Part shown: in pieces, positions 1 through 64,000 of the stretch
Layout of the letters: each line of letters opens with the position of its first letter
How positions within the stretch are numbered: position 1 is the stretch's first letter
Assembly: GCA_038087875.1 (NCBI GenBank)
Contig: CM075987.1
Coordinates: 23,996,001-24,060,000, forward strand
DNA length: 64,000 nucleotides
Direction: 5' to 3'
Source of the DNA: Malacoraja senta
Lineage: Eukaryota
The notes under the pieces: model-generated
Database searches by the model: none
Told to the model about the DNA's origin: nothing
What the model saw: only the letters and a program-made list of their open reading frames with translations
Made by a program: the position numbers and the translations under genes

Positions 1-217
1 TTTTTTATGACACTATTTGAGAACAAATTTTGCACAAAATTGGAATGAAAACTGGGTCAGGGAAACTGAAACTTGAAGGAACAGTTCTATACCAAGACAC
101 CCATGGGCATGTATTTTTAATATTGCTACTTTTGAATGTATTATGATATACTGTAAATGTGGGCATGTACAGTATTATTGGCAACTATTCCTCACAGGTA
201 GATTATCAGGGAGGGTA

Positions 218-430
218 GGAACTGCAGATGCTAGTTTACACCGAAGTTAGACACAAAATGATGGAGTAACTCAGTGGGTCAGACAGCATCTATGGAGAAA
301 AGGAATAGGCGACATTTCAAGTTTTAGACCTTCTCCAGCCTGAAAAGGGGTCTCGACCCGAAGTGTCAGGTATTCCTTTTCTCCAGAGATGCTGCCTGAC
401 TTACTCCAGCTTATTACGTCCATCTTAGAT
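218..430. mobile_element. Penelope-derived short repeat, two inverted copies (fold-back)
   Basis: GGAACTGCAGATGCT...GAGTAACTCAG arm, then the inverted arm with a degenerate CTGAAAAGGGGTCTCGACCCGAAG motif. Confidence 0.65.
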
Positions 431-456
431 TAACAGGGAACCTGGTTTCAATTCAA

Positions 457-757
457 TGTGCAGGAAGGAACTGCAGATGCTGGTTTAAACCGAAGATAAA
501 CACAAAATGCTGGAGTAACTCAGCGGGACAGGCAGCATCTCTGGAGAGAAGGAATGGGCGACATTTTGGGTCGAGACCCATCCTCAGACAAGACAGGGAA
601 GCAAGAGATATAGACAGTGATGTAGAGATATATAGAACAATGAAAGTGCAAAAAAGTAACAATGGTAAAGGAAACAGACCATTGTTAGCTGTTTGCTAGG
701 TGAGAACGGGAACCTGGTGCGACTTGGGTGGGGGAGGGATGTAGAGAGAGGGACTCA
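457..757 (-). mobile_element. Penelope-like element 3' UTR/terminal fragment
   Basis: Reverse complement resembles the 3' UTR that follows the GIY-YIG ORF end at 44511-45178. Confidence 0.7.
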
Positions 758-1635
758 ATACCAGTTTATAAACTTGTGCTGTTAATTTAGCATTTAAATT
801 TTGTACAGTGTTCAGGAGCTGCAATGTAAAATTACAAGGGCAAGCACCTGCCTGCAAATGTACCAAAACCATTTGAGTTTGTGAGTTGTCGCTGGTGTGA
901 TGGATGGACGTCATTGACTCCTGCAACACTTTTGAAGGGCAAGTTTTATAACTGAACTTACAGTGAGCAGGCATCGAGCGAAATTGCACTTACGATGAGA
1001 AATTCTAAACGTCACGTTTTATCTAGCCTGTATCGCAACGGAAAATAATTTTGCAAGATTTGGTCCATTATAAACTGGAGAAAGCACCTCATCAATCAAA
1101 GGAAACCTTGTTTATCTTCCGTCATATATCACCAAGTGGAGAAAACTCTCAATGTTACTACATGGATAAGAGAAGACGGATTGAATTGGCTGCCTTCTTC
1201 ATATCTACCTTGTAATCCTGTTAGAAAATGCAAAGATGTTATTCTATCCCCACACGTTTCAGCACCCTTTGAAGGATCATTCCTTGCATAACTTTGCCGA
1301 GGTTTTCTGTGTAGTAAATACATGGCAGAGAGCCACGTATTCCTTAAGCATTAACAGCCATTTATTAAATAACTGTGGATTGATTTACCACCATTTGAAA
1401 GTTAAAGATTTTAGTGAAATACAGATTAAATTGGCAGTGACGAGGAGCCTGATAATTATAGTAACAGAAGGAAAATAACAGCTGAATTGCTGCTTTAAAC
1501 CTTTTTGTTTTGGTGGTGGATATTTAAAAGGATAAAATTAAATGTAGAAAAGAATGGGCATTAATTATTCAAAATCTGGTGTGTAGATACCAAGTGAAGA
1601 TGGAAATGTTTGAAAGGAAATACAAAGAGAATTAG

Positions 1636-1793
1636 ATGTGTTTGTGTCTGTGTCTCCAGCATTTTGTGTCTGAAGAAGGGTTTCGGCCCGAAACGTTGCC
1701 TATTTCCTTCGCTCCATAGATGCTGCTGCACCCGCTGAGTTTCTCCAGCACTTTTGTCTACCTTCGATTTTCCAGCATCTGCAGTTCCTTCTT
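1636..1793 (+). mobile_element. Penelope-derived hammerhead-motif repeat with 18-bp TSD
   Basis: TSD AAATACAAAGAGAATTAG at 1618-1635 and 1794-1811; CTGAAGAAGGGTTTCGGCCCGAAACGTT at 1670-1697. Confidence 0.8.
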
Positions 1794-1903
1794 AAATACA
1801 AAGAGAATTAGCAGTGAAGAATCATTGACGTAACATTTTAGCCCAAAATGAGCCATATCATTATTCAATCTCTTATTATAATTTTCCTACAAGAAAAACT
1901 AGT

Positions 1904-2210
1904 GGGCGCATGGTGGCGCAGCGGTAGAGCTACTGCCTTACAGCTCCACATACCCGAATTCGATCCTGGCTACGGGTGCTTGTCTGTACGGGGTTTGTAC
2001 GTTCTTCCCATGACCTGCGCGGGTCTTCTCTGAGATCTTCAGTTTCCTCCCACACTCCCAAGACGTGCAGGTTTGTCAGTTAATTGGCTTGGTATACATG
2101 TAAAATTGTCCCTAGTGTGTGCAGGGTAGTGTTAATGTGCAGGGATCGCTGGTCGGTGCGGACTCGGTGGGCCAAACAGCCTGTTTCCGCGCTGCATCTC
2201 TAAAGCTAAA
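1904..2210 (+). mobile_element. tRNA-derived SINE (HE1/V-SINE-like)
   Basis: A-box GGTGGCGCAGCGG, B-box-like TTCGATCC, shared body, CR1-like 3' tail. Confidence 0.9.
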
Positions 2211-3184
2211 GAAGTTTGTGAGGAAAAAGATTAACTTTTGATTTTGGGGTTTGAAAAACATTATGCATCCTGACATCATAAAATGATCGGACCAGAAGCG
2301 GTTACGATACCGATGAGTAAAACTTGATTTTTTTTAACTGATGGTCTGTGTGATAAACTTGAAAAGTGGAGGAGAATTTGAGCTGGATTTCGACCTTCAT
2401 ATCTTTATAATAGGGACATTTTTGAATGGATTATTATGTTTGATGGACATCACGTTCTAAAATAATTCCTCTCAAATGTATAATGGAATTTGGTTACAGG
2501 CATTTTGTCTCAGTGCATATTGTGATTTATTAAATCATTTACGTCGAGTTTAAATGGTCCATATCAAGTTTAGTCATTTGGAATATATTGAAATGCTTGG
2601 CTGGAAATTGTAATTTATAGGCATTGTTTGATTGTACCAACTGCCCAATATTGTTAGTGATTGCAGTCTGATTATAACAAATGAGATGCGATGGACCGTT
2701 TTACAAACCGACTTGGCATTGTGCAAGAAAATAGAAGCTGTATTAGAGTCCGGAAAATTCAAACTTAAGTATTGGCAAATATCTTGCACTTAAAGGGCAT
2801 GAGTCTTACGTTGTATTACTGATTATTACTTATCTAATTGGATGGATGTTTGAGACTCAGGAGCAAAGGTAAAAGTCTTACATCAGCTGATCATTGCTCT
2901 CCAACAGTTAGTTAGTTTAGTTTATTGTCACGTGTACTGAGGTGCTGTGAAAAGCGTTTGTTGCGCGCTGTACAGATCCATGATAAAATATCTGTACACT
3001 GTGGATGGCTCGATTGTAATCATGTATTGTCTTTCATTGGACTCCACAATGAGTCCAATATAGTGGGGGAGCGCAAATGGTCCACAACTCTCCCAATGTT
3101 GACATGAAATTCTGTCTGTTGAAACTACACCAAGCCAATCAGAATGAAGTCCAACAGACCCCAATGTGTTTAATAAATAGATTA

Positions 3185-3464
3185 CCGTGGCTCAGTGGTA
3201 GAGTTCCGGCCTTACAACGCCAGAGACCTGGGTTTGATCCGGGCTAAGGGTGCTGTCTGGACGGACGTCGTGGGTTTTCTCCGAGATCTTCGGTTTCCTC
3301 CCACACACCAAAGATGTACAGATTTGTAGGTTATTTGGCTTGGTATAAATGTAAATTGTCGCTAGTGTGTGTAGGATAGTGTTGATGTGCGGGGATCGCT
3401 GGTCGGTGCGGACTCGGTGGTCTGAAGTGCCTGATTCCATGCTGTATCTCTAAACTAAACTAAA
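3185..3464 (+). mobile_element. HE1-like SINE (internal deletion)
   Basis: Same family sequence with (CTAAA)n tail. Confidence 0.85.
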
Positions 3465-3879
3465 TGACTGAAGTCAGAAAACCGGTTACAAAATTCCTTC
3501 CCCTCAGCCTCAATTCAGTTGATTTAATTTGATTTTGCTATATTGTCAGTTTAAAAATAATAATAATATTGAAAGCATTTAAGATGAATACATGATGATA
3601 AAGACCTTCAAGAAGTAATACTCATAGTAAAATAATTGTAACTTAATTATTATAATTAAAATGAATGTTTTTTTTCTTTTTGTATATACAAACGTTCTTA
3701 ACAGGTAACAATGTGGAGTTGGATGCAGCCCTCTCTCATTGCACTTTGGGGAACATGGGTTTTAGCATCAGAAAGGTCCTGTTCTGTGGTAGTCTCTTCC
3801 ATTCAACTGCAAGCCATTTTCCTGCAGGACCTTTAACACCCAGAGATCTGCTTCAGGCTGTGGGTGATGGACACAGAGG

Positions 3880-4025
3880 GTTCATAAGTTCATAAATGAT
3901 AGGAGGAAAATTAGGCCATTCGTCCCATCAAGTCTGCTCTGCCATTCAATCATGGCTGATCTATCTTTCCCTCCTCACCCCATTCACCTGCCATCTCCCC
4001 ATTTCCCCTGACACCCGCACTAATT
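3880..4025 (-). mobile_element. CR1 LINE 3' end fragment
   Basis: Matches the 3' UTR of the CR1 copies at 12516-12878 and 56846-57207. Confidence 0.8.
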
Positions 4026-4214
4026 AATAAGGTGAAGAAGGGTGCCGACCCAAAACGTCATTTATCCTTTTCTTCAGAGATATACACTGACCCACTGAGT
4101 ATCATCAGTACTTTGTGGTTATCTTTAGTCTAAACCAGCATCTGCAGTTCTTTGTTTCTACATTCAGTTTGAAAGTGGATAGTTGGTGAACCGGTAGCAG
4201 GGAATAGTGACGTT

Positions 4215-4605
4215 GATTAATTTGATTTGATTTGATTATACCTTTAATAATCCTTTGCAGGAAATTACAATGCCACAACAGCTTCAAGACAGACATAACA
4301 CCACAAATAGCTTCCATACTTAACAAGTTAAAATACAAGTTAAAATACAAGTTAAAATACAATTAATTTAAAAAAAGTGCAGTTATTTATGCGCATTATA
4401 TAACCTTATCGCAGCTGGTAAGCAGGACTTCCTATGTCTCTCAGTTTTGCACATTGGTGCAATCAGTCTCTGACTGAAGATGCTGCTCTTGATCACCTTC
4501 AGGGCATGGAGTGGGTGAGTGGGGTTGGTCATTATAGAACCCATTTTTTTCAGAGTTCTGGCCTCTGCCACCTGCTGGACCGTTCGTTGCTCAGCCCCGA
4601 CCACC
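4215..4605 (-). mobile_element. Rex1/Babar-like LINE 3' fragment
   Basis: ORF 4383-4604 (NPTHPLHAL...KTERHRKSCLPAAIRLYN) is typical of the Rex1 C-terminus; short tandem-repeat tail. Confidence 0.7.
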
Positions 4606-5123
4606 TTCTGTTGCTTTTGAGAAGATCAAACTGGTGGGCAGCCCGCTTGAAGTGCTGGACACCTTGTTTCGAGAGAATTTCCATGGTGATTCCTGAATCA
4701 GAAGTTCTTATTTGATGAAGGGCACACATTGTTACCAAAACCACATTCATAACTGTTTTTTAAATACAACCAAATGAGTTTTGACATAGTCATAGCTATC
4801 AAGTAAATTATGAATTCTAAAAGAAATTACAGACTGCATGAATGAATCAGTTACAAATAATCTAAGCAGAGTTTAATGTAATTCAGTGTGATATTTCACA
4901 TTTTGAAATGGACTGTTTAGATTAGATATTTTTGACATGTACGCTGATTGCAAAGAGATTCTCACTGAGGGGAGAGGAAAGATTTTCGGTATAAGGAAAT
5001 ACTTCATATGTTTTTTTATTGCCACATTTTTATTTGAATGTGCCATCCAATTAGACATGTCTCATTCTGGTTGCTTCAAAAGCAATTTAATCATATTCAT
5101 GCCATTTCCTCACCCGGATATGT

Positions 5124-5810
5124 GTGGCACAATGGTGGATTTGCTGCCTAAAGGGCCTGTCCCACGGGCATGCGACTCCATACGGCAAGCGCGACCTAAC
5201 CGCAAGCGGGGGCCGTGCGGAGGTCGCGGGGCCGGTCCCACTTCGATCTCCGGAGCCGTATGGAGTTGTGCGGAGCTGGTCCCGACATCGCGCGGGGTTC
5301 CGAAAAACTGACACTGTTCAAAAATACCGCGCGGCAACGGCCTGACGCCCCGCAGCCGCATCGAGGCCGTACGCACCGTCTTGACGTCACTCGACCTCCG
5401 CGCGGCCCCGGCTTCCGATTTGGTAGCGGTTGCCGCGTGCAGCCGCATGCTGGTGGGACCGGCCCTGAACGGGGATCACTCGACCTCCGCGCGGCCCCTG
5501 CTTGCGGTTAGGTCGCGCTTGCCGCATGGAGTCGCATGCTCGTGGGACAGGCCCTTTACAGCGCCGGAGACCAGGGTTCGATCCTGACTACGTGTGGTGA
5601 CTGTACGGAGTTTGTACGTGTAACGGCCTGAGTTTTCTTCAGGTGCTCCGGTTTCCTCCCACACTCCAAAGACGTAGAGGTTTGTAGGTTAATTGGCTTC
5701 GTTATTTTGTAAAATTGTCCCTAGTGCGTAGGAAGTGTTAGTGTACGGGGTGATCGCTGGTCAGCGAGGATGAAGTGCCTGTTTCCGCACTGTGTCTCCA
5801 AAGGCTAAAG
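5124..5810 (+). mobile_element. HE1-like SINE split by a MITE
   Basis: GCTGCC|...|TTACAGCGCCGGAGACC rejoins to the SINE sequence seen in other copies. Confidence 0.85.
5152..5555. mobile_element. MITE with AGGGCCTGTCCCAC TIRs (PIF/Harbinger-like), family A
   Basis: Long terminal and subterminal inverted repeats; flanks TAA/TTA; near-identical copy at 19356-19778. Confidence 0.9.
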
Positions 5811-6223
5811 TCATGGGCTCTGCTGGCAGAGCTATTATCAAACAACAGCAGAATGGACACTCTGACATGTCTGATCACTCTGGGATAGAGCACTGACCTA
5901 TCGAGACAAGACAGGAAGGACAGGGGTAGCCGTTGTACAAGAGTGTAGGCCTGACCTGGAGACTTGTACCTGCCTTTGCTCATTGTGAAATAAGAGAGAC
6001 AGTCAAACTTGAAGTCAACAGGAACAGAGCAAAGTGACTGAGCTTGAGCATCAGAGGGTGAATTACACTGACAAAAAAACATGGGCCTTCCAGTCTTGTA
6101 ATGTGGCAGTAGATAGTTTTTGTGACAACTGGTAAAAATATAGTCAACAGCCTGGAAAAGAAACAATCCTTAACATTGTATCTTTTGGGCAATCTTTTGT
6201 ATCATTGTATCTTTTGGGATTTT

Positions 6224-6425
6224 GGGCAGCACGGTGACGCAGCGGTAGAGTTGCTGCCTCACAGCGCCAGAGACGGGGGTTCGATCCTGACTACGGGTGC
6301 TTGTCTGTACGGCGTTTGTACGTTCTCCCCGTGACCTGTGTGGGTTTTCTCCAGGTGCTCCGATTTCCACACACACTCCAAAGACGTACAGCTTTGTAGG
6401 CTAATTGGCTTTGATAAAAATTGTA
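6224..6425 (+). mobile_element. HE1-like SINE (3' truncated)
   Basis: A/B boxes and family body. Confidence 0.85.
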
Positions 6426-6639
6426 TCATCCTTTTCCGTGCCGACCAGCGATCGCCCTGTAAAATAGCACTATCCTATATAATAATAATAATAATAATCA
6501 TTTTATTTACTGGCGCCTTTCTAAAACCCAAGGACACCTTACAATGCATAGAATCACAACAAAACAAAAAAAACCCACATAATCGGAATAAATTAAATTA
6601 AAAAAAAATAATAATTAAAAAATTTTTTTAAAAAAATCC

Positions 6640-6858
6640 TACGCACTAGGGACAATTTACAATCTTTACCAAAGCCAATTAACGTACAAACCTGCATGTC
6701 CTTGGAGCGTGGGGGGAAACCGGAGTGGTCGGGGAAAATACACGCGGTCACGGGGAGGACGTTCAAACTCCGTACAGACAGCACCCGTAGTCGGGATCGA
6801 ACCCGAGTCTCTGGCGCTGTAAGGCAGCAGCTCTACCGCTGTGCCACTGTGCCACCCT
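6640..6858 (-). mobile_element. HE1-like SINE (interrupted; 3' piece near 6440-6480)
   Basis: Reverse complement of the family sequence. Confidence 0.85.
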
Positions 6859-7559
6859 GTATATACAGCAGCACACAATATTTCTCCATTATCTAACCCT
6901 TTAATTGCCTGGAATGATTCAGTTGAAGCTGTGCTCGTTTTTGTCCAATGCTTTCCTTCTAAGTAACAATGACAAAGTTGGATGCAGAATTATTGACAGA
7001 GTTTAACCAAAACTGCTGGATAATGTCCATCCTTCACGAGGTGATGACAATCGTCCTTTTAGCATTTTTGTTGTTGTGGTTATCCTCCAGTCCCACAGTG
7101 ATTTCAATACTTGGACTCTTCAATCCCTCTGCTACACAACTCACTTTCTGCTGTTGCATAAATACCTTGATCTTTTGCACGAACTAACATTAAACAGAGA
7201 GCTGACAAGTTGATCCATCTTGAGTAACCACGTGTTATTATTATAAAATTAAATAGCTCAGACAATAGCTCAAACCTTTTTAGCCTTTTTCAACTTTTTC
7301 CTCAATGCCAATGACTAACTGCCAACAGAACGGTGCAACTTTGTCTTTCTATTTTTATAAAATGACTAATATCCCTAATTGCATAGCAGTGAGTAAGGCT
7401 GACAAGTTTTGTATGCTTTCACCTAAGCACATTAACAATGTTCTCACATTGGCATATGTCTCCTAACAACTCTTTCGATTAATGGGAGAATGTTAACCGA
7501 TTCAAGGGATATGGTAATAAGCAGAAAAATAGCATTGAGGTAAAACTTCACTCGTGAAT

Positions 7560-7831
7560 TAGTTTAGTTTAGCGATGCAGTCTGACCAGCGATCCCCGCA
7601 CAGCAACACCATCCGACACACACTAGGGACAATTTACAATTATACCGAGCCAATGAACCTACAAACCTGCACGTCTTTGGAGTGTGGGAGGAAACCGAAG
7701 ATCTCGGAGAAAACTCATACGGTCATGGGGTGAACTTACAAAGTCCGTACAGACAGCACCCGTAGTCAGGATTGAACCCAGGTCTCTGGTGATGTAAAGC
7801 AGCAACTCTACCGCTGCGCCACCACGCCGCC
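7560..7831 (-). mobile_element. HE1-like SINE
   Basis: Family sequence with (TTTAG)n tail on the + strand. Confidence 0.85.
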
Positions 7832-8020
7832 ATAAGTAGTTGAAGCAGGGAAGGTGGCAACGTTTAAGAAACAATTAGACAACTACATGGACTGGACAGG
7901 TTTAGAGGGATATGGGCCAAACGCAGGCTGATGGGACTAGTGTAGATGGGACATGTTGGGCAGCTTGGGCAAGTTGGGTTGATGGGCCTGTTTCCACGCT
8001 GTATGAATCTATGACTATGA
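7832..8020 (+). mobile_element. CR1 LINE 3' fragment
   Basis: FKKQLDNYMD-type ORF2 end plus GGGCCTGTTTCC tail. Confidence 0.8.
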
Positions 8021-9619
8021 ATAAGACTCTTTGAAAGCCCACACGGTCATGGGGAGAATGTACAGAGTCCATACAGTCAGCACCAGTAGTCGGGATCGAA
8101 CCTGGGTCTCTGGCACTGCAAGCGCTGTAAGGCAGCAACTCCACCAGTGCTCCACCTTGCCGCCCCACCTTGACGAAAGATGTAACAAACTTGAAGGGCT
8201 GAATGGCTGACTTCTCTTCCTATTTCTTTGTCCTGATTGCAAAGGGATTACACCCAGAATGAGGCCATTCGGCCCATTGGATCCTAACAGCTCCCGGCTG
8301 AGCAATCCTATCAGTTCCATTTCCATCCGTTGTTTCCGCCAACTTATACCCTCCAACTTATTCTCTCTCATGTGCCCGTCAACTCTTCTTTGGCATTAAG
8401 AGACAATTACTATATTTTCTGGCTTTGTGATGCTTTGTCTCTAACCTTAATGATGCCAGTATAATATTGCACTGCTTTCAAATATGTAAGTTGTTCAGTT
8501 TGGTAGTAAATGCCGATCTCATAGAGTGAACACATTTCCCACATCCATTCCTAAAGTAAACGCTCTGTCCCTTTAGAGTCAGAGGCATCTAATCACGTGC
8601 AGGCAGAGGAGACTAGCTTAACCTGGCATCATGCACTATGTAGATAGACACAAACTCCTGGAGTAACTCAGCGGGTCAGGCAGCATCACTGGAGAAAATG
8701 GATAGGTGACGTTTCGGGTCGGAGCCCTTCTTCACACATGTGCAGTGTGGACTTTGTGGGCTGAAGAGCCTGGCCATGGCTGTACTGTGCTATATAGTCA
8801 CAAAATGCTAAAAAAATATCAGCCTGGAATTTAGTGATGATGATATTAATGAACAAGTATCAAATGATTTTCTAATGAATCCTATTTAAGTATTCATCTA
8901 CATTTATCACCAGTTGAATTTGTTTAGACTGTACACATTTTGCCCAATATGGGTCGCAGTTAATGAAACATATAGACCGTGTAGATGGGGCAGGCTGGAT
9001 AACTATTGACTTCTGCTCATCCATGGATAAGATTGTCTTGTCTACAAGAGATGCTTATTGCGGTGTTAAGTTCATCCTACCACAACCAGAGAGCAGACCT
9101 GATAGCTACTATCTACCACATTGGTGACCCTCGGACTATCCTTGATCGGACTTTGCTGGCTTTACCTCGGTACAAGCGACAATAAACTAAACTGAACTGA
9201 ACTTAAGAGAATATTATTCCTCATCTAAACTTTAATGTAATAAAAAGTAACGGCTGATGCTGGTTTATACCAAAGATAGACACAAAATGCTGGAATAACT
9301 CATTGAGTCAAGCAGCATCTCTGGAGAAGACGGATAGGTGACATTTTGGGTCGTGAACCTTCTTCAGATTCTTATTTTTTGAGGAAGTGAGATTGGAGTA
9401 GAAAAGTCAAGAAGTTTGATGTTTCACAGGCTGTTTGAAATAAAAAGGTGCAAAGAGGGTAGGGAGAGACCAAGAGAAGTAGGAGTGATGGAGAGGGGAG
9501 AAGGTGCCATCAGCTGGTGGTGAAGGCTCCTTCCTATAGAAAAAGGCCCAGAGATGGAGGCGACGGAAGAAAAAAGTGTTGCTTTTTACAACTTTGGCAG
9601 AGTTTACATATATTCATAT

Positions 9620-10012
9620 CTTGACAAGGCCAGCAGCATAATCAAGGACGAGTCGCACCCTGGCCACTCCCTCTTCTCCTTTCTCCTATTGGGCAAAAGG
9701 TGTAGAAGTATGAAAACACACACACCTCCAGATTCAGGAACAGTTTCTTCCCAGCTGTTATCAGGCAGCTGAATCATCCTATCACAACCTGAGAGCAGTG
9801 CTGAACTATTATCTACCTCACTGGTGACCCTCGGACTATCCTTGATCAGACCTTGCTGGCTTTACCTTGCACTAAATGTTGTTCCCTTATCATGTATCTA
9901 TACACTGTACATGGCTTGATTGTAATCATGTATTGTCTTTCTGCTGACTGGATAGCACGCAACAAAAGCATTTTCACTGTACCTCAGTACACGTGACAAT
10001 AAACTGAACTGA
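9620..10012 (+). mobile_element. Rex1/Babar-like LINE 3' end
   Basis: KASSIIKDESHPGHSLF peptide followed by a 3' UTR ending GTGACAATAAACTGAAC. Confidence 0.8.
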
Positions 10013-10778
10013 TCTTCACCCTACAATTTTGCAGAAAGCTAAAAACTTTCAAGATGCTGAACGGATCGGATCTTCTGAGATTTGCATCATTGCCGTGGTC
10101 TTGAGGTCAATTGCTTCCTGCGAGAGCTGGCAGAGCTCGGTGAAGTCTGATTCATCCAATGAAAAATCATCCCGATGACATTGGTGGCAATGTCAACTGT
10201 GTTTCGATTGTAGATACATCCAATCCCTGTCACACAGGATCAAGCCAGCATGTTAAACAATCTGCAGAGTTTCACCCCACATCTCTTATCTCTTAACATC
10301 GCACATAATTGTGGCATCTACTCTGAATAATCGGACAGATGTATGAGTGCCAAGTGTTTGACTGGTTATCAGTTTCATTAGAAATAATTTCATTAGAACA
10401 GATTCTACAGCTGAAGGTGAAAAGGACAAAGACTGCATTTTGAAAATTGCCATTTAGCTCCGTACAATATTTCTAACTCATTCAGAGGGAAAAGTCAATA
10501 ATATCATGGGTGATCTTTGAATTCAACTCGTTTTACAGTCTTAGCACTATATCCCCCTTACATAGAGTTATCAATTGACATGTCTTTTGAACACAATCTG
10601 TGACTAAACAGCCATAACCCTTTAAAAAACGGCAAAGATTTGAGCACCTGCACATAACAGAACATGGTCCTCTTCATTCTAAATTATCCATTTCTTATCA
10701 TTAAACTGTGATCCCTGACCCTAGCAGCATCAACCAAGGGGAATAGTATTTTTGCTTGTGTAGGAAGAAAAAAGAAGG

Positions 10779-11140
10779 ACAAAATCATGAGAGGAATAGA
10801 TCGGGTAGATGCACAGAGTCTCTTGCCCAGAGTAGGGGAATCGAGGACCAGAGGACAGAGGTTCATGGTGAAGAGGAAAAGATTTAATAAGAATCCGAGG
10901 GGTAACGTTTTCACACAAAGGGTGGTGGGTGCATGGAACAAGCTGCCAGAGGAGGTAGTTGAGCCTGGGACTATCCCACCGTTTAAGAAACAGTTAGACG
11001 GGTACATGGACAGGACAGGTTTGGATGGATGTAGAACAAGCGCAGGCAGGTGGGGCGAGTGTAGCTGGGACATCGTTGGCCGGTGTGGGCAAGTTGGACC
11101 GAAGGGCCTGTTTCAACACTGTATCACTCTTTGACTCTAT
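10779..11140 (+). mobile_element. CR1 LINE 3' fragment
   Basis: ORF MRGIDRVD...SRTRG...FTQRVVGAWNKLPEEVV. Confidence 0.9.
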
Positions 11141-12394
11141 AACTCCACTAGACCAAGTTGGGTCTGCTTCCCCAACGCAAGATTCCACCACTCACCCGCT
11201 CCTCCAATGCAATATTCCACCATTCACGCATAGCCCTCAACTGCGCAGACGCGGCTCATTTCTCCTCAACCCCCAGCACTCCCTCCTCCTCCTCCTCTTC
11301 ACCCTTTGTTTCTCTTGGTTTTCTAAAGTCAAAGAATATGGGTCAATCCAGTTCAATCTCTCCTTAAGGTACAATCCCCTTATCACAAAAATAAATCTAG
11401 TAAAGTTTTATTGGACCACCTCCAAGATAATACATTCTTCTTTAGTTAGTTTTGGATCCCATAAATGCACACAATATACCAGGTAAGGTACATCATTGTT
11501 AGATGTAATTGTAATAAGACTTTCTTCCTCTATTACTTCCAAATCATTGCTGGCGTTTCACACGTTAAACTCCAATTTCCCTCTGAATACCAATAACTAA
11601 TAGTACAAACTTTTTGCTTTTTTAACGATTTCTTCACAGTGCCAAGTGGATCTGTTGTTGGACAGTGAAAAACTGCCCTCTTGTAAAAATTCTTGTAACT
11701 GGAATTAGGGTCGTTTCCTTAAAATAATTAATACAATTATTCACTTTGCTATTAATTTTGTGTCAAATGTCACTGAGATCAGAGATTGGCTTGGTATAAC
11801 TGTAAATTGTCCCTAGTGTGTGTAGGATAGTGTTAGTGTGCGGGGGTCGCTGGTCGGCACGGACTCGGTGGGCCGAAGGGCCTGTTTCTGCGCTGTATCT
11901 TGAACCTAAACAAAATGAACATTAACATCATATCACCGTTTCAATGAAACCATAAGAAAGTTCTGTCAGAGCCTTGTATGTGTGGAATCCAGAAAAGGTA
12001 ACACAGTATTCAATTTTCTTTGACTAGCTTCACAAGTACTTTTGGATAGAATACTCCATCATAAATCTTCTGTTCTCAGATTTGGAGACTGGAATCTTAA
12101 GGTATTGCTTCAGAGTCTGTCAACTTGACGGTATTCTGATTGATTGTCATGCAAAAGAACCATTGGCATTTATGGATTAGCCAAGTATAACTCAGTTCAA
12201 CGTTCAAATCTTTCATCAGAAAAATAATAAATGCCTTGTATTGCCAGCTGAAACACTTGGGAATTATCTGCATGGATATTCTTGGCACTGCCTATTATGT
12301 GTACTTTTACAGAAAATAAACTTTTGTTGTTAACACATCCACATTATTTGCAGATAGAACACACTGCCAGGACATCTAATTAATTATATTGTAA

Positions 12395-12940
12395 TAGAGC
12401 CATAGAGACATGCAGCATAGAAACAGGCCCTTCGGCTCAACTTTCCCACGTCGACCGACATGCCTCATCCACACTAGTCCCACCTGCCTGTGTTTGGCCC
12501 ATATCCCTCTAAACCTGGGTAGAGTGGATATGGAGAGGATGTTTCCACTAGTGGGAGAGCCTAGGACCGGAGGTCATAGCCTCCAAATTAAAGGATGATT
12601 TGTTTAGGAAGGAGATGAGGAGGAATGTCTTTAGTCAGAGGGTGGCGAATCTGTGGAATTCATTGCCGCAGAAGGCTGTGGAAGTCAAATCAATGGATAT
12701 TTTTAAGGCAGTGTTAGATAGATTCTTGATTAGTACGTTTGTCGGGAGTTATGGGGAGAAGTCAGGTGACTGGGGTTAGGAGGGAGAGATAGATCAGCCA
12801 TGACTGAATGGCGGAGTAGACTTGATGGGCCGAATGCCCTAATTCTGCTCCTATCACTTATGACATGACCTTATGACCTAACGCTATCCTATCCATGTAC
12901 CTGTCTAAATGTTTCTTAAGTGATGCAATAGTACCTGCCA
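12395..12940. mobile_element. CR1 3' fragment (+, 12516-12878) nested in a CR1 3' fragment (-)
   Basis: The minus-strand tail resumes (ATCCTATCCATGTACCTGTC) after the plus-strand insert. Confidence 0.75.
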
Positions 12941-13707
12941 TGTGTGTTCCTTTCCCCAATTAAATACTGGAACACCAAAGCTGTCAATGTCCATCACAAA
13001 TATCACTCCGTGGACATCACCCCACCCTAGTTATTTTCTGAACCTTGCTGTAATCATTGGCAATAAGATCAGCTTTTTGACCATGTATCCACATCAACTC
13101 CAGCGGAGCATTTATTTATCTCCATAACATCATCCAAGCCTTTTCTATCATTGGACTTGATTCTTGGATGGCCTTTCCCACTTTACTCTCTGCAAACGTG
13201 AGGTTCTCTAAAATATTGCAACCCATGTCCCAACTCGCACAAGGTCCTTGTACTCACTGACTTAAGTTGATCCCTTATCAGGGATTGCCTTGATCTAAAA
13301 TTAGGAGTCTTGTCTTCAAACCCATTTTCAGTAGTATGAATGATACTTTATGGTCACATGTGACAAGTCGGATTGATATTCTTTGTTTTGTATCAAAGGT
13401 ATGCAAAGAGTCGCTACATAATGGGCGGCGACAAAGTTACAAAAGCATTCCATTTTACACAAACCATTCTTAACTTCTCTCCCTCGTTCTTTAAACTGCT
13501 GCCTAACGCCTTCCAAGGCATCTGACCTCCTCCAGTTATGGTCACTTAAAGATCCCAAGTTTAATTACTTCCACCAAAGAGAGCCACATCTTCTGCACGA
13601 TGAACCTCACAAATTTCACCACCCTCTGCTGCATGAACATTTCACGGCACTAACACATGCATGTTTTTTGTATCTTTCGTTTTATATTTCTTTCAGCATT
13701 CTGATTT

Positions 13708-15020
13708 CATAGAAACATAGAAAATAGGTGCAGGAATAGGCCATTCGGCTCTTCGAGCCAGCACCGCCATTCAATAGACAATAGACAATAGACAATAGGT
13801 GCAGGAGTAGGCCATTTGGCCCTTTGAGCCAGCACCGCCATTCATTGTGATCATGGCTGATCATCCCCAATCAGTACCCCGTTCCTGCCTTCTCCCCATA
13901 TCCCCCGACACCGCTATCTTTAAGAGCCCTATCTAGCTGAGGCAGAGAATTCCACAGACTCACAACTCTCTGTGAGAAAAAGTGTTTCCTCGTCTCCGTT
14001 CTAAATGGGTTACCCTTTATTCTGAAACTGTGGCCCCTGGTTCTGGACTCCCCCAACATCGGGAACATGTTTCCTGCCTCTAGTGTGTCCAAACCCTTAA
14101 CAATCTTATATGTTTCAATAAGATCCCCTTTCATCCTTCTAAACTCCAGAGTGTACAAGCCCAGCCACTCCATTCTCTCAGCATATGACAGTCCCTCCAT
14201 CCCGGGAATTAACCTTGTAAACCTACGCTGCGCTCCCTCAATAGCAAGAATGTCCTTCCTCAAATTAGGGGACCAAAACTGCACACAATACTCCAGGTGT
14301 GATCTCACTAGGGCTCTGTACAACTGCAGAAGGACCTCTTTGCTCCTATACTCGACTCTTCTTGTTATAAAGGTCAACATGCCATTTGCTTTCTCCACTG
14401 CCCGCTGTACCTGCATTCAATATGATCATAGCTGATCATCCCAAATCAGTACCCTGTTCTGGCTTTTTCCCCACATCCCTTGATTCCTTTAGCCCTCAGA
14501 GCTAAATCTAACTCTCTCTTGAAACCATCCAGTGAATTGTCCTCCACTGCCTTTGTGGCAGAGAATTCCACAGATTCACAACTCTCTGGGTGAAAAAGTT
14601 TTTCCTCATCTCAGTCCTAAATGGCCTACCCCTTACTCTTAAACTGTGACCCTTGGATCTGGACTCAACCAACATCGGGAACATTTTGCCTGCATCTACC
14701 CTGCCCAATCCTCTAAGAATTTGATATGTTTCCATAAGATCCCCTCTGATCCTTCTAAATTCCAGCGAATACAAGCCCAGTCGACCCATTTTTTTAATCA
14801 TATGTCAGTCCCGCCATCCCGGGAATTAACCTCACTCAATAGCAATAATGTCATTCCTCAAATTTCGAGAATAAAATTGCACACAATACTACAGGTGCGG
14901 TCTCACCAGGGCCCTGTACAACTGCAGTGTACAGGTGCGGTCTCACCAGGGCCCTGTACAATTTCTTCTGGACTCAAATCCTCTTGCAATGAAGGCCTTT
15001 TCTTGGCTTTCTTCACTGCC
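13708..15020 (-). mobile_element. Two tandem CR1 LINE 3' fragments
   Basis: ORFs 13871-14416 and 14508-14801 (LYRALVRSHLEYCVQFWSP, RRMKGDLIETYKI). Confidence 0.9.
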
Positions 15021-15855
15021 TTCCTATTTCAAAATTTAATAAGAAGGAAGCATTTTTTCCCCAATGTATCATCCATTTGTGATAAATGTCAGTCTCAAGA
15101 AGCTACTATAGTGCACTCATTTGTTTTTTGTACAAAAATGCAAAAATTTTGGATTGAGATTTTTGAAATCTTTACAAAATTATTAAAAATAAAACTGATA
15201 CCAAAAGCAGAATGGATTATCTTCGGAACAACGGAAGATAGTCCTGAACTAAATGTGTTTCAAAAGAAATTAATAGATTACGGGTTAATAACTGGAAAAA
15301 AGTTAATCCTAAAATTCTGGAAAAACGCTCCAATACCAACTATAAACATGTGGATTTCAAATATGTTTGAAACATTACACCTAGAAGAGATAAGACTCCT
15401 CCTGGCAGGTAAACCAGATCACTTCCACCTGACGAGGTCTGCATTTATAGAATTATTACAAGTATAGGGTGCAAAAGGACTTAAAAAACAACTGAGGTCA
15501 GGTAAAGGGGGATGAAAGCTGGAGAGTTGGTATATCCCATTTGCGTGATGCTTATAACAAAGTATTTGTTTTTCTCTTTTTTCCTCTTTCTCTTTTTTTT
15601 CTTCTTTAGGGTCTATCTCTTAATCCTTTCTTTTTAATTTATTTTCTACAGGGTCTCTGTTCTTTCCTGTTGTCACGTTTTTACACCTTCACTATTTTCC
15701 TTCACTTTCTCTTTTTTCTTAATCTCAACCTTTCCTTTTTATCAGTGTAAAAAATGACGGAGTACATTAATTGTAATAAGATATACGTGATGAGTACTAA
15801 TGTAATTGGTTGTAATGTAATGTACTTCTAATAAATAAAAAAGAAAAAAAGAAAG
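15021..15855 (+). mobile_element. L1/Tx1-clade LINE 3' fragment
   Basis: C-x2-C...H-x4-C knuckle (CDKC...HSFVFC), ILKFWK motif, stop at 15467, AT-rich UTR with AATAAA and an A-rich tail. Confidence 0.8.
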
Positions 15856-16327
15856 AAGGAAGCATTTTACTCCTAGCGTTCTCATAATCCCAAATAAATT
15901 TCCATACATTAACCTCTTTGCACCTCAAACTTGCTCTGTTTTCTATATAAAATTTCAACACAAGTTTCCAATCCAGCAACATAAATAGATATACATTCGT
16001 GAGATGTTTTGGCTGGGCGAGAGTTCTCTTAGATTACACACAACACATTTATGTGCAAATATTTTCGCTTCTGCTTTCAAGTATGGCCAGGAGAGTAGTG
16101 ATTGACAAACTTTCCCCAACCAGCCGGTACTAAGGTTTGGCACAACGACCTCTTTCTGTGCAGCCAGCTCTGCATTTAATTCTTTCTATTTTTGAGATTC
16201 TTCATTTTTCATCTTGCAATAGTTTGGTGTTCTGCTGGGATAGGGTGTGCATTGTCTCTTCAAACTTTCTTTCACACTTTTCAAATGGTGTTACATTTGG
16301 CAGAGTCGCTTACCTGGAATAGAGTCC

Positions 16328-16790
16328 TAGAGTCATAGAATGATACAGTGTGGAAACAGGGCCTTCAGCCCAACTTGCCCACACCGGCCAACTTGTCCCA
16401 GCTACACTAGTCCCACCTGAGGGTCCATATCCCTCCAAACCTGTCCTGTCCATGTACCTGTCTAACTGTTTCTTAAACGATGGGATTGTCCCAGCCTCAA
16501 CTACCTCCTTTGGCAGCTTGTTCCATACAACCACCATCCTTTGTGTGAAAAAGCTATCCCTCAGATTCCTATTAAATCTTTTCCCCTTCACCTTAAACCT
16601 ATGTCCTCTGGGCCTCAATTCACCTACTCTGGGAAAGAAACTGTGCGTTTACCCGATCTATTCTTCTCATGATTTTATACACTTCCATAAGATCACCCCT
16701 CATCCTCCTGCACTCTAATGAATAGAGACCCAGCCTACTCTACCTCTCCCTATTGCTCAGAGCCTCTGGCCCTGACAATATCCTTGTATA
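16328..16790 (-). mobile_element. CR1 LINE 3' fragment
   Basis: ORF RGHRFKVKGKRF...WNKLPKEVVEA. Confidence 0.9.
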
Positions 16791-17329
16791 CAAACCGTGT
16801 AATGCATCCTTGCATTAACAATTATCTGAATTGTTTACTTGGCTTCCTGTACTTTGTTCATCCGTCTAGCAGCCTGCGATCATTGTCACCTCTCGGCTCC
16901 CACCACCATCTCCCTCAGACATCTCACAGGGTCTGCAGCCACGTGTGCATTGTTGTGGTCTGGCATTGCCCCATCACCAGCTTCCATCTTCTTGCAAGTT
17001 GCCTTCATCCCTTTGCTCTGGAATGAAAATTGATTCTTTTTTTGGTTGCATTTTGGTTTAGATGTAGGTTTATTATCTCTACGTGTGCAGCGAAAAGTTT
17101 TGTTTTGCATGCTGTCCAATCAAATTAGATAATACTAAATATAAATACAATGGGGGGAAGAAACAAAGAAGGGCACGGCATGGGGGGACTGCCGTGGGGG
17201 GGGGGGGGGTGGAAGAACAAGGGGGACATTGGGTATGCAAACAAAGAATTTCCATGTGACTTCTCACATGTGACAATAAAGTATTCATTCATTCATTCAT
17301 TCATTCGTTCATTCATTCAAGTCAAACTC

Positions 17330-18065
17330 ATGGACAATAGGTAGAGCAAAGTAGAAAGATACAGAGTGCAGGATATAGATCTCAGCATTGTCATGCAACA
17401 ATCTCATAGACAAAGTCCAATGTCTGCCCTAAAGTAGAGGAGAATCGGATTGTGGCCTAGCTTATGGAAGGACAGTTCAGAAGCCTGATAGAGGAGAAGA
17501 AGCTGTTCCTAAGTCAGGTGGTACGCGCTTTTAAGCTTCTGTACCTTCTCCCTGAAGGAATCAGGGAGAAGAAGGAATGACTGGGGTGGGAAAGGTGTTT
17601 GATTATGTTGGCTGCTTTTCCAAGAGAACGTGGTGTATTTGGGGTCAATGGCGAGGCATCTGCTCTGTGCGTTAGTCTGGGACGCATGCACAATTCTCTG
17701 CAATTTCTTGCGGTCTTGGGCAGAGCTGTTCCCAATCCAAGGCAATCTAACAGTGTGCTTTTTATGGTGCATCTGTAGAAGTTTATATGACTTGCGATAT
17801 TCCTTCCTTTGAGGAACTGAACCATCCTATCACCAACTAGAGTGGTCCTGACCAACTATCCACCACATTGGAGACCTTCGGACTATCTTTAATAGAACTT
17901 TACTGGATTTCACCTTGCACCAAACATTATTCCCTTTATCCTGTATCTGTACACTATGAACGGCTGATGGAAATCAAGTACAGTCATTCCACTCACTGTA
18001 TAACACACACCAAAAAAGCTTTACACTGTACCTTGGTACACAAAAACAATAAACTAAACTAAACT
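17330..18065. mobile_element. Rex1/Babar-like fragments (minus 17330-17785; plus tail 17815-18065)
   Basis: NFYRCTI, DRKKLQRIV and HPSHSFFSLIPSGRRYRSL peptides. Confidence 0.75.
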
Positions 18066-18169
18066 TTAGCTGAGCACTTATTCTTCTTGTTATTTATGAT
18101 GCTATAATATTGACATACTTTAAACGTTGTTAAACTCTTTATATATATGCTTCTCTGTGACTACATGGC

Positions 18170-18470
18170 TGAAATCTTGTCCACTTTTGAGCTCATCAAT
18201 TCTGGCTTTAGACAGCACAGAGCCCTGCAGAATTTGACACACTTTGCCAGGTCTGCTTCTCTCGCCAGACATCTTGTATTCCAATTCTGCGTTCAATCCT
18301 GTCATAGATCAACTCATCCCTTAGGTCTCTGACGTTGGCGACTGGAGTCAGCAACTTCAGTTCAGTCAAGTATGTGTCGAATGTCTCCCCATTGACCTCA
18401 ACATCTCCTGAATAGGATGCATTTGAACACTGTCTGAGTACATGGAAGGTTGGAATGACTGTAGCAAGAG
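18170..18470 (-). mobile_element. Degenerate Ty3/Gypsy gag relic
   Basis: GETFDTYLTELKLL...DLRDELIYDRI resembles the Gypsy gag major-homology region; frameshifted; no LTRs seen. Confidence 0.6.
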
Positions 18471-19355
18471 TAACTAATTCATAGGCTATCTCCCCTGTAA
18501 TCCACACCAATATTCTATTTGCCTTCCAAATTACTTGCCATGTTTTATAATATATAACTTCCTATGTTTATGTACATGGATATCTATATCCCTCTTTCAC
18601 AGCATGGCTCAGTCAGGTTAAATTCAAACAGTAGATTGCTTTTCTGTTCTTCAGACCAAGTCTGATGCATCCACGTTTCCGTACATTATAATCTACTCGC
18701 TAAATCCTTACTCACCAATGTGACCTCTCTGTATCCCTTTGCAAACTCTGTGGCCCTCCGCCTTGCAACTTGCTTCATAGCCATCTTTGCACCTTCAGCC
18801 CATTTGGCTACAGAATGTCCAATCCTTCACTGAGACCATTAATATATATCATGCCCTGCTCCACAGCCAATAAATCCCCTCTGAGCCATGATATCTGAAA
18901 CCAAGGGTATACTCCAAACAGAATCTAACCAAAGCTGTATGTAACTATAGGATAGCTTCCTCCACTTTATTGACGAGCTACTCTCGATGGAAACGCTTAC
19001 ATTCCAATTCCATTAGCCTGTTTGGTAGCTTTCTATAAGTGTGCACAAATTCCAATCATTTTGCCAGACTGCTCCGCTCCACCATGCTTCTCAGACTCCT
19101 GCCATTGAAAAAAAGTATTCCAATTTATCTTTCTTAGTTCCAGACTGGATGATCTCATCCCTCCACATGTTAAAGTCCTTCTGCAATAGTTTTGCCCACT
19201 TAGTCTGAACATGTCTCTTCGTCATTTCCTGCTCCCATCTACACAAATTGCTCTCCTTCATAATTCATGTCACCTGCACGCTTGGATGAGCAACTCTTTA
19301 TTACTTGGCCACTAATATACTACCCTAACCCCAGAAGCGATGCCTTTAAGACTTA

Positions 19356-19778
19356 AGGGCCTGTCCCACGGGCATGCGACTCCATGCGGCAAGCGCGACC
19401 TAACTGCAAGCGGGGGCCGTGCGGGGGCCGCGGGGCCGGTCCCACTTCGATCGCCGGAGCGGTATGGAGTTGTGCGGAGCTGGTCCCGACATCGCGCGGG
19501 TTCCGAAAAACTGACACTGTTCAAAAATTCCGTGCGGCAATGGCCTGCCGCCCAGCAGCCGCATCGAGGCCGTGCGCGCCGCATCGACGCCGGACGCACC
19601 GTCTTGACGTCACTCGACCTCCGCGCGGCCCCCGCTTCCGATTTGGTAGCGCTTGCCCCATGCAGCCGCATGCTGGTGGGACAGGCCCTGTATGGGGATC
19701 ACTCGACCTCCGCGCGGTCCCCGCTTGCGGTTAGGTCGCGCTTGCCGCATGGAGTTGCATGCCCGTGGGACAAGCCCT
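19356..19778. mobile_element. MITE family A (PIF/Harbinger-like)
   Basis: AGGGCCTGTCCCAC...GTGGGACAAGCCCT; flanks TTA/TAA. Confidence 0.9.
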
Positions 19779-22048
19779 TAAGACCTGCACAAATCTTGAA
19801 ACATGACAGTCGTATTTGTGCCACGATACAATAGCAAAAGACCTCAACTCTTTATGTTCTGTTTCTACCTACTTAAGAGTAAGCAGAGAACTTGGCAATT
19901 ATGACCCAAAGACTCTCCTTTTAAATTTCTTCTGGAGTCAGTGTGGCATTTGGCCTTTCTGAGTTTGTTTGCCAGCCCTTTGTTGGAATGTGGGATCACG
20001 GTAGACATTTCTTTGATGTGCACATCCGTGGCAGAGGTTTATTAATAAGAACATCGGTATTGGGGTTGGATCTAGCACGGTAGTAAAAACCCTTTCTTCT
20101 GAAATCCTTCTACGTGATTTATTTTGATGCAACTTTGTTGACATCACCACATAAAATGCTTGATGTCGTGCCAAAAGAAAGACCTCATCCTTAACTATTC
20201 TAGTTTTTAAAAATCTAAATTAGGCTTTCATTTACACCCGGTTCCCAAAATGTAGTTGGCGTAAAAACATAAAAGACAAAAATAAGGAGTAAACTTCAGG
20301 ACCTTTCAAACCTGCTCCGCTGTTCATTAGGAACAGAAACAGAAAATAGGTACAGGAGTAGGCCATTTGGCCCTTCGAGCCAGCACTGCCATTCAATATG
20401 ATCATGGCTGATCGTCCAAAATCAGTACCCCGTTCCTGCTTTCTCCCCATATCCCTTAGGATTATAATTTGTTCGGTGCCTTAATTCCACTTTCCCATTT
20501 CCTTTCCAAACCACTGTTTAATCTTTCTTTTGGAATAATCTATTAATCTCAGATTTGAATGCTTTTCCTGCCTTTGCATCCACAGTTCTTCGAAGTAGAA
20601 ATCTCCAAACTTACAACCCCCCATGTTAAGAAAAGTCTTCTTTTCCCAACTTATCCCAACATACCCCATGACCCCATGAACGGGTGTCAAGGGTTATGGG
20701 GAGAAGGCAGGAAAATGGGATTAGGAGGCAGAGATCAGCCATGATTGAATGGCGGAGTAGACTCGATGGGCCGAATGGCCTACTGCTACTCCTATAACTT
20801 GTGAACTTGTGAACTAGTTGCTGGTGAAAATGGTTCATGCTCTTCACTTACTGCCCTCTCTCTTTCAAAACCTTCCGAATGGCCCCTTAAATGTCCCAAC
20901 TTTAAATCTTCGACCGCCGGCCTGCGGCCTACACCAACCTGAAGCCGCGGTCTCCGGTGGGGGAGGCACCGTTTCAGGACTTACCTGGACTTTCACTCAT
21001 CTGGATGCCCGCAGCGGCTGGCTGCGGAGGGTTGAGGTCCCGACCACGGGGGGAAATGGAGGAGGACTGGCCAAATTTTGTGCCTTCCACCACAGTGATG
21101 AATGCTGTGGTGGATGTTAGTGTTAAATTTTTATTGTGTTCTTTTTCATTGTACCGCTGCTGGCAAATTCATTTCACTTGCACTTTATGTGCAAGTGACG
21201 AATAAAACTGATTGATTGTATTGTTTAAAGATAAGTCAGACCATAACACAACTTATATTGCCTGTGTTTTACTCCTTGGTGTGATGGTTGATCGCAGAGC
21301 ATCTGAGATATTTTATCTGCTCACAGATATCCTCTGCAACGACTGCTGAGATGAGGCAGATGCCGGTCCGCGAAATTTCAACACCCAAAGGTGGCAGCGA
21401 GTTAAATGAACGGCGTAAATCATTCCTTTGCCACTTGCAGTCAAAAGCAGTGCCAACAGATTGAATGATCTTTAGACACAGCATAATACTGCACAGCTTG
21501 CAGGAAGGAACTGCAGATGCTGGTTTAAACTGAAGATAGACACAAAATGCTGGAGTAACTCAGCGGGTCAGGCAGCATCTCTGGAGAAAAGGAACAGGTG
21601 AAGTTTCGGGTTGAGACCCTTCTTCAGGCTGAGGGTCGGGGGAGAGGGAACCAAGAGATTTGGAAGGTACAGCTGCTATTAGGTGGAAGAAAAATACTTC
21701 CACAAACAAGGCATCATTTACTTGCCTTGTATTCATATGGTTGCCGCTCCCATGTCTTAATAGTATTTCCAGAAGATGTTGTGTCAAAGTGTAAAGGTGC
21801 CTGAACTTGGATTGTTTTCTCCAGAGTGTTATAGGTTGAGGAGAAACCTGATAGAAGTATATAAAATATGAGAGGCGCAGATAGGGTAGACAGTCAGAGC
21901 CTTTTTCTCCAGGGTGGAAATGTCAAACGTTAGAGGGCATATGTTTAAAGTACGAGGGACAAAGTTTATAGGAGATGTGTGGGCCAATTTTTATTTTACA
22001 CAGATTGTGGTGGGTGCCTGAAACTCGCTGCCAGGGATGATGGAAGAG

Positions 22049-22193
22049 CAGTGGCGGATTGGCCAGGGTGTCAGCTTGCCCGATGGCAAGTGGGCCCCTG
22101 ATGAAGTGGGCCCCAAATATCAAGTGGGCCCCTGATGAAGTGGGCCCACTTTGTCTCCTGGCAACCAATATTTTTAGACCCAGTCCGCCACTG
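22049..22193. mobile_element. hAT-type MITE (145 bp) inserted in an old CR1 3' end
   Basis: TIRs CAGTGGCGGA(T/C)TGG; 8-bp TSD TGGAAGAG/TGGAGGAG; internal AAGTGGGCCC repeats. Confidence 0.85.
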
Positions 22194-22421
22194 TGGAGGA
22201 GGCAGATACAACAGTGGCTTTTAAGAGGCTTTTAGATAAGCGTATAGATATTTTGGGAATGGCAGGGTATGAAGAAATTAGATTATTTTGGCATATTGTT
22301 CGACACAGACACTGCACCTGTTCCCAAGCTCTACTTTTCTATGAGTCTTTGAGTCTAAAGAAGGGTCTCGACCTGAAACGTCACCCTTTTCTTCAGAGAT
22401 GCTGCCTGACCCGCTGAGTTA

Positions 22422-23273
22422 AGCGTCTGTCCCACTTAGGCTATTGTTTAGGCGACTGCAGGCGGCTAGGCAGTCGCCACATGGTCGCCAGGGTGTCGCC
22501 TGTATGGTCGTGAGTCGTCTCCTCAGTCGGCCAAAGAGTCGTAGCGTCTTTCTGGTCGCCGCTGGATTTTCAACATGTTGATTTTCGGAGACAGTCGGCG
22601 ACAGTGGGTTTGACGGCAATGAGAGTAGCTTGATGTAGGTGCTGTTGTAGTTGTCACCAGGTTAACGTAGGTTGTCGCCAGGTGATGTAGGTTGTCGCCA
22701 GGTGATGTAGGTTGTCGCCAGGTGACGTAGGTTGTCGCCAGGTGATGTAGGTTGTCGCCAGGTGATGTAGGTTGTCGCCAGGTTAACGTAGGTTGTCGCC
22801 AGGTTAACGTAGGTTGTCGCCAGGTGATGTAGGTTGTCGCCAGGTGATGTAGGTTGTCGCCAGGTGATGTAGGTTGTCGCCAGGTGATGTAGGTTGTCGC
22901 CAGGTTAACGTAGGTTGTCGCCAGGTGATGTAGGTTGTCGCCAGGTGATGTAGGTTGTCGCCAGGTTAACGTAGGTTGTCGCCAGGTGATGTAGGTTGTC
23001 GCCAGGTGACGTAGGTTGTCGCCAGGTGACGTAGGTTGTCGCCAGGTGATGTAGGTTGTCGCCAGGTGATGTAGGTTGTCGCCAGGTGATGTAGGTTGTC
23101 GCCAGGTTAACGTAGGTTGTCGCCGGTGCTAACTTTTTTTTTTTTTTTAAAGTAATGATACTATTTCCAATTTAATGTCGAAGGGGGGTCCAGCCACTGT
23201 TTTTTCGGCGACCTGCTGCGACTATGACAGTTGCGGGCAGTCGCCTAAAAATAGCCTAAGTTGGACATGCCCT
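22422..23273. mobile_element. MITE family B with expanded minisatellite, inserted in a Penelope-derived repeat
   Basis: Degenerate TIRs AGCGTCTGTCCCAC / GTTGGACATGCCCT; host GCTGAG-TTA-CTCCAGC is split; flanks TTA/TAA. Confidence 0.85.
22659..23124 (+). repeat. Minisatellite, ~23 units of 20-21 bp AGGT(GAT/GAC/TAAC)GTAGGTTGTCGCC
   Basis: Directly visible head-to-tail array with no spacers. Confidence 0.95.
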
Positions 23274-23574
23274 TAACTCCAGCATTTTGGGTCTATCTTC
23301 GGTATAAACCAGCATCTGCAATTTCTTCCTTCATGCTGCCTTTTTCTATGTTCCATGTTCAAATGGCGCTCAATACTCTCCATTATATCAGACGTCTTGT
23401 TGTAAAAGGAAACTGGAGAGGATAATTTTTCATGAAATCTTTCAGAATGATTTGGAGTTCTTTCACAATGAATCCCTTGAACGATTAATTATTGTACATT
23501 CCTGCAACCACAGAGTTTTATTTTCTTTAATGATCAAGACTCCTGCATGGATCACAAGATTCTCTTCCCCTGTA

Positions 23575-23888
23575 GCTTAGGTAGAGATACAGCGAGGAAT
23601 CAGGCCCCTCGGCCCAATGAGTCTGCATCGACCAGCGATCCCCGCACCAACACTATCCTACACAAACTAAGGACAATTTACACTTATACCAAGCCAATTT
23701 ACCTACAAACCTGCACGTCTTTTGGGTGCGGGAAGAAACCAAAGATATCCAAGAAAACCCACGCGGTCACGAGAAGAAGGTACAAACTCCGTACAGGCAG
23801 CACCCGTAGTCGGGATCGAACCCGGGTCTCCGTGGCTGCAAGCGCTGTGAGGCAGCGACTCTACCGCCGCGCCACCGTGGCCGCCCTA
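23575..23888 (-). mobile_element. HE1-like SINE
   Basis: Full-length family sequence. Confidence 0.85.
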
Positions 23889-24935
23889 CGCCACGGATAA
23901 CAGAAGACGAGTTACTCCAGCTTTTTGTGTCCGTTTAAAGGAAGATGAATGTTTTCGGCTGGTGAAACCAGCGTTCCACAAAAAAAAAAAAAACGTTGAT
24001 TTGGCGCCTTCAGAACCTGGTTCTGGTTGACACGTAAATAGTGGCGTTTAAGTGGATTGTAGATGTGCTGAGAATGGAAGGATTTTGTGCAGACGGAGGA
24101 GATTAGTTTAACTTGGCATCGTGTTCGGCATGGACATCGTGTGTCTGAGGGCCCGTTCCTGTGCTGTACTGTTCTACATTCTACGTTCTGAAACACCTGG
24201 CTTGGAATCCGCGGACATAGAGGGGCGCACTGAGGACATGTTACGTTGATTTAAAGGGCCACATTAATTACATGCAAATGTCAGCAAGACAGAGGATGAA
24301 AGTTTAGCCGTTTACTTTTGTCTGCCTTTTCCTTCTGGGCCTCACTGTTGGCAAGTCCTTCTCTGGACAGCTCTGCTATGAATGATCCTGCAAGTTCTTG
24401 CTGTTGCAATATTTTCTTGTACAAAATGTAGCTGCTTCATAAATCATAGTTTTTTTTTGTCTCGCTGGCAAAACATACGCTGAACCTCCCAATTCATTTT
24501 ATTCCCCTCATTAACCAAACTAAACGATACAGGAATCCTAACCCATGACCCACGCAGTAAAAAAGAGGGGGGGGGGGGCTTAATGTCACATTTAAGTTGT
24601 TGCAATTCTATAACATTCCTGCTCTCTTGGCCATTCCTTAAGACTGGAGAAATTATATTTCACTGGAGAAACTTTGGCAATACCATTCTAAGTCATATTT
24701 CTTTTTGCTTGATGCTTAACTCACATTTCAGATTATACTGACAGCATTAACTGGCAGCATCTGTAGTTTTGACATTTAACCCTGATTATTTAATGCTTTC
24801 ATTCAGAATAAGGTTTGATGGGACTCCCAATCATTCGCAGCTGATATGATTCCATATCTGATGCCTGGTAAAAAAGTATGGAACAGCAGACATGATAGGT
24901 TCAATATACAGGCCAGAGATAAGACCTCATCATTT

Positions 24936-25268
24936 GGGGCGGCACGGTGGCGCAGCGGGAGAGCTACTGCCCTATAGCGCCAGAGACCCGGGTTCGATCC
25001 TGACTACGGGTGCTTGTCTGTACCGAGTTTGTACGTTCTCCCCGCGACCTGTGTGGATTTTCTCCAAGACCTTCCGTTTCCTCTCACGCTCTAAAGATGT
25101 ACAGGTTTGTAGGTTAATTGGTTTGGTATAAATGTATAAATGTAATATTGTCCCCATTGTGTGTAGGGTGGTGTTAATGTGCGGGCATCGATGGTCGGTG
25201 CGGACTCGGTGGGCCGAAGGGCCTGTTTCCGCATTGTATCTCTAAACTAATCTAAACTAAACTAAACT
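24936..25268 (+). mobile_element. HE1-like SINE, full length
   Basis: GGCACGGTGGCGCAGCGG...GGTTCGATCC...(CTAAA)n. Confidence 0.9.
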
Positions 25269-25507
25269 ACATGGGTAAGAAGGAACTGCAGATGTTGGTT
25301 TAAACTGAAGATAGATGCAAAACACATGACACGCGCTGTATCTCTAAACTAAACAAAACTAAAATATACATCTAATTGGGCACAACATGGCACTCTTAGG
25401 AACTGCTGATCTATGCAAAGAGGTAAAACAAAACTAATAGCACAATATTAAATAGATGTAGAAACAGAACAGATCTTTGTAAATATCAGCATGATTTGCT
25501 ACAAATA

Positions 25508-25822
25508 AGGGTGGCACAGTGGTGCAGCGTTGCTGCTTTACAGCGCCAGAGATCTTGGTTTGATCCTGACCACAGGTGCTGTCTGCATGGAGTTGTATGT
25601 TCTTCCTGTGACCACGTGGGTTTTCTCCGGGGTGCTATGGTTTCCTCCCACACTCCAAAGATGTACAGGTTTGTAGATTAATTGGCTTTGGTAAAGTGTA
25701 AATTGTCCCTAGTGTGTAGGATAGAGCTAGTGTACATTAGAGGATACAGCTGGTGATCACTGGTCGGCATGGACTCGATGGGCCGAAGGGCCTGTTTCCA
25801 CGCTGCGTTTCTGAAGTCTAAG
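25508..25822 (+). mobile_element. HE1-like SINE
   Basis: Family sequence. Confidence 0.85.
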
Positions 25823-26116
25823 ATCTGGGAACCCTTAATGTAGAAACAGAAAACAGGGAGATGTCAAGGTCTTAACAAGGATTCAGAGGAAATATACCAG
25901 GTGTAATGAATGTAGAGTTTACAGCTATGTAGAGATGCTGGGAACAATGAGATTTGCATCGTGAGAATAGAAAATATTAAAAGGAGATTTAATTTAATAA
26001 ATTCTCACTCATGAAAGCTTGTGTTTAAGGAGAAATAGTGCCCAGTGACTAAAGAGTCAGATATAAACTTAACGATCATTAACAATTTAACAAAGAGGTG
26101 AAGTGAAGAGAATTAA

Positions 26117-26720
26117 AAGCTCTGTCTTACCTGTTTGCGGTCATCGGCGGTGAAGCGCGGCGTCGCCGGTAGCGAGGACCGCGCGGCAACGGCGAGAGCG
26201 TCGAGCCTATCCACCGGAGCGCCGCACGGATGTTGCGCGGGGGCCGAGTTAATTCAAACACGGCGGGTCCCACGTGCTTGCGGTAAGTAAAAAAAGGGCG
26301 GGCCGACTGCGATGACGTCGGCCCGCCGCACGTGACTCACCAGCGGCGGCTGTGGCGGCGGCCATCCTGATTGCGGCGCTGTAGCGGTGGCTGTGACTGC
26401 GGCCGCGCAGCACACGTGCCTCACTGGCGGCGGCACGTGCGTCACTGGCGGAGGCTGTGGCAGAGGAGGTTTGACGCACGGCGCTCGACCCACACTGGCG
26501 GCGGCCCGTGCGAGCGGCCGTGCCGCACTCGTGCATCACTGGTGGAGGTTGTGCGGTGAGTATTTTGTTTTGGACATTGTCGTTTTTATTTTAGCACCGC
26601 GCGGTGTTGGGAACACCGCCGCACGGCCCGGGAATTGTACTTTCTCACGAGTGCGCGGTCTATGGCGGCAGATTCCTCCCGTTTCGCCGCCATAGACCGC
26701 AGACTCGTGAGGCAGGCCTT
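26117..26720. mobile_element. GC-rich MITE with degenerate CTGTCCCAC-type TIRs
   Basis: AAGCTCTGTCTTAC ... GTGAGGCAGGCCTT; subterminal GGCGG motifs in inverted orientation; flanks TAA/TAA. Confidence 0.6.
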
Positions 26721-26722
26721 TA

Positions 26723-27384
26723 AGGGCCTGCCCCACTTAGGCTATTTGTTAGGCGACTACAGGCGACTAGTCTGTTGCCACATGGTCACTGGGGTGTATG
26801 GTCGTGAGTCGTCTCCTCAGTCGCCCAAAGAGTCGTAGCGTCTTTCTGGTCGCCACTGGATTTTCAACATGTTCAAACATTTTCGGCGACAGTTGGCGAC
26901 AGTGGGCTTGACGCCAATGAGCGTAGCTTGACGTCTCCTGACGTAGGTGCTGTCGTAGGTTGTCGCCAGGATGACGTAGGTTGTTGCCAGGTGACGTAGG
27001 TTGTCGCCAGGTGCTGACTTCGGTGAATTCCATTGGCGACTACCTACGTCAACCTACGGTAACTGGCGACAGGTACCGGCGACTGAATAGTCTTCAGTTG
27101 TCGCCGACAGGGTCGTTGCTTGTCGTAGCTTGTCGCGGGTGGACGTAGGTTGACCGGTTGTCGTAGATTATCGCCTGTGCGGTCGTAGGTTGTTGTAGAT
27201 GTGGTCGTAGGTGGACGTCCTAATGGGTCGCCGGTTGTCAGTAGCTTGCCGTAGTTTGACGTCGACTAGGTGGTAGGTTGTTGTAGCTTGTTGTAGACAT
27301 TGTCATAAGGGGGGTCCAGTCGCCAGTTTTTCGGCGACCTGCTACGACTATGACAGTCGCCGGCAGTCGCCTAAATAATCGCCT
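26723..27384. mobile_element. MITE family B (right TIR lost)
   Basis: AGGGCCTGCCCCACTTAGGC start; homologous to 22422-23273. Confidence 0.8.
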
Positions 27385-27581
27385 GCAGCGTTCTATGGTT
27401 TATATTTTGGTAAAGGGACATGTTATGGTGAGCATCCCAGAGAGGATGAAAAGAACAGTTTTAATAATAACATTAAAAAGGGAAAAGGATAAATATTGTA
27501 ATGGGTAAGATTTGCAGAATAATGTGACAGCAAAGGCACCATGGGACAAATGACCCCCTTGAAGTTGTGTCCCCTCTGTGT

Positions 27582-27845
27582 TTTGCCTTACAGCGCCAAA
27601 GACCCAGGTTCAATCCTGACTACGGATGCTGTCTGCATGAAGTTCGTACGATCTTCCCGTGTCCTGCATGGGTTTTCTCCAGGTGCTCCGGTTTCCTCCC
27701 ACACTCCAAAGACATACAGGTGTGTAATCTTGGTAAAATTGTAAATTGTCCCTAGTGTGTGTAAGATAGTGTTAGTGTGTGGGGATCGCTAGTCGGCGTG
27801 GAATCGGTGTGGGCTGAAGGGCCTGGTTCCACGCTGTATTTCTAA
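27582..27845 (+). mobile_element. HE1-like SINE, tail interrupted by a MITE
   Basis: Family sequence. Confidence 0.8.
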
Positions 27846-28161
27846 TAGCCCTGTCCCACGGTACGATCTCCCGAGTTAAAAAAAAATCAAACTCGTGGTA
27901 ACCACGGAGAATGAACGTAGCAGGTACGTCGGAGCTCGGGGACGTCTCTTAGCGGTTCGTAACGCTAACGGCAGGTACTCGGGAAGACTCGCTAACGGCA
28001 GGTAAGCACGGGAAGACTCGTGAAGATTTTTCAACATGTTGAAAAATGTCCACGAGAGCCCCGAGTACCGACGAGTGGCCATTACCGTAAATCTCCGAGT
28101 TCGAATCAGGGCAAACTCGGGGAGAACTCTTTGAATGAACTCGTACCGTGGGACAGGGGCT
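27846..28161. mobile_element. MITE family C
   Basis: TAGCCCTGTCCCACGGTACG...CGTACCGTGGGACAGGGGCT; flanks TAA/TTA; homologous to the copies at 30103 and 44779. Confidence 0.9.
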
Positions 28162-28907
28162 TTAGCTAAACAAAAAACGAAAGTTCTGTGGATAGTTTCT
28201 CTGTCCGAGCCTTCTTGTTCATCTGGTTGCAAGATTATGTTGGACAATGTCGAGGTGCATAAATAAAACCACAATGACGTTTAAAGCAACAAACCTGTCT
28301 GTCTGACCTATTCCAGAAGGATTTGTTCATTGTTAACCACATGTGTAAAATATTTGGACGCCCAAGCATACTTAAATCTGCTTGGCACTTGAAATACTCG
28401 TAAAGTAAACAAGGTGAGCTAAAAGATTTATTGCTGAAAACCTACAGGATTATTTTGGCTGAGTTTATTCTTCTAATGGTTTGTTGGGCACACTCTTCTG
28501 AGGATTAATGTGCGTCCTTCTGTTCTCTGGCTTCCAGCAAAACAACAACTTTTATTTTTCTGTCACAATTGGTATAACTTCTGTGCTATATCCCCGTGTA
28601 TAGATGTGAATGTGTTATGCATGTGTGGCATCATTATGTAATTGCATATATCAAATAAGCACACTAGCTTCTGTTACTTTGCAAGAAGCAGCAAAGCCAT
28701 AGAATCAAAAAGCACGGTAACGGGTCCTTTGGCCCAACTCGACCACGCTGACCCAAGGTGACCCATCTAAGATAGTCCCAATTGCCCAATATTGGCCCGT
28801 TTCCTTCTAAATCTTTCCTGTCCCTGTGCCCTGTCTAAGGGTATTAGGATATTTTCTGAAGAGCTCCTCCGTCTCCATGAGTTATTTAGAGCATTTCTCA
28901 TTGTACT

Positions 28908-29045
28908 CTTCTTCTTGTGTATGGCGTGCACAGCCTAAAGTTGTAGGACAACTTGTTCTATTTGATCTAATTGGATTGTGCACGCCAGGTTGATTGCATT
29001 CGTCGAAACAGGGCGGACCACGTGAAGGTTGCAATCTCCCACCCC
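28908..29045 (-). mobile_element. 138-nt non-autonomous retroelement: HDV-like ribozyme head, stem-loop and (GAA)n tail (family 1)
   Basis: Near-identical copy at 49768-50108; imperfect TSD TCTCATTGTACT/TCTCATCGTAGT. Confidence 0.8.
28992..29045 (-). ncRNA. Predicted minimal HDV/CPEB3-like self-cleaving ribozyme (P4-less)
   Basis: GGGGUGG(P1) GA GAUUGCA(P2) ACC(P3) UUCACGU(L3) GGU(P3') CCGCCCU(P1') GU UUCGA CGAA(J4/2) UGCAAUC(P2'). Confidence 0.8.
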
Positions 29046-29295
29046 ATCTCATCGTAGTATTCACACCATCTCTGAATACATCACAACTGGTGATGAGTAT
29101 ATTGGTAAGTAAAAAGGCAATGTGCGGTGCTAATTCTAGCTCTGAGCCTCAACAAGTGAAGCCAAAGGGATCTTGAAGCTATAAACTTGGATGAGCCAGG
29201 GGCTTGAGAGGAGAGGGTTGGACTGGCAAAATGTGTCAGTATGCAGCCAGCAATGCTCAGTTATATTGCAGGATAATTGGATACGGTGCAGAGAG

Positions 29296-29650
29296 GTGGC
29301 AGAGTGGGACTGCGGTGGAGTTGCTGCCTTACAGCACCAGAGATCTGGGTTCGGACCTGACTACGGGGTGCTGTCTGTACAAAGTTTGTACATTATCCCC
29401 GTGACCGCGTGGGTTCTCTACGGGTGCTCCGGTTTCCTCCCACGCTCCAAAAACGTGTTGGTTTGTACGTAGGTTAATTGGCTTCTGTAAAATTGTCCCT
29501 AGAGTGTAGGATAGAACTAGTGTACAGGGATTGCAGGTCGGCATGGACTCAGTGGGCCGAAGGGCCTGTTTCCATGCTGTAACTCTAAACTTAACGAATC
29601 AAATCTAGACTAAAACTAAATTCAACGAAACTAAACTAAACTAAACTAGA
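29296..29650 (+). mobile_element. HE1-like SINE
   Basis: Family sequence with long (CTAAA)n tail. Confidence 0.85.
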
Positions 29651-30102
29651 CTTAAAGGTCTTCAACTTCACTGTTTATGTGGGAAATGGGATGAAATTGA
29701 TGATTCAAATGTAGACATGATATATAGGCACCCTTGGAGTGTACAATCACAGGCCACATGGAGAGGAAGGAAGATATGGGAAATTGCAGAAGCCGGAATC
29801 TTGAACAAAACACAAAGTGCTGGAGGAACTCAATGGGTCAAGCAGCATCTGTGGAGGGAATGGACTGACACCATTTCAGGTCGGCACCTTCTAGAGACTC
29901 AGTCCGAAGAAGGTTCCTGATCCAAAAAGCCGTCCGTCCATTCCATCCACAGATGCGGCCTGACCCTCTGAGACCTCCAGTAATTTGTGCTTTGTTGGGG
30001 AGGAAGGAAATACTGTTCAAGAAAAAACAAGAAGATGATGGAATGCTTGTGACAGCAGCAGAAATATCGGCAAGCGAGAATGGCAGACGGCTATTTGACT
30101 AA

Positions 30103-30412
30103 TGGGGCTGTCCCACTGTACGAGCTAATTCACGAGTTCTCCCGAGTTTCCCCTAAATCTAACTCGGAGAATTACCGTAATAGCCGCTTGTAGGTACTTG
30201 GGGCTCTCGTGGACATTTTTCAAACATGTTGAAAAATCTTCACGAGTCTTCCCGGGTTTCCCGAGTACCTGCCGTTAGCGTTACGAGCCGCTAAGAGACG
30301 TCCCCGAGCTCCGACGTACCCGCTACGTACATTCTACATACTTACCACGAGTTTGATTTTTTTTTAAACTCGTGAGACCTCTTGGGTGAACTCGGAAAGT
30401 GGGACAGGCCCA
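30103..30412. mobile_element. MITE family C (opposite orientation)
   Basis: TGGGGCTGTCCCAC...GTGGGACAGGCCCA; direct TSD TAA/TAA. Confidence 0.9.
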
Positions 30413-31101
30413 TAACAGAGATTGACTCCAAGATCTGATGCGTGTTTATTTATCTGGTAAGTCACTAAAAGTAAAATAAAAGTTATGCTAATGGAGACGC
30501 CGCAGAAATTTGCAAATTATTTCAATTCACAGCTCATTGAAATAGCAGAAAATTGCAATTTTGTCACAAGAAACCAGACAGCGGTGGGGAACAGTGAGTG
30601 ACTATCTTATTACCTTCAGGTATTTATCGTGGCATTATAACTTGGGTAAATTCTTAAATGGTGTAATTGTGGATAGATTTAGGTGCAGCTTAAGTGATGA
30701 ACAGATTTGGCCCTAGATATTAAATGTACAATGACATGCATTTAAACTTCTTGGAAAATTGGAAACTCAAGGGAAATGGCATCAAAAAACGTCAAGCAAA
30801 TTTGCACAACACTAAGAACAAATCTGACGGTAATTTATAGCCGGCAGGCGGTAATAGATCCATTTCCCCCAGCAAGTTTTGTATTATGTGAGTGCAGATG
30901 GCGTGAATCCATGCTGTTGGTACAATGGCATCCATTCACCATGTACTTCTTCATTTAAGGCAGTAATATGCTCCACATGTCAGAGGTAAGGACATGTAGC
31001 AATGATGTGGAATGAGAGCATGCAATGAGTACACGATGGAAGATTTTCAAACAAGGAAACACGGAAATTGAATTTTTATAACACTGAAAATTAGCTACAG
31101 T

Positions 31102-31392
31102 TGGCGGCACGATGGTATAGCAGTAGAGTTATTGCCTTACAGCACCGGAGACCCCGGTTCGATCCTGACTATGGGTTCTGGCTGTACAGAGTTTCTACGT
31201 TCTCCCCGTGACCCGCGTAGGTTTTCTCCAAGGCCTTAGGTTTTCCAATCACACTCCAAAGACGTACAGGTTTGTAGGTTGATTGGCTTGGTATAAATGT
31301 AAATTGTCCCTAGTGTGTAGGATAGTGTTAATGTGCGGGGATCGCTGTTCGGCGTGGACCGAAGAGCCTGTTTCCGCGCTGAATCTCGAAAC
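31102..31392 (+). mobile_element. HE1-like SINE
   Basis: Family sequence. Confidence 0.85.
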
Positions 31393-31521
31393 ACAACGAC
31401 AGACAGGGTAGAACTAGATATTTATAACATTTATCAAGTCCAAATGGAAGAAAGAAACAAGTTTAAAGGCGCATTGCAAATCAACAAACCATCAACAAAA
31501 ATTTAACTCTGAATCTTTAAC

Positions 31522-31553
31522 GTCTGAAGAAGGGTCTCGACCCGAAACGTCAC
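31522..31553 (+). ncRNA. Minimal type-I hammerhead-like motif of the Penelope-derived repeat (representative copy)
   Basis: GU CUGAAGA A GGGUC-UC-GACCC GAAA C GUC AC; similar copies at 1670, 36621, 37267, 50224 and 51721 (+), and 61770-61804 (-). Confidence 0.6.
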
Positions 31554-31813
31554 CCATTCCTTCTCTCCAGAGATGCTGCCTGTCCCGCTGAGTCACTCCA
31601 GCATTTTGTGTCTCCCTTCAACAAAAAATTAACAACTTGCTCCATAATAGGTAGCAACCTCTGTGGCAGCAATTTCAGACATTTTCTTTTTACTTAGAGA
31701 CAGTCTTGAGAAAGTCTTAAGATTTGGACTCAAGAATTCTGTAAGACTTCAAAGTCTAGGTTGATGTAGCAAGGACTCTCTAGCTTTATCTATCTTCTGT
31801 TTTCCCGTTCTTT

Positions 31814-32003
31814 GGAAGGAACTGCAGATGCTGGTTCAACGGAAGATAGACACAAAACGTTGGAGTAACTCAGCGGGTCAGACAGCATCTCTGGAGAAAA
31901 GGAATAAATATGAAGAAGGGTCTCGACCCGAAACACCACCTATTCCTTTTCTCCAGAGATGCTGTCTGACCCGCTGAGTTACTCCAGCTTTTTATGTCTA
32001 TCG
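31814..32003. mobile_element. Penelope-derived fold-back repeat
   Basis: Inverted arms GATAGACACAAAA...GGAATA / TATTCC...TGTCTATC. Confidence 0.75.
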
Positions 32004-32536
32004 TCTGTTTTCCCATGGTGGGTTGACTTAACTGAATGGATTGCTCAACCGCTGCAGTGATGGCAATCATGCTCATGGCTGCATCAAGAGTCAAGATGGG
32101 AGCAGCACATCAGGTCTGCAAACACAGCATCCAATAAACAGACACAAAAAAAAAAAATCAATAAATATAATCAATATCAGTGCAAAACAAAACAAAAGCT
32201 CAAGGTCCCTAGAGCAACGAAAATAGTTCAACTTCTCCTCTCACCGTATAGCTATGTCCTCTAGTGTTGCGCATTTCCACCCTGGGGAAAAAGGTTCTGA
32301 TTGTCTACCCTATCTATGCCTCTCGAATCATATTTGTCGTATATTGTTATCATACTACTTTCTAAAGTCACATTGCCAGTACTGTTCATCGAGAAGCACC
32401 TATTAATCTTCTCCTTCCACCGACAACTTCCCAAACATCATCAGTCTTACCCTTCAACCTTTCCACCACAACCTCACTTCTCGCTCCCAATATTACTCTG
32501 GTTAGAATACGTTAATTTATTAGATGTTCATTCACA

Positions 32537-32865
32537 GTTCCCGATGTTGGGGGAGCCAGAACCAGGGGTCACAGTTTGAGAATAAGGTGTAGGCCATTTA
32601 GGACTTAGATGAGGAAAAGCTTTTTCACCCAGAGACTTGTGAATCTGTGGAATTCTCTGCCACAGAAGGCATTGGAGGGTAATTCCCTGGATGTTTTCAA
32701 GAGAGAGTTAGATATAGGGCTTAAAGCTAACAGAATTAGGGGATATGGGAAAAAGCAGGTACTGGGTACTGATTCTGGATGATCAGCCATGATCATATTG
32801 AATATGAAGGGCTTGAAGGGCCGAATGGCCTACTCCTGCATCTATTTTCTATGTTTATATGTTTC
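32537..32865 (+). mobile_element. CR1 LINE 3' fragment
   Basis: FPMLGE...NLWNSLPQKA plus a 3' UTR with (TTTCTATG)-type tail. Confidence 0.85.
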
Positions 32866-32904
32866 ACAGGATTGTAACGGAATATAAGCAGGTTTTTTAA
32901 TGGA

Positions 32905-33215
32905 CATTATTGACATTTATTCTCCATCCTTTATTGCCTTTGAACTGAAGAGGTCTGAGCAGCCAACTGTCCTGGAGGGTTTGGAGGCACATAAGCCAGA
33001 GCAGGTAAACATGGCAGATTTTATCCCTGAAACATTAATGAACCTGATGTTTTTTTAACAACAATCCAGTGGTTTCCTGATGAATGTTTCATTAATTCCA
33101 GGTTTGTGTCATTAATTAAATGTAAATTCCCAGCTGCCATGGTGGGACTCGAACTCATATCTCGTGATCAATGGTCCAGAACTCTGGCTGCTGTTCTGGT
33201 AAATTAACCATTCCA
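32905..33215 (-). mobile_element. Older, distinct tRNA-derived SINE
   Basis: B-box GAGTTCGAGTCCCACCATGGCAGC on the minus strand; body resembles a shark SINE recalled from memory (TTCATTAATG...AAATCTGCCATG). Confidence 0.55.
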
Positions 33216-33314
33216 CTGCTGTAGACAGCACCCGAACCTTCCTCTCTCGTCGATTCTAAGATCAAATATCAACCACTCCCTAAGTGTTACAAGAGTTACA
33301 ATGGTTCTTTATTG

Positions 33315-33618
33315 TCACTGTGGCGCAGCGGTAGAGTTGCTGCCTTCCAGTGCTTACGGCGCCGGAGACATGGGTTCGATCCCGACTACAGGTGCTGTCT
33401 GTACAGAGTTTGTAGGTTCTCCCAATGACTGCGCGGGTTTTCTCCGAGATCTTCGGTTTCCTCGCACACTCCAAAGACGCACAGGTTTGCAGGTTAATTG
33501 GCTTGAATCAATGTAAATTGTCCTTAGTGTGTGTAGGATAGTGTTAATGTGCGGGGATCGCTGGTCGGTTTCAGGCCAGTTACCGCGCTGTATCTCTAAG
33601 CTAACCGAAAACTAAAAA
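33315..33618 (+). mobile_element. HE1-like SINE
   Basis: Family sequence. Confidence 0.85.
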
Positions 33619-33679
33619 TATGTGCTGTGCAGTGAAATTCTTGCACCCATCGTCAATATTTTGGCGCCAAAGAGTGTGT

Positions 33680-33752
33680 CACCCAACGTAGGGCTCGAAC
33701 CCACGACCCTGAGATTAAGAATCTCAAGCTCTACCGACTGAGCTAGCCAGGC
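33680..33752 (-). tRNA. tRNA-Lys(CTT)-like gene, probably a pseudogene
   Basis: 73 nt GCCTGGCTAGCTCAGTCGGTAGAGCTTGAGATTCTTAATCTCAGGGTCGTGGGTTCGAGCCCTACGTTGGGTG; cloverleaf forms; five changes versus the recalled vertebrate consensus (four are C>T); no T4+ terminator immediately 3'. Confidence 0.85.
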
Positions 33753-33779
33753 TTCAGCTAAACTTAAGGTTTTTTTTGT

Positions 33780-34088
33780 TTTAGAGATACAGCGCTGAAA
33801 CAGGCCCTTCGGCCCACCAGGTCCGCGCCGACCAGCGATCCCCGCACATTATCGCTATCCTACACACACTAGGGACAATTTTTACATTTTTCTGAGCCAA
33901 TGAATCTACAAACCTGTACGTCTTTGGGGTGTGGGAGGAAACAGAAGATCTCAGAGAAAACCCACGCGGTCATGGGGAGAACGTGCAAACTCCGTACAAA
34001 CAGCACCCATAGTCAGGATCGAACCCGGGTCTCCGGTGCTGCATTCGCTGTAAGGCAGCAACTCTACCGCTGCGCCACCGTGCCACCT
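33780..34088 (-). mobile_element. HE1-like SINE, full length
   Basis: Family sequence. Confidence 0.9.
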
Positions 34089-34096
34089 TAAGGTTA

Positions 34097-34475
34097 TAGA
34101 AACATAGAAAATAGGTGCAGGAGTAGGCCATTCGACCCTTCGAGCCAGCACCGCCAATTAATATGATCATGCTGATCATCTAAAATCAGTACCCCGTTCC
34201 TGCTTTTTCACCATATCCCTTGATTCCATTAGCCCTAAGAGCTATATCTAACTCATTCTTGAAAACATCCAGTGACTCCACTGCCTTCTATGGCAGAGAA
34301 TTCCACAGATTCACGACTCTCTGGGTGAAAGTTTTTCCTCATCTCAGTCCTAAATGGCCTACCCCTTATTCTTAAACTGTGACCCCTGGTTCTGGACTCT
34401 CCCAACATCGGGAACATTTTCCTGCATCTAGCCTGTCCAATCCTTTAATGAGATTTATATGTTTCTATAAGATCT
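34097..34475 (-). mobile_element. CR1 LINE 3' fragment
   Basis: Homologous to the CR1 copies at 13708-15020. Confidence 0.85.
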
Positions 34476-34874
34476 ATTATACCTTCTATTAATCACATCT
34501 TGATTGTGAATCACCTTTTATCTTCTGTGTTGAGATGGAATGAAAGTCCAGCCAATGCAACCCGTCAACATCATTTAAACATTTTAACAGGAGCATCGGG
34601 CCATTTAATGAGGCTTTTTATTGTGCCAGTTTGGTGAGTAAGTGTTACCCAGCCTCATTTTAGTTCAGGTTACAGATGAACAAATCTTTAAAATAAATCA
34701 CTCAAGACAATAAAAACAATGAATTAACTTAATTAGTTTAAAAAAATGTAAATAATCGGGGTATTTTATCAATGTTTAATAATTAACTCATAATATTTGT
34801 AATATTTGTGCATGGACCTAATTTCTACTCCTAAAAGTTTGTGTATGAAGTTATGAATCTCATGAGAACATCAA

Positions 34875-35192
34875 GGGCGACGCGGTGGCGCAGTGGTAGA
34901 GCTACTGCCTTACAGCGCCAGAGACCCGGGTTCGATCCTGACTACGGATGCTGTCTGTACAGAGTTTGTACGTTCTCCCCGCGACTTGCGTGGGTTTTCT
35001 CCGAGATCTTCGGTTTCCTCCCACACTCCAAAGACGTATAGGTTTGTCGGTTAATTGGCTTGGTATAATTGTACATTGTTCCTAGTGTGTGTAGGATAGT
35101 GTTAGTGTGTACGGTGATCGCTGGTCGGAGTGGACTCGGTGGGCCGATGGGCCTGTTTCCACGCTGTATCTCTCAACTAAACTAAACTAAAC
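34875..35192 (+). mobile_element. HE1-like SINE, full length
   Basis: Family sequence with (CTAAA)n tail. Confidence 0.9.
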
Positions 35193-35219
35193 TACACAAG
35201 AGGAAGAGGCTTTGGTTTA

Positions 35220-35550
35220 AGATCGGCCGACTTGGGGTTGTTGAATATGCCGCGGTCTAGGCATAAGCTCAGGGGCGACCGCGCCTTTGCGGTGGCAGCT
35301 CCTAGACTGTGGAACAGCATCCCCCTTCCCATCAGAACTGCCTCCTCCATCGACTCCTTTATGTCAAGACTAAAAACTTATCTATACTCCCAAGCCTTTC
35401 TTGACGTCCTCTGAGCGAGGCTTTATGTATATATGTATGTAGTTTGTTTGTTTATATTATTCTTATAACAAATGTAAAGCACTTTGGCCAACGAGAGTTG
35501 TTTTTTTAAATGTGCTATATAAATAAATGTGACTTGACTTGACTTGACTA
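35220..35550 (+). mobile_element. L2-clade LINE 3' fragment
   Basis: GDRAFAVAAPRLWNSIP...FMSRLKTYLY; tail AATAAATG(TGACT)n. Confidence 0.85.
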
Positions 35551-36261
35551 AGAAATGACTGAAGAATGATACATGGAAATGTTTAGATGTGGGGCCTAGT
35601 TCAGGCATCTTTATTCTGGATGCAAGAGGCCAGGGTTGGGACAAATAAAACGCCTGCTACTGCAGGTCCAAGGTTGTGGTGATAGGAATTTTGGGAGCAA
35701 ATGTTAACATGGAGAGTGACAGTGTCATGAGGCGGCTGAGAAAGCCATGTGTGCAGGATAGTGTTAGTGTGCCGGGATCGCTGGTCAGCATGGACTCAGT
35801 GGGTCGAAGGGCCCGTTTCCGCACTGTATGTCAAAACTAAACTAAGCGAAACTAAATTAAACTAAACCCCGCAAGTATCCCGTTCATCCTTACTCCACCT
35901 CACTGTTCGCATTGCAATTCCCATCCCCTTCTGCAATCCAATATTATCGTTACCCTGAGCCCCGCCATTCCGTCACCATCCATCTGCCCATCTACCAATG
36001 CCAAGCCACTCTACTCTCATACCACCCTTAACCTGGCTTCTGAGCTGAGCACAGGGCAGACTGTTTGTGATGTTAAAAATGTGAAATGGCTGATCTATTG
36101 TGGCCAAGGCCTTGGCACTTGGATCTTGGGAGTCATTGAGTTGGGAGTTGGATCCAAGATGGCCCCCAAGCCGGGCGACTCTTTGTGTGCTGGTCACAGA
36201 AGTGGATCTGCAATCACGCATTACAATCCCTCCACTCTTTTAAATCTGTACTCCTACAACA

Positions 36262-36575
36262 AGTGGATGTGGAGAGGATGTTTCCACTGGTGGGAGAGTC
36301 TAGGACCAGAGGTCATCGCCTCAGAATTAAAGGGCGCTCTTTTAGAAAGGAGGTGAGGAGGAACTCCTTTAGTCAGAAGGTGGTTAATCTGTGGAACACA
36401 TTGGCACAGAGGGTTGTGGAGGCCAAGTCAGTGGATATTTTTAAGGCAGAGATTAGAACGGGTGTCAAGGGTTATGGGGAGAAGACAGGAAAATGGGATT
36501 AGGAGGCAGAGATCAACCAATGGCGGAATAGACTCGATGGACCGAATGGCCTAATTCTACTCCTAAACCCTGTGA
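36262..36575 (+). mobile_element. CR1 LINE 3' fragment
   Basis: VDVERMFPLVGESRTRGH...NLWN. Confidence 0.85.
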
Positions 36576-36898
36576 ACAAATCTGTACACTGTGAATGGCT
36601 CCATTGAAAACATGTGTTGTCTGAAGAAGGGTCTCGACTCGAAACGTCACCCATTCCTTTTCTCCAGAGATGCTGTCTGCCTGAGTTACTCCAGCTTTTT
36701 GTGTCTATCTTCGGTTTAAACCAGCATCTGCAGTTCCTTCCAACACATTGTCTTTCCACTGACCGGTTAGCACACAACCAAAGCTTTTCACTGTACCTCG
36801 GTGCACATGATGATAAACTAAACTAAACTGAAGTCGGCAGAAGGAGGGGGAGACAAGATAGCAATGGGACTTTTAATGGACCAGCCATGCTGGTTGGA

Positions 36899-37063
36899 TA
36901 ATCCACCAGTCAGTCATGCTTTGTCAAACTCATTGGCAATAACTCTTTTGTCCGTCCTCTGTGATGTAACAATCCAACTGGCCCGATGAATAATCCACTT
37001 AGTTACATTATGAATCCACTTAGAAACAGTAATCCATCATGATAAGAAAAAGCACTATTTAAA
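36899..37063 (+). promoter_or_regulatory. Candidate proximal promoter: three TAATCC, a GATA site and TATA-like TATTTAAA
   Basis: TAATCC at 36899, 36991 and 37030; TGATAAGA near 37040; TATTTAAA at 37056-37063, 66 nt upstream of the ATG at 37122. Confidence 0.4.
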
Positions 37064-37121
37064 TTGTAATTAAATGCTTAGTGTTAAAACATCAGCGGGA
37101 AAACAGAAAGACAATGTCAGT

Positions 37122-37161
37122 ATGACAACACTAATCTTGTTAGCCTTTGTGCTGGCTTCTG
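37122..37161 (+). CDS. Candidate exon 1 (signal peptide MTTLILLAFVLAS) of an uncharacterised secreted protein
   Basis: ATG, hydrophobic stretch, strong donor CTG|GTAAGT in phase 1, non-repetitive sequence. Confidence 0.65.
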
Positions 37162-37260
37162 GTAAGTAACCTGTTGATTCCGAGAAGTCTCACTTTACTT
37201 GTCCGAACTGTCCAAACATTGTGGAGTTCTTATATATTTGCTATCTTCAATTGTAGTTTG

Positions 37261-37690
37261 TTCAGTCTGAAGAAGGGTCTGGACCCGAAACGTCACCCAT
37301 TCCTTCTCTCCAGAGATGCTGCCTGCACCGCTGAGTTACATAGACATAGACATAGAAAATAGGTGCAGGAGTAGGCCATTCGGCCCTTCGAGCCTGCACG
37401 GCCATTCAATATGATCATGGCTGATCATCCAAACTCAGTGTCCTGTACCTGCCTTCTCTCCATACCCCCTGATCCCTTTAGCCACAAGGGCCACATCTAA
37501 CTCCCTCTTAAATATAGCCAATGAACTGGCCTCAACTACCTTCTGTGGCAGAGAATTCCACAGATTCACCACTCTCAGTGTAAAAAAATGATTTTCTCAT
37601 CTCTAAATGATTTTCTCATCTCAAGCATTTACTCCAGCATTTTGTGTCTATCTTCGGTTTAAACCAGCATCTGCAGTGCCTTCCTACGCA
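37261..37690 (+). mobile_element. Penelope-derived repeat interrupted by a minus-strand CR1 3' fragment (~37340-37628)
   Basis: GCTGAGTTAC|...|TTACTCCAGC is split. Confidence 0.8.
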
Positions 37691-37692
37691 TG

Positions 37693-37990
37693 TAGTTTAG
37701 TTTAGTTTGGTGCAGAGATACAGCGTAGAAACGGGCCCTTCGGCCCACCTGGTCCGCACCAACCAACGATCCCCACACACTAACGCTATCCCACACACTA
37801 GGAATAATTTACATTTATAGGTCGCGAATTAACCTACAAACCTTGTACGTCTTTGGAGTGTGGGAGGAAACCGAAGATCTCTGAGAAAACTCACGCAGGT
37901 CACGGGGAGAACGTACAAACTCCGTACGGATGGCGCCCGTAGTCACGATCGAACCCGGGTCTCTGGCGCTGTAAGGAAGCCACCGCGCTG
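37693..37990 (-). mobile_element. HE1-like SINE
   Basis: Family sequence. Confidence 0.85.
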
Positions 37991-38800
37991 TACTTAGCAT
38001 TTCTTTTATTCTTAGCAAAATCGAGCAAGGTTTATCATTGAATAATCTGCTGACACACGTGAAGAAGGGTCCCAACCCAAAACGTCGCCTACTCATTCCC
38101 TCCTAAGATATTGTCTGACCCGGCTGAATTACTCCAGCACTTTGTGTTTTGCTCAAGATTCCAACACATGCAGTTCAAAGAACATAGGTCATATAACAAT
38201 ACCGGAATGGCCCTTCTGCCCGCTATGTTGGTGCTAAACATGATGCCAAGTTAAACTGATCTCATCTGCCTGTACATGATCCGTATCCCTCTATTCCCAG
38301 CACTTCCATGTGCCATCTAAAAGCCTATTAAAACACCACTGTCATATCTGCCTCCACCGCCACCATAGTAATGCCTACCTCTTTGTGTAAGAAAAAATAC
38401 TTGCCCCGTACATATACATTAAACTTTCCCCCATTCACCTTATAAATAAATCTTCTAGTGTCAGACATTTTCACCTTGGGGGAAAAAAGGTTCCGAGTCT
38501 ATCTATTCCTCTCATAATTTTATTTACTTCTATGAATATTCTCCTCAACCTCCAACGTTCCAGAGAAAACAATCCAAGTTCATCCAACCTCTCCTCGTAG
38601 CTGAAACCCTCTAATCCAGGCAGCATTCTGGTAAACATTTCCTTGTGGCTCCTGCCGACACATCTTGTTGGGACTTAACTGCAAAGATTAAGTTGGAGGG
38701 CTGCTAACCCATGGGACCAAGGCTCAAAACCTCTTTGGGTAATAAATTGAATGTAATGAACTCATCATATTTATGTGAAAGGTGCCACATTCATTAAACT

Positions 38801-39018
38801 GTTTTACGAAAGAACTGCAAATGCTGGAAAAATCGAAAGTAGACAAAAATGCTGGAGAAACTCAGCGGGTGAGGCAGCATCTATGGAGCATCTATTCCTT
38901 CGCTCCATAGATGCTGCCTCACCCAATGATACAATTCATTTGTTGTCATTTGAACCTAAGTTCAAACGAAATTTGGTTTCTCCAGTGAAACCCGCTGAGT
39001 TTCTCCAGCATTTTGTCT
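38801..39018. mobile_element. Penelope-derived fold-back repeat with 14-bp TSD
   Basis: TSD ACATTCATTAAACT at 38787-38800 and 39019-39032. Confidence 0.8.
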
Positions 39019-39512
39019 ACATTCATTAAACTTCTCTTTTTGCGAGTGCGTTTTTTTTTCCGATCCAAGCACCTATAAGTTTCCACATTAAGGAATGATT
39101 GGACTTTTCTTCTCCTGAAGCCCCGTCAGTGTATTTGTGATGTCTAACCAACCTCGTTGATATCCTGCTCACCACATACCCAATACTACCACCATCATAA
39201 GTTCATTTTCACAAGTGATAGGAGCAGAATTAGACCATTCGGCCCATCAAGCCTACTCCGCCATTCAATCACGGCTGATCTATCTCTCCCTTCTAACCCC
39301 ATTCTCCTATATTCTCCCCATAACCCCTGACACCCGCACTAATCAGGTTTGGTGAATAAAGCATTTCTCTCTACAATGGCTGAAAAATCTCGTTGAGTTC
39401 CAGCTCATGGCATTACAGAAGTGAAGTCAATTCATATGAGATGTCAGGTATAGATGTTAGTTATGGAGCATTTTGCTTAAGTTAGAAAACTATTCACCAT
39501 TCCATAACAACT

Positions 39513-40010
39513 TCATAAGTTCATAAGTGATAGGAGCAGAATTAGGCCATTCGGCCCATCAAGTCTACTCTGCCATTCAATCATGGCTAATCTATCTTTC
39601 CCTCTTAACCCCATTCTCCTGCCTTCTCCGCATAACCCCTGACACCCTTACTAATCAAGCATCTATCTAACTCTGCCTTAAAAAATATCCATTGCCCTGG
39701 CCTCCACAGTCTTCTGTGGCAATGAATTCCACAGATTCACCACCCTCTGACTAAAGAAATTCCTCTCATCTCCTTTCTAAAGGTCTGTCCTTTTATTCTG
39801 AGACTATGACCTCTGGTTCTAGACTGTCCTACTAGTGGAAACATCCTCTCCACATCCACTCTATCCAAGCCTTTCACTATTCGGTAAGTTTCGATGAGAT
39901 TCCTTCCTCTCATCCTTCTATGCTTCAGCGAGGACAGGCCCAGTGCTGTCAAACGCTCATCATATGTTAACCCATTAATTCCTGGGTTCATTCTCGTAAA
40001 CCTCCCGTAA
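39513..40010 (-). mobile_element. CR1 LINE 3' fragment
   Basis: ORF RFTRMNPG...LIETYRIVKGLDRVD. Confidence 0.9.
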
Positions 40011-40179
40011 ACTTTTTTGAGCAACTATGGTAAAAAAGTGACGAGCCATTATTGCTAAGTATAACTAAGTACGATACTGTGAAAATATAGGAATATCTTG
40101 CAGGACCTGTTACAATGGTATAAAAAGACGTTAATGAGAAAGCTTTCGCCATGACAGTTAATTCACTCTAGTGGATGAT

Positions 40180-40465
40180 TTTAGTTTAGTTTAGTTTAGT
40201 TTAGAGATACAGGGCAGAAATAGGCCCTTCGGCCCACCGTGACTGCACCGACCAGCAATCCCCGCACATTAACACTATCCTACACACACTAGGGACAATT
40301 TATATTTATTCCAAGCCAATTAACCTACAAACCTGTACGTCTTTGGAGTGTGGAGATTTCGGAGAAAACCTACGTAGGTCACGGGGAGAACGTACAAACT
40401 CCGTACAGACAGCACCCGAGGTCGGGATCGAACCCGGGACCCGGGGCACTTGCCCTGTAAGGCAT
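40180..40465 (-). mobile_element. HE1-like SINE
   Basis: Family sequence. Confidence 0.85.
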
Positions 40466-41167
40466 CTGGCTTAACAGGATGAAATGCCTTGTAGGTTTGC
40501 TGTTCTTCAAGGCATACGTTTGTAAAAGAAACTGGCAGATAAAAGAGATGGGTTGATGCTTAAGTGGTTGATACATTGAGTAAGGAGGTTCATGCTTTGG
40601 TTTTTAAGGTGAAAATATCTGGACTACTGCAAGATGAACAGAAACAATGCAGTTTTGCTAAGAATATTTTCATTTTGTTAGCTTTGGGTTGAAAATCTGT
40701 TCTGCCATGGTGGTCATGCATTAGCATGAAATTCATGTCTACCACCATTCAATCATGGCTGATCTATCCATAAATTGCTGGATAGGATGCCAAGATACTC
40801 CAGTGGGCCCAGAGGTGAGGAGTAATTGGAACTTTGGAAGTAACATAATATTTTGAAAAATATATATTTATAGTCATAGAGTGATTGACTCTTTAAATAT
40901 AATTTCCTCAAAATATCACGTTACATCCAAAATCGCAATAACTCCTCACCTCTTATATTTGTTGATAACTTCCATTTCTTAGCAGCTTCTCGTGCAATTC
41001 AAGCCATTGAAAGAGCTAGTAAATTAAGCATAGGGCTCAACAAGAGAAACAAACTTAGTTTTCATGTTAAAATGCCATGAAATAAACGTGGGCGGAGTTG
41101 TGTTTGAGTTTAGTTTATCGTCACATGTACCAGGGTACCGTGAGAAGCTTTGGGGGTTGTACATGAT

Positions 41168-42147
41168 ACATAGAAACATAGAAACATAGAAAATAGGTGC
41201 AGGAGTAGGCCATTCGGCCCTTCGAGCCTGCACCGCCATTCAATATGATCATGGCTGATCATCCAACTCAGTATCCTGTACCTGCCTTCTCTCCATACCC
41301 CCTGATCCCTTTAGCCACAAGGGCCACATCTAACTCCCTCTTAAATATAGCCAATGAACTGGCCTCAACTACCTTCTGTGGCAGAGAGTTCCAGAGATTC
41401 ACCACTCTCTGTGTGAAAAATGTTTTTCTCATCTCGGTCCTAAAGGATTTTCCCTTAATCCTTAAACTGTGACCCCTTGTCCTGGACTTCCCCAACATCG
41501 GGAACAATCTTCCTGCATCTACCCTGTCCAACCCCTTAAGAATTTTGTAAGTTTCTATAAGATCCCCCCTCTTCTAAATTCTAGCGAGTACAAGCCGAGT
41601 CTATCCAGTCTTTCTTCATATAAAAGTCCTGACATCCCAGGAATCAATCTGGTGAACCTTCTCTGTACTCCCTCTATGGCAAGAATGCCTTTCCTCAGAT
41701 TTGGAGACCAAAACTGTACGCAATACTCCAGGTGTGGTCTCACCAAGACCCTGTACAACTTCAGTAGAACCTCCCTGCTCCTATACTCAAATCCTTTTGC
41801 TATTAATGCTAACATACCATTCGCTTTCTTCACTGCCTGCTGCACCTGCATGCCTACTTTCAATGACTGGTGTACCATGACACCCAGATCTCGTTGCATC
41901 TCCCCTTTTCCTAATCGGCCACCATTCAGATAATAGTCTACTTTCCTGTTTTTGCCATAAAAGTGGGTAACCTCACATTTATCCACATTATACTGCATCT
42001 GCCATGCATTTGCCCACTCACCCAGCCTATCCAAGTCACCTTGCAGCCTCCTAGCATCCTCCTCACAGCTAACACTGCCCCCCAGCTTCGTGTCATCCGT
42101 AAACTTGGAGATGTTGCATTCAATTCCCTCGTCCAAATCATTAATAT
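41168..42147 (-). mobile_element. CR1 LINE 3' ~1 kb (RT C-terminus, frameshifted)
   Basis: SKFTDDTKLGG...WQMQYNVDKC...LVRPHLEYCVQFWSP. Confidence 0.95.
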
Positions 42148-42149
42148 TT

Positions 42150-42572
42150 ACAATATTACAATCGAGTCATCCACTGTGTACAGATACATGATAAAAGGAA
42201 TAAAGTGAATAATGTTTTAGTGCAAGATAAGGCCAGTAATGTCCGATGAAAGACAGTCCGAGTTCTCCAATGAGGTAGATAGTAGTTCAGCACTACTCTC
42301 TGGTTGGTTGGATGATTCAGTTGCCTGATAACAGCTGGGAAGAAACTGTCCCGGAATCTGGAGGTGTGTGTTTTCACACTTCTATACCTGAGGGTAGAGG
42401 GGAGACGAGGGAGTGGCCAGGGTGTGACTTGTCCTTGATTAAGCTGCTGGCCTTGCCGAGGCAGCGTGAGGTATAAATGAAGTCAATGGAAGGGAGGTAG
42501 GTTTGTGTGATGGTCTGGGCTGCCTCTACAATTCTCTGCAATTTCTTGTGGTCTTGGATGGAGCTGTTCCAA
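42150..42572 (-). mobile_element. Rex1/Babar-like LINE 3' fragment
   Basis: KKLQRIVEAAQTI...HPGHSL; RFRDSFFPAVIRQLN. Confidence 0.85.
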
Positions 42573-42710
42573 TTAACTGGCCATGAACTTGGCCATAAAG
42601 CTAATAATGGCACATCTAATAAATAATGTGGCCTCACTCAGATGTAGTGAAAATGCAATGAAATCATTTCTTTTGAACGGGTCAAGCTGTTGATAAGCCA
42701 AGTGTTCCTC

Positions 42711-43025
42711 GTGGCATGGTGGCGCAGCAGTAGAGTTGCTGCCTACAGCGCTTGCAGCACCGGAGAACCGGGTTCGATCCTGACTACGGGCGCTGTCAGT
42801 AGGTGTTTGTACATTCTCCCCGTGACCGCGTGGGTTTTCTCCAAGATCTTCCGTTTCCTCCCACACTCTAAAGACGTACAGGTTTGTCGGTTAATTGGCT
42901 TGGTATAAGTGTAAATTGTCCCTATTGTGTGTAGGATGGTGTTAATGTGCGGGGATCGCTGGTCGGTGTGGACTCGGTGGGCCGAAGGGCCTGTTTCCGC
43001 GCTGTATCTCTAAACTAAGCTAAAT
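42711..43025 (+). mobile_element. HE1-like SINE
   Basis: Family sequence. Confidence 0.9.
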
Positions 43026-43585
43026 AAGGTATAAACACTATACATGAGAAAATCGGTGAATTCCAATGTGAAACCATCCTCCACCAGCCACAAGGAAATT
43101 TCCATTGAAAACGGAAGCACAGTCCCATACTTACTCCGTAGTTGCAAAACCTTCCTGGAAATTCTGGGACCAATTGAACCTGATGGCCTTAAAATGATGG
43201 AGCTCTTGTTCTTGCCTGTAATCTGATGCAGTGTAGCTAGTTGCCGGCGGTCCTATTTTGCCAGCATTGCCAGCACTGAAGGTTTTTAACATGAGGTGGT
43301 AATTCATCCGTTTAAATAGTCCCAGTCATACATGCAGGCTTTCTCTTTGCTCTCTCTTGAGCCTCTCAGATCCAACAGATTCAGCGACAAGTCGGAGAGT
43401 GAAAGGGTGTGCAATAACAAATTCAGCTAAGATACCTGGAGATTATTAACTGAGGTTTAAACAGACTTAAACTAGCTTACAGTTCATCATTAAAACATCC
43501 ATGATCTAATGGATCTTGTAATGTTACATCCTTAATTCTTGTCACCTGAAACTTCAGCCTGAACATTTTGCCTTGTTTAAGTATT

Positions 43586-43893
43586 TATTTAGTTTAGTTT
43601 AGAGATGCAGCTACGGAAACAGGCCCTTCGGCCCACCGGGTCCGTGCCGACCAGCGATCCCTGCAGATTAATACTATCTTACACACACTGGGGACAATTT
43701 TTACATTTACACCAAGACAATTAACCAACAAACCTGTACGTCTTTGGAGTGTGCGAGGAAACCTAAGACCTCAGAGAAAACTCACACGGTCACGGGGAGA
43801 ACGTACAAACTCCGTACCGACAGCACCTGTAGCCAGGATCGAACCCGGGTCTCTGGCGCTGTAAGAAAGCAACTCGACCGCAGTGCCACTGCG
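43586..43893 (-). mobile_element. HE1-like SINE
   Basis: Family sequence. Confidence 0.85.
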
Positions 43894-44778
43894 TTGTGCC
43901 TTTTGGAGATGCAAATGGGAGCTCGTTAATAGAGAGCCTGTATATAACAAAATATTACATTGCAGGTAGCCCACTAGATTAATGATTCATATATATGCAC
44001 CTCATAAGGCAAACCCCCCTGCTGGTATTTTTCCACAAGACTTGTGGAATATAAGCATGTTATGAACAGCACCTGAAATAATTAATTTGAAGCGTTGCAT
44101 GTTGCTTTGAAACCTATGTGGAATCTATGTGGAATAATGGAGGCCTTTGTTAGTAATTGGGGCAGATGTACCAAGTTTTGATGAGAGACTAGTCTAACTG
44201 ACCTTCTGTGTAAATAACATGATTAAGCAATGATTTATCGTAAGTGTCGAAATAGTAAATAGAATTGTCAGAATAGATAATGAACAGCAATTTCCCACAG
44301 ACACTAATCACAGGGATTAATGTCAGAGCCTTAACTATGCAAAGAAATAGTCTTTAAACAAAGGGTCATAAAGATCGGAATAAACTGCATCAGGAATCTA
44401 ATAAGGCTGGATTGTTGAAGGTCTATTAATACCTGTGAAGTTAAAGGAGTGGGAGGGCAGAACTACAGTTCAGGAATTTGAATTAATTTGAACTAAACAA
44501 ATGATAGGATGCTTACAACCCAGCGGTATGAACATTGATTTCTCTAACTTCAAGTAGCTCTTGCATTCCCTCTCTCTGCGTCCCTCCCCCACCCCAGTCA
44601 CCATACTAGCTTCACCGTTGCCCTGTTGAGTTTCATTGTCTGTATCTCGTTATCACCTAGATCAACGAGGGAGCGTTTCCTTGATCATCGTTACTTTTTT
44701 GCATCTCTTTCATTCATTTGTTCTATTTCTCCCTTTATCACCGTCTATATCTCTCGTTTCCCTATCCCCTGACTCTCA

Positions 44779-45102
44779 TAGCCCTGTCCCACGGTACGAG
44801 TTCATTCCAAGAGCTCTCCCGAGTAAAAAAAAAATCAAACTCGTGGTAAGTACGGAGAATGAACGTAGCGGTTACATCGGAGCTCGGGGACGTTTCTTAG
44901 CGGCTCGTAACGCTAACGGCAGCTACTTGGGAAGACTCGCTAACGGCAGGTAAGGACAGGAAGACTCGTGAAGATTTTTCAACATGTTGAAAAATGTCCA
45001 CGAGAGCCCCGAGTACCGATGAGTGGCCATTACTGTAAATCTCCGAGTTCGAATCAGGGCAAACTCGGGAGAGCTCTTGGAATGAATCGTGGGACAGGGC
45101 TT
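44779..45102. mobile_element. MITE family C
   Basis: Clean direct 3-bp TSD TCA/TCA within host GACTC-TCA-GTCTGAAG. Confidence 0.9.
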
Positions 45103-45177
45103 TCAGTCTGAAGAAGGGTCTCGACCCGAAACGGCACCTATTCCTTCCTCTCCAGAGATGCTGCCTGTCCCGCTGAG

Positions 45178-45475
45178 TTTAGTTTAGTTTAGAGATACAG
45201 CAAAGACACATGCCCTTCAGCCCACTGAGTCCGCACCGACCAGCGATCCCCGCACATTAACACTACCCTACACACACTAGGAACAATTTCACATTTAAAA
45301 CCAAGCCAATTAACCAACAGACCTGTACGTTTTTGGAGTGTGGGAGGAAACCGAAGATCTCGGAGAGAACCCACGCAGGTCACGGGGGGAACATTAAACT
45401 CCATACAGACAGTACTTGTAGTCAGGATTGAACCCGGGTCTCTGCCGCGGTAAGGCAGATGCCACCGTGCCACCA
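45178..45475 (-). mobile_element. HE1-like SINE nested in the Penelope repeat
   Basis: Host GCTGAGTT|...|AGTTACTCCAGC. Confidence 0.85.
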
Positions 45476-46349
45476 AGTTACTCCAGCGTTTTCTGCCAAT
45501 CTTAAATGATAGAACAGTTTAAGGAGCCAAATATCTAGTCCTGACGTTCCATTCCTTTCATCGAAAATGGTAGTTCCACATGGGAACTTAAACAATGTCC
45601 CAAATAAGGACCGAGAAAATCACAGCGCCTTACTTGATCAAGGTACCATCTGTAACTTGACAGCGCATCACAGCTTTAGAGATATAATTGCCCCATTGTA
45701 ATGCCAGTGTTTGTATTATGGTTGAAGATAGACTCAAAATGCTGGCGTTACTCAGCGGGACAGACAGCGTCTATAGAGAGAAGGAATGGTCGAGATAGAC
45801 ACAAAAAGCTGGAGTAACTCAGCGGGAGAGCGTTTTGGGTCGAGACCCTTCTTCAGACAGGTTAGGGATCAGGGAAATGAGAAATATATATTTTGGTTCC
45901 TTTATATAATGTGTTATAGAACAGCCAGAAAGCATGTTGGGAAAAAATTGTGAATTCAAGGTAAATTCCCGAACTTAAGCACAAGTTTCAGTCCTGGATT
46001 AATGCAGAGTGCGAATGGTGAAGAGGTCTTCTACATTTATGATGGTAAAACAGAAGCCTCATTATGTGTTTACACAGGTTTACAAATGTCAGGTGAAGTT
46101 TTGGGGGGAGAACTAGTCAATATTTTAATCTGAAGGAACAGCACCAAAAGAAAAATCATATGGAAGTTGGCTGGGCGTGGAAAGGAGAGGGACGTCAGTT
46201 TGCGGTTAAGTGGCTTTGGTACAAACTGGAAAATTGGCCCTGGTGTGTAGGATAGGGCTAGTGTGCGGGGATCGCTGGTCGGCGAGGACTCGGTGGGCCG
46301 AAGGGCCTGTTTCCGTGCTGTATCTCCAAACTAAACTAAACTAAAACTA

Positions 46350-46845
46350 AAGATAGACACAAAAAGCTGGAGTAACTCAGCGGGCCAGGCTGCATCTCTG
46401 GAGAGATGGAATGGGTGATGTTTCTGGTCGAGTCCCTTCTTCAGACTGAAGAAGGGCCTCGACACGAAATGTGAAGGGCCTGTCCCACTGGGCGATTTTT
46501 ATCGGCGACTGCCGGCATCATTGACTGATGTATCAGGTGTGATGTATCAAATTCGCGGTGTGATATGGCGTGACGTGGCGTGATGCGGCGGCGACGCGGA
46601 GTGATGACGTATGAGGCGCGGTGTTTTTCCAAGTGTCGCAACATTTTTTTTGTCGCCACTGGATTTTGAAATGTTCAAAACCTTTTGGCGACACTGATAT
46701 GACGCTGGCAGTCGCCGAAAAAATCGCCAAGTGGGACAGGCCCTTCGCCCATTCCTTCTCTCCAGAGTTGCTGCCTGTCCTGCTGAGTTACTCCAGCTTT
46801 TTGTGTCTATTTTCGGTTTAAACCAGCATCTGCAATTCCTTCCTA
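46350..46845. mobile_element. Penelope-derived fold-back repeat (back-to-back hammerhead-like motifs) with nested MITE
   Basis: Centre CCCTTCTTCAGACTGAAGAAGGG; inverted arms. Confidence 0.8.
46475..46744. mobile_element. MITE family D
   Basis: AGGGCCTGTCCCACTGGGCGATTTTT...AAAAATCGCCAAGTGGGACAGGCCCT; flanks TGA/TCG at a host TCA site. Confidence 0.9.
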
Positions 46846-47043
46846 AACTAGAACTAAATTGGGATCAGTAGTAACTTTAACTTGATGAATTATTTGACCA
46901 GCATAACTTTGCACTTAGGGAACATTGGAAATAGAACAGCACAGCGCAGGGACAGTCCTTCGGCCCACAATATCCGTGCTGAAAATGATGCCGCATTAAA
47001 CTGATCTCTGCCGCCTTGTGTTCCTGTTATTATTTTGTTGCAG

Positions 47044-47165
47044 TGCTTTGCAAAGAAGAAAATCGTGAATCATTCAAAAAGGAAATGAATAAAGATGTGA
47101 TGCAAGCGCGTAAAGACCTGGTACATTTGGAAAAAGCTGTAGACAATTACGTCGAAGACGCTGAG
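47044..47165 (+). CDS. Candidate exon 2 (V)LCKEENRESFKKEMNKDVMQARKDLVHLEKAVDNYVEDAE
   Basis: Acceptor TATTTTGTTGCAG, donor GAG|GTAAAG; 122 nt open; phase 1 start matches exon 1. Confidence 0.75.
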
Positions 47166-47258
47166 GTAAAGTTGTGATTCCTGCGCGTAAACTTTCCCTT
47201 GCAGTTTATCAAAAAATGTCATGATTTATAAATTCTTTTCTCTCTCTTATTACTTTAG

Positions 47259-47316
47259 CATCCGACCAAAGAAACAACGAAACGAAACAAGGAAAAATTG
47301 GAGGAGCAGTTAAAGA
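47259..47316 (+). CDS. Candidate exon 3 HPTKETTKRNKEKLEEQLK (or read-through to the stop at 47361-47363)
   Basis: 93-nt intron with a long pyrimidine tract ending TTTAG; phase 0 continuity; donor AGA|GTAAAT is weak. Confidence 0.65.
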
Positions 47317-47621
47317 GTAAATATCAGAATGCCTTGCACTGTATTTTAGACAATGCATTTTGAACTAGTTTCAGTTATATTACTGTTGTTGCATCTGCAA
47401 AATGAGAACGGAATAATGACTGAATTGGGTGTCATAGGTTATGGGGAGAAGGCAGGGGAATGGGGTTAGGAGTGAGAGATAGATCAGCCATGATTGAATT
47501 GTGGAGTAGACTTGATGGGCCGAATGGCCTAATTCTGCTCCTATCACATGATATGAATTGCTCTGGCGGGCTTATATACATGCTTCTCTTAAGTTATGTT
47601 CATGCATTACTACCCCATATT

Positions 47622-47788
47622 CTTCTTCCTCGTGTCCGGCTATCTTCTTTATCACGTCTTTCCGGTCGGTCAGTGACGGTTGACGGTCGGTGGTTGCAGA
47701 ATTGGCTACTTCAGTCAGTCACTGTGGTACAGTTTCTGTCGTCAGCATGGCCCGGGATGCCCCACGTGGAGGCTTCTGCTTGCATCCC
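47622..47788 (-). mobile_element. 167-nt retroposed element with HDV-like ribozyme head and GAAGAAG tail (family 2)
   Basis: Perfect 13-bp TSD ACTACCCCATATT at 47609-47621 and 47789-47801. Confidence 0.8.
47696..47788 (-). ncRNA. Predicted HDV-like ribozyme with extended P4
   Basis: GGGAUGC(P1) AA GCAGAA(P2) GCC(P3) UCCACGU(L3) GGG(P3', one G-G mismatch) GCAUCCC(P1') GG(P1.1) ...P4... CCAA(J4/2) UUCUGC(P2'). Confidence 0.75.
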
Positions 47789-48032
47789 ACTACCCCATAT
47801 TGAGTATATTACATTGTTCTAATGCAGTGTTGTTCTAATACGGTGCTTTAATTGTAATGGTGAATACGGCATAATGGTATCGTTAATTATTATCTTAAAT
47901 TATCTTGATCGATCTATATGTACAATTCTTTGGAGCAACCTGGATCATGTCCTTTCAAGTCCACTCGAACCACAACTACAAGTTGCGAAGGCAAGAGTGA
48001 ACCAAGCCGGCAACTAGGGTATTGTAACCACA

Positions 48033-48337
48033 TTTAGTTTAGTTCAGAGATACAGTGTAGAAACAGTCCCTTTGGCCCATCGAGTCCACACCGACCAGTG
48101 AAGCCCGCGCTATCCTACACACACTTGGGATAATTTACAATCTTTACCGAAGCCAATTAACCTACAAACCTGTACGTCTTCGGAGTGTGGGAGGAATCCG
48201 GAGCACCTGGAGAAAACCCACCCAGTCACGGTGAGAACGGACAAACTCCGTCCAGACAGAGCCCGTGGTCAGGATTGAACCCGGGTCTCTGGCGCTGTAA
48301 GGCAGCAACTCTACCGCTGCGCCACCGTGCTGCCCCG
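48033..48337 (-). mobile_element. HE1-like SINE, full length
   Basis: Family sequence. Confidence 0.9.
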
Positions 48338-48384
48338 CATTTGTTGTAAGGCTGAAAGTGTTCAATGATGTAGAAATATCAGAA

Positions 48385-48515
48385 CAAATTCAAACGTGGT
48401 GTCCCAGCAAACGTATCTCAAGAGCACCATCATTAAAACCGATTATCTGGTCAATACCACCTGTGCAAATTGCCTGCTCCATTTCTAACACTATAATAAT
48501 GACCAGCCTGTAAAA
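48385..48515 (+). mobile_element. Ancient Deu-SINE (SacSINE1/AmnSINE-like) remnant
   Basis: GGTGTCC...AAAACCGATTATCTGGTCA...GTGCAAATTGCCTGC resembles the Deu-domain consensus as recalled. Confidence 0.45.
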
Positions 48516-48522
48516 TGTTGTA

Positions 48523-48793
48523 TTTTAGTTTTAGTTTTAGAGATACAGTGCAGAAACAGGCCCTTCGTCCCACTACGTCCGCACCGACCAGCAATCCCCG
48601 CACATTAACACTATCTTATCTACACACAATAGGGACAATAATACCAAGCCAATTAACCTACAAACCTGTTGGTCTTTGGAGTGTGCGAGGGAACCGCAGA
48701 TCCTGAAGAAAACACACACAAGTCACAGGGACAATGTACAAACTCCGTACAGACAGCAGCCGTAACTCTACCGCTGCACCACCGTGCCGCCCT
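48523..48793 (-). mobile_element. HE1-like SINE (internal deletion)
   Basis: Family sequence. Confidence 0.85.
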
Positions 48794-48799
48794 GTCTGT

Positions 48800-49105
48800 C
48801 TCCTTCTTTCCTTCTTTCTTTCCTTCTTTCCTTCTTTCCTTCTTTCCTTCTTTCCTTCTTTCCTTCTTTCCTTCTTTCCTTCTTTCTTTCTTTCCTTCTT
48901 TCTTTCTTTCTTTCCTTCTTTCTTTCTTTCCTACTTTCTTTCTTTCCTACTTTCTTTCTTTCCTTCTTTCTTTCCTTCTTTCTTTCCCTCATTATTTCCT
49001 TCTTTCTTTCTTTCTCTCTTTCTTTCTTTCTCTCTCTCTCTTTCTCTCTTTCTTTCTTTCTTTCTCTCTCTCTTTCTCTCCCTTTACTTCTTTCTTTCCC
49101 TTCCT
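48800..49105 (+). repeat. Polypyrimidine microsatellite (TTTC/TTCC/TC)n
   Basis: Directly visible. Confidence 0.95.
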
Positions 49106-49219
49106 TAATATTCAGGTAGCAAATTATGATATTTTTTTCTTTTAATGTTTCGCATGTAGCGAATATATCTCATCAGTTCCATTGAAATGACTGCACTCAT
49201 CTTTTTCATTTTACTCCAG

Positions 49220-49260
49220 AGTTAGAAAAAAATGAAATGAAGTTTTGCCTGAATAAATGA
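49220..49260 (+). CDS. Possible terminal exon (K)LEKNEMKFCLNK*
   Basis: Strong acceptor CTTTTTCATTTTACTCCAG; phase-1 compatible with exon 3; TGA at 49258-49260. Confidence 0.4.
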
Positions 49261-49767
49261 TGACTGTAATTTTGTTCCGCTGTGGCAATAATTGGTTGAG
49301 GAGTGAAATGAGGAGCAGAATCAACAACTAGGCCATCTTTCTGAATTATGTAGAAAATATATATCTTATTTTACGAAAGGGCTTTACGTTTCCTTGACTA
49401 TAATTTATTTTGCTTACATAGAAACATAGAAATAGGTGCAGGAGTAGGCCATTCGGCCCCATCGAGCCAGCACTGCCATTCAATGTGATCATGGTTGATC
49501 ATCCAGAATAATTACCCCGTTCCTGCTTTCTCCCCATATCCCTTTATTCCGTTAGCCCAAAGAGCGATATCTAACTCTCACTTGAAAACAATACATTGGG
49601 AGAACAGCATAAGTGAGGCAAGGCTGGGTACATTTTCCAAAAAAGATACCTGCAGACAAATGTTTTTAAATGCTCTCAAGGCAAATCCCAAGCAGCTTAC
49701 AGATACTCTAGGAAAGCAAAGTGGATGTAACTGGTCAAAATTCATAGCGGATCATGAGGCAAAGATT

Positions 49768-50108
49768 GGTGTGGGAGATTGCAACCTTCATATAGATAAG
49801 ACTAAAGACTTATCTATACTCCCAAGCCTTTCCTGACGTCCTCTGAGTGAGGGCTACATGTATATATGTATGTAGTTTGTTTTGTTGTGCTATTCTTATA
49901 ACAAATGTAAAGCACTTTGGCCAACGAGAGTTGTTTTTTAAATGTGCTATATAAATAAATGTGACTTGACTTGACTTGACTTGACTTCACGTGGTCCGCC
50001 CTGTTTCGACGAATGCAATCAACCTGGCGTGCACAATCAAATAAGATCAAATAGAACAAGTTGTCCTACAACTTTAGACTGTGCACGCCATACGGAAGAA
50101 GAAGAAGA
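49768..50108 (+). mobile_element. Second copy of family-1 HDV-ribozyme element, interrupted by an L2 fragment
   Basis: TSD AGGCAAAGATT(G) at 49757 and 50109; ends GCCATACGGAAGAAGAAGAAGA. Confidence 0.85.
49791..49984 (+). mobile_element. L2 3' end inserted into the ribozyme P3/L3 region
   Basis: Homologous to 35365-35550; CTTCA on both sides. Confidence 0.85.
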
Positions 50109-50131
50109 AGGCAAAGATTGTCTCACTCAAG

Positions 50132-50340
50132 CTGAGTAACTCAGCGGGTCAGGCAGCATCAATGGAGAAGGTGGATGGGTAACGTTTCGGATCGGGACTC
50201 TACTTCAGACACCCAATCTCAGTCTGAAGAAGGGTCTCGAACCGAAACGTCACCCATTCCTTCTCTGCCTGTCCCGCTGAGTTACTCCAGCATTTTGTGT
50301 CCATCTTCGATTTAAACCAGCATCTGCAGTTCCTTCCTAT
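50132..50340. mobile_element. Penelope-derived fold-back repeat
   Basis: Inverted arms; hammerhead-like motif at 50224-50251. Confidence 0.75.
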
Positions 50341-52667
50341 CCAATCTCACCAGATCTGTGTCGAGTTCTCTCAGAAATCAATGTGTGGTTTGCCTCAGAC
50401 AAGTTCATAAGGTTATAAGTGATAAGAGCAGAATTAGGCCATTCGGCCCAACAAGTCTACTCCACCATTCAATCACAGCTGATCTATCTTTCCCTCTCAA
50501 CCCCATTCTCCTGCCTTCTCCCCATAACCATTGACACCCGTACTAATCAAGAATCTGTCAATCTCTGCCTTAAAAATATCCATTGACTGAAATTGGGTGT
50601 TGGTGCTAATTGAAAAGCGTCTCAGACTAAACTTGCTGTGGAAATGTAACTCAAAGGAGCTGGGGGATGTTTTCTTAACCTGTTGTTTTCTGCCAGGGGG
50701 ATTTTTCAAACCATGGTAGAGGATCTTTTATTGCTTTTAATCAGTCCACGGACAGCGTTGGATGTAGAGATACCAGCAGAGCGTTTTCTTTAAGAACTAC
50801 AACTTTTGCTGAACTTGTAAGAATGTACAATATGAAGTGAGATCTCCCTCTACAGGTAGCGATTGTGGGGAAAAGTAAATGGAACGTGGACTTTTAAACT
50901 CTTCCGCCACACATAGAGCTGAAGCCATCCAGTGGGAATGTGGCTAGTTCACATTAGACACCTGTTTTATGCTCAGCCAATTTTGCGCGCTGTTGGGGTT
51001 GGCATTGCTTTGATTACTTTCAGGAACAATCCATCATTCTGACAGGCTGCACAGTGAACATAATCAGCGCTCAGACAACTCCCGGTTCTGTATCTAACCC
51101 CGGAGAATCTGGGATTGACTGGAGAAGCTGGGGTTGGTTGCTCCCCCTTGCAACAAAGAAGGCCGAGAGGAAATCTCGCGGAGGTGGACAAAAACGATGA
51201 CAGTTATCGATCGGGTAGAGAGTGAGAGGCCTTTCACACGAGCCAACGGTTCACGGGGGCCAAGGGACATGAGTTCAAAGTGCTGAGCAAAAGATGCAGG
51301 AGGCATGTGAGGGGGGACTGTTTCTGGAACGACCTGCAATTCATCATCTACGAGGGTGGTAGAAACGTAGTGAAGTAAAAATTTGAAACAGAATTGAATA
51401 GTGATTTGAGGAAAACTAATTTTCAGGGCTGTGAGAACAGGCCAGTGGACTGGTGGGCGAGGAGTTGTTGTGGGGGAGGTGGCAGGTTTTGGGAAGGAAT
51501 AGCCTGGACAAAATTGTTCTTACTTGTAGCCAGCTTGGAGAAGTCTGGACAACGCCATATTAATTCTACAAATGGACCTTGAACTTTGATCTGGCCAGAA
51601 GTTGTATAATCAGCTAGGAAATTTAAATGTTCAAATTATATCATAATTCTTTCAGCACACAGATCGAAACGTTGGACTCAAAGACTAAACACCTACTGAT
51701 GCTTCGACCAATCATAGAGTCTGAAGAAGGGTCCCGACACGAAACGTCACCCATTCCTTCCATCCAGAGATGCTGCCTGTCCACCTGAGTTACTCCAGGA
51801 TTTAGTGTCTCTAGAGTTTACAGCATGGAAACAGACCCTTTGGCAGATTCTGATCGATCTCTTGTGTATATTTTTACTTACTGTTTTATTCCCAGATTTT
51901 TCCAAATATTCTGGTGATGTGAACAAAGACCGGTCTTCGAGTCATAGAGTCACAGAGTCATACGGCATGGAAACAGGCCCTTCGGCCCAACTTGTCCACG
52001 TCAACCAACATGCCCCATCTACACTAGTCCCATCTGCCCATGCTTAGCCTATTACGCTCTAAACCTATGCTATCCACATAATTTATAAGAGCAGAATTTG
52101 GCCATTTGGCCCATCAAGTCTACTCCATCATTCAATCATGGCTGATCTATCTGTCTTTCCTGCTCAACCCCATTCTCCTGCCTTCTACCCATAACCCCTG
52201 ACACCTAACAACCAAAAACTAAAACTTGATTGCAGCGATTAAAGTTATTAATATAGTTGTTAATATAAGCTCTCTTTAATGCATTGTCATAATCTGCAGC
52301 GAAATAGCACCATTGTGAAGAATTTGTACCATTGGGAACTAAACCCAGGCTTCTTTCTTCATAGAAAAAGAGAGGTGCGACTGTGGATATTTGGTACAGC
52401 AAGAAAACTTGAAAGTGGTCATCACAATTATGTCTATTATCTTTATCCTTTTGATAATAGCAAATATTGTCATCATCATCATTCTGTTTTCAAAAGCAAA
52501 GAAGACATGGTAAGCAATTCATGACGAGTTTATAGTTCCAAATGCATTTTACTTTCAACAGAACTTTGAAATGCTGGAATCTCCAAACTAGTTTTCAATG
52601 GAATCTGCTTTGGGATTTTTAGTTTAGTTTAGTTTAGAGATACAGCGCGGAAGCAACGACCAAGAAA

Positions 52668-53665
52668 GCAACGCCTTTACTTCCTAAGAAGGCTTAGGAA
52701 GTTCTGCATGTCCCCTACAACTCTCACCAAACTCTACAGATGCGCCGTAGATTGCATTTTATCAGGATGCATCACAGCTCCATCCAAGACCGCAAGAAAT
52801 TTCAGCAAATTGTGGACGCAGCCGAGACCATCACACAAACAAATTTCCCTACTATTGACTCCACTTATACCTCACGCTGCCCAGCAGCATAATCAAGGAC
52901 GAGTCGCATCCTGGCCACTCTCTCTTCTCCCCATCAGGCAAAAGGTATAGAAATGTGAAAACACACACCACCAGATTCGGGGACAGTTTCTTCCCAGCTG
53001 TTATCAGGCAACTGAATCATCCTACCACAACTAGAGAGCAGTGCTGAAAAAAGATCCTATAGCGAAGCAAGATAGACCACTCCTTCTAAATGCAAAAGGC
53101 TGACGTGTAGTGAGCAACGGAGTGGAACGTGGGCCTTTTTTTCATCCATTTCAGTAACCCGACCCGACCCGACTCGCAGTGTAATCAACGTTGCGGGGGA
53201 ACAGTTTGTGTTAATAAATTATAATTCTGAAAATGAGGAGAAGATTTTTACCAAAGAACTGTTATTTTTACGAGGATGTTTCCGTAACCGGCTTCCGTCC
53301 CCGCACTAGTATCTTTGCTCCGCTACGGGAGCTTTGGTGCGGAGACGGAAGCCGGTTACGGAAATGGGGCCGAAAATTACCCATGAATCTGCCCATGATC
53401 GTACTACGTCTTTTTCGACGAGTGATCTATCTTGCTTGCCATAGGATCTTTGGTGCTGAACTACTATCTACCTCTTTGATGACCCTCGGATTATCCTTGA
53501 TCGGACTTTGCTGTCTTTACCTAGCACTAAACGTTATTCCCTGATCAAGTATTTGTACACCGTAAATGGCTCGATTGTAATCATGTGTTGTCTTTCTGCT
53601 GACTGGATAGCACGCAACAAAAGCTTTTCACTGTACCTCGGTAGACGTGACAATAAACTGAACTG
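52668..53665 (+). mobile_element. Rex1/Babar-like LINE 3' fragment with nested hAT MITE
   Basis: RLYFLRRLRKF, LYRCAVDCILSGCIT peptides; 3' UTR resumes after the insert. Confidence 0.85.
53049..53452. mobile_element. hAT-type MITE (404 bp)
   Basis: ~33-bp TIRs (C/A)AAAGATCCTAT(A/G)GC..AAGCAAGATAGA; perfect 8-bp TSD GTGCTGAA at 53041-53048 and 53453-53460. Confidence 0.9.
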
Positions 53666-54135
53666 AAACCGAAACACACACATACGATAAAAAATCAACA
53701 GATTTCCAACAAAGCCTAAAATATATCGGTGAAAGAAAGAAAGTACTGGGTATTTAGAAAAAAAAATTAAATGATAAGGATTCTCACAAATTATTCATTT
53801 AAGGTGAATTAAAGAGAATGTATTGGTTACGTATAGCAATTCAGAGGCTTGAATTATTCATCAGAAGACAGCTTTTTATGTTCGCTGTAAAATTTAAGTT
53901 CAGTTAATTAAAAAATCTAATGATGATCTTAAGAATGATCTAATGATGATCTAATGAAGATTACAGAAACCAGACCATTTCTCTTTGACGAGAGATGATG
54001 CCCGACCTGCTGAGTCTCCAACATCTTTCAGATTTTCAGAAGCTGCAGTTTTTTGATTTTCATATACAGATTTTTAGGTTTAGAGTTATTATTGTCACCT
54101 GTACCGAGGTACAGTGAAAATACTTGATTGTATTA

Positions 54136-54313
54136 AAGAAGGAACTGCAGATGCTGGAAAATCAAAGGTAGACAAAAGTGCTGGAGAAACTCAGCGGGTG
54201 CAGCAGCATCTATGGAGCGAAGGAAATAGGCAACGTTTCGGGCCGAAACGTTGCCTATTTCCTTCGCTCCATAGATGCTGCTGCACCCGCTGAGTTTCTC
54301 CAGCACTTTTGTC
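54136..54313. mobile_element. Penelope-derived element with perfect 71-bp-arm palindrome and 17-bp TSD
   Basis: Arms 54171-54241 and 54243-54313; TSD AATACTTGATTGTATTA. Confidence 0.9.
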
Positions 54314-54364
54314 AATACTTGATTGTATTATGTACTATACATAATACAATCGTCAGACTCAAGT

Positions 54365-54960
54365 ACATAAGGTCATAAGTGATAGGAGTAGAATTAGGCC
54401 ATTCGGCCCATCAAGTCTACTCCACCATTCAATCATGGTTGATCTATCGCTCCCTCCTAACCCCATTCTCCTGCCTTCTCCCCACAATCTCTGACGCCCG
54501 TACTAATCAAGAATCTATCTATCTCTGCCTTAAAAATATCCACTGGCTTGGCCTCCACAGCCTTCTGTGGCAAAGAATTCCACAGATTCACCACCCTCTG
54601 ACTAAAGACATTTCTCCTCATCTCCTTTAATTCTGAGGCTATGACCTCTAGTCCTAGACTCTCCCATTAGTGGAAACATCCTCTCCACATCCACTCCATC
54701 CAAGCCTTTCACTGTTTCGATGAGGTCCCCCCTCATTCATCTAAACTCCAGCGAGTACAGGCCCAGTGCCGACAAACGCTCATCATAGGTTGACCTACTC
54801 ATTCCTGGGATCACTCTTGTAAACCTCCTCTGGACCCTCTCCAGAGCCAGCACATCCTTCCTCAGAATTGTTCACAATATTCCAAATGCAGCCTTAGAGC
54901 CTCAGCATTACATCCCTGTTTTTTATACAAGCCCTCTTGAAATAAGTGCTAGCATTACAA
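54365..54960 (-). mobile_element. CR1 LINE 3' fragment
   Basis: Homologous to 39513-40010. Confidence 0.85.
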
Positions 54961-56845
54961 TCCTGAGTTCATTCTAACTCAACGGCAATACAGATCAAAC
55001 CATCAAACATGTGTAAGAAGGAACTGCAGATACTGGTTTAAACTGAAGATAGACACAAAAAGCTGGAGTAGCTCAGCGGGACAGGCGGCATCTCTGGAGA
55101 GAAGGAATGGGTGATGTTTCGGTTCGAGACACTTCCGAAACGTCACCCATTCCTTCTCTCCGGAGATGCTGCCAGTCCTGCTGAGTCAACCCATAAAACA
55201 TCTCCAGTTCAATTATTTAAACACTGTTCCACTGGCTCCTGAGATTACGGAGTTGAATTTATTTCTTGCTGTTTATGATGCTTAAGTGTCTTTTTATTGC
55301 TCAATTTTGAGTTGCTAGATCTGTTGAGAATCTGTACCATTTAGCATGGTGGGTGTGCCACACAGCAAGAAGGATTCCTTATGGTGGACCTTATAGGATG
55401 TCATCTCAGTGTTTATACTTCATTGATAAGAGAGCACATATTCTTTGACTAATACAGCATCGTGAACATGTCTTTGTAACACACAGGTTTGAGACTCATG
55501 TAATTTTAGAAACATCTGGTTTTCAAGAGTATTTAGTGGTTTATTGGGAATGATATTGGCCAAGTGTAAAAGGAAGCGGGCATAATATTTTTTTTTACAA
55601 TGCCAACTCTGATCAATTTCATCCCAATATTTTTCATGGAATTTCTGAGAGAATTCCCCAAAACTAATATTCTTAGAACCGCAACTTGTTTTGATTTAGT
55701 CACTGAACCAGTAGAGTTGATTTTGCATGACCGATTCGAATACTTCTGTATTAATGCTTTATTATTTATGTAACAATTATAATCAATTTATAAGCAGAGT
55801 TGGCACCGTAAAACTGAACACTCTTCTGCTTTGACTGCAAATGGTGCTCAACTGGATCAGCAGAGCAAAATGCATTTAATCCAAAGTTTCTCCTCCGTTG
55901 GGTATCTGCCATGGATCGATGCCATCAGCAAGTAGCTTAAAACGTTTTATTTTGGAGTGGAAGCGTGATACCATAGTGTCATAGCGTCAAACACACTCTT
56001 TAGCCCATCTCATTTTGAACGATGATCAAGTGCCCACGAACAGACATCATATTTTCCCCTCCTATCTTCATCAACTACCCACGAGCCATTTCCTCCCCAT
56101 CCGCAATTCTTTGAAGGAAATATGAGGGGCGCAAAGTTTAAAGGAGATGTGCGGGGCAAGTTTTTCTTTGCACAGAGAGTGATGGGTGCCTGGACCGTGC
56201 CGCCAGGGGTGGCGGTGGAGGCAGATGCGATATTGGTGGTGTTTAAGAAGCTTTTAAACAGCTTTGATTAGGCTGTGATTGGTACAGGTGTCAGGGGTTA
56301 CGGGGAGAAGGCAGGAGAATAGGGTTTAGAGGGCGACATCGATCAGCCATGATTGAATGGCGGAGTAGACTTGATGGGCCGAATGGCCTACTTCTTCTCC
56401 TATCACTTATGAACTTGTGAGATATGCACAAGGATATGTGGAGAGTGAAGGGATATGAATCTTGTGTAGTCAGATGGGATTAGTTTATCTTGGCATCATG
56501 TTCGACACAGGCATTGTGGGCCAAAGGAAATATTCCTGATCTGTACTGTTGAACAGAGATGCTGCCTGACTCGCTGAGTTATCCAGCATTATATTCTTTG
56601 CTCAAAATTCCAACATCTGCAGTTCCTTGAGTCTACCAGACTGTTCTTTGTTCTACAATCCACCAGTATTTCAGAAGCCTTCTACATTGCTGTTAAGACT
56701 TGATGAATTCAGGACAATGGGAGGAAGTCCAAGAACTTTAGCTGAGGCTTCCTCGGGGGGAAGGTGCATTGTTTATCAAACAGCAGGGTTCAATAGTTAC
56801 AAAACCTTTGGTTGCAGCTGTGCTGTATCTTGAAAAAGACCAGCG

Positions 56846-57207
56846 AAAGGCTTGGATAGAGTGGATGCGGAGAGGATGTTTCAACTAGTGGGAGAGTCTA
56901 GGGCTAGAGGTCACAGCCTCAGAATTAAAGGACGTTTTTTTAGGAGGGAGATGAGGAGAAATTTCTTTAGTCAGATGGCGGGGAATCTGTGAAATTCTTT
57001 GCCGCAGAAGGCTGTGGAGGCAAAGTCAGTTAATATTTTTAAGGTGGAGATAGATAGATTCTTGATTAGTACAGGTGTCAGAGATTGTGGGGGGAAAGCA
57101 GGAGAATGGGGTTAGGAGGGAGAGATAGATCAGCCATGATTGAATGGCGGAGTAGACTTGATGGGCCGAATGGCCTAATTCTACTCCTATTCCTTATGAC
57201 CTTATGT
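56846..57207 (+). mobile_element. CR1 LINE 3' fragment
   Basis: KGLDRVDAERMF...RARGHSLRIKG plus 3' UTR. Confidence 0.85.
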
Positions 57208-57294
57208 TCTTGTGCCAAGAAGACTACAAGCGACGGTATAAAGAGGAGATGATCAAAGTGATGGGCTGAGAGAACATATTCTGAAATACAGGCT

Positions 57295-57985
57295 TGATTT
57301 ATATCAACGGGTCGATAGTTGAAAGGGTCAAGAGCTTCAAATTCCTGGGCGTGCACATCTCTGAAGATCTTTCCTGGTCCGAGAACACTGATGCCATTAT
57401 TAAGAAAGCTCATCAGCGCCTCTACTTCCTGAGAAGATTACGGAGAGTCGGTTTGTCAAGGAGGACTCTCTCTAACTTCTACAGGTGCACAGTAGAGAGC
57501 ATGCTGACCGGTTGCATTGTGGCTTGGTTCGGCATCTTGAGCGCCCTGGAGAGGAAAAGACTACAAAAAGTAGTAAACACTGCCCAGTCCATCATCGGCT
57601 CTGACCTCCCTTCCATCGAGGGGATCTACCACAGTCGCTGCCTCAAAAAGGCTGGCAGTATCATCAAGGACCCACACCATCCTGGCCACACACTCATCTC
57701 CCTACTACCTTCAGGTACAGGAGCCTGAAGACTGCAACGACCAGGTTCAGGAATAGCTACTTCCCCACAGCCATCATGCTATTAAACCTGGCTCGGACAT
57801 AACACTGAACTTTATTAGCCAATACTGTTATTTGCACTTTATCAGTATATTGATTCATGTGTGTATATATTTATAGAATACCTTGTAGTCAATGCCTACT
57901 ATGTTCTGTTGTGCTGAAGCAAAGCAAGAATTTCATTGCCCTATCAGGGACACATGACAATAAACTCACTTGAACTTGAACTTGA
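57295..57985 (+). mobile_element. Rex1/Babar-like LINE 3' portion
   Basis: ORF VERVKSFKFLGVHISEDLSW...KAHQRLYFLRRL...FYRCTVESMLTGCIVAW; (CTTGAA)n tail. Confidence 0.9.
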
Positions 57986-58079
57986 TTTACCATGAAAACA
58001 ATTATGTTGAGTGATTGATTCCCTTCTGCAAGGAGTATTGCACGGACGTCAGATACGGGACTACAGTACATCATACTAG

Positions 58080-58410
58080 CACTCGGTCCGCCAAGGCCTA
58101 CTGGATCTCTTGGTTGCTAAGCATTGCAACTCCTCTTCCCACTCCCACACTGACCTTTCTGTCCTGGGCCTCCTCCATTGCCAGAGTGAGACCACAAGCA
58201 AACTGGAGGAACAGCACCTCATATTCCACTTGGGTAGCTTACAACCCCAACCTCTGACATTGGAGTAGGCCCAGGACAGAAAGCTCAGTATGGGAAGGGG
58301 GGGGGGGGGGGGGGTGGGGGTTTAAAATGGTTCGCAACCGGGAGATCCAGCGGGCCTCAGTGGACCCAGCGCAGGTGTTCGGTGAAACGGTCGGCGAGTG
58401 AGCACACCGA
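58080..58410. mobile_element. Penelope GIY-YIG endonuclease C-terminal fragments in inverted arrangement
   Basis: Plus strand 58080-58247 reads HSVRQG...SHSHTDLSVLGLLHCQ...KLEEQHLIFHLGSLQP; minus strand 58255-58400 reads DRFTEHLR...VANHF. Confidence 0.8.
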
Positions 58411-58499
58411 GTTAAACATAAAGACTTGGATTAAAATAGCAGCTAAAGTTTTAAAAAGGTAACTTCAATTATTTCAAGAAAAGTCGAATTTTGAAGTGA

Positions 58500-60785
58500 T
58501 TATTCTGACAAAAAAGTGTGCCTCTGTTACACGGGTGGGTTTAAACTAAATAGTGGGGGGGGGGGGGGGAGGAGACAAGTTGGAAATACAAGGATGGAGT
58601 TAAAGGGAAAGAGAGTATAGGAAAAGTTAAGAAAGACACCAGAATTAATGGAGCAGAAAGCTCACAAAGGGATAGGAGAGTATGGCCATATGAAATTGGA
58701 ATCGATGCAAAAGGTGAGGTGAGTAATGGATTAAAAGTATTATATATGAATGCACGAAGTATAAGAAATAAAGTGGATGAGCTTGAGGCTCAGTTAGAGA
58801 TTGGTAGATATGACATTGTGGGGATTACAAAGACATGGCTGCAGGAGGATCGGGACTGGGAACTGAATATTCAGGGTTATACGTCCTATAGAAAGGACAG
58901 GCAGGTGGACAGAGGAGGTGGGGTAGCTCTGTTGGTGAGAAATGAAATTCAGTCCCTTGCGAGGGGTGACATAGGGACTGACGATGTAAAGTCGCTGTAG
59001 ATAGAATTGAGGAATTGTAAAGGTAAGAAGACACTAATGGGAGTTATCTACAGGCCCCCAAACAGTAGCCTGGATATAGGGTGCAAGTTGCAGCAGGAGT
59101 TAAAATTGGCATATAACAAAGGAAATGCCACTGTGATAATGGGAGATTTCAATATGCAGGTAGACTGGGAAAATCAGGTTGGTTCTGGACCCGAAGAAAG
59201 GAGTTTGTAGAGTGCCTCCGAGATGGATTCTTAGAGCAGCTTGTACTGGAGCCTACCAGAGAGAAGGCAATTCTGGACTTTATGTTGTCTAATGAACCAG
59301 ATTTAATAAGGGAACTCAAGGTTAAGGAACCGCTGGGAGGTAGTGACCATAATATGATTTTTAAATCTGCAATTTGAGAGGGAGAAGGTTAAATCAGAAG
59401 TGTCAGTGTTGCAGTTGAACAAAGGGGACCATGAAGGCATGAGAGAGGAGCTGGCCGAGGTCGACTGGGAAAGGATCCTAGCAGGAATGACGGTGGAACA
59501 GCAATGGCAGAAATTTCTGGGCATAATCCAGAAGATGGCAGGATCATTTCATTGCAAAGAGGAAGAAAGATTCATAGGGGAGTAAGAGGCAACCGTGGCT
59601 GACAAGGGAAGTTAGGGATGGAATAAAACTAAAAGAAAAGGTGCATGACATTGCAAAGAGTAGCAGGAAGCCAGAGGATTGGGAAACTTTCAAAGGACAG
59701 CAGAAGGTAACAAAAAGGGCAATACGGGGTGAAAATATGAAGTACGAGGGTAAGCTGGCCATATAAAGAAGGATAGTAAAAGCTTCTTTAGGTATGTTAA
59801 GAGAAAAAGATTAGTAAAGAGAAATGTCTTGAAGGTAGAAACAGGTGAAATTATTATGAGGAGCAAGGAAATGGCAGAAGAGTTGAACAGGTACTTAGGT
59901 TCTGTCTTCACTAAGGAAGACACAAACAATCTCCTAGATGTACTAGAGGACAGAAGATCTAGGGAGGCAGAGGAATTGAAAGAAATTTGCATTAGGCGAG
60001 AAATAGTATTGGGTATTCTGATGGGACTGAAGGCTGATAAATCCCCAGAGCCTGATGGTCTGCATCCCAGGGTACTCAAGGAGGTGGCTCTAGAAATTGT
60101 GGACGCATTGGTGATCATTTTCCAACGTTCTATAGATTCAGGATCAGTTCCTGTGGATGGAGGGTAGCTAATGTTATCCCACTTATCAAGAAAGGAGCGA
60201 GAGAGAAATTATAGACCAGTTAGCCTGACATCGGTGATGGGGAAGAAGTCAATTATTAAAGAAGTAATAGCGGCACATTTGGATAGCAGTAAAAAGATTG
60301 GTCAGCATGGATTTATGAATGGGAAATCCTGCTTGACTAATCTTCTGGAATTTTTTGTCAGAATGGCAGGCAGTGGCGAGTGGAGTGCTGCAAGGCTCGG
60401 TGCTGGGGCCGCAACTATTTACAATATATATTCATGATTTAGATGATAGGATTAAAAGTAACACTAGCAAATTTGCAGAACCAGGGGCCACAGTCTATAA
60501 GAATAAAGGGGAGGCCATTTAAAATTGAGATGAGAAAAAACTTTTCACCCAGAGAGTTGTGAATTTGTGGAATTCACTGCCACAGAAGGTAGTGGAGGCC
60601 AATTCACTGGATTAATTTAAAAGAGAGTTCGATAGAGCTCTAGGGGCTAGCGGAATCCAGGGATATGGGGAGAAGGCAGGCACGGGTTACTGATTGTGGA
60701 TGATCAGCCATGATCACAATGAATGGCGGTCAGGCTCGAAGGGCCAAATGGCCTCCTCCTGCACCTATTTTCAATGTTTCTATGA
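58500..60785 (+). mobile_element. Long degenerate CR1 LINE (APE endonuclease plus partial RT, internal deletions)
   Basis: YMNARSIRNK...GITKTWL, GVIYRPPN, MGDFN, KSPEPDGLHPRVLKE, NYRPVSLTS; stops and frameshifts; jumps from SKFA to the 3' end. Confidence 0.95.
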
Positions 60786-61888
60786 AGGAACTTTATTCCT
60801 CGCAATTAAGATGAGAGGGTGTCAGGAGTTATTACGCCTGAGTGTCTCATTTGAAATCCATTCACAAGGCTTGAAATTTTCATGAGTTTTTGCTCGCAGA
60901 GTATTGTACAAAAAGGCTGATTTTTCTCCCATATTAATGACCTCCAAAGGTTTGTATTTCTTCAAGAGATCACTTGCTAGAGAACTCTCGTATCTTTGAC
61001 AGAACTTTATTTTTTCTGGGTGGGGGATTTCTATAAGTTGGCGTCGCGTTCAAAGTATAAAGATGACAAACGGTGAGGTTTGCCTTTGGTGTAACCATAT
61101 AAGGCATTTGTATAAAAGACGCATCAAACTATTTATATATCCCTGTTAAAATGGCAAAGGAATTTGAAACAATTAAGCATTTCTGAACATAATAAGGCAC
61201 CATTGAGTTTAACTTCTAGTAGGGAGAATCTTGAATCACCAGCATTTTGTTTTGATCACTATTAATAAGAGCAGTTCATATCGTGGACCATTGAACATTC
61301 ATTTCCACAGAATGGATATATAAAGAAAAGCGTTCTTAAATCGACTTATTTTGATCATGTAATCCCTTTTTGAGTAATATTCGGATAAAATTAGGCCATA
61401 GGATAAGACGGGACACAAGTAAATTTGAGACTCATGAGACCATTGGAGAAGAAAGTGCTCACATTATTTTCTGACATTGGGCCTGCAATGAACCATGATG
61501 ATACTGGGAAATATATTAGTGGAAGATTAAATTGATCGCGCAATAATGGACTATATTTTGCGGTTTCATCTTTTTTAATGACACGCCATTGAAGAATTAT
61601 TGGCTAAACTGAACAGTGGAGATGAAAGGCATTACATGAATTGAACGGGGAGTTGAGTTTGGCTTCAGTCATTGCAGTGGGGGACGATGGAAATAAAAGA
61701 AAGGACTGCAGATGCTGGAAATCTGAAATACTCAGCAGGTCAGGAAGCATTCGTGGAGAGAGAACCGGAGTTAATATTTCAGGTTTGGGACCCTTCATCA
61801 GAACTGGCAAAGTGATAAAAACAAGTTGCTTTTCAGCAGAAGAGAAGGTGGGAAGGGTTGGGCTGAACAAACATATTTGTTAGACTTA

Positions 61889-62092
61889 AGGGCCTGTCCC
61901 ACTTGAGCGTCATTTGCGCGTCAAGTACATCCCAAAATCCTGGGGCGCCGCGCGCGACCGCGCGTCACTGCCTACGTCACCACGCACCATGCGCGCTTCA
62001 CATGCGCGTCACGACACGTGCGCCGTGCGTCATGACACGTAAATGATGTCGCGTAAATGACGCGCGAATGACGCCCAAGTGGGACAGGCCCT
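61889..62092. mobile_element. MITE family E (204 bp, GCGTCA-rich)
   Basis: Near-perfect AGGGCCTGTCCCACTTG TIRs; flanks TTA/TAA. Confidence 0.9.
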
Positions 62093-62138
62093 TAAGACCC
62101 AATGGATTAGTGAGAGCGGTTGAATTGGCGGCTGTAAA

Positions 62139-62297
62139 AGGGCCTGTCCCATTTACCCGATTTTTTCGCCGACTTGCCGGCACTCGTCATAGTCGCAGCA
62201 GGACGTCGAAAAGTTTCAACATGTTGAAAATCCAGCGGCGACCAGGAAAAGGTACGACTCTTTGGGCGACTGCTCACCACCCAACAGGCGTCACCCA
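62139..62297. mobile_element. Truncated MITE (left TIR only)
   Basis: AGGGCCTGTCCCATTT start and internal TTTCAACATGTTGAAAA. Confidence 0.7.
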
Positions 62298-63164
62298 GTC
62301 TGAAGAAGGTTCTCGACCCAAAACGTCACCCTTTCCTTCTCTCCAGAGATGCTGCCTGTCCCGCTGAGTTACTCCAGCATTTTGTGTCTATTTAAAGAAA
62401 GAGTGAGTTACCCCAAAGATGGAAAATTCAATATCATGTCTGGAAGGCCTCAATCTCTCATTCTTTCCGCGGATGCTGAATACAACTGGGTGCATGGGCT
62501 GGAGTACAGCATTCTGAGTCTCACATTATGGAGTCTCACAGCGTGGAAACAGGCCCTTTAGCCCAGCTTGCGCACACAGACCAACATGCCCCATCGACAC
62601 TAGTCACACCTGTCTACATTTGGCCCATATCCCTGCTAAACCTATCCTACTCCTGTACCTGTTCAAATGTTTTTTTGAACATTGTGATAGTGTTGACAGC
62701 CAACGTAAAAAAAAATCATCTTTTCAACTTGATCGCTCTAATTGCCTTTCAAGGTATTAAATACTTATCTGCTAAAGAAATAGTTTGAGCTATTTTCATA
62801 TATGAATGCATGAAATGGAAGCTCAGAGAGAGAATAATAAAGCAGATGAAGGGGAGTACTTAATCAAGAAATAAAATAGTTATTAATAAGATTGGGGCAG
62901 TTGTCTTAAGGATCATCGTCAAGATGCCAGTCACCCTGTCCATTCCCTATTCCCTCTTTGAATTTCCTCAGGTTCCCCAGCTTTAACCACTTAGATGGTT
63001 CTGGCTTAAACATGCAGCTGAGGTCAGTGACCCTGTTAAAAAGGACAGGCAGCATCACTGGAGAGAAGTAATGGGTAACATTTCGGGTCGAGACCCTTCT
63101 CCAGACTTAACTGGAACTGCCATGTGAAACACATGGCAAAATGCTGTTCCACTGACTCCATTTA

Positions 63165-63563
63165 CACTTCATGCTGCCTTGGCAAGGCCTCAGCATAATC
63201 AAGGACCAGTCTCACCCTGGTCACTCCTTCTTCTCCCCTCTCGCCTCTCCCATCAGGCAAGATATACCGACGTGTGGAAACGCACACCTCCAGATTCAGG
63301 GACAGTTTCTTCCCAGCTGTTATCAGGCAACTGAACCATCCTACCAATAACTAGAGAGCGGTCTCAAACTACGATCTAGCTCACTGGAGACCCTTGGACT
63401 ATCTTTAATCAGACTTTACAGGACTTTCTCTTGCACGAAACGCTAGTCCCTTTATCACGACTCGATTGTAATCATGTATAGTCTTTCCACTCACTGGTTA
63501 GCACGCAACAAAAGCTTTTCACTGTACCTCGGTACAGGCGACAATAAACTAAAATAAACTAAA
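63165..63563 (+). mobile_element. Rex1/Babar-like LINE 3' end
   Basis: Homologous to 9620-10012. Confidence 0.85.
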
Positions 63564-63774
63564 ATGATAAGGAGCGACAGTATCGTTCATTGTTTATTTA
63601 AGTTAGCTTCAATGCTTTTGCTTATTAGCTTGTTTGTGAAAAATCTATATACTTTAATGATATCTTTATTTGTCAACAGTCAGGATAGGAGTATGTTTAA
63701 CATGTCCAAGGATAGTAAAGCATGGGAAGTTGGGGAACTCCTAGGAGTTTCACAGCCATAGCCTCGTCTATTAT

Positions 63775-63961
63775 AGACAAAAATGCTGGAGAAACTCAGC
63801 GGGTGCGGCAGCATCTATGGAGCGTAGGAAATAGGCAACGTCTCGGCCCGAAACGTTGCCCATTTCCTTCGCTCCATAGACGCTGCCGCACCCCGCTGAG
63901 TTTCTCCAGCATTTTTGTCTACCTTCGATTTTCCAGCATCTGCAGTTCCTTCTTGAACAAC
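63775..63961. mobile_element. Penelope-derived fold-back element with 14-bp TSD
   Basis: TSD GCCTCGTCTATTAT at 63761-63774 and 63962-63975. Confidence 0.85.
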
Positions 63962-64000
63962 GCCTCGTCTATTATGTTATGTTTTCTCACTTCAAATAGA

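What the first reader, a model, noticed from the sequence alone, without database searches (positions are those of the whole stretch)
28908..29045. Ribozyme-headed mini-retroelement: a 54-nt P4-less HDV/CPEB3-like ribozyme fused to a short hairpin tail
Seen: the minus strand reads GGGGUGG GA GAUUGCA ACC UUCACGU GGU CCGCCCU GU UUCGA CGAA UGCAAUC. This gives a 7-bp P1 with a G1-U wobble, a 7-bp P2, a 3-bp P3, L3 UUCACGU and J4/2 CGAA, but no P4 helix. The element's 5' boundary coincides with G1 in both copies (here and at 49768). The remainder is an 11-bp stem UGGCGUGCACA/UGUGCACGCCA enclosing an AAGUUGU/ACAACUU hairpin, then a (GAA)n tail and a TSD. There is no tRNA-like A/B box. Established: HDV-like ribozymes process the 5' ends of R2, RTE and Ingi/L1Tc retrotransposons. 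The L3 and GU match the mammalian CPEB3 ribozyme as I recall it. Inference: this is a ~140-nt non-autonomous element that cuts itself out of read-through transcripts instead of using a Pol III promoter, and is mobilised by an Ingi/Vingi- or RTE-type LINE. I cannot tell whether it has been described in cartilaginous fish.
Basis: partly seen in the sequence, partly recalled or inferred. Interest (0 to 1): 0.9.

Follow-up and report, generated by a model that had tools for sequence, protein, structure and literature searches.

The report
Ribozyme-headed mini retroposon, CPEB3-type core
A 138-base jumping element, present in about a thousand or more copies in this genome, starts exactly at the cut site of a very small self-cutting RNA motif that is a close relative of the mammalian CPEB3 ribozyme, and the same genome holds a reverse-transcriptase-coding element with the full-size version of that motif.

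Summary
Window 28992-29045 (minus) gives P1 (7 bp, G1-U), P2 (7 bp), P3 (3 bp), L3 UUCACGU, GU and CGAA, with no P4.

It heads a 138-nt retroposon with a (GAA)n tail. The exact 38-nt core occurs 958 times in the 1.94-Gb genome. All 31 copies examined start at nt 1. In 21 of them a target-site duplication (TSD) abuts nt 1.

Rfam alone does not call this head (CPEB3 model 13.7 bits, threshold 35). The same model finds 39 places over threshold elsewhere in the genome. These include heads of a 3.1-kb single-ORF (APE+RT) RTE-like LINE that also has a (GAA)n tail and TSDs flush with G1, and a second P4-less short element.

Across these families 17 of 24 pairs show compensatory change. Models built without the window's head still rank it first (E 8e-6).

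Self-cleavage itself was not shown, and the mobilising LINE is inferred. This is a new variant of a known kind. The bolder lead is that these elements are the missing non-CPEB3 relatives of the mammalian CPEB3 ribozyme.

The parts
28992..29045 (-). 54-nt P4-less HDV/CPEB3-type ribozyme head. G1 is at 29045 and the inferred cleavage is 5' of it.
   Evidence: Sequence. Rfam sub-threshold hits with exactly these ends. Top hit of models R1 and R2, which were built without it.
29039..29045 (-). P1 5' strand GGGGUGG. It pairs with 29010-29016 (CCGCCCU).
   Evidence: The variant G32->A (29014 C>T), which turns U5-G32 into U5-A32, is carried by 12-33% of the contig depth in three of the four other runs laid.
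29030..29036 (-). P2 5' strand GAUUGCA. It pairs with 28992-28998 (UGCAAUC).
   Evidence: P2 shows compensatory change in 6 of 7 pairs across families.
29017..29029 (-). P3 (ACC/GGU) enclosing L3 UUCACGU.
   Evidence: L3 is identical to the Rfam CPEB3 consensus.
28999..29009 (-). J1/4 GU, 5-nt linker UUCGA in place of P4, and J4/2 CGAA. The presumed catalytic C is nt 44 at 29002.
   Evidence: Position 45 varies (G, U, C) within and between families, while C44 and AA are invariant in alignment A1.
28922..28987 (-). 3' module: an 11-bp stem (28977-28987 with 28922-28932) around an inner 7-bp hairpin AAGUUGU-CCU-ACAACUU (28938-28954).
   Evidence: Minimum-free-energy fold. The inner hairpin stem shows no variant at 10% or more in four other runs, while its loop varies.
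28908..28916 (-). (GAA)n microsatellite tail.
   Evidence: the tail length varies between copies.
29046..29056 (-). Upstream copy of the target-site duplication. The downstream copy is at 28895-28905; 9 of 11 bases match.
49768..50110 (+). Second copy of the same element. The head is 49768-49790 and the rest is 49985-50110, split by a ~194-bp insertion that ends in a (CTTGA)n run. The TSD GCAAAGATT lies on both sides.
47621..47788 (-). A copy of a different ribozyme-headed short retroposon, here called family G. It has P1 GGGAUGC/GCAUCCC, L3 UCCACGU, a long P4, CCAA, P2 GCAGAA/UUCUGC and the tail ..AUAGCCGGACACGAGGAAGAAGA. The 12-nt TSD ATATGGGGTAGT is flush with G1.
   Evidence: Second hit of R1 and R2. 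Sequence.

Best explanation
The element is a non-autonomous non-LTR retroposon with no Pol III-type head.

I infer that it is transcribed passively, as part of longer host transcripts. Its first 54 nt fold into a minimal, P4-less double-pseudoknot ribozyme of the HDV-like class, of the CPEB3 sequence type, which cuts the RNA immediately 5' of G1. That cut gives every RNA copy the same 5' end, free of host sequence.

The 3' module (stem, hairpin, ..ACAC-AA(GAA)n) is then used by the reverse transcriptase of an RTE-like LINE for target-primed reverse transcription. This produces full-length insertions with 6-16-nt target-site duplications.

Shown here:
- the anatomy of the element;
- the copy number;
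- 5' ends fixed at G1;
- homology and compensatory change with ribozyme heads of an RTE-like LINE and of other short elements in the same genome.

Inferred:
- actual cleavage;
- read-through transcription;
- which LINE supplies the enzyme.
For: 1. Anatomy as described.

2. Family size. There are 1499 first-look candidates, and the 40 scored are 97-100% identical. The exact 38-nt core occurs 958 times.

3. 5' ends. All 31 copies in 30 loci begin at nt 1: 27 read GGGGTGG and 4 carry one substitution. In 21 of the 31, a TSD of 7 nt or more (at most 1 mismatch) ends exactly at nt -1. Six of the 31 share flanks and are one insertion that was later duplicated.

4. Relatives in the genome. The Rfam CPEB3 model finds 60 places, 39 of them over its 35-bit threshold, the best at 64.2 bits. 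I fetched 51 of the 60. They fall into five families:
- A: 12 copies, LINE heads;
- B: 4 copies;
- C: 5 copies;
- D: 4 copies;
- E: 26 copies, a second P4-less short element whose TSDs are flush with G.

5. Family A is a 3.1-kb element with one ORF carrying APE (1.2e-9) and RVT_1 (1.8e-32). Its TSDs are flush with the ribozyme's G1 (AATCACAACCT in one copy, ACAGAACAAAA in another). Its tail is (GAA)n. Its 3' end plus tail occurs 209 times at up to 2 mismatches. Four heads lie 3.1 kb upstream of such a tail.

6. Compensatory change. The alignment A1 holds 18 sequences, the window's head included. In it 92.9% of cells are paired, 17 of 24 pairs changed on both sides, 0 of 500 shuffles reached this, and slid controls gave 40-48% pairing. 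P2, which the Rfam model does not score as a helix, covaries in 6 of 7 pairs. Between the two P4-less families E and F, 5 of 7 P2 pairs and 2 of 3 P3 pairs differ and all are compensated, while the linker UUYNA-CNAA is shared.

7. Models built without the window's head rank it first in the window, at 24.5 bits (E 1.7e-4) and 30.0 bits (E 8.2e-6).

8. Other organisms. In contigs of runs from four other coded organisms the element has the same ends. Within the 54-nt head only two variants reach 10%, and both are compatible with the fold: U-G to U-A in P1, and CGAA to CUAA. Thirteen sites vary in the other 84 nt.

9. Established knowledge. HDV-like ribozymes process the 5' ends of R2, L1Tc/NARTc, baggins and RTE elements (PMC6765202, passages read; PMC3414825 and PMC3383444, abstracts seen in the search listing). 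Minimal HDV-like ribozymes that lack P4 are known (PMC10879173, introduction passage).
Against: - No cleavage assay was run, and no RNA 5'-end data exist. Only assembled contigs were available, and these cannot show ends.
- This head is far below Rfam thresholds (13.7 bits against 35; 14.4 against 44), and nothing is found when 601 nt or the whole window is searched.
- Nested-only folding is no better than shuffles (z -1.58 for the element, +0.92 for the head). This is expected for a pseudoknot, but it gives no support.
- A fixed 5' end would also result from a fixed transcription start.
- No LINE shares the head or the tail at high identity. Only ACAC-AA(GAA)n resembles the LINE A end.
- The covariation set was pre-filtered. 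The sequences came from a covariance-model search, and I kept 17 of the 37 that passed my own pairing score (at least 14 of 17 pairs), out of 51 parsed.
- P1.1 can form only one G-C pair, as in the CPEB3 consensus, so the ribozyme may be slow.
Confidence: 0.8

Rival explanations
1. The head is a dead relic. It descends from a LINE ribozyme, but after losing P4 it no longer cleaves. The 5' end is set in some other way, for example by a transcription start, or by reverse transcriptase stopping at a stable structure.
For: The Rfam score is low. P1.1 is weak. No RNA evidence exists. Thirteen copies are 5'-truncated at the foot of the inner hairpin, so structures can stop the enzyme.
Against: - Pairing was kept through many two-sided changes after P4 loss, as the comparison of families E and F shows.
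- Only fold-compatible variants are common in four other organisms' runs.
- C44 and the L3 are unchanged in most copies.
- P4-less HDV-like ribozymes are known (PMC10879173, passage).
- TSDs abut G1, with no extra upstream bases, in 21 of 31 copies.
Confidence: 0.1
2. The element is moved by one of the abundant young LINEs of other clades in this genome (the L1 with a 1271-aa ORF2, or the CR1-like family), and not by an RTE-like element.
For: Both are numerous. Many L1 ORFs are intact. One old 5'-truncated copy of the element sits right at the end of a CR1-like copy (L033).
Against: - The L1 ends in poly(A) and starts without a ribozyme.
- CR1-like copies end in (ATGTTTCT)n or (ATTGTCT)n. The 39 further hits align only up to about position 334 (323-344) of the 377-nt L033 query, so the hairpin-(GAA)4 piece there is a separate insertion.
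- Only the RTE-like family A has a (GAA)n tail.
Confidence: 0.07
3. The resemblance to an HDV-like ribozyme is accidental, and the head has another role, such as protein binding or acting as a promoter.
For: The Rfam E-values are 0.14-0.6 even on a 71-nt search space.
Against: There is homology in sequence and compensatory change with 39 over-threshold CPEB3-model hits in the same genome. Independent models recover the head with exact ends.
Confidence: 0.03

Closest known systems
Mammalian CPEB3 ribozyme (Rfam RF00622)
   Same: L3 UUCACGU, the ..CCCUGU.. stretch and J4/2 CGAAU are identical. The fold is the same double pseudoknot. Sibling families in this genome score 36-64 bits. Family C matches the consensus also in P2 and in the P4 stem.
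   Different: - The window's head has no P4.
- Its P1, P2 and P3 sequences differ (all changes compensated).
- It scores only 13.7 bits.
- It is multi-copy at the 5' end of a mobile element, not a single copy in an intron of CPEB3.
HDV-like ribozymes at the 5' ends of non-LTR retrotransposons (R2, RTE, baggins, L1Tc)
   Same: The ribozyme is the first sequence of the element, and the cut site is the element's 5' end. It releases the element from a co-transcript (PMC6765202, passages; PMC8256844, passages).
   Different: Those described are mostly in insects, nematodes and trypanosomes and have a P4. Here the host is an animal genome of 1.94 Gb with L1 and CR1-like LINEs, and the core is of the CPEB3 sequence type.
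R2 SIDEs and NARTc (non-autonomous derivatives that keep the parent's ribozyme)
   Same: They are short elements that keep a 5' HDV-like ribozyme and a 3' end used by the parent's enzyme (PMC3414825 and PMC3383444, abstracts in the search listing).
   Different: SIDEs and NARTc share both ends with their parent at high identity. This element's head and tail are its own. It is dispersed, not rDNA-specific, and far outnumbers the LINE.
Minimal (P4-less) HDV-like ribozymes, such as drz-Mtgn and theta ribozymes
   Same: P4 is replaced by a few nucleotides, and the length is about 50-55 nt.
   Different: Those came from metagenomes and gut phages, next to tRNAs, with the origin of many unknown (PMC10879173, passage). 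This one is in a eukaryotic retroposon and has an evident role.

Membership tests
HDV-like (delta) self-cleaving ribozymes | Nested double pseudoknot: P1, P2 and P3 in the order P1-P2-P3-L3-P3'-P1'-(P4)-J4/2-P2'. | tested here: met
   7, 7 and 3 bp in that order. Pairing is supported by compensatory change across families.
HDV-like (delta) self-cleaving ribozymes | An unpaired catalytic C at the start of J4/2 (C-N-R-A), and a G-U wobble at the cleavage site. | tested here: met
   C44-G-A-A and G1-U36. C44, A46 and A47 are invariant in alignment A1. That this C is catalytic is recalled from the HDV literature.
HDV-like (delta) self-cleaving ribozymes | A P1.1 mini-helix between L3 and J1/4. | tested here: inconclusive
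   Only C22-G37 can pair, and U21/U38 cannot. The Rfam CPEB3 consensus has the same letters.
HDV-like (delta) self-cleaving ribozymes | Site-specific self-cleavage 5' of nt 1. | not testable with these tools
   There is only indirect evidence: all 31 copies start at nt 1, and TSDs are flush with it in 21.
Rfam RF00622 CPEB3_ribozyme | Score at or above the gathering threshold of 35 bits. | tested here: not met
   13.7 bits for the window's head. The threshold is met by 39 other places in the genome.
Rfam RF00622 CPEB3_ribozyme | A P4 helix. | tested here: not met
   The 5-nt linker UUCGA allows at most one U-A pair.
Classical SINE | A 5' part derived from tRNA, 7SL or 5S RNA with an internal Pol III promoter. 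| tested here: not met
   No tRNA, 5S or 7SL match in 28700-29300 at E up to 10. The only tRNA hit in the window is at 33680-33752.
SIDE-type deletion derivative of a LINE | Both termini shared with a parent LINE. | tested here: not met
   Seven pattern searches for the head or the tail joined to other sequence found only variants of the element itself. By my estimate the head patterns would have caught about half of possible continuations.
RTE-clade LINE (for family A, the proposed partner) | A single ORF with endonuclease and RT, no ORF1, a very short 3' UTR ending in simple repeats (as in the abstract of PMC2887409). | tested here: met
   There is one long frame with APE and RVT_1. The two copies read are interrupted at different places, but the frame runs on to 36 nt before the (GAA)n tail.
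RTE-clade LINE (for family A, the proposed partner) | Placement within the RTE clade on an RT tree. | not tested
   No reference RT sequences were on hand.

The most novel reading that the evidence does not exclude
The mammalian CPEB3 ribozyme is a domesticated 5' head of this lineage of RTE-like retroposons. [quoted passage not shown]

Family C heads match the Rfam CPEB3 consensus at about 84% of 61 positions by my count from the alignment. The match includes the catalytically dispensable P4 stem and P2, which argues for common descent and against convergence.

Alongside this, the 54-nt head would be a natural eukaryotic minimal HDV-like ribozyme with a defined job.
Probability: 0.5. Interest if true: 0.85.

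Novelty: new variant of a known kind. Interest (0 to 1): 0.72.

Why it matters
1. It is a class of short retroposon that lacks any Pol III head. SINE finders would therefore miss it, yet the genome holds about a thousand or more copies.

2. It gives minimal P4-less HDV-like ribozymes a eukaryotic home and a clear role. A 2024 paper states that their origin and function remain to be determined (PMC10879173, passage).

3. It shows a whole group of LINEs and short elements that share one ribozyme type. Natural compensatory variation across them amounts to a ready-made mutational map of the fold.

4. The sequence-level likeness to the CPEB3 ribozyme makes the origin of that ribozyme directly testable.

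Tried and rejected
- **RNA evidence.** No RNA holder was listed. All 24 runs are kept as contigs. The four I laid cannot show RNA starts, so no statement on expression or cleavage is made from them.
- **Rfam.** Searches on 601 nt and on the whole window found nothing at the element.
- **Plain folding.** It gave no signal above shuffles.
- **A LINE with the same head or tail.** Patterns that exclude the element's own continuation found only variants of the element itself:
  - three copies with the P2-flanked inner segment inverted;
  - indel variants;
  - about 30 copies with an 18-nt deletion;
  - 2, 9, 7 and 13 odd or truncated copies.
- **CR1 partner.** L033 suggested this, but I rejected it. 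Typical copies end in (ATGTTTCT)n before the hairpin piece.
- **L1 partner.** The 1271-aa RT family is an L1 with a poly(A) tail and no ribozyme.
- **A scan of 315 kb of fetched DNA** for other (GAA)n-tailed repeats found none that was a LINE.
- **Earlier findings of this scan.** Nothing was on record.
- **Papers not held.** Ruminski 2011, Webb 2009 and Webb & Luptak 2011 could not be read. They may already describe vertebrate or SINE-type cases.
- **Literature searches that found no description of this element or of CPEB3-type ribozymes in fish or other non-mammal transposons:**

Full report
**What is there**

Read on the minus strand, window 29045 to 28908 is a 138-nt unit.

Its first 54 nt are GGGGUGG GA GAUUGCA ACC UUCACGU GGU CCGCCCU GU UUCGA CGAA UGCAAUC. 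This gives:
- a 7-bp P1 (G1-U36 and U5-G32 wobbles, the rest G-C);
- a 7-bp Watson-Crick P2;
- a 3-bp P3 closing the 7-nt L3;
- the dinucleotide GU;
- a 5-nt linker where P4 would be;
- CGAA before the 3' strand of P2.

The remaining 84 nt fold as an 11-bp stem around a 7-bp hairpin and end in AAGAAGAAG.

An imperfect 11-nt target-site duplication (TSD, 9 of 11 bases) flanks the unit.

It is complete but is split by a ~194-bp insertion, and it has a perfect 9-nt TSD flush with G1.

**Rfam**

A search of 601 nt, or of the whole window, finds nothing at the element. On a 71-nt stretch the two best families are CPEB3_ribozyme (13.7 bits, E 0.14, threshold 35) and HDV-F-prausnitzii (14.4 bits, E 0.6, threshold 44). 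Both hits have exactly the ends 28992-29045.

L3 UUCACGU, CCCUGU and CGAAU are the same. By Rfam's own standard, however, this head is not a member.

**The family**

The window lies in a 1.94-Gb assembly.
- The 138-nt query gave 1499 first-look candidates. The 40 that were scored are 97-100% identical.
- The exact 38-nt core from P3 to the end of P2 occurs 958 times.
- In the 30 loci cut out there are 31 copies, and all begin at nt 1. Twenty-seven read GGGGTGG and four carry one substitution.
- My script found a TSD of at least 7 nt (at most one mismatch) ending exactly at nt -1 in 21 of the 31. Most of the others have a recognisable but less perfect TSD by eye.
- Six of the 31 share flanks, so they are one insertion that was later duplicated.
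- Tails are (GAA)n of variable length.

This is the signature of target-primed reverse transcription of an RNA whose 5' end is fixed at G1.

**Relatives of the ribozyme in the same genome**

Searching the genome with Rfam's CPEB3 model gave 60 places, 39 of them above the 35-bit threshold, the best at 64.2 bits. Only 59 of roughly 100,000 rough candidates were scored, so these numbers are lower bounds.

I fetched 51 of the 60 and parsed them. They form five families, all keeping L3 UUC(A/U)CGU, GU and C-N-A-A.

| Family | Copies | Main features |
|---|---|---|
| A | 12 | P1 GGGGAUC/GAUCCCU, P2 GGUAGAA/UUCUACC, an 8-bp P4; LINE heads |
| B | 4 | long P4, J4/2 CUAA |
| C | 5 | old, partly decayed copies |
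| D | 4 | |
| E | 26 | no P4: GU-UU(C/U)CA-CCAA |

Family E heads a ~175-nt element ending ..CUCGAUAAGAAG, with TSDs flush with its first G.

On cmscan, families A and B score 59.7 bits, C 51.4 and 47.7, D 48.2 and 45.8, and E 43.7.

**Family A is an autonomous LINE**

About 10 nt after the family A ribozyme, a long open frame begins. It carries an AP-endonuclease domain (PF03372, 1.2e-9) and RVT_1 (1.8e-32).

I read two full copies.
- They are 3.1 kb long and 97.3% identical to each other.
- Each has an 11-nt TSD, and in one of them the TSD is directly followed by GGGGAUC.
- Each ends ..AUAGCCAACCAGCUUCAAAGACACGAAAA(GAA)n.
- Their frames are interrupted at different places. Read on, the frame continues through a Cys/His-rich stretch to a stop 36 nt before the tail.

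So there is a single ORF, no ORF1, and a very short 3' UTR ending in a simple repeat. This is the architecture given for the RTE clade in the abstract of PMC2887409. I call family A RTE-like on that basis only, because no tree was made.

The 27-nt 3' end with its tail occurs 209 times at up to two mismatches, at least 100 of them exact. Four family A heads lie 3.1 kb upstream of such an end.

**Is the fold real?**

I aligned the window's head with 17 heads of families A-E, chosen from the 37 of 51 that passed my pairing score. I then counted the pairs of P1, P2, P3 and P4.
- 92.9% of cells are paired.
- 17 of 24 pairs changed on both sides.
- 0 of 500 shuffles reached the observed values for four of the five measures.
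- With partners slid by 1-3 columns, only 40-48% of cells pair.
- P2, which Rfam's model treats as unpaired sequence and so could not have selected for, covaries in 6 of 7 pairs and is 96.6% paired.

The choice of sequences was not blind, and that is the caveat.

The comparison that matters most for the finding is between families E and F, F being the window's element. Both lack P4 and share the linker pattern, yet 5 of 7 P2 pairs and 2 of 3 P3 pairs differ, all with compensation. Pairing was therefore maintained after P4 was lost.

Two covariance models built from families A-E only put 28992-29045 first in the 64-kb window. One uses P1+P3+P4 and the other P2+P3+P4. They score 24.5 bits (E 1.7e-4) and 30.0 bits (E 8.2e-6) (the calibration is short, so the E-values are rough).

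**A third family in the window**

The second hit of both models, 47695-47788 (minus), is the head of another short element, here called family G, at 47621-47788. Its features are:
- P1 GGGAUGC/GCAUCCC;
- L3 UCCACGU with J1/4 GG;
- a long P4 and J4/2 CCAA;
- the tail ..AUAGCCGGACACGAGGAAGAAGA;
- a perfect 12-nt TSD flush with G1.

Its last 23 nt read like the family A end with an internal piece missing. This is the clearest tail link between a short element and the LINE. It is read directly from the sequence and was not tested statistically.

**Other organisms**

The element's words are held by runs of at least ten coded organisms. None is on record as RNA and none is kept as raw reads.

I laid contigs of four of them.
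- Cover runs from 28907 to 29045/29046.
- Beyond those points the contigs go on into unrelated, mutually different sequence.
- In the 54-nt head only two variants reach 10% of depth. One is 29014 C>T, which is G32 to A and turns U5-G32 into U5-A32. The other is 29001 C>A, which is G45 to U and gives CUAA, the form that family B has.
- Thirteen sites vary in the other 84 nt. These lie mainly in nt 58-82 and in the hairpin loop, and not in the inner hairpin stem.

These contigs say nothing about RNA ends or expression.

**The partner question**

Pattern searches designed to catch a LINE with this head or this tail found only variants of the element.

An apparent link to a CR1-like LINE (L033) dissolved. 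Typical copies of that LINE end in (ATGTTTCT)n, and the hairpin-(GAA)4 piece behind it is a separate truncated insertion.

The most abundant intact RT family is an L1 with a poly(A) tail.

Family A is the only LINE seen with a (GAA)n tail and with the same ribozyme type. Its end shares only ..ACAC.AA(GAA)n with the window's element. I therefore rate 'mobilised by family A or a close relative' at about 0.55.

**Comparison with what is known**

- HDV-like ribozymes at the 5' ends of R2, RTE, baggins and L1Tc, and the idea that they free the element from a co-transcript, are established. [quoted passage not shown]
- Short derivatives that keep the ribozyme are known for R2 (SIDEs, PMC3414825) and L1Tc (NARTc, PMC3383444). 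For both papers I saw only the abstracts in the search listing.
- P4-less HDV-like ribozymes are known from metagenomes and phages (PMC10879173, passage).

So the kind is known. The new points are:
- a minimal P4-less form at the head of a high-copy dispersed element;
- an element whose two ends are its own, not those of a parent LINE;
- the CPEB3 sequence type of the core.

I could not read Ruminski 2011, Webb 2009 or Webb & Luptak 2011. Those papers may contain closer precedents.

**The CPEB3 lead**

[quoted passage not shown] Here the model named 'Mammalian CPEB3 ribozyme' scores up to 64 bits on transposon heads. Family C follows its consensus also in P2 and in the P4 stem. By my count from that alignment, about 84% of 61 positions match.

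Whatever the host taxon is (I did not establish it), these are relatives of the CPEB3 ribozyme outside the CPEB3 gene. A transposon origin of the mammalian ribozyme becomes testable. My searches found no paper stating this.

**Verdict**

The finding is a new variant of a known kind, with a bolder lead attached.

Noticed in passing
window 47621-47788 (-): A copy of a different ribozyme-headed short retroposon (family G), with a long P4, a (GAA)n tail and a perfect 12-nt TSD flush with G1. Its 3' end resembles the end of the RTE-like LINE.
   Followed up: partly
L089:601-679 (-), L091:61-130 (+), also L103, L108, L111: Old, partly decayed ribozyme copies (family C). Their sequence follows the Rfam mammalian CPEB3 consensus also in P2 and P4. 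L089 and L091 share only about 25 nt of downstream sequence, so what element they headed is unknown.
   Followed up: partly
L092, L093, L094 and 23 further loci (L109, L113-L125, L127-L135): A second P4-less ribozyme-headed short element (family E, ~175 nt, ends ..CTCGATAAGAAG). Its P1 seems to be 6 bp, with G1 paired to C or U depending on a one-base length variant.
   Followed up: partly
L031, L032, L033 (around position 1500 of each): Three copies of the window's element in which the segment between the two P2 strands (a 7-bp inverted repeat) is inverted relative to the rest.
   Followed up: no
genome places listed (e.g. L053, L054, L056): About 30 dispersed copies lack the same 18 nt between two CAATC direct repeats, and so lack the 5' strand of the 11-bp stem. 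L053 and L062, the two such copies read, show TSDs, so either this form still transposes or the deletion recurs.
   Followed up: partly
genome places listed: Of 13 matches, 11 are copies truncated at the same point, one base before the inner hairpin. The upstream DNA is unrelated in each.
   Followed up: no
window 49791-49984 (+): A ~194-bp insertion inside the second copy of the element. It starts with a 28-nt palindromic stretch and ends in a (CTTGA)n run, so it is probably another short retroposon.
   Followed up: no
L083 (G000:C9:26873300-26882300, minus strand): A full-length L1 with an open 341-aa ORF1 and an open 1271-aa ORF2, a poly(A) tail and a 16-nt TSD. In the RVT_1 hit list, an open frame of 1271 aa recurs at about 10 of the 150 scored places.
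   Followed up: partly
window 13711-13904, 20335-20458, 34098-34248, 41180-41309, 49420-49571, 60631-60781 and others: Many 3' ends of a CR1-like LINE, ending in (ATGTTTCT)n or (ATTGTCT)n octamer or heptamer repeats.
   Followed up: partly
window 33680-33752 (-): A tRNA match at 54.4 bits, the only Rfam hit of the window over threshold. Whether it is a gene or a SINE head was not examined.
   Followed up: no
L085+L095 and L087+L136: The two RTE-like LINE copies read are interrupted at different places. Beyond the stop, the same frame continues through a Cys/His-rich stretch almost to the tail.
   Followed up: partly

What the first reader, a model, noticed from the sequence alone, without database searches (positions are those of the whole stretch)
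47609..47801. Second, sequence-divergent HDV-like ribozyme element with a perfect 13-bp TSD
Seen: a 167-nt insert between ACTACCCCATATT repeats. On the minus strand it starts GGGAUGC AA GCAGAA GCC UCCACGU GGG GCAUCCC GG...CCAA UUCUGC. P1, P2 and P1.1 (CC/GG) pair fully, P3 has one G-G mismatch, and the P4 region contains an ACUGU-ACC-ACAGU hairpin. It ends GGACACGAGGAAGAAG. The stems differ in sequence from family 1 but the topology, 5' boundary at G1 and GAA tail are the same. Inference: at least two ribozyme-headed short element families exist in this genome. This copy lies antisense in the candidate secreted-protein gene's intron.
Basis: partly seen in the sequence, partly recalled or inferred. 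Interest (0 to 1): 0.8.

Follow-up and report, generated by a model that had tools for sequence, protein, structure and literature searches.

The report
Ribozyme-headed short retroelement from an RTE-like LINE
The 167-base insert is a real, recently mobile copy of a few-hundred-member short jumping element whose first 93 bases fold like a hepatitis-delta-type self-cutting RNA; it is a cut-down version of a 3-kb jumping gene that starts with the same RNA, a known kind of arrangement.

Summary
Observation confirmed.

It is one of a few hundred young copies. A whole-genome search gave 397 candidates. In the 30 copies examined:
- 27 have a 10-14 bp target duplication flush with the same first G.
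- 27 have GGC at P3', so the G-G mismatch is private to this copy.

An empty site with a single ACTACCCCATATT stands in one contig of a DNA run from another organism label.

The element is not a truncated LINE end. It is an internal-deletion derivative of a ~3.07-kb RTE-like LINE. Nt 1-110 match the LINE's 5' end, which starts at the same G1, and the last ~45 nt match its 3' end.

[quoted passage not shown] Distant relatives in metagenome contigs show the same fold.

Caveats:
- No cleavage was shown.
- The pair at the cleavage site is G1-C, not the canonical G.U wobble.
- Rfam scores are below threshold.
- This copy carries two core mutations.

Verdict: a new member of a known kind, a ribozyme-headed non-LTR element with a SIDE-like derivative.

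Side lead: the LINE's closest relatives carry ribozymes that pass Rfam's threshold for the "mammalian CPEB3 ribozyme".

The parts
47789..47801 (-). Target-site duplication, copy upstream of the element's 5' end (AATATGGGGTAGT on the minus strand)
   Evidence: a single copy stands in the empty-site contig of run X16
47622..47788 (-). Whole 167-nt non-autonomous element (family A)
   Evidence: 397 candidates, of which the 40 scored are 96-100% identical and 35 of those 40 cover nt 1-167..
47696..47788 (-). HDV-like ribozyme fold, nt 1-93; predicted cleavage 5' of G1 (47788)
47782..47788 (-). P1 5' strand GGGAUGC (nt 1-7); pairs with nt 29-35
   Evidence: 7/7 pairs; covaries with family B at pairs 1 and 4
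47754..47760 (-). P1 3' strand GCAUCCC (nt 29-35); C35 pairs with G1 (G-C, not G.U)
47774..47779 (-). P2 5' strand GCAGAA (nt 10-15)
   Evidence: 6/6 pairs; the first pair is G-C here and A-U in family B
47696..47701 (-). P2 3' strand UUCUGC (nt 88-93)
47761..47773 (-). P3 with its loop L3: GCC UCCACGU GGG (nt 16-28). G28 (47761) is a private change; the consensus has C.
   Evidence: C in 27 of 30 copies; table 3 (place 47761)
47752..47753 (-). P1.1 3' strand G36 G37, pairing with C21 C20 of L3
   Evidence: helix 3: 97.6% of cells paired
47748..47751 (-). Joining strand J1.1/4, GCCA here and GCAA in the consensus. With P1.1 the consensus reads GGGCAA, as in Rfam's HDV consensus. C40 (47749) is a private change.
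   Evidence: table 3 (place 47749)
47707..47747 (-). P4, an imperfect 41-nt hairpin (nt 42-82) that contains ACUGU-ACC-ACAGU
   Evidence: -8.7 kcal/mol. Family B has an unrelated sequence that also folds as a hairpin.
47702..47706 (-). Joining strand J4/2, GCCAA (nt 83-87); C84 (47705) lies where the catalytic C lies in the CPEB3 and HDV models
   Evidence: alignments to the Rfam models; the motif recurs in relatives
47679..47695 (-). nt 94-110, still collinear with the LINE-A 5' UTR
   Evidence: element nt 3-110 match L084 at 94.4% and nt 4-110 match L081 at 97.2%
47667..47678 (-). nt 111-122, a linker not found in the LINE at this place (the deletion junction)
47622..47666 (-). nt 123-167, the 3' end of LINE-A: the last codons, the stop codon (destroyed here by the private change at nt 140), a ~25-nt 3' UTR and the (GAA)n tail
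   Evidence: loci L032, L033, L036 and L038 match only nt 123-167
47609..47621 (-). Target-site duplication, copy downstream of the (GAA)n tail

Best explanation
The insert is a copy of a short non-autonomous non-LTR retroelement. It arose by internal deletion of a ~3.07-kb RTE-like LINE (LINE-A) with a single ORF encoding an endonuclease and a reverse transcriptase.

What the element keeps:
- The LINE's first ~110 nt. The first 93 fold as an HDV-like nested double-pseudoknot ribozyme.
- The LINE's last ~45 nt: the end of the ORF, a very short 3' UTR and the (GAA)n tail.

Inferred mechanism:
1. The element has no recognisable promoter of its own, so it is transcribed as part of longer host or neighbouring transcripts.
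2. The ribozyme cuts just 5' of G1, which gives the RNA a defined 5' end.
3. The LINE's reverse transcriptase recognises the shared 3' tail and copies the RNA into a nicked target. This leaves 10-14 bp target duplications.

Shown here: the structure of the element, its family, its LINE parent, the uniform 5' end, the empty site, and covariation of the helices.
Inferred: catalysis, read-through transcription, and which LINE supplies the enzyme.

This particular copy is probably a dead insertion. It has a P3 mismatch and a change in GGGCAA.
For: Family and 5' end
- One search gave 397 candidates. The 40 scored are 96-100% identical, and 35 of them cover nt 1-167.
- Exact-word counts are 197 for a 21-mer of the ribozyme core and 213 for a 20-mer of the 3' end.
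- In 27 of 30 copies a 10-14 bp target duplication is flush with G1. Two pairs of these copies are assembly duplicates.
- Mean difference from the consensus in these 30 copies is 42/5010, or 0.8%.

Empty and filled sites
- One contig of X16 shows the empty site.
- The site is filled, with identical sequence, in a contig of X13.

LINE parent
- Of 20 places fetched that held the 3' word without a listed core word, 4 are 5'-truncated LINEs. They share only nt 123-167, and their ORF ends inside that stretch.
- L084 holds a full-length copy that starts at the same G1, has its own TSD, and matches element nt 3-110 at 94.4%. L081 holds a second headed copy.
- The ORF has an RVT_1 domain (E = 1.2e-26).
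- Relatives are 900-1000 aa proteins with endonuclease and RT domains, on contigs of 3.0-3.3 kb.

Fold
- P1, P2 and P1.1 pair fully. P3 pairs fully in the consensus.
- The core motifs are present: L3 UCCACGU, GGGCAA, and a C followed by NAA before P2.
- On 22 sequences of families A and B, 94% of cells pair, against 23-44% when the partner is slid.
- Compensatory changes in that set: P1 pair 4 is AU in 10 and CG in 10; P3 pair 1 is AU in 10 and GC in 8. P2 pair 1 is G-C in family A and A-U in family B.
- Relatives in metagenome contigs have differently sequenced P1, P2 and P3 at the same place upstream of the ORF. P2, which was not used to pick them, pairs 6/6 in 10 of 12 parsed lineages.

Literature
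- HDV-like ribozymes at RTE 5' ends that cut at the element's junction are reported (passages read in PMC3774820 and PMC6765202).
Against: - No cleavage was measured.
- RNA reads over the element in the one raw RNA run were too few (depth 2-12) and showed no pile of starts at G1.
- The pair at the cleavage site is G1-C35. [quoted passage not shown] However, two relatives (L118, L132) also have G-C there.
- Rfam scores are below every gathering threshold. This copy scores 18.3 for CPEB3 and 17.8 for HDV. A consensus-like copy scores 25.2, 25.7 and 24.2, against thresholds of 35, 50 and 44.
- The plain MFE fold of the 167 nt is no better than shuffles (z = 0.6). That is expected for a pseudoknot but gives no support.
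- The covariation rests on few independent lineages.
- All LINE copies inspected (L081, L084 and the family B copy L086) have broken ORFs. No active enzyme source was identified.
Confidence: 0.82

Rival explanations
1. The uniform 5' end comes from an internal promoter in the first ~100 nt that sets the transcription start at G1. This could be pol II, as claimed for Pr77 of L1Tc, or pol III as in classical SINEs. The HDV-like fold would then be secondary or inactive.
For: A uniform 5' end is also what a fixed start site would give. In L1Tc and NARTc the same 77 nt are reported to be both promoter and ribozyme (PMC3383444, abstract in the search listing). G1-C instead of G.U may weaken catalysis (PMC1874588).
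Against: No tRNA, 7SL or 5S likeness was found in the element. The same head opens a 3-kb protein-coding LINE, which is unlikely to be a pol III unit. Compensatory changes keep P1, P2 and P3 paired across families. That is selection on the RNA fold, which a DNA promoter would not need. A review states that RTE elements carry no promoter of their own (passage in PMC6765202).
Confidence: 0.1
2. The fold is conserved as a structured 5' RNA element that binds the LINE protein or aids translation start, without self-cleavage in this lineage.
For: For R2 the ribozyme region is also said to bind the R2 protein and to aid translation initiation (passage in PMC6765202). The G1-C35 pair departs from the catalytic consensus.
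Against: The non-coding 167-nt derivative keeps the whole fold although it needs no translation. All catalytic-core positions are kept: the C before NAA, the L3 U and G, and P1.1. The 5' ends coincide to the base with the predicted cleavage site in 27 of 30 copies.
Confidence: 0.06
3. The HDV-like appearance is chance, in an ordinary 5'-truncated LINE fragment or unrelated short repeat.
For: Rfam scores are below threshold. The MFE z-score is 0.6.
Against: Random truncation would give scattered 5' ends. Here 27 of 30 are flush at G1, and a full-length LINE starts there too. The descriptor hit nothing else in 128 kb. Covariation is seen in three helices. Homologous ribozymes of relatives reach 40.8 and 43.3 bits.
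Confidence: 0.02

Closest known systems
HDV-like ribozymes at the 5' ends of RTE (and R2, Baggins, L1Tc) non-LTR retrotransposons (Ruminski et al. 2011, not held here; cited from passages in PMC6765202 and PMC3774820)
   Same: A nested double-pseudoknot ribozyme is the very first sequence of the element. The cleavage site coincides with the element's 5' junction. There is no promoter of its own, a single ORF with endonuclease and RT, and a very short 3' UTR ending in a trinucleotide repeat.
   Different: This is a family in a 1.94-Gb animal genome of undetermined taxon. It has a G1-C closing pair, and it has an abundant 167-nt deletion derivative that far outnumbers its LINE (a few hundred copies against roughly a dozen seen). 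RTE clade membership rests on architecture only; no phylogeny was made.
R2 SIDEs, 'Short Internally Deleted Elements' of Drosophila (PMC3414825, abstract read)
   Same: A non-autonomous element made of the LINE's 5' ribozyme joined to the LINE's 3' end, and spread by the LINE's machinery.
   Different: R2 SIDEs sit in the 28S rDNA site and are rare. This family is dispersed over all large contigs with variable 10-14 bp duplications, numbers in the hundreds, and derives from an endonuclease-type RTE-like LINE.
NARTc, the non-autonomous partner of L1Tc in Trypanosoma cruzi (PMC3383444 and PMC4035085, abstracts in the search listing)
   Same: A short derivative shares the LINE's ribozyme-bearing 5' end.
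   Different: Different LINE clade (ingi/L1Tc) and a protist host. There the same 77 nt are also reported to be a promoter.
Mammalian CPEB3 ribozyme (Rfam RF00622)
   Same: The same fold. P2 (GCAGAA/UUCUGC) is identical to the Rfam consensus, L3 is nearly identical, and a C followed by NAA precedes P2. Ribozymes of the LINE's closest relatives reach 43.3, 31.0 and 30.5 bits against a gathering score of 35.
   Different: CPEB3 is a single-copy intronic sequence conserved in mammals with a G1.U wobble. This element scores only 18.3 bits (25.2 for a consensus-like copy) and is a mobile repeat.
Classical RTE-mobilised SINEs with tRNA-type heads (recalled, no call)
   Same: A short element that borrows the 3' tail of an RTE-type LINE.
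   Different: Those have a pol III promoter in a tRNA-derived head. Here the head is the LINE's own ribozyme, and Rfam found no tRNA likeness in it.

Membership tests
HDV-like self-cleaving ribozyme | P1 helix of about 7 bp that begins at the cleavage-site nucleotide | tested here: met
   GGGAUGC/GCAUCCC pairs 7/7. In the A+B alignment 93.2% of cells pair.
HDV-like self-cleaving ribozyme | P2 that closes the outer pseudoknot, its 3' strand directly after J4/2 | tested here: met
   GCAGAA/UUCUGC pairs 6/6. 21 of 22 sequences pair fully, and one pair covaries.
HDV-like self-cleaving ribozyme | P3 of 3 bp closing a 7-8 nt L3 loop | tested here: met
   This copy pairs 2/3 (G-G). The consensus GCC/GGC pairs 3/3 in 27 of 30 copies. 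The pair covaries with family B, ACC/GGU.
HDV-like self-cleaving ribozyme | P1.1: two L3 cytosines pair with the GG that follows P1 | tested here: met
   C20 C21 with G37 G36; 97.6% of cells paired.
HDV-like self-cleaving ribozyme | Catalytic C in J4/2 followed by N-A-A, and the U...G of L3 | tested here: met
   C84 C85 A86 A87, with U19 and G24 present. They align to the same positions of the Rfam CPEB3 and HDV models. By sequence only.
HDV-like self-cleaving ribozyme | G.U wobble pair at the cleavage site | tested here: not met
   G1-C35 in 28 of 30 copies and U35 in 2. Family B has G.U or A-U. Relatives L118 and L132 also have G-C.
HDV-like self-cleaving ribozyme | Self-cleavage 5' of G1 | not testable with these tools
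   Indirect only: 5' ends are flush at G1 in 27 of 30 copies. RNA reads were too thin to tell.
Rfam RF00094 / RF00622 / RF02682 (HDV, CPEB3, F. prausnitzii HDV) | Score at or above the family's gathering score | tested here: not met
   This copy scores 17.8, 18.3 and 14.5 bits. The consensus-like copy L010 scores 25.7, 25.2 and 24.2. The thresholds are 50, 35 and 44.
SIDE-type internal-deletion derivative of a LINE | 5' end and 3' end collinear with the two ends of one autonomous element, with the ORF missing | tested here: met
   nt 3-110 match the LINE-A 5' end and nt 123-167 match the LINE-A 3' end.
SIDE-type internal-deletion derivative of a LINE | Insertions with target-site duplications, and empty sites | tested here: met
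   27 of 30; empty site in X16.
RTE clade of non-LTR retrotransposons (partner LINE) | About 3 kb, one ORF with N-terminal AP-type endonuclease and RT, a very short 3' UTR with a short tandem repeat | tested here: met
   ~3.07 kb; RVT_1 domain. Homologues carry PF03372 or PF14529 plus PF00078. Intact relatives L108 and L110 have a 984-aa ORF and a ~30-nt 3' UTR. The definition of the clade is recalled.
RTE clade of non-LTR retrotransposons (partner LINE) | Placement inside the RTE clade in an RT phylogeny with reference elements | not tested
   No named reference sequences were at hand.
Classical pol III SINE | Head derived from tRNA, 7SL or 5S with internal promoter boxes | tested here: not met
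   No such Rfam match in the element at E up to 10.

The most novel reading that the evidence does not exclude
The element's ribozyme may belong to an RTE lineage whose 5' ribozymes are true homologues of the mammalian CPEB3 ribozyme. CPEB3's intronic ribozyme would then be the exapted head of an ancient RTE insertion, and this genome would hold living cousins of it.

Basis:
- The LINE's closest relatives (55-57% RT identity) are intact 3.1-kb elements.
- Their first ~90 nt score 43.3, 31.0 and 30.5 bits on Rfam's CPEB3 model, against a gathering score of 35.
- L109 and L110 match the model consensus letter for letter across the end of P2, P3 and L3.
- Families A and B share the same AGAA/UUCU core of P2.

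My searches found no paper that makes this link. Ruminski et al. 2011 could not be read.
Probability: 0.4. Interest if true: 0.75.

Novelty: new member of a known kind. Interest (0 to 1): 0.5.

Why it matters
The case shows, within one genome, a complete natural series: an RTE-like LINE headed by an HDV-like ribozyme, a second diverged LINE family that gives compensatory changes, and two short derivatives that kept the ribozyme but no ORF.

A non-coding derivative that keeps the whole ribozyme and outnumbers its parent argues that the ribozyme serves RNA processing for retrotransposition itself, not only translation of the LINE.

The young, near-identical copies and the empty site make the family usable as an insertion-polymorphism marker. 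They also give a natural test set for 5'-OH end mapping.

The link to CPEB3-type sequences, if it holds, would give a concrete origin for one of the few mammalian ribozymes.

Tried and rejected
- RNA evidence for cleavage. No RNA holder was listed by the look-up of sequencing runs. In the one raw RNA run laid (X19, about 6% of it read), depth on the element was 2-12 and the only pile of starts was at 47740, not at G1. The reads come from many copies, so the strand bias is not interpretable. This is no evidence either way.
- Plain MFE folding of the 167 nt gave z = 0.6, which is uninformative for a pseudoknot.
- Rfam at gathering thresholds found only a tRNA in the window.
- A search for partial relatives in the window and in the 30 loci's flanks found none.
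- A pattern for a ribozyme end followed by two non-A bases had 0 matches. The LINE shares sequence beyond the ribozyme, so this was the wrong junction.
- A DNA search with the 3' half returned only copies of the short element.
- The LINE was instead found by comparing the places of the two exact-word searches.
- The second MAFFT alignment (A2) misaligned the 3' strand of P2, so P2 was counted by script instead.
It was replaced by an L3/P3-anchored search. Two minus-strand hits there (L157/L158 and L177) look like chance.
- The script parse missed or misparsed L111 and L132 (P2 offset by one base). It also dropped L084, L107 and L112, whose L3 or P3 are mutated.
- Earlier-findings look-ups gave nothing relevant.
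- The gene context (an intron of a secreted-protein gene) was looked at only through a six-frame ORF list full of repeats and was left untested.
- The taxon was not determined.

Full report
**1. The observation**

The window holds ACTACCCCATATT at 47609-47621 and again at 47789-47801, with 167 nt between them. Read on the minus strand, the insert begins GGGAUGC AA GCAGAA GCC UCCACGU GGG GCAUCCC GG. It continues to GCCAA UUCUGC and ends GGACACGAGGAAGAAG. P1 pairs 7/7, P2 6/6 and P1.1 2/2. P3 has a G-G mismatch. The ACUGU-ACC-ACAGU hairpin sits in a longer imperfect P4.

A strict HDV-type descriptor run over both strands of the window hit only this site. Three HDV-class Rfam models align here in the same register, all below threshold: CPEB3 18.3 bits, HDV 17.8 and the F. 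prausnitzii HDV ribozyme 14.5.

My early notes numbered the 3' part one base too high. The ribozyme is nt 1-93, the P2 3' strand is nt 88-93, and the presumed catalytic C is nt 84 (window 47705).

**2. The family**

The window lies in a 1.94-Gb assembly. A whole-genome search gave 397 candidates. The 40 that were scored are 96-100% identical, and 35 of them cover nt 1-167. Exact words occur 197 times for a 21-mer of the ribozyme core and 213 times for a 20-mer of the 3' end.

For the 30 copies fetched (two pairs are assembly duplicates):
- 27 have a 10-14 bp target duplication that ends flush with the same G1.
- Together they differ from their consensus at 42 of 5010 positions.
- Nt 28 is C in 27 of 30, so P3 is GCC/GGC in the family. 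Nt 40 is A in 29 of 30, which gives GGGCAA after P1, as in Rfam's HDV consensus.

The window copy has four private changes, at nt 28, 40, 140 and 148. The same four differences show up against the copies in three other sequencing runs (table 3, places 47761, 47749, 47649 and 47641). A consensus-like copy scores 25.7 (HDV), 25.2 (CPEB3, E = 1.3e-4) and 24.2 bits, still below the thresholds.

**3. Empty site**

Reads or contigs of four runs were laid on window 47450-47950. One contig of run X16 (organism label G, depth 20.3) joins 47608 to 47789. It skips 180 nt, that is 167 + 13, and 13 letters fit on either side. Its flank differs at 8 of 162 positions. A contig of run X13 (label E) covers 47760-47950 with no difference, so the site is filled there (tables 5 and 8). 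The insertion is therefore absent from a related genome or haplotype that carries a single copy of the 13-mer.

**4. What it derives from**

I fetched 20 places that held the 3' word without a listed core word:
- Fourteen hold full-length short elements.
- One starts at nt 5 and one at nt 37.
- Four (L032, L033, L036, L038) match only nt 123-167. These are 5'-truncated copies of a LINE whose ORF, with a YADDL reverse-transcriptase motif, ends in a stop codon inside that shared stretch. About 25 nt of 3' UTR and (GAA)n follow.

This LINE is rare. A 700-nt probe from its ORF gave 13 matches at 90% identity or more, four of them full-length. It also gave many matches at 68% identity that belong to a second family, B.

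Two copies reach the 5' end:
- L084 holds a ~3.07-kb element with an 8-bp duplication (AGGCTTTC). It starts at the same G1 and matches element nt 3-110 at 94.4%.
- L081 matches nt 4-110 at 97.2%. Its first three bases differ, and it carries a 1.26-kb foreign insertion.

The ORF begins about 45 nt after the shared 5' stretch. It has an RVT_1 domain (E = 1.2e-26). Its relatives are proteins of 900-1000 aa with AP-endonuclease and RT domains, on contigs of 3.0-3.3 kb from many animals. This is the architecture I recall for the RTE clade, but no phylogeny was made.

The 167-nt element is therefore LINE 5' nt 1-110, a 12-nt junction, and the LINE's last ~45 nt. R2 SIDEs have the same design (PMC3414825, abstract read).

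**5. Is the fold real?**

Family B gives an independent comparison. Thirteen 5' ends were fetched, and 10 of them went into the covariation alignment. Their consensus is (G/A)GGCUGC UAAU ACAGAA ACC UCCCCGU GGU GCAGCCU GGGAAAC, then a P4, then GGCCAA U(A)UCUGU.

On an alignment of 22 A and B sequences:
- P1, P3 and P1.1 form standard pairs in 94% of cells, against 23-44% when the partner is slid by 1-3 columns.
- P1 pair 4 is AU in 10 and CG in 10. P3 pair 1 is AU in 10 and GC in 8. P1 pair 1 is GC in 10, GU in 5 and AU in 4.
- P2 pair 1 is G-C in family A and A-U in family B, and 21 of 22 sequences pair fully.
- The two P4 regions are unrelated in sequence, but both fold as hairpins.

These counts reflect only two lineages, so I looked further. 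Relatives of the LINE's RT in metagenome contigs number 282 confirmed, with 80 loci kept. A search anchored on L3 and P3 found ribozyme-like heads at the expected distance upstream of the RT in L118, L127/L128, L132, L154/L156/L177 and L183. P2 was not used to pick them. It pairs 6/6 right after an AA in 10 of 12 parsed lineages, and few shuffles reach that (2-81 of 500). L111 and L132 were misparsed by the script.

Rfam scores for some of these heads: L132 gets 40.8 bits on the F. prausnitzii HDV model (threshold 44), and family B heads get 25.7-27.3 bits on the HDV model.

**6. What speaks against catalysis**

- Nothing here measures cleavage.
- The closing pair of P1 is G1-C35 in 28 of 30 copies. 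For HDV itself the G1:U37 wobble is required, and changes to either base lower activity (passage read in PMC1874588).
- Against that, L118 and L132 also have G-C at this place, and the 5' ends of the copies are uniform.
- No LINE copy inspected has an intact ORF, so the enzyme source is not identified. Families A and B share the terminal GGAC-N-CGA...(GAA)n.
- This copy has a broken P3 pair and a changed GGGCAA, and is probably inert.

**7. Mechanism and comparison**

The best reading is the one described for RTE, R2 and L1Tc elements. The element is transcribed within a longer transcript. The ribozyme cuts at the element's first base. The LINE enzyme starts reverse transcription on the shared 3' tail (passages read in PMC6765202 and PMC3774820; Ruminski et al. 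2011 is not held).

A promoter-defined start cannot be excluded. It does not, however, explain the compensatory changes.

The finding is a new member of a known kind. [quoted passage not shown]

**8.

Window 49769-50109 is a GAA-tailed element with the duplication GGCAAAGATTG. It is split by a younger insertion at about 49798-49985, which belongs to a repeat with 840 candidates, many of them 100% identical.

Intact copies of the outer element (248 candidates, 8 fetched) are about 150 nt. They begin GGGGUGG GA GAUUGCA ACC UUCACGU GGU CCGCCCU G UUUCGA CGAA UGCAAUC. This is a minimal HDV-like fold with a G1.U wobble and almost no P4. Rfam did not report it at E up to 1. So the inference of at least two ribozyme-headed short families holds.

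**9. Side lead**

The closest relatives of the LINE (L108-L112, 55-57% RT identity) include intact elements with a 984-aa ORF. Of the 15 loci searched, four match Rfam's 'mammalian CPEB3 ribozyme' model with their first ~90 nt: L108 at 43.3 bits (threshold 35), L110 at 31.0, L109 at 30.5 and L111 at 23.1.

In L109 and L110 the end of P2, P3 and L3 match the model consensus letter for letter. Families A and B share the AGAA/UUCU core of P2 with it.

Searches for 'CPEB3 ribozyme' with retrotransposon/origin, with RTE, and with evolution/non-mammalian terms found no paper that links CPEB3 to RTE elements (passages read in PMC10919898, PMC8256844 and PMC3774820). This is a lead, not a result.

Noticed in passing
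window 49769-50109 (+); intact copies in L100-L107: A GAA-tailed ~150-nt element family (248 candidates) headed by a minimal, nearly P4-less HDV-like fold with a G1.U wobble. The window copy has the TSD GGCAAAGATTG and is split by a younger insertion.
   Followed up: partly
window ~49798-49985 (+): The inserted repeat ends in a (GACTT)n run. A genome search gave 840 candidates, many 100% identical over ~180 nt, so it is a very recently amplified family. Its type was not determined.
   Followed up: no
L108-L112 (metagenome contigs), first ~100 nt: Intact 3.1-kb RTE-like elements (984-aa ORF in L108 and L110) start with a ribozyme that matches Rfam's mammalian CPEB3 ribozyme model: 43.3 bits in L108 (gathering score 35), 31.0 in L110, 30.5 in L109 and 23.1 in L111.
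   Followed up: partly
L086 (stored reversed; head at stored 3439-3531) and L088-L099: A second RTE-like LINE family (B), 68% identical to the partner LINE, with its own HDV-like head (G.U or A-U at the cleavage site) and a (GAA)n tail. 17 heads were found in the genome. The one full-length copy inspected has a broken ORF.
   Followed up: partly
window 47450-47550: The end of an extremely abundant repeat (summed contig depth about 1e6 in three runs). Other copies continue into an (ACTTATGA)n-type tail, so it is a LINE or SINE 3' end unrelated to the finding.
   Followed up: no
window 33680-33752 (-): A tRNA match at 54.4 bits (Rfam gathering score 29). Whether it is a gene or a SINE head was not checked.
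   Followed up: no
window 54184-54300 and 63798-63896: Long near-perfect palindromes that match plant miRNA-precursor models on both strands, below threshold. They are probably inverted-repeat transposon remnants.
   Followed up: no
3' ends of L108-L113, L111, L120 and of LINE-A and LINE-B: The terminal motif GACACGA (GGACTCGA in LINE-B) followed by a trinucleotide repeat (GAT or GAA) recurs across these distant relatives. It is a candidate recognition site for the reverse transcriptase.
   Followed up: no
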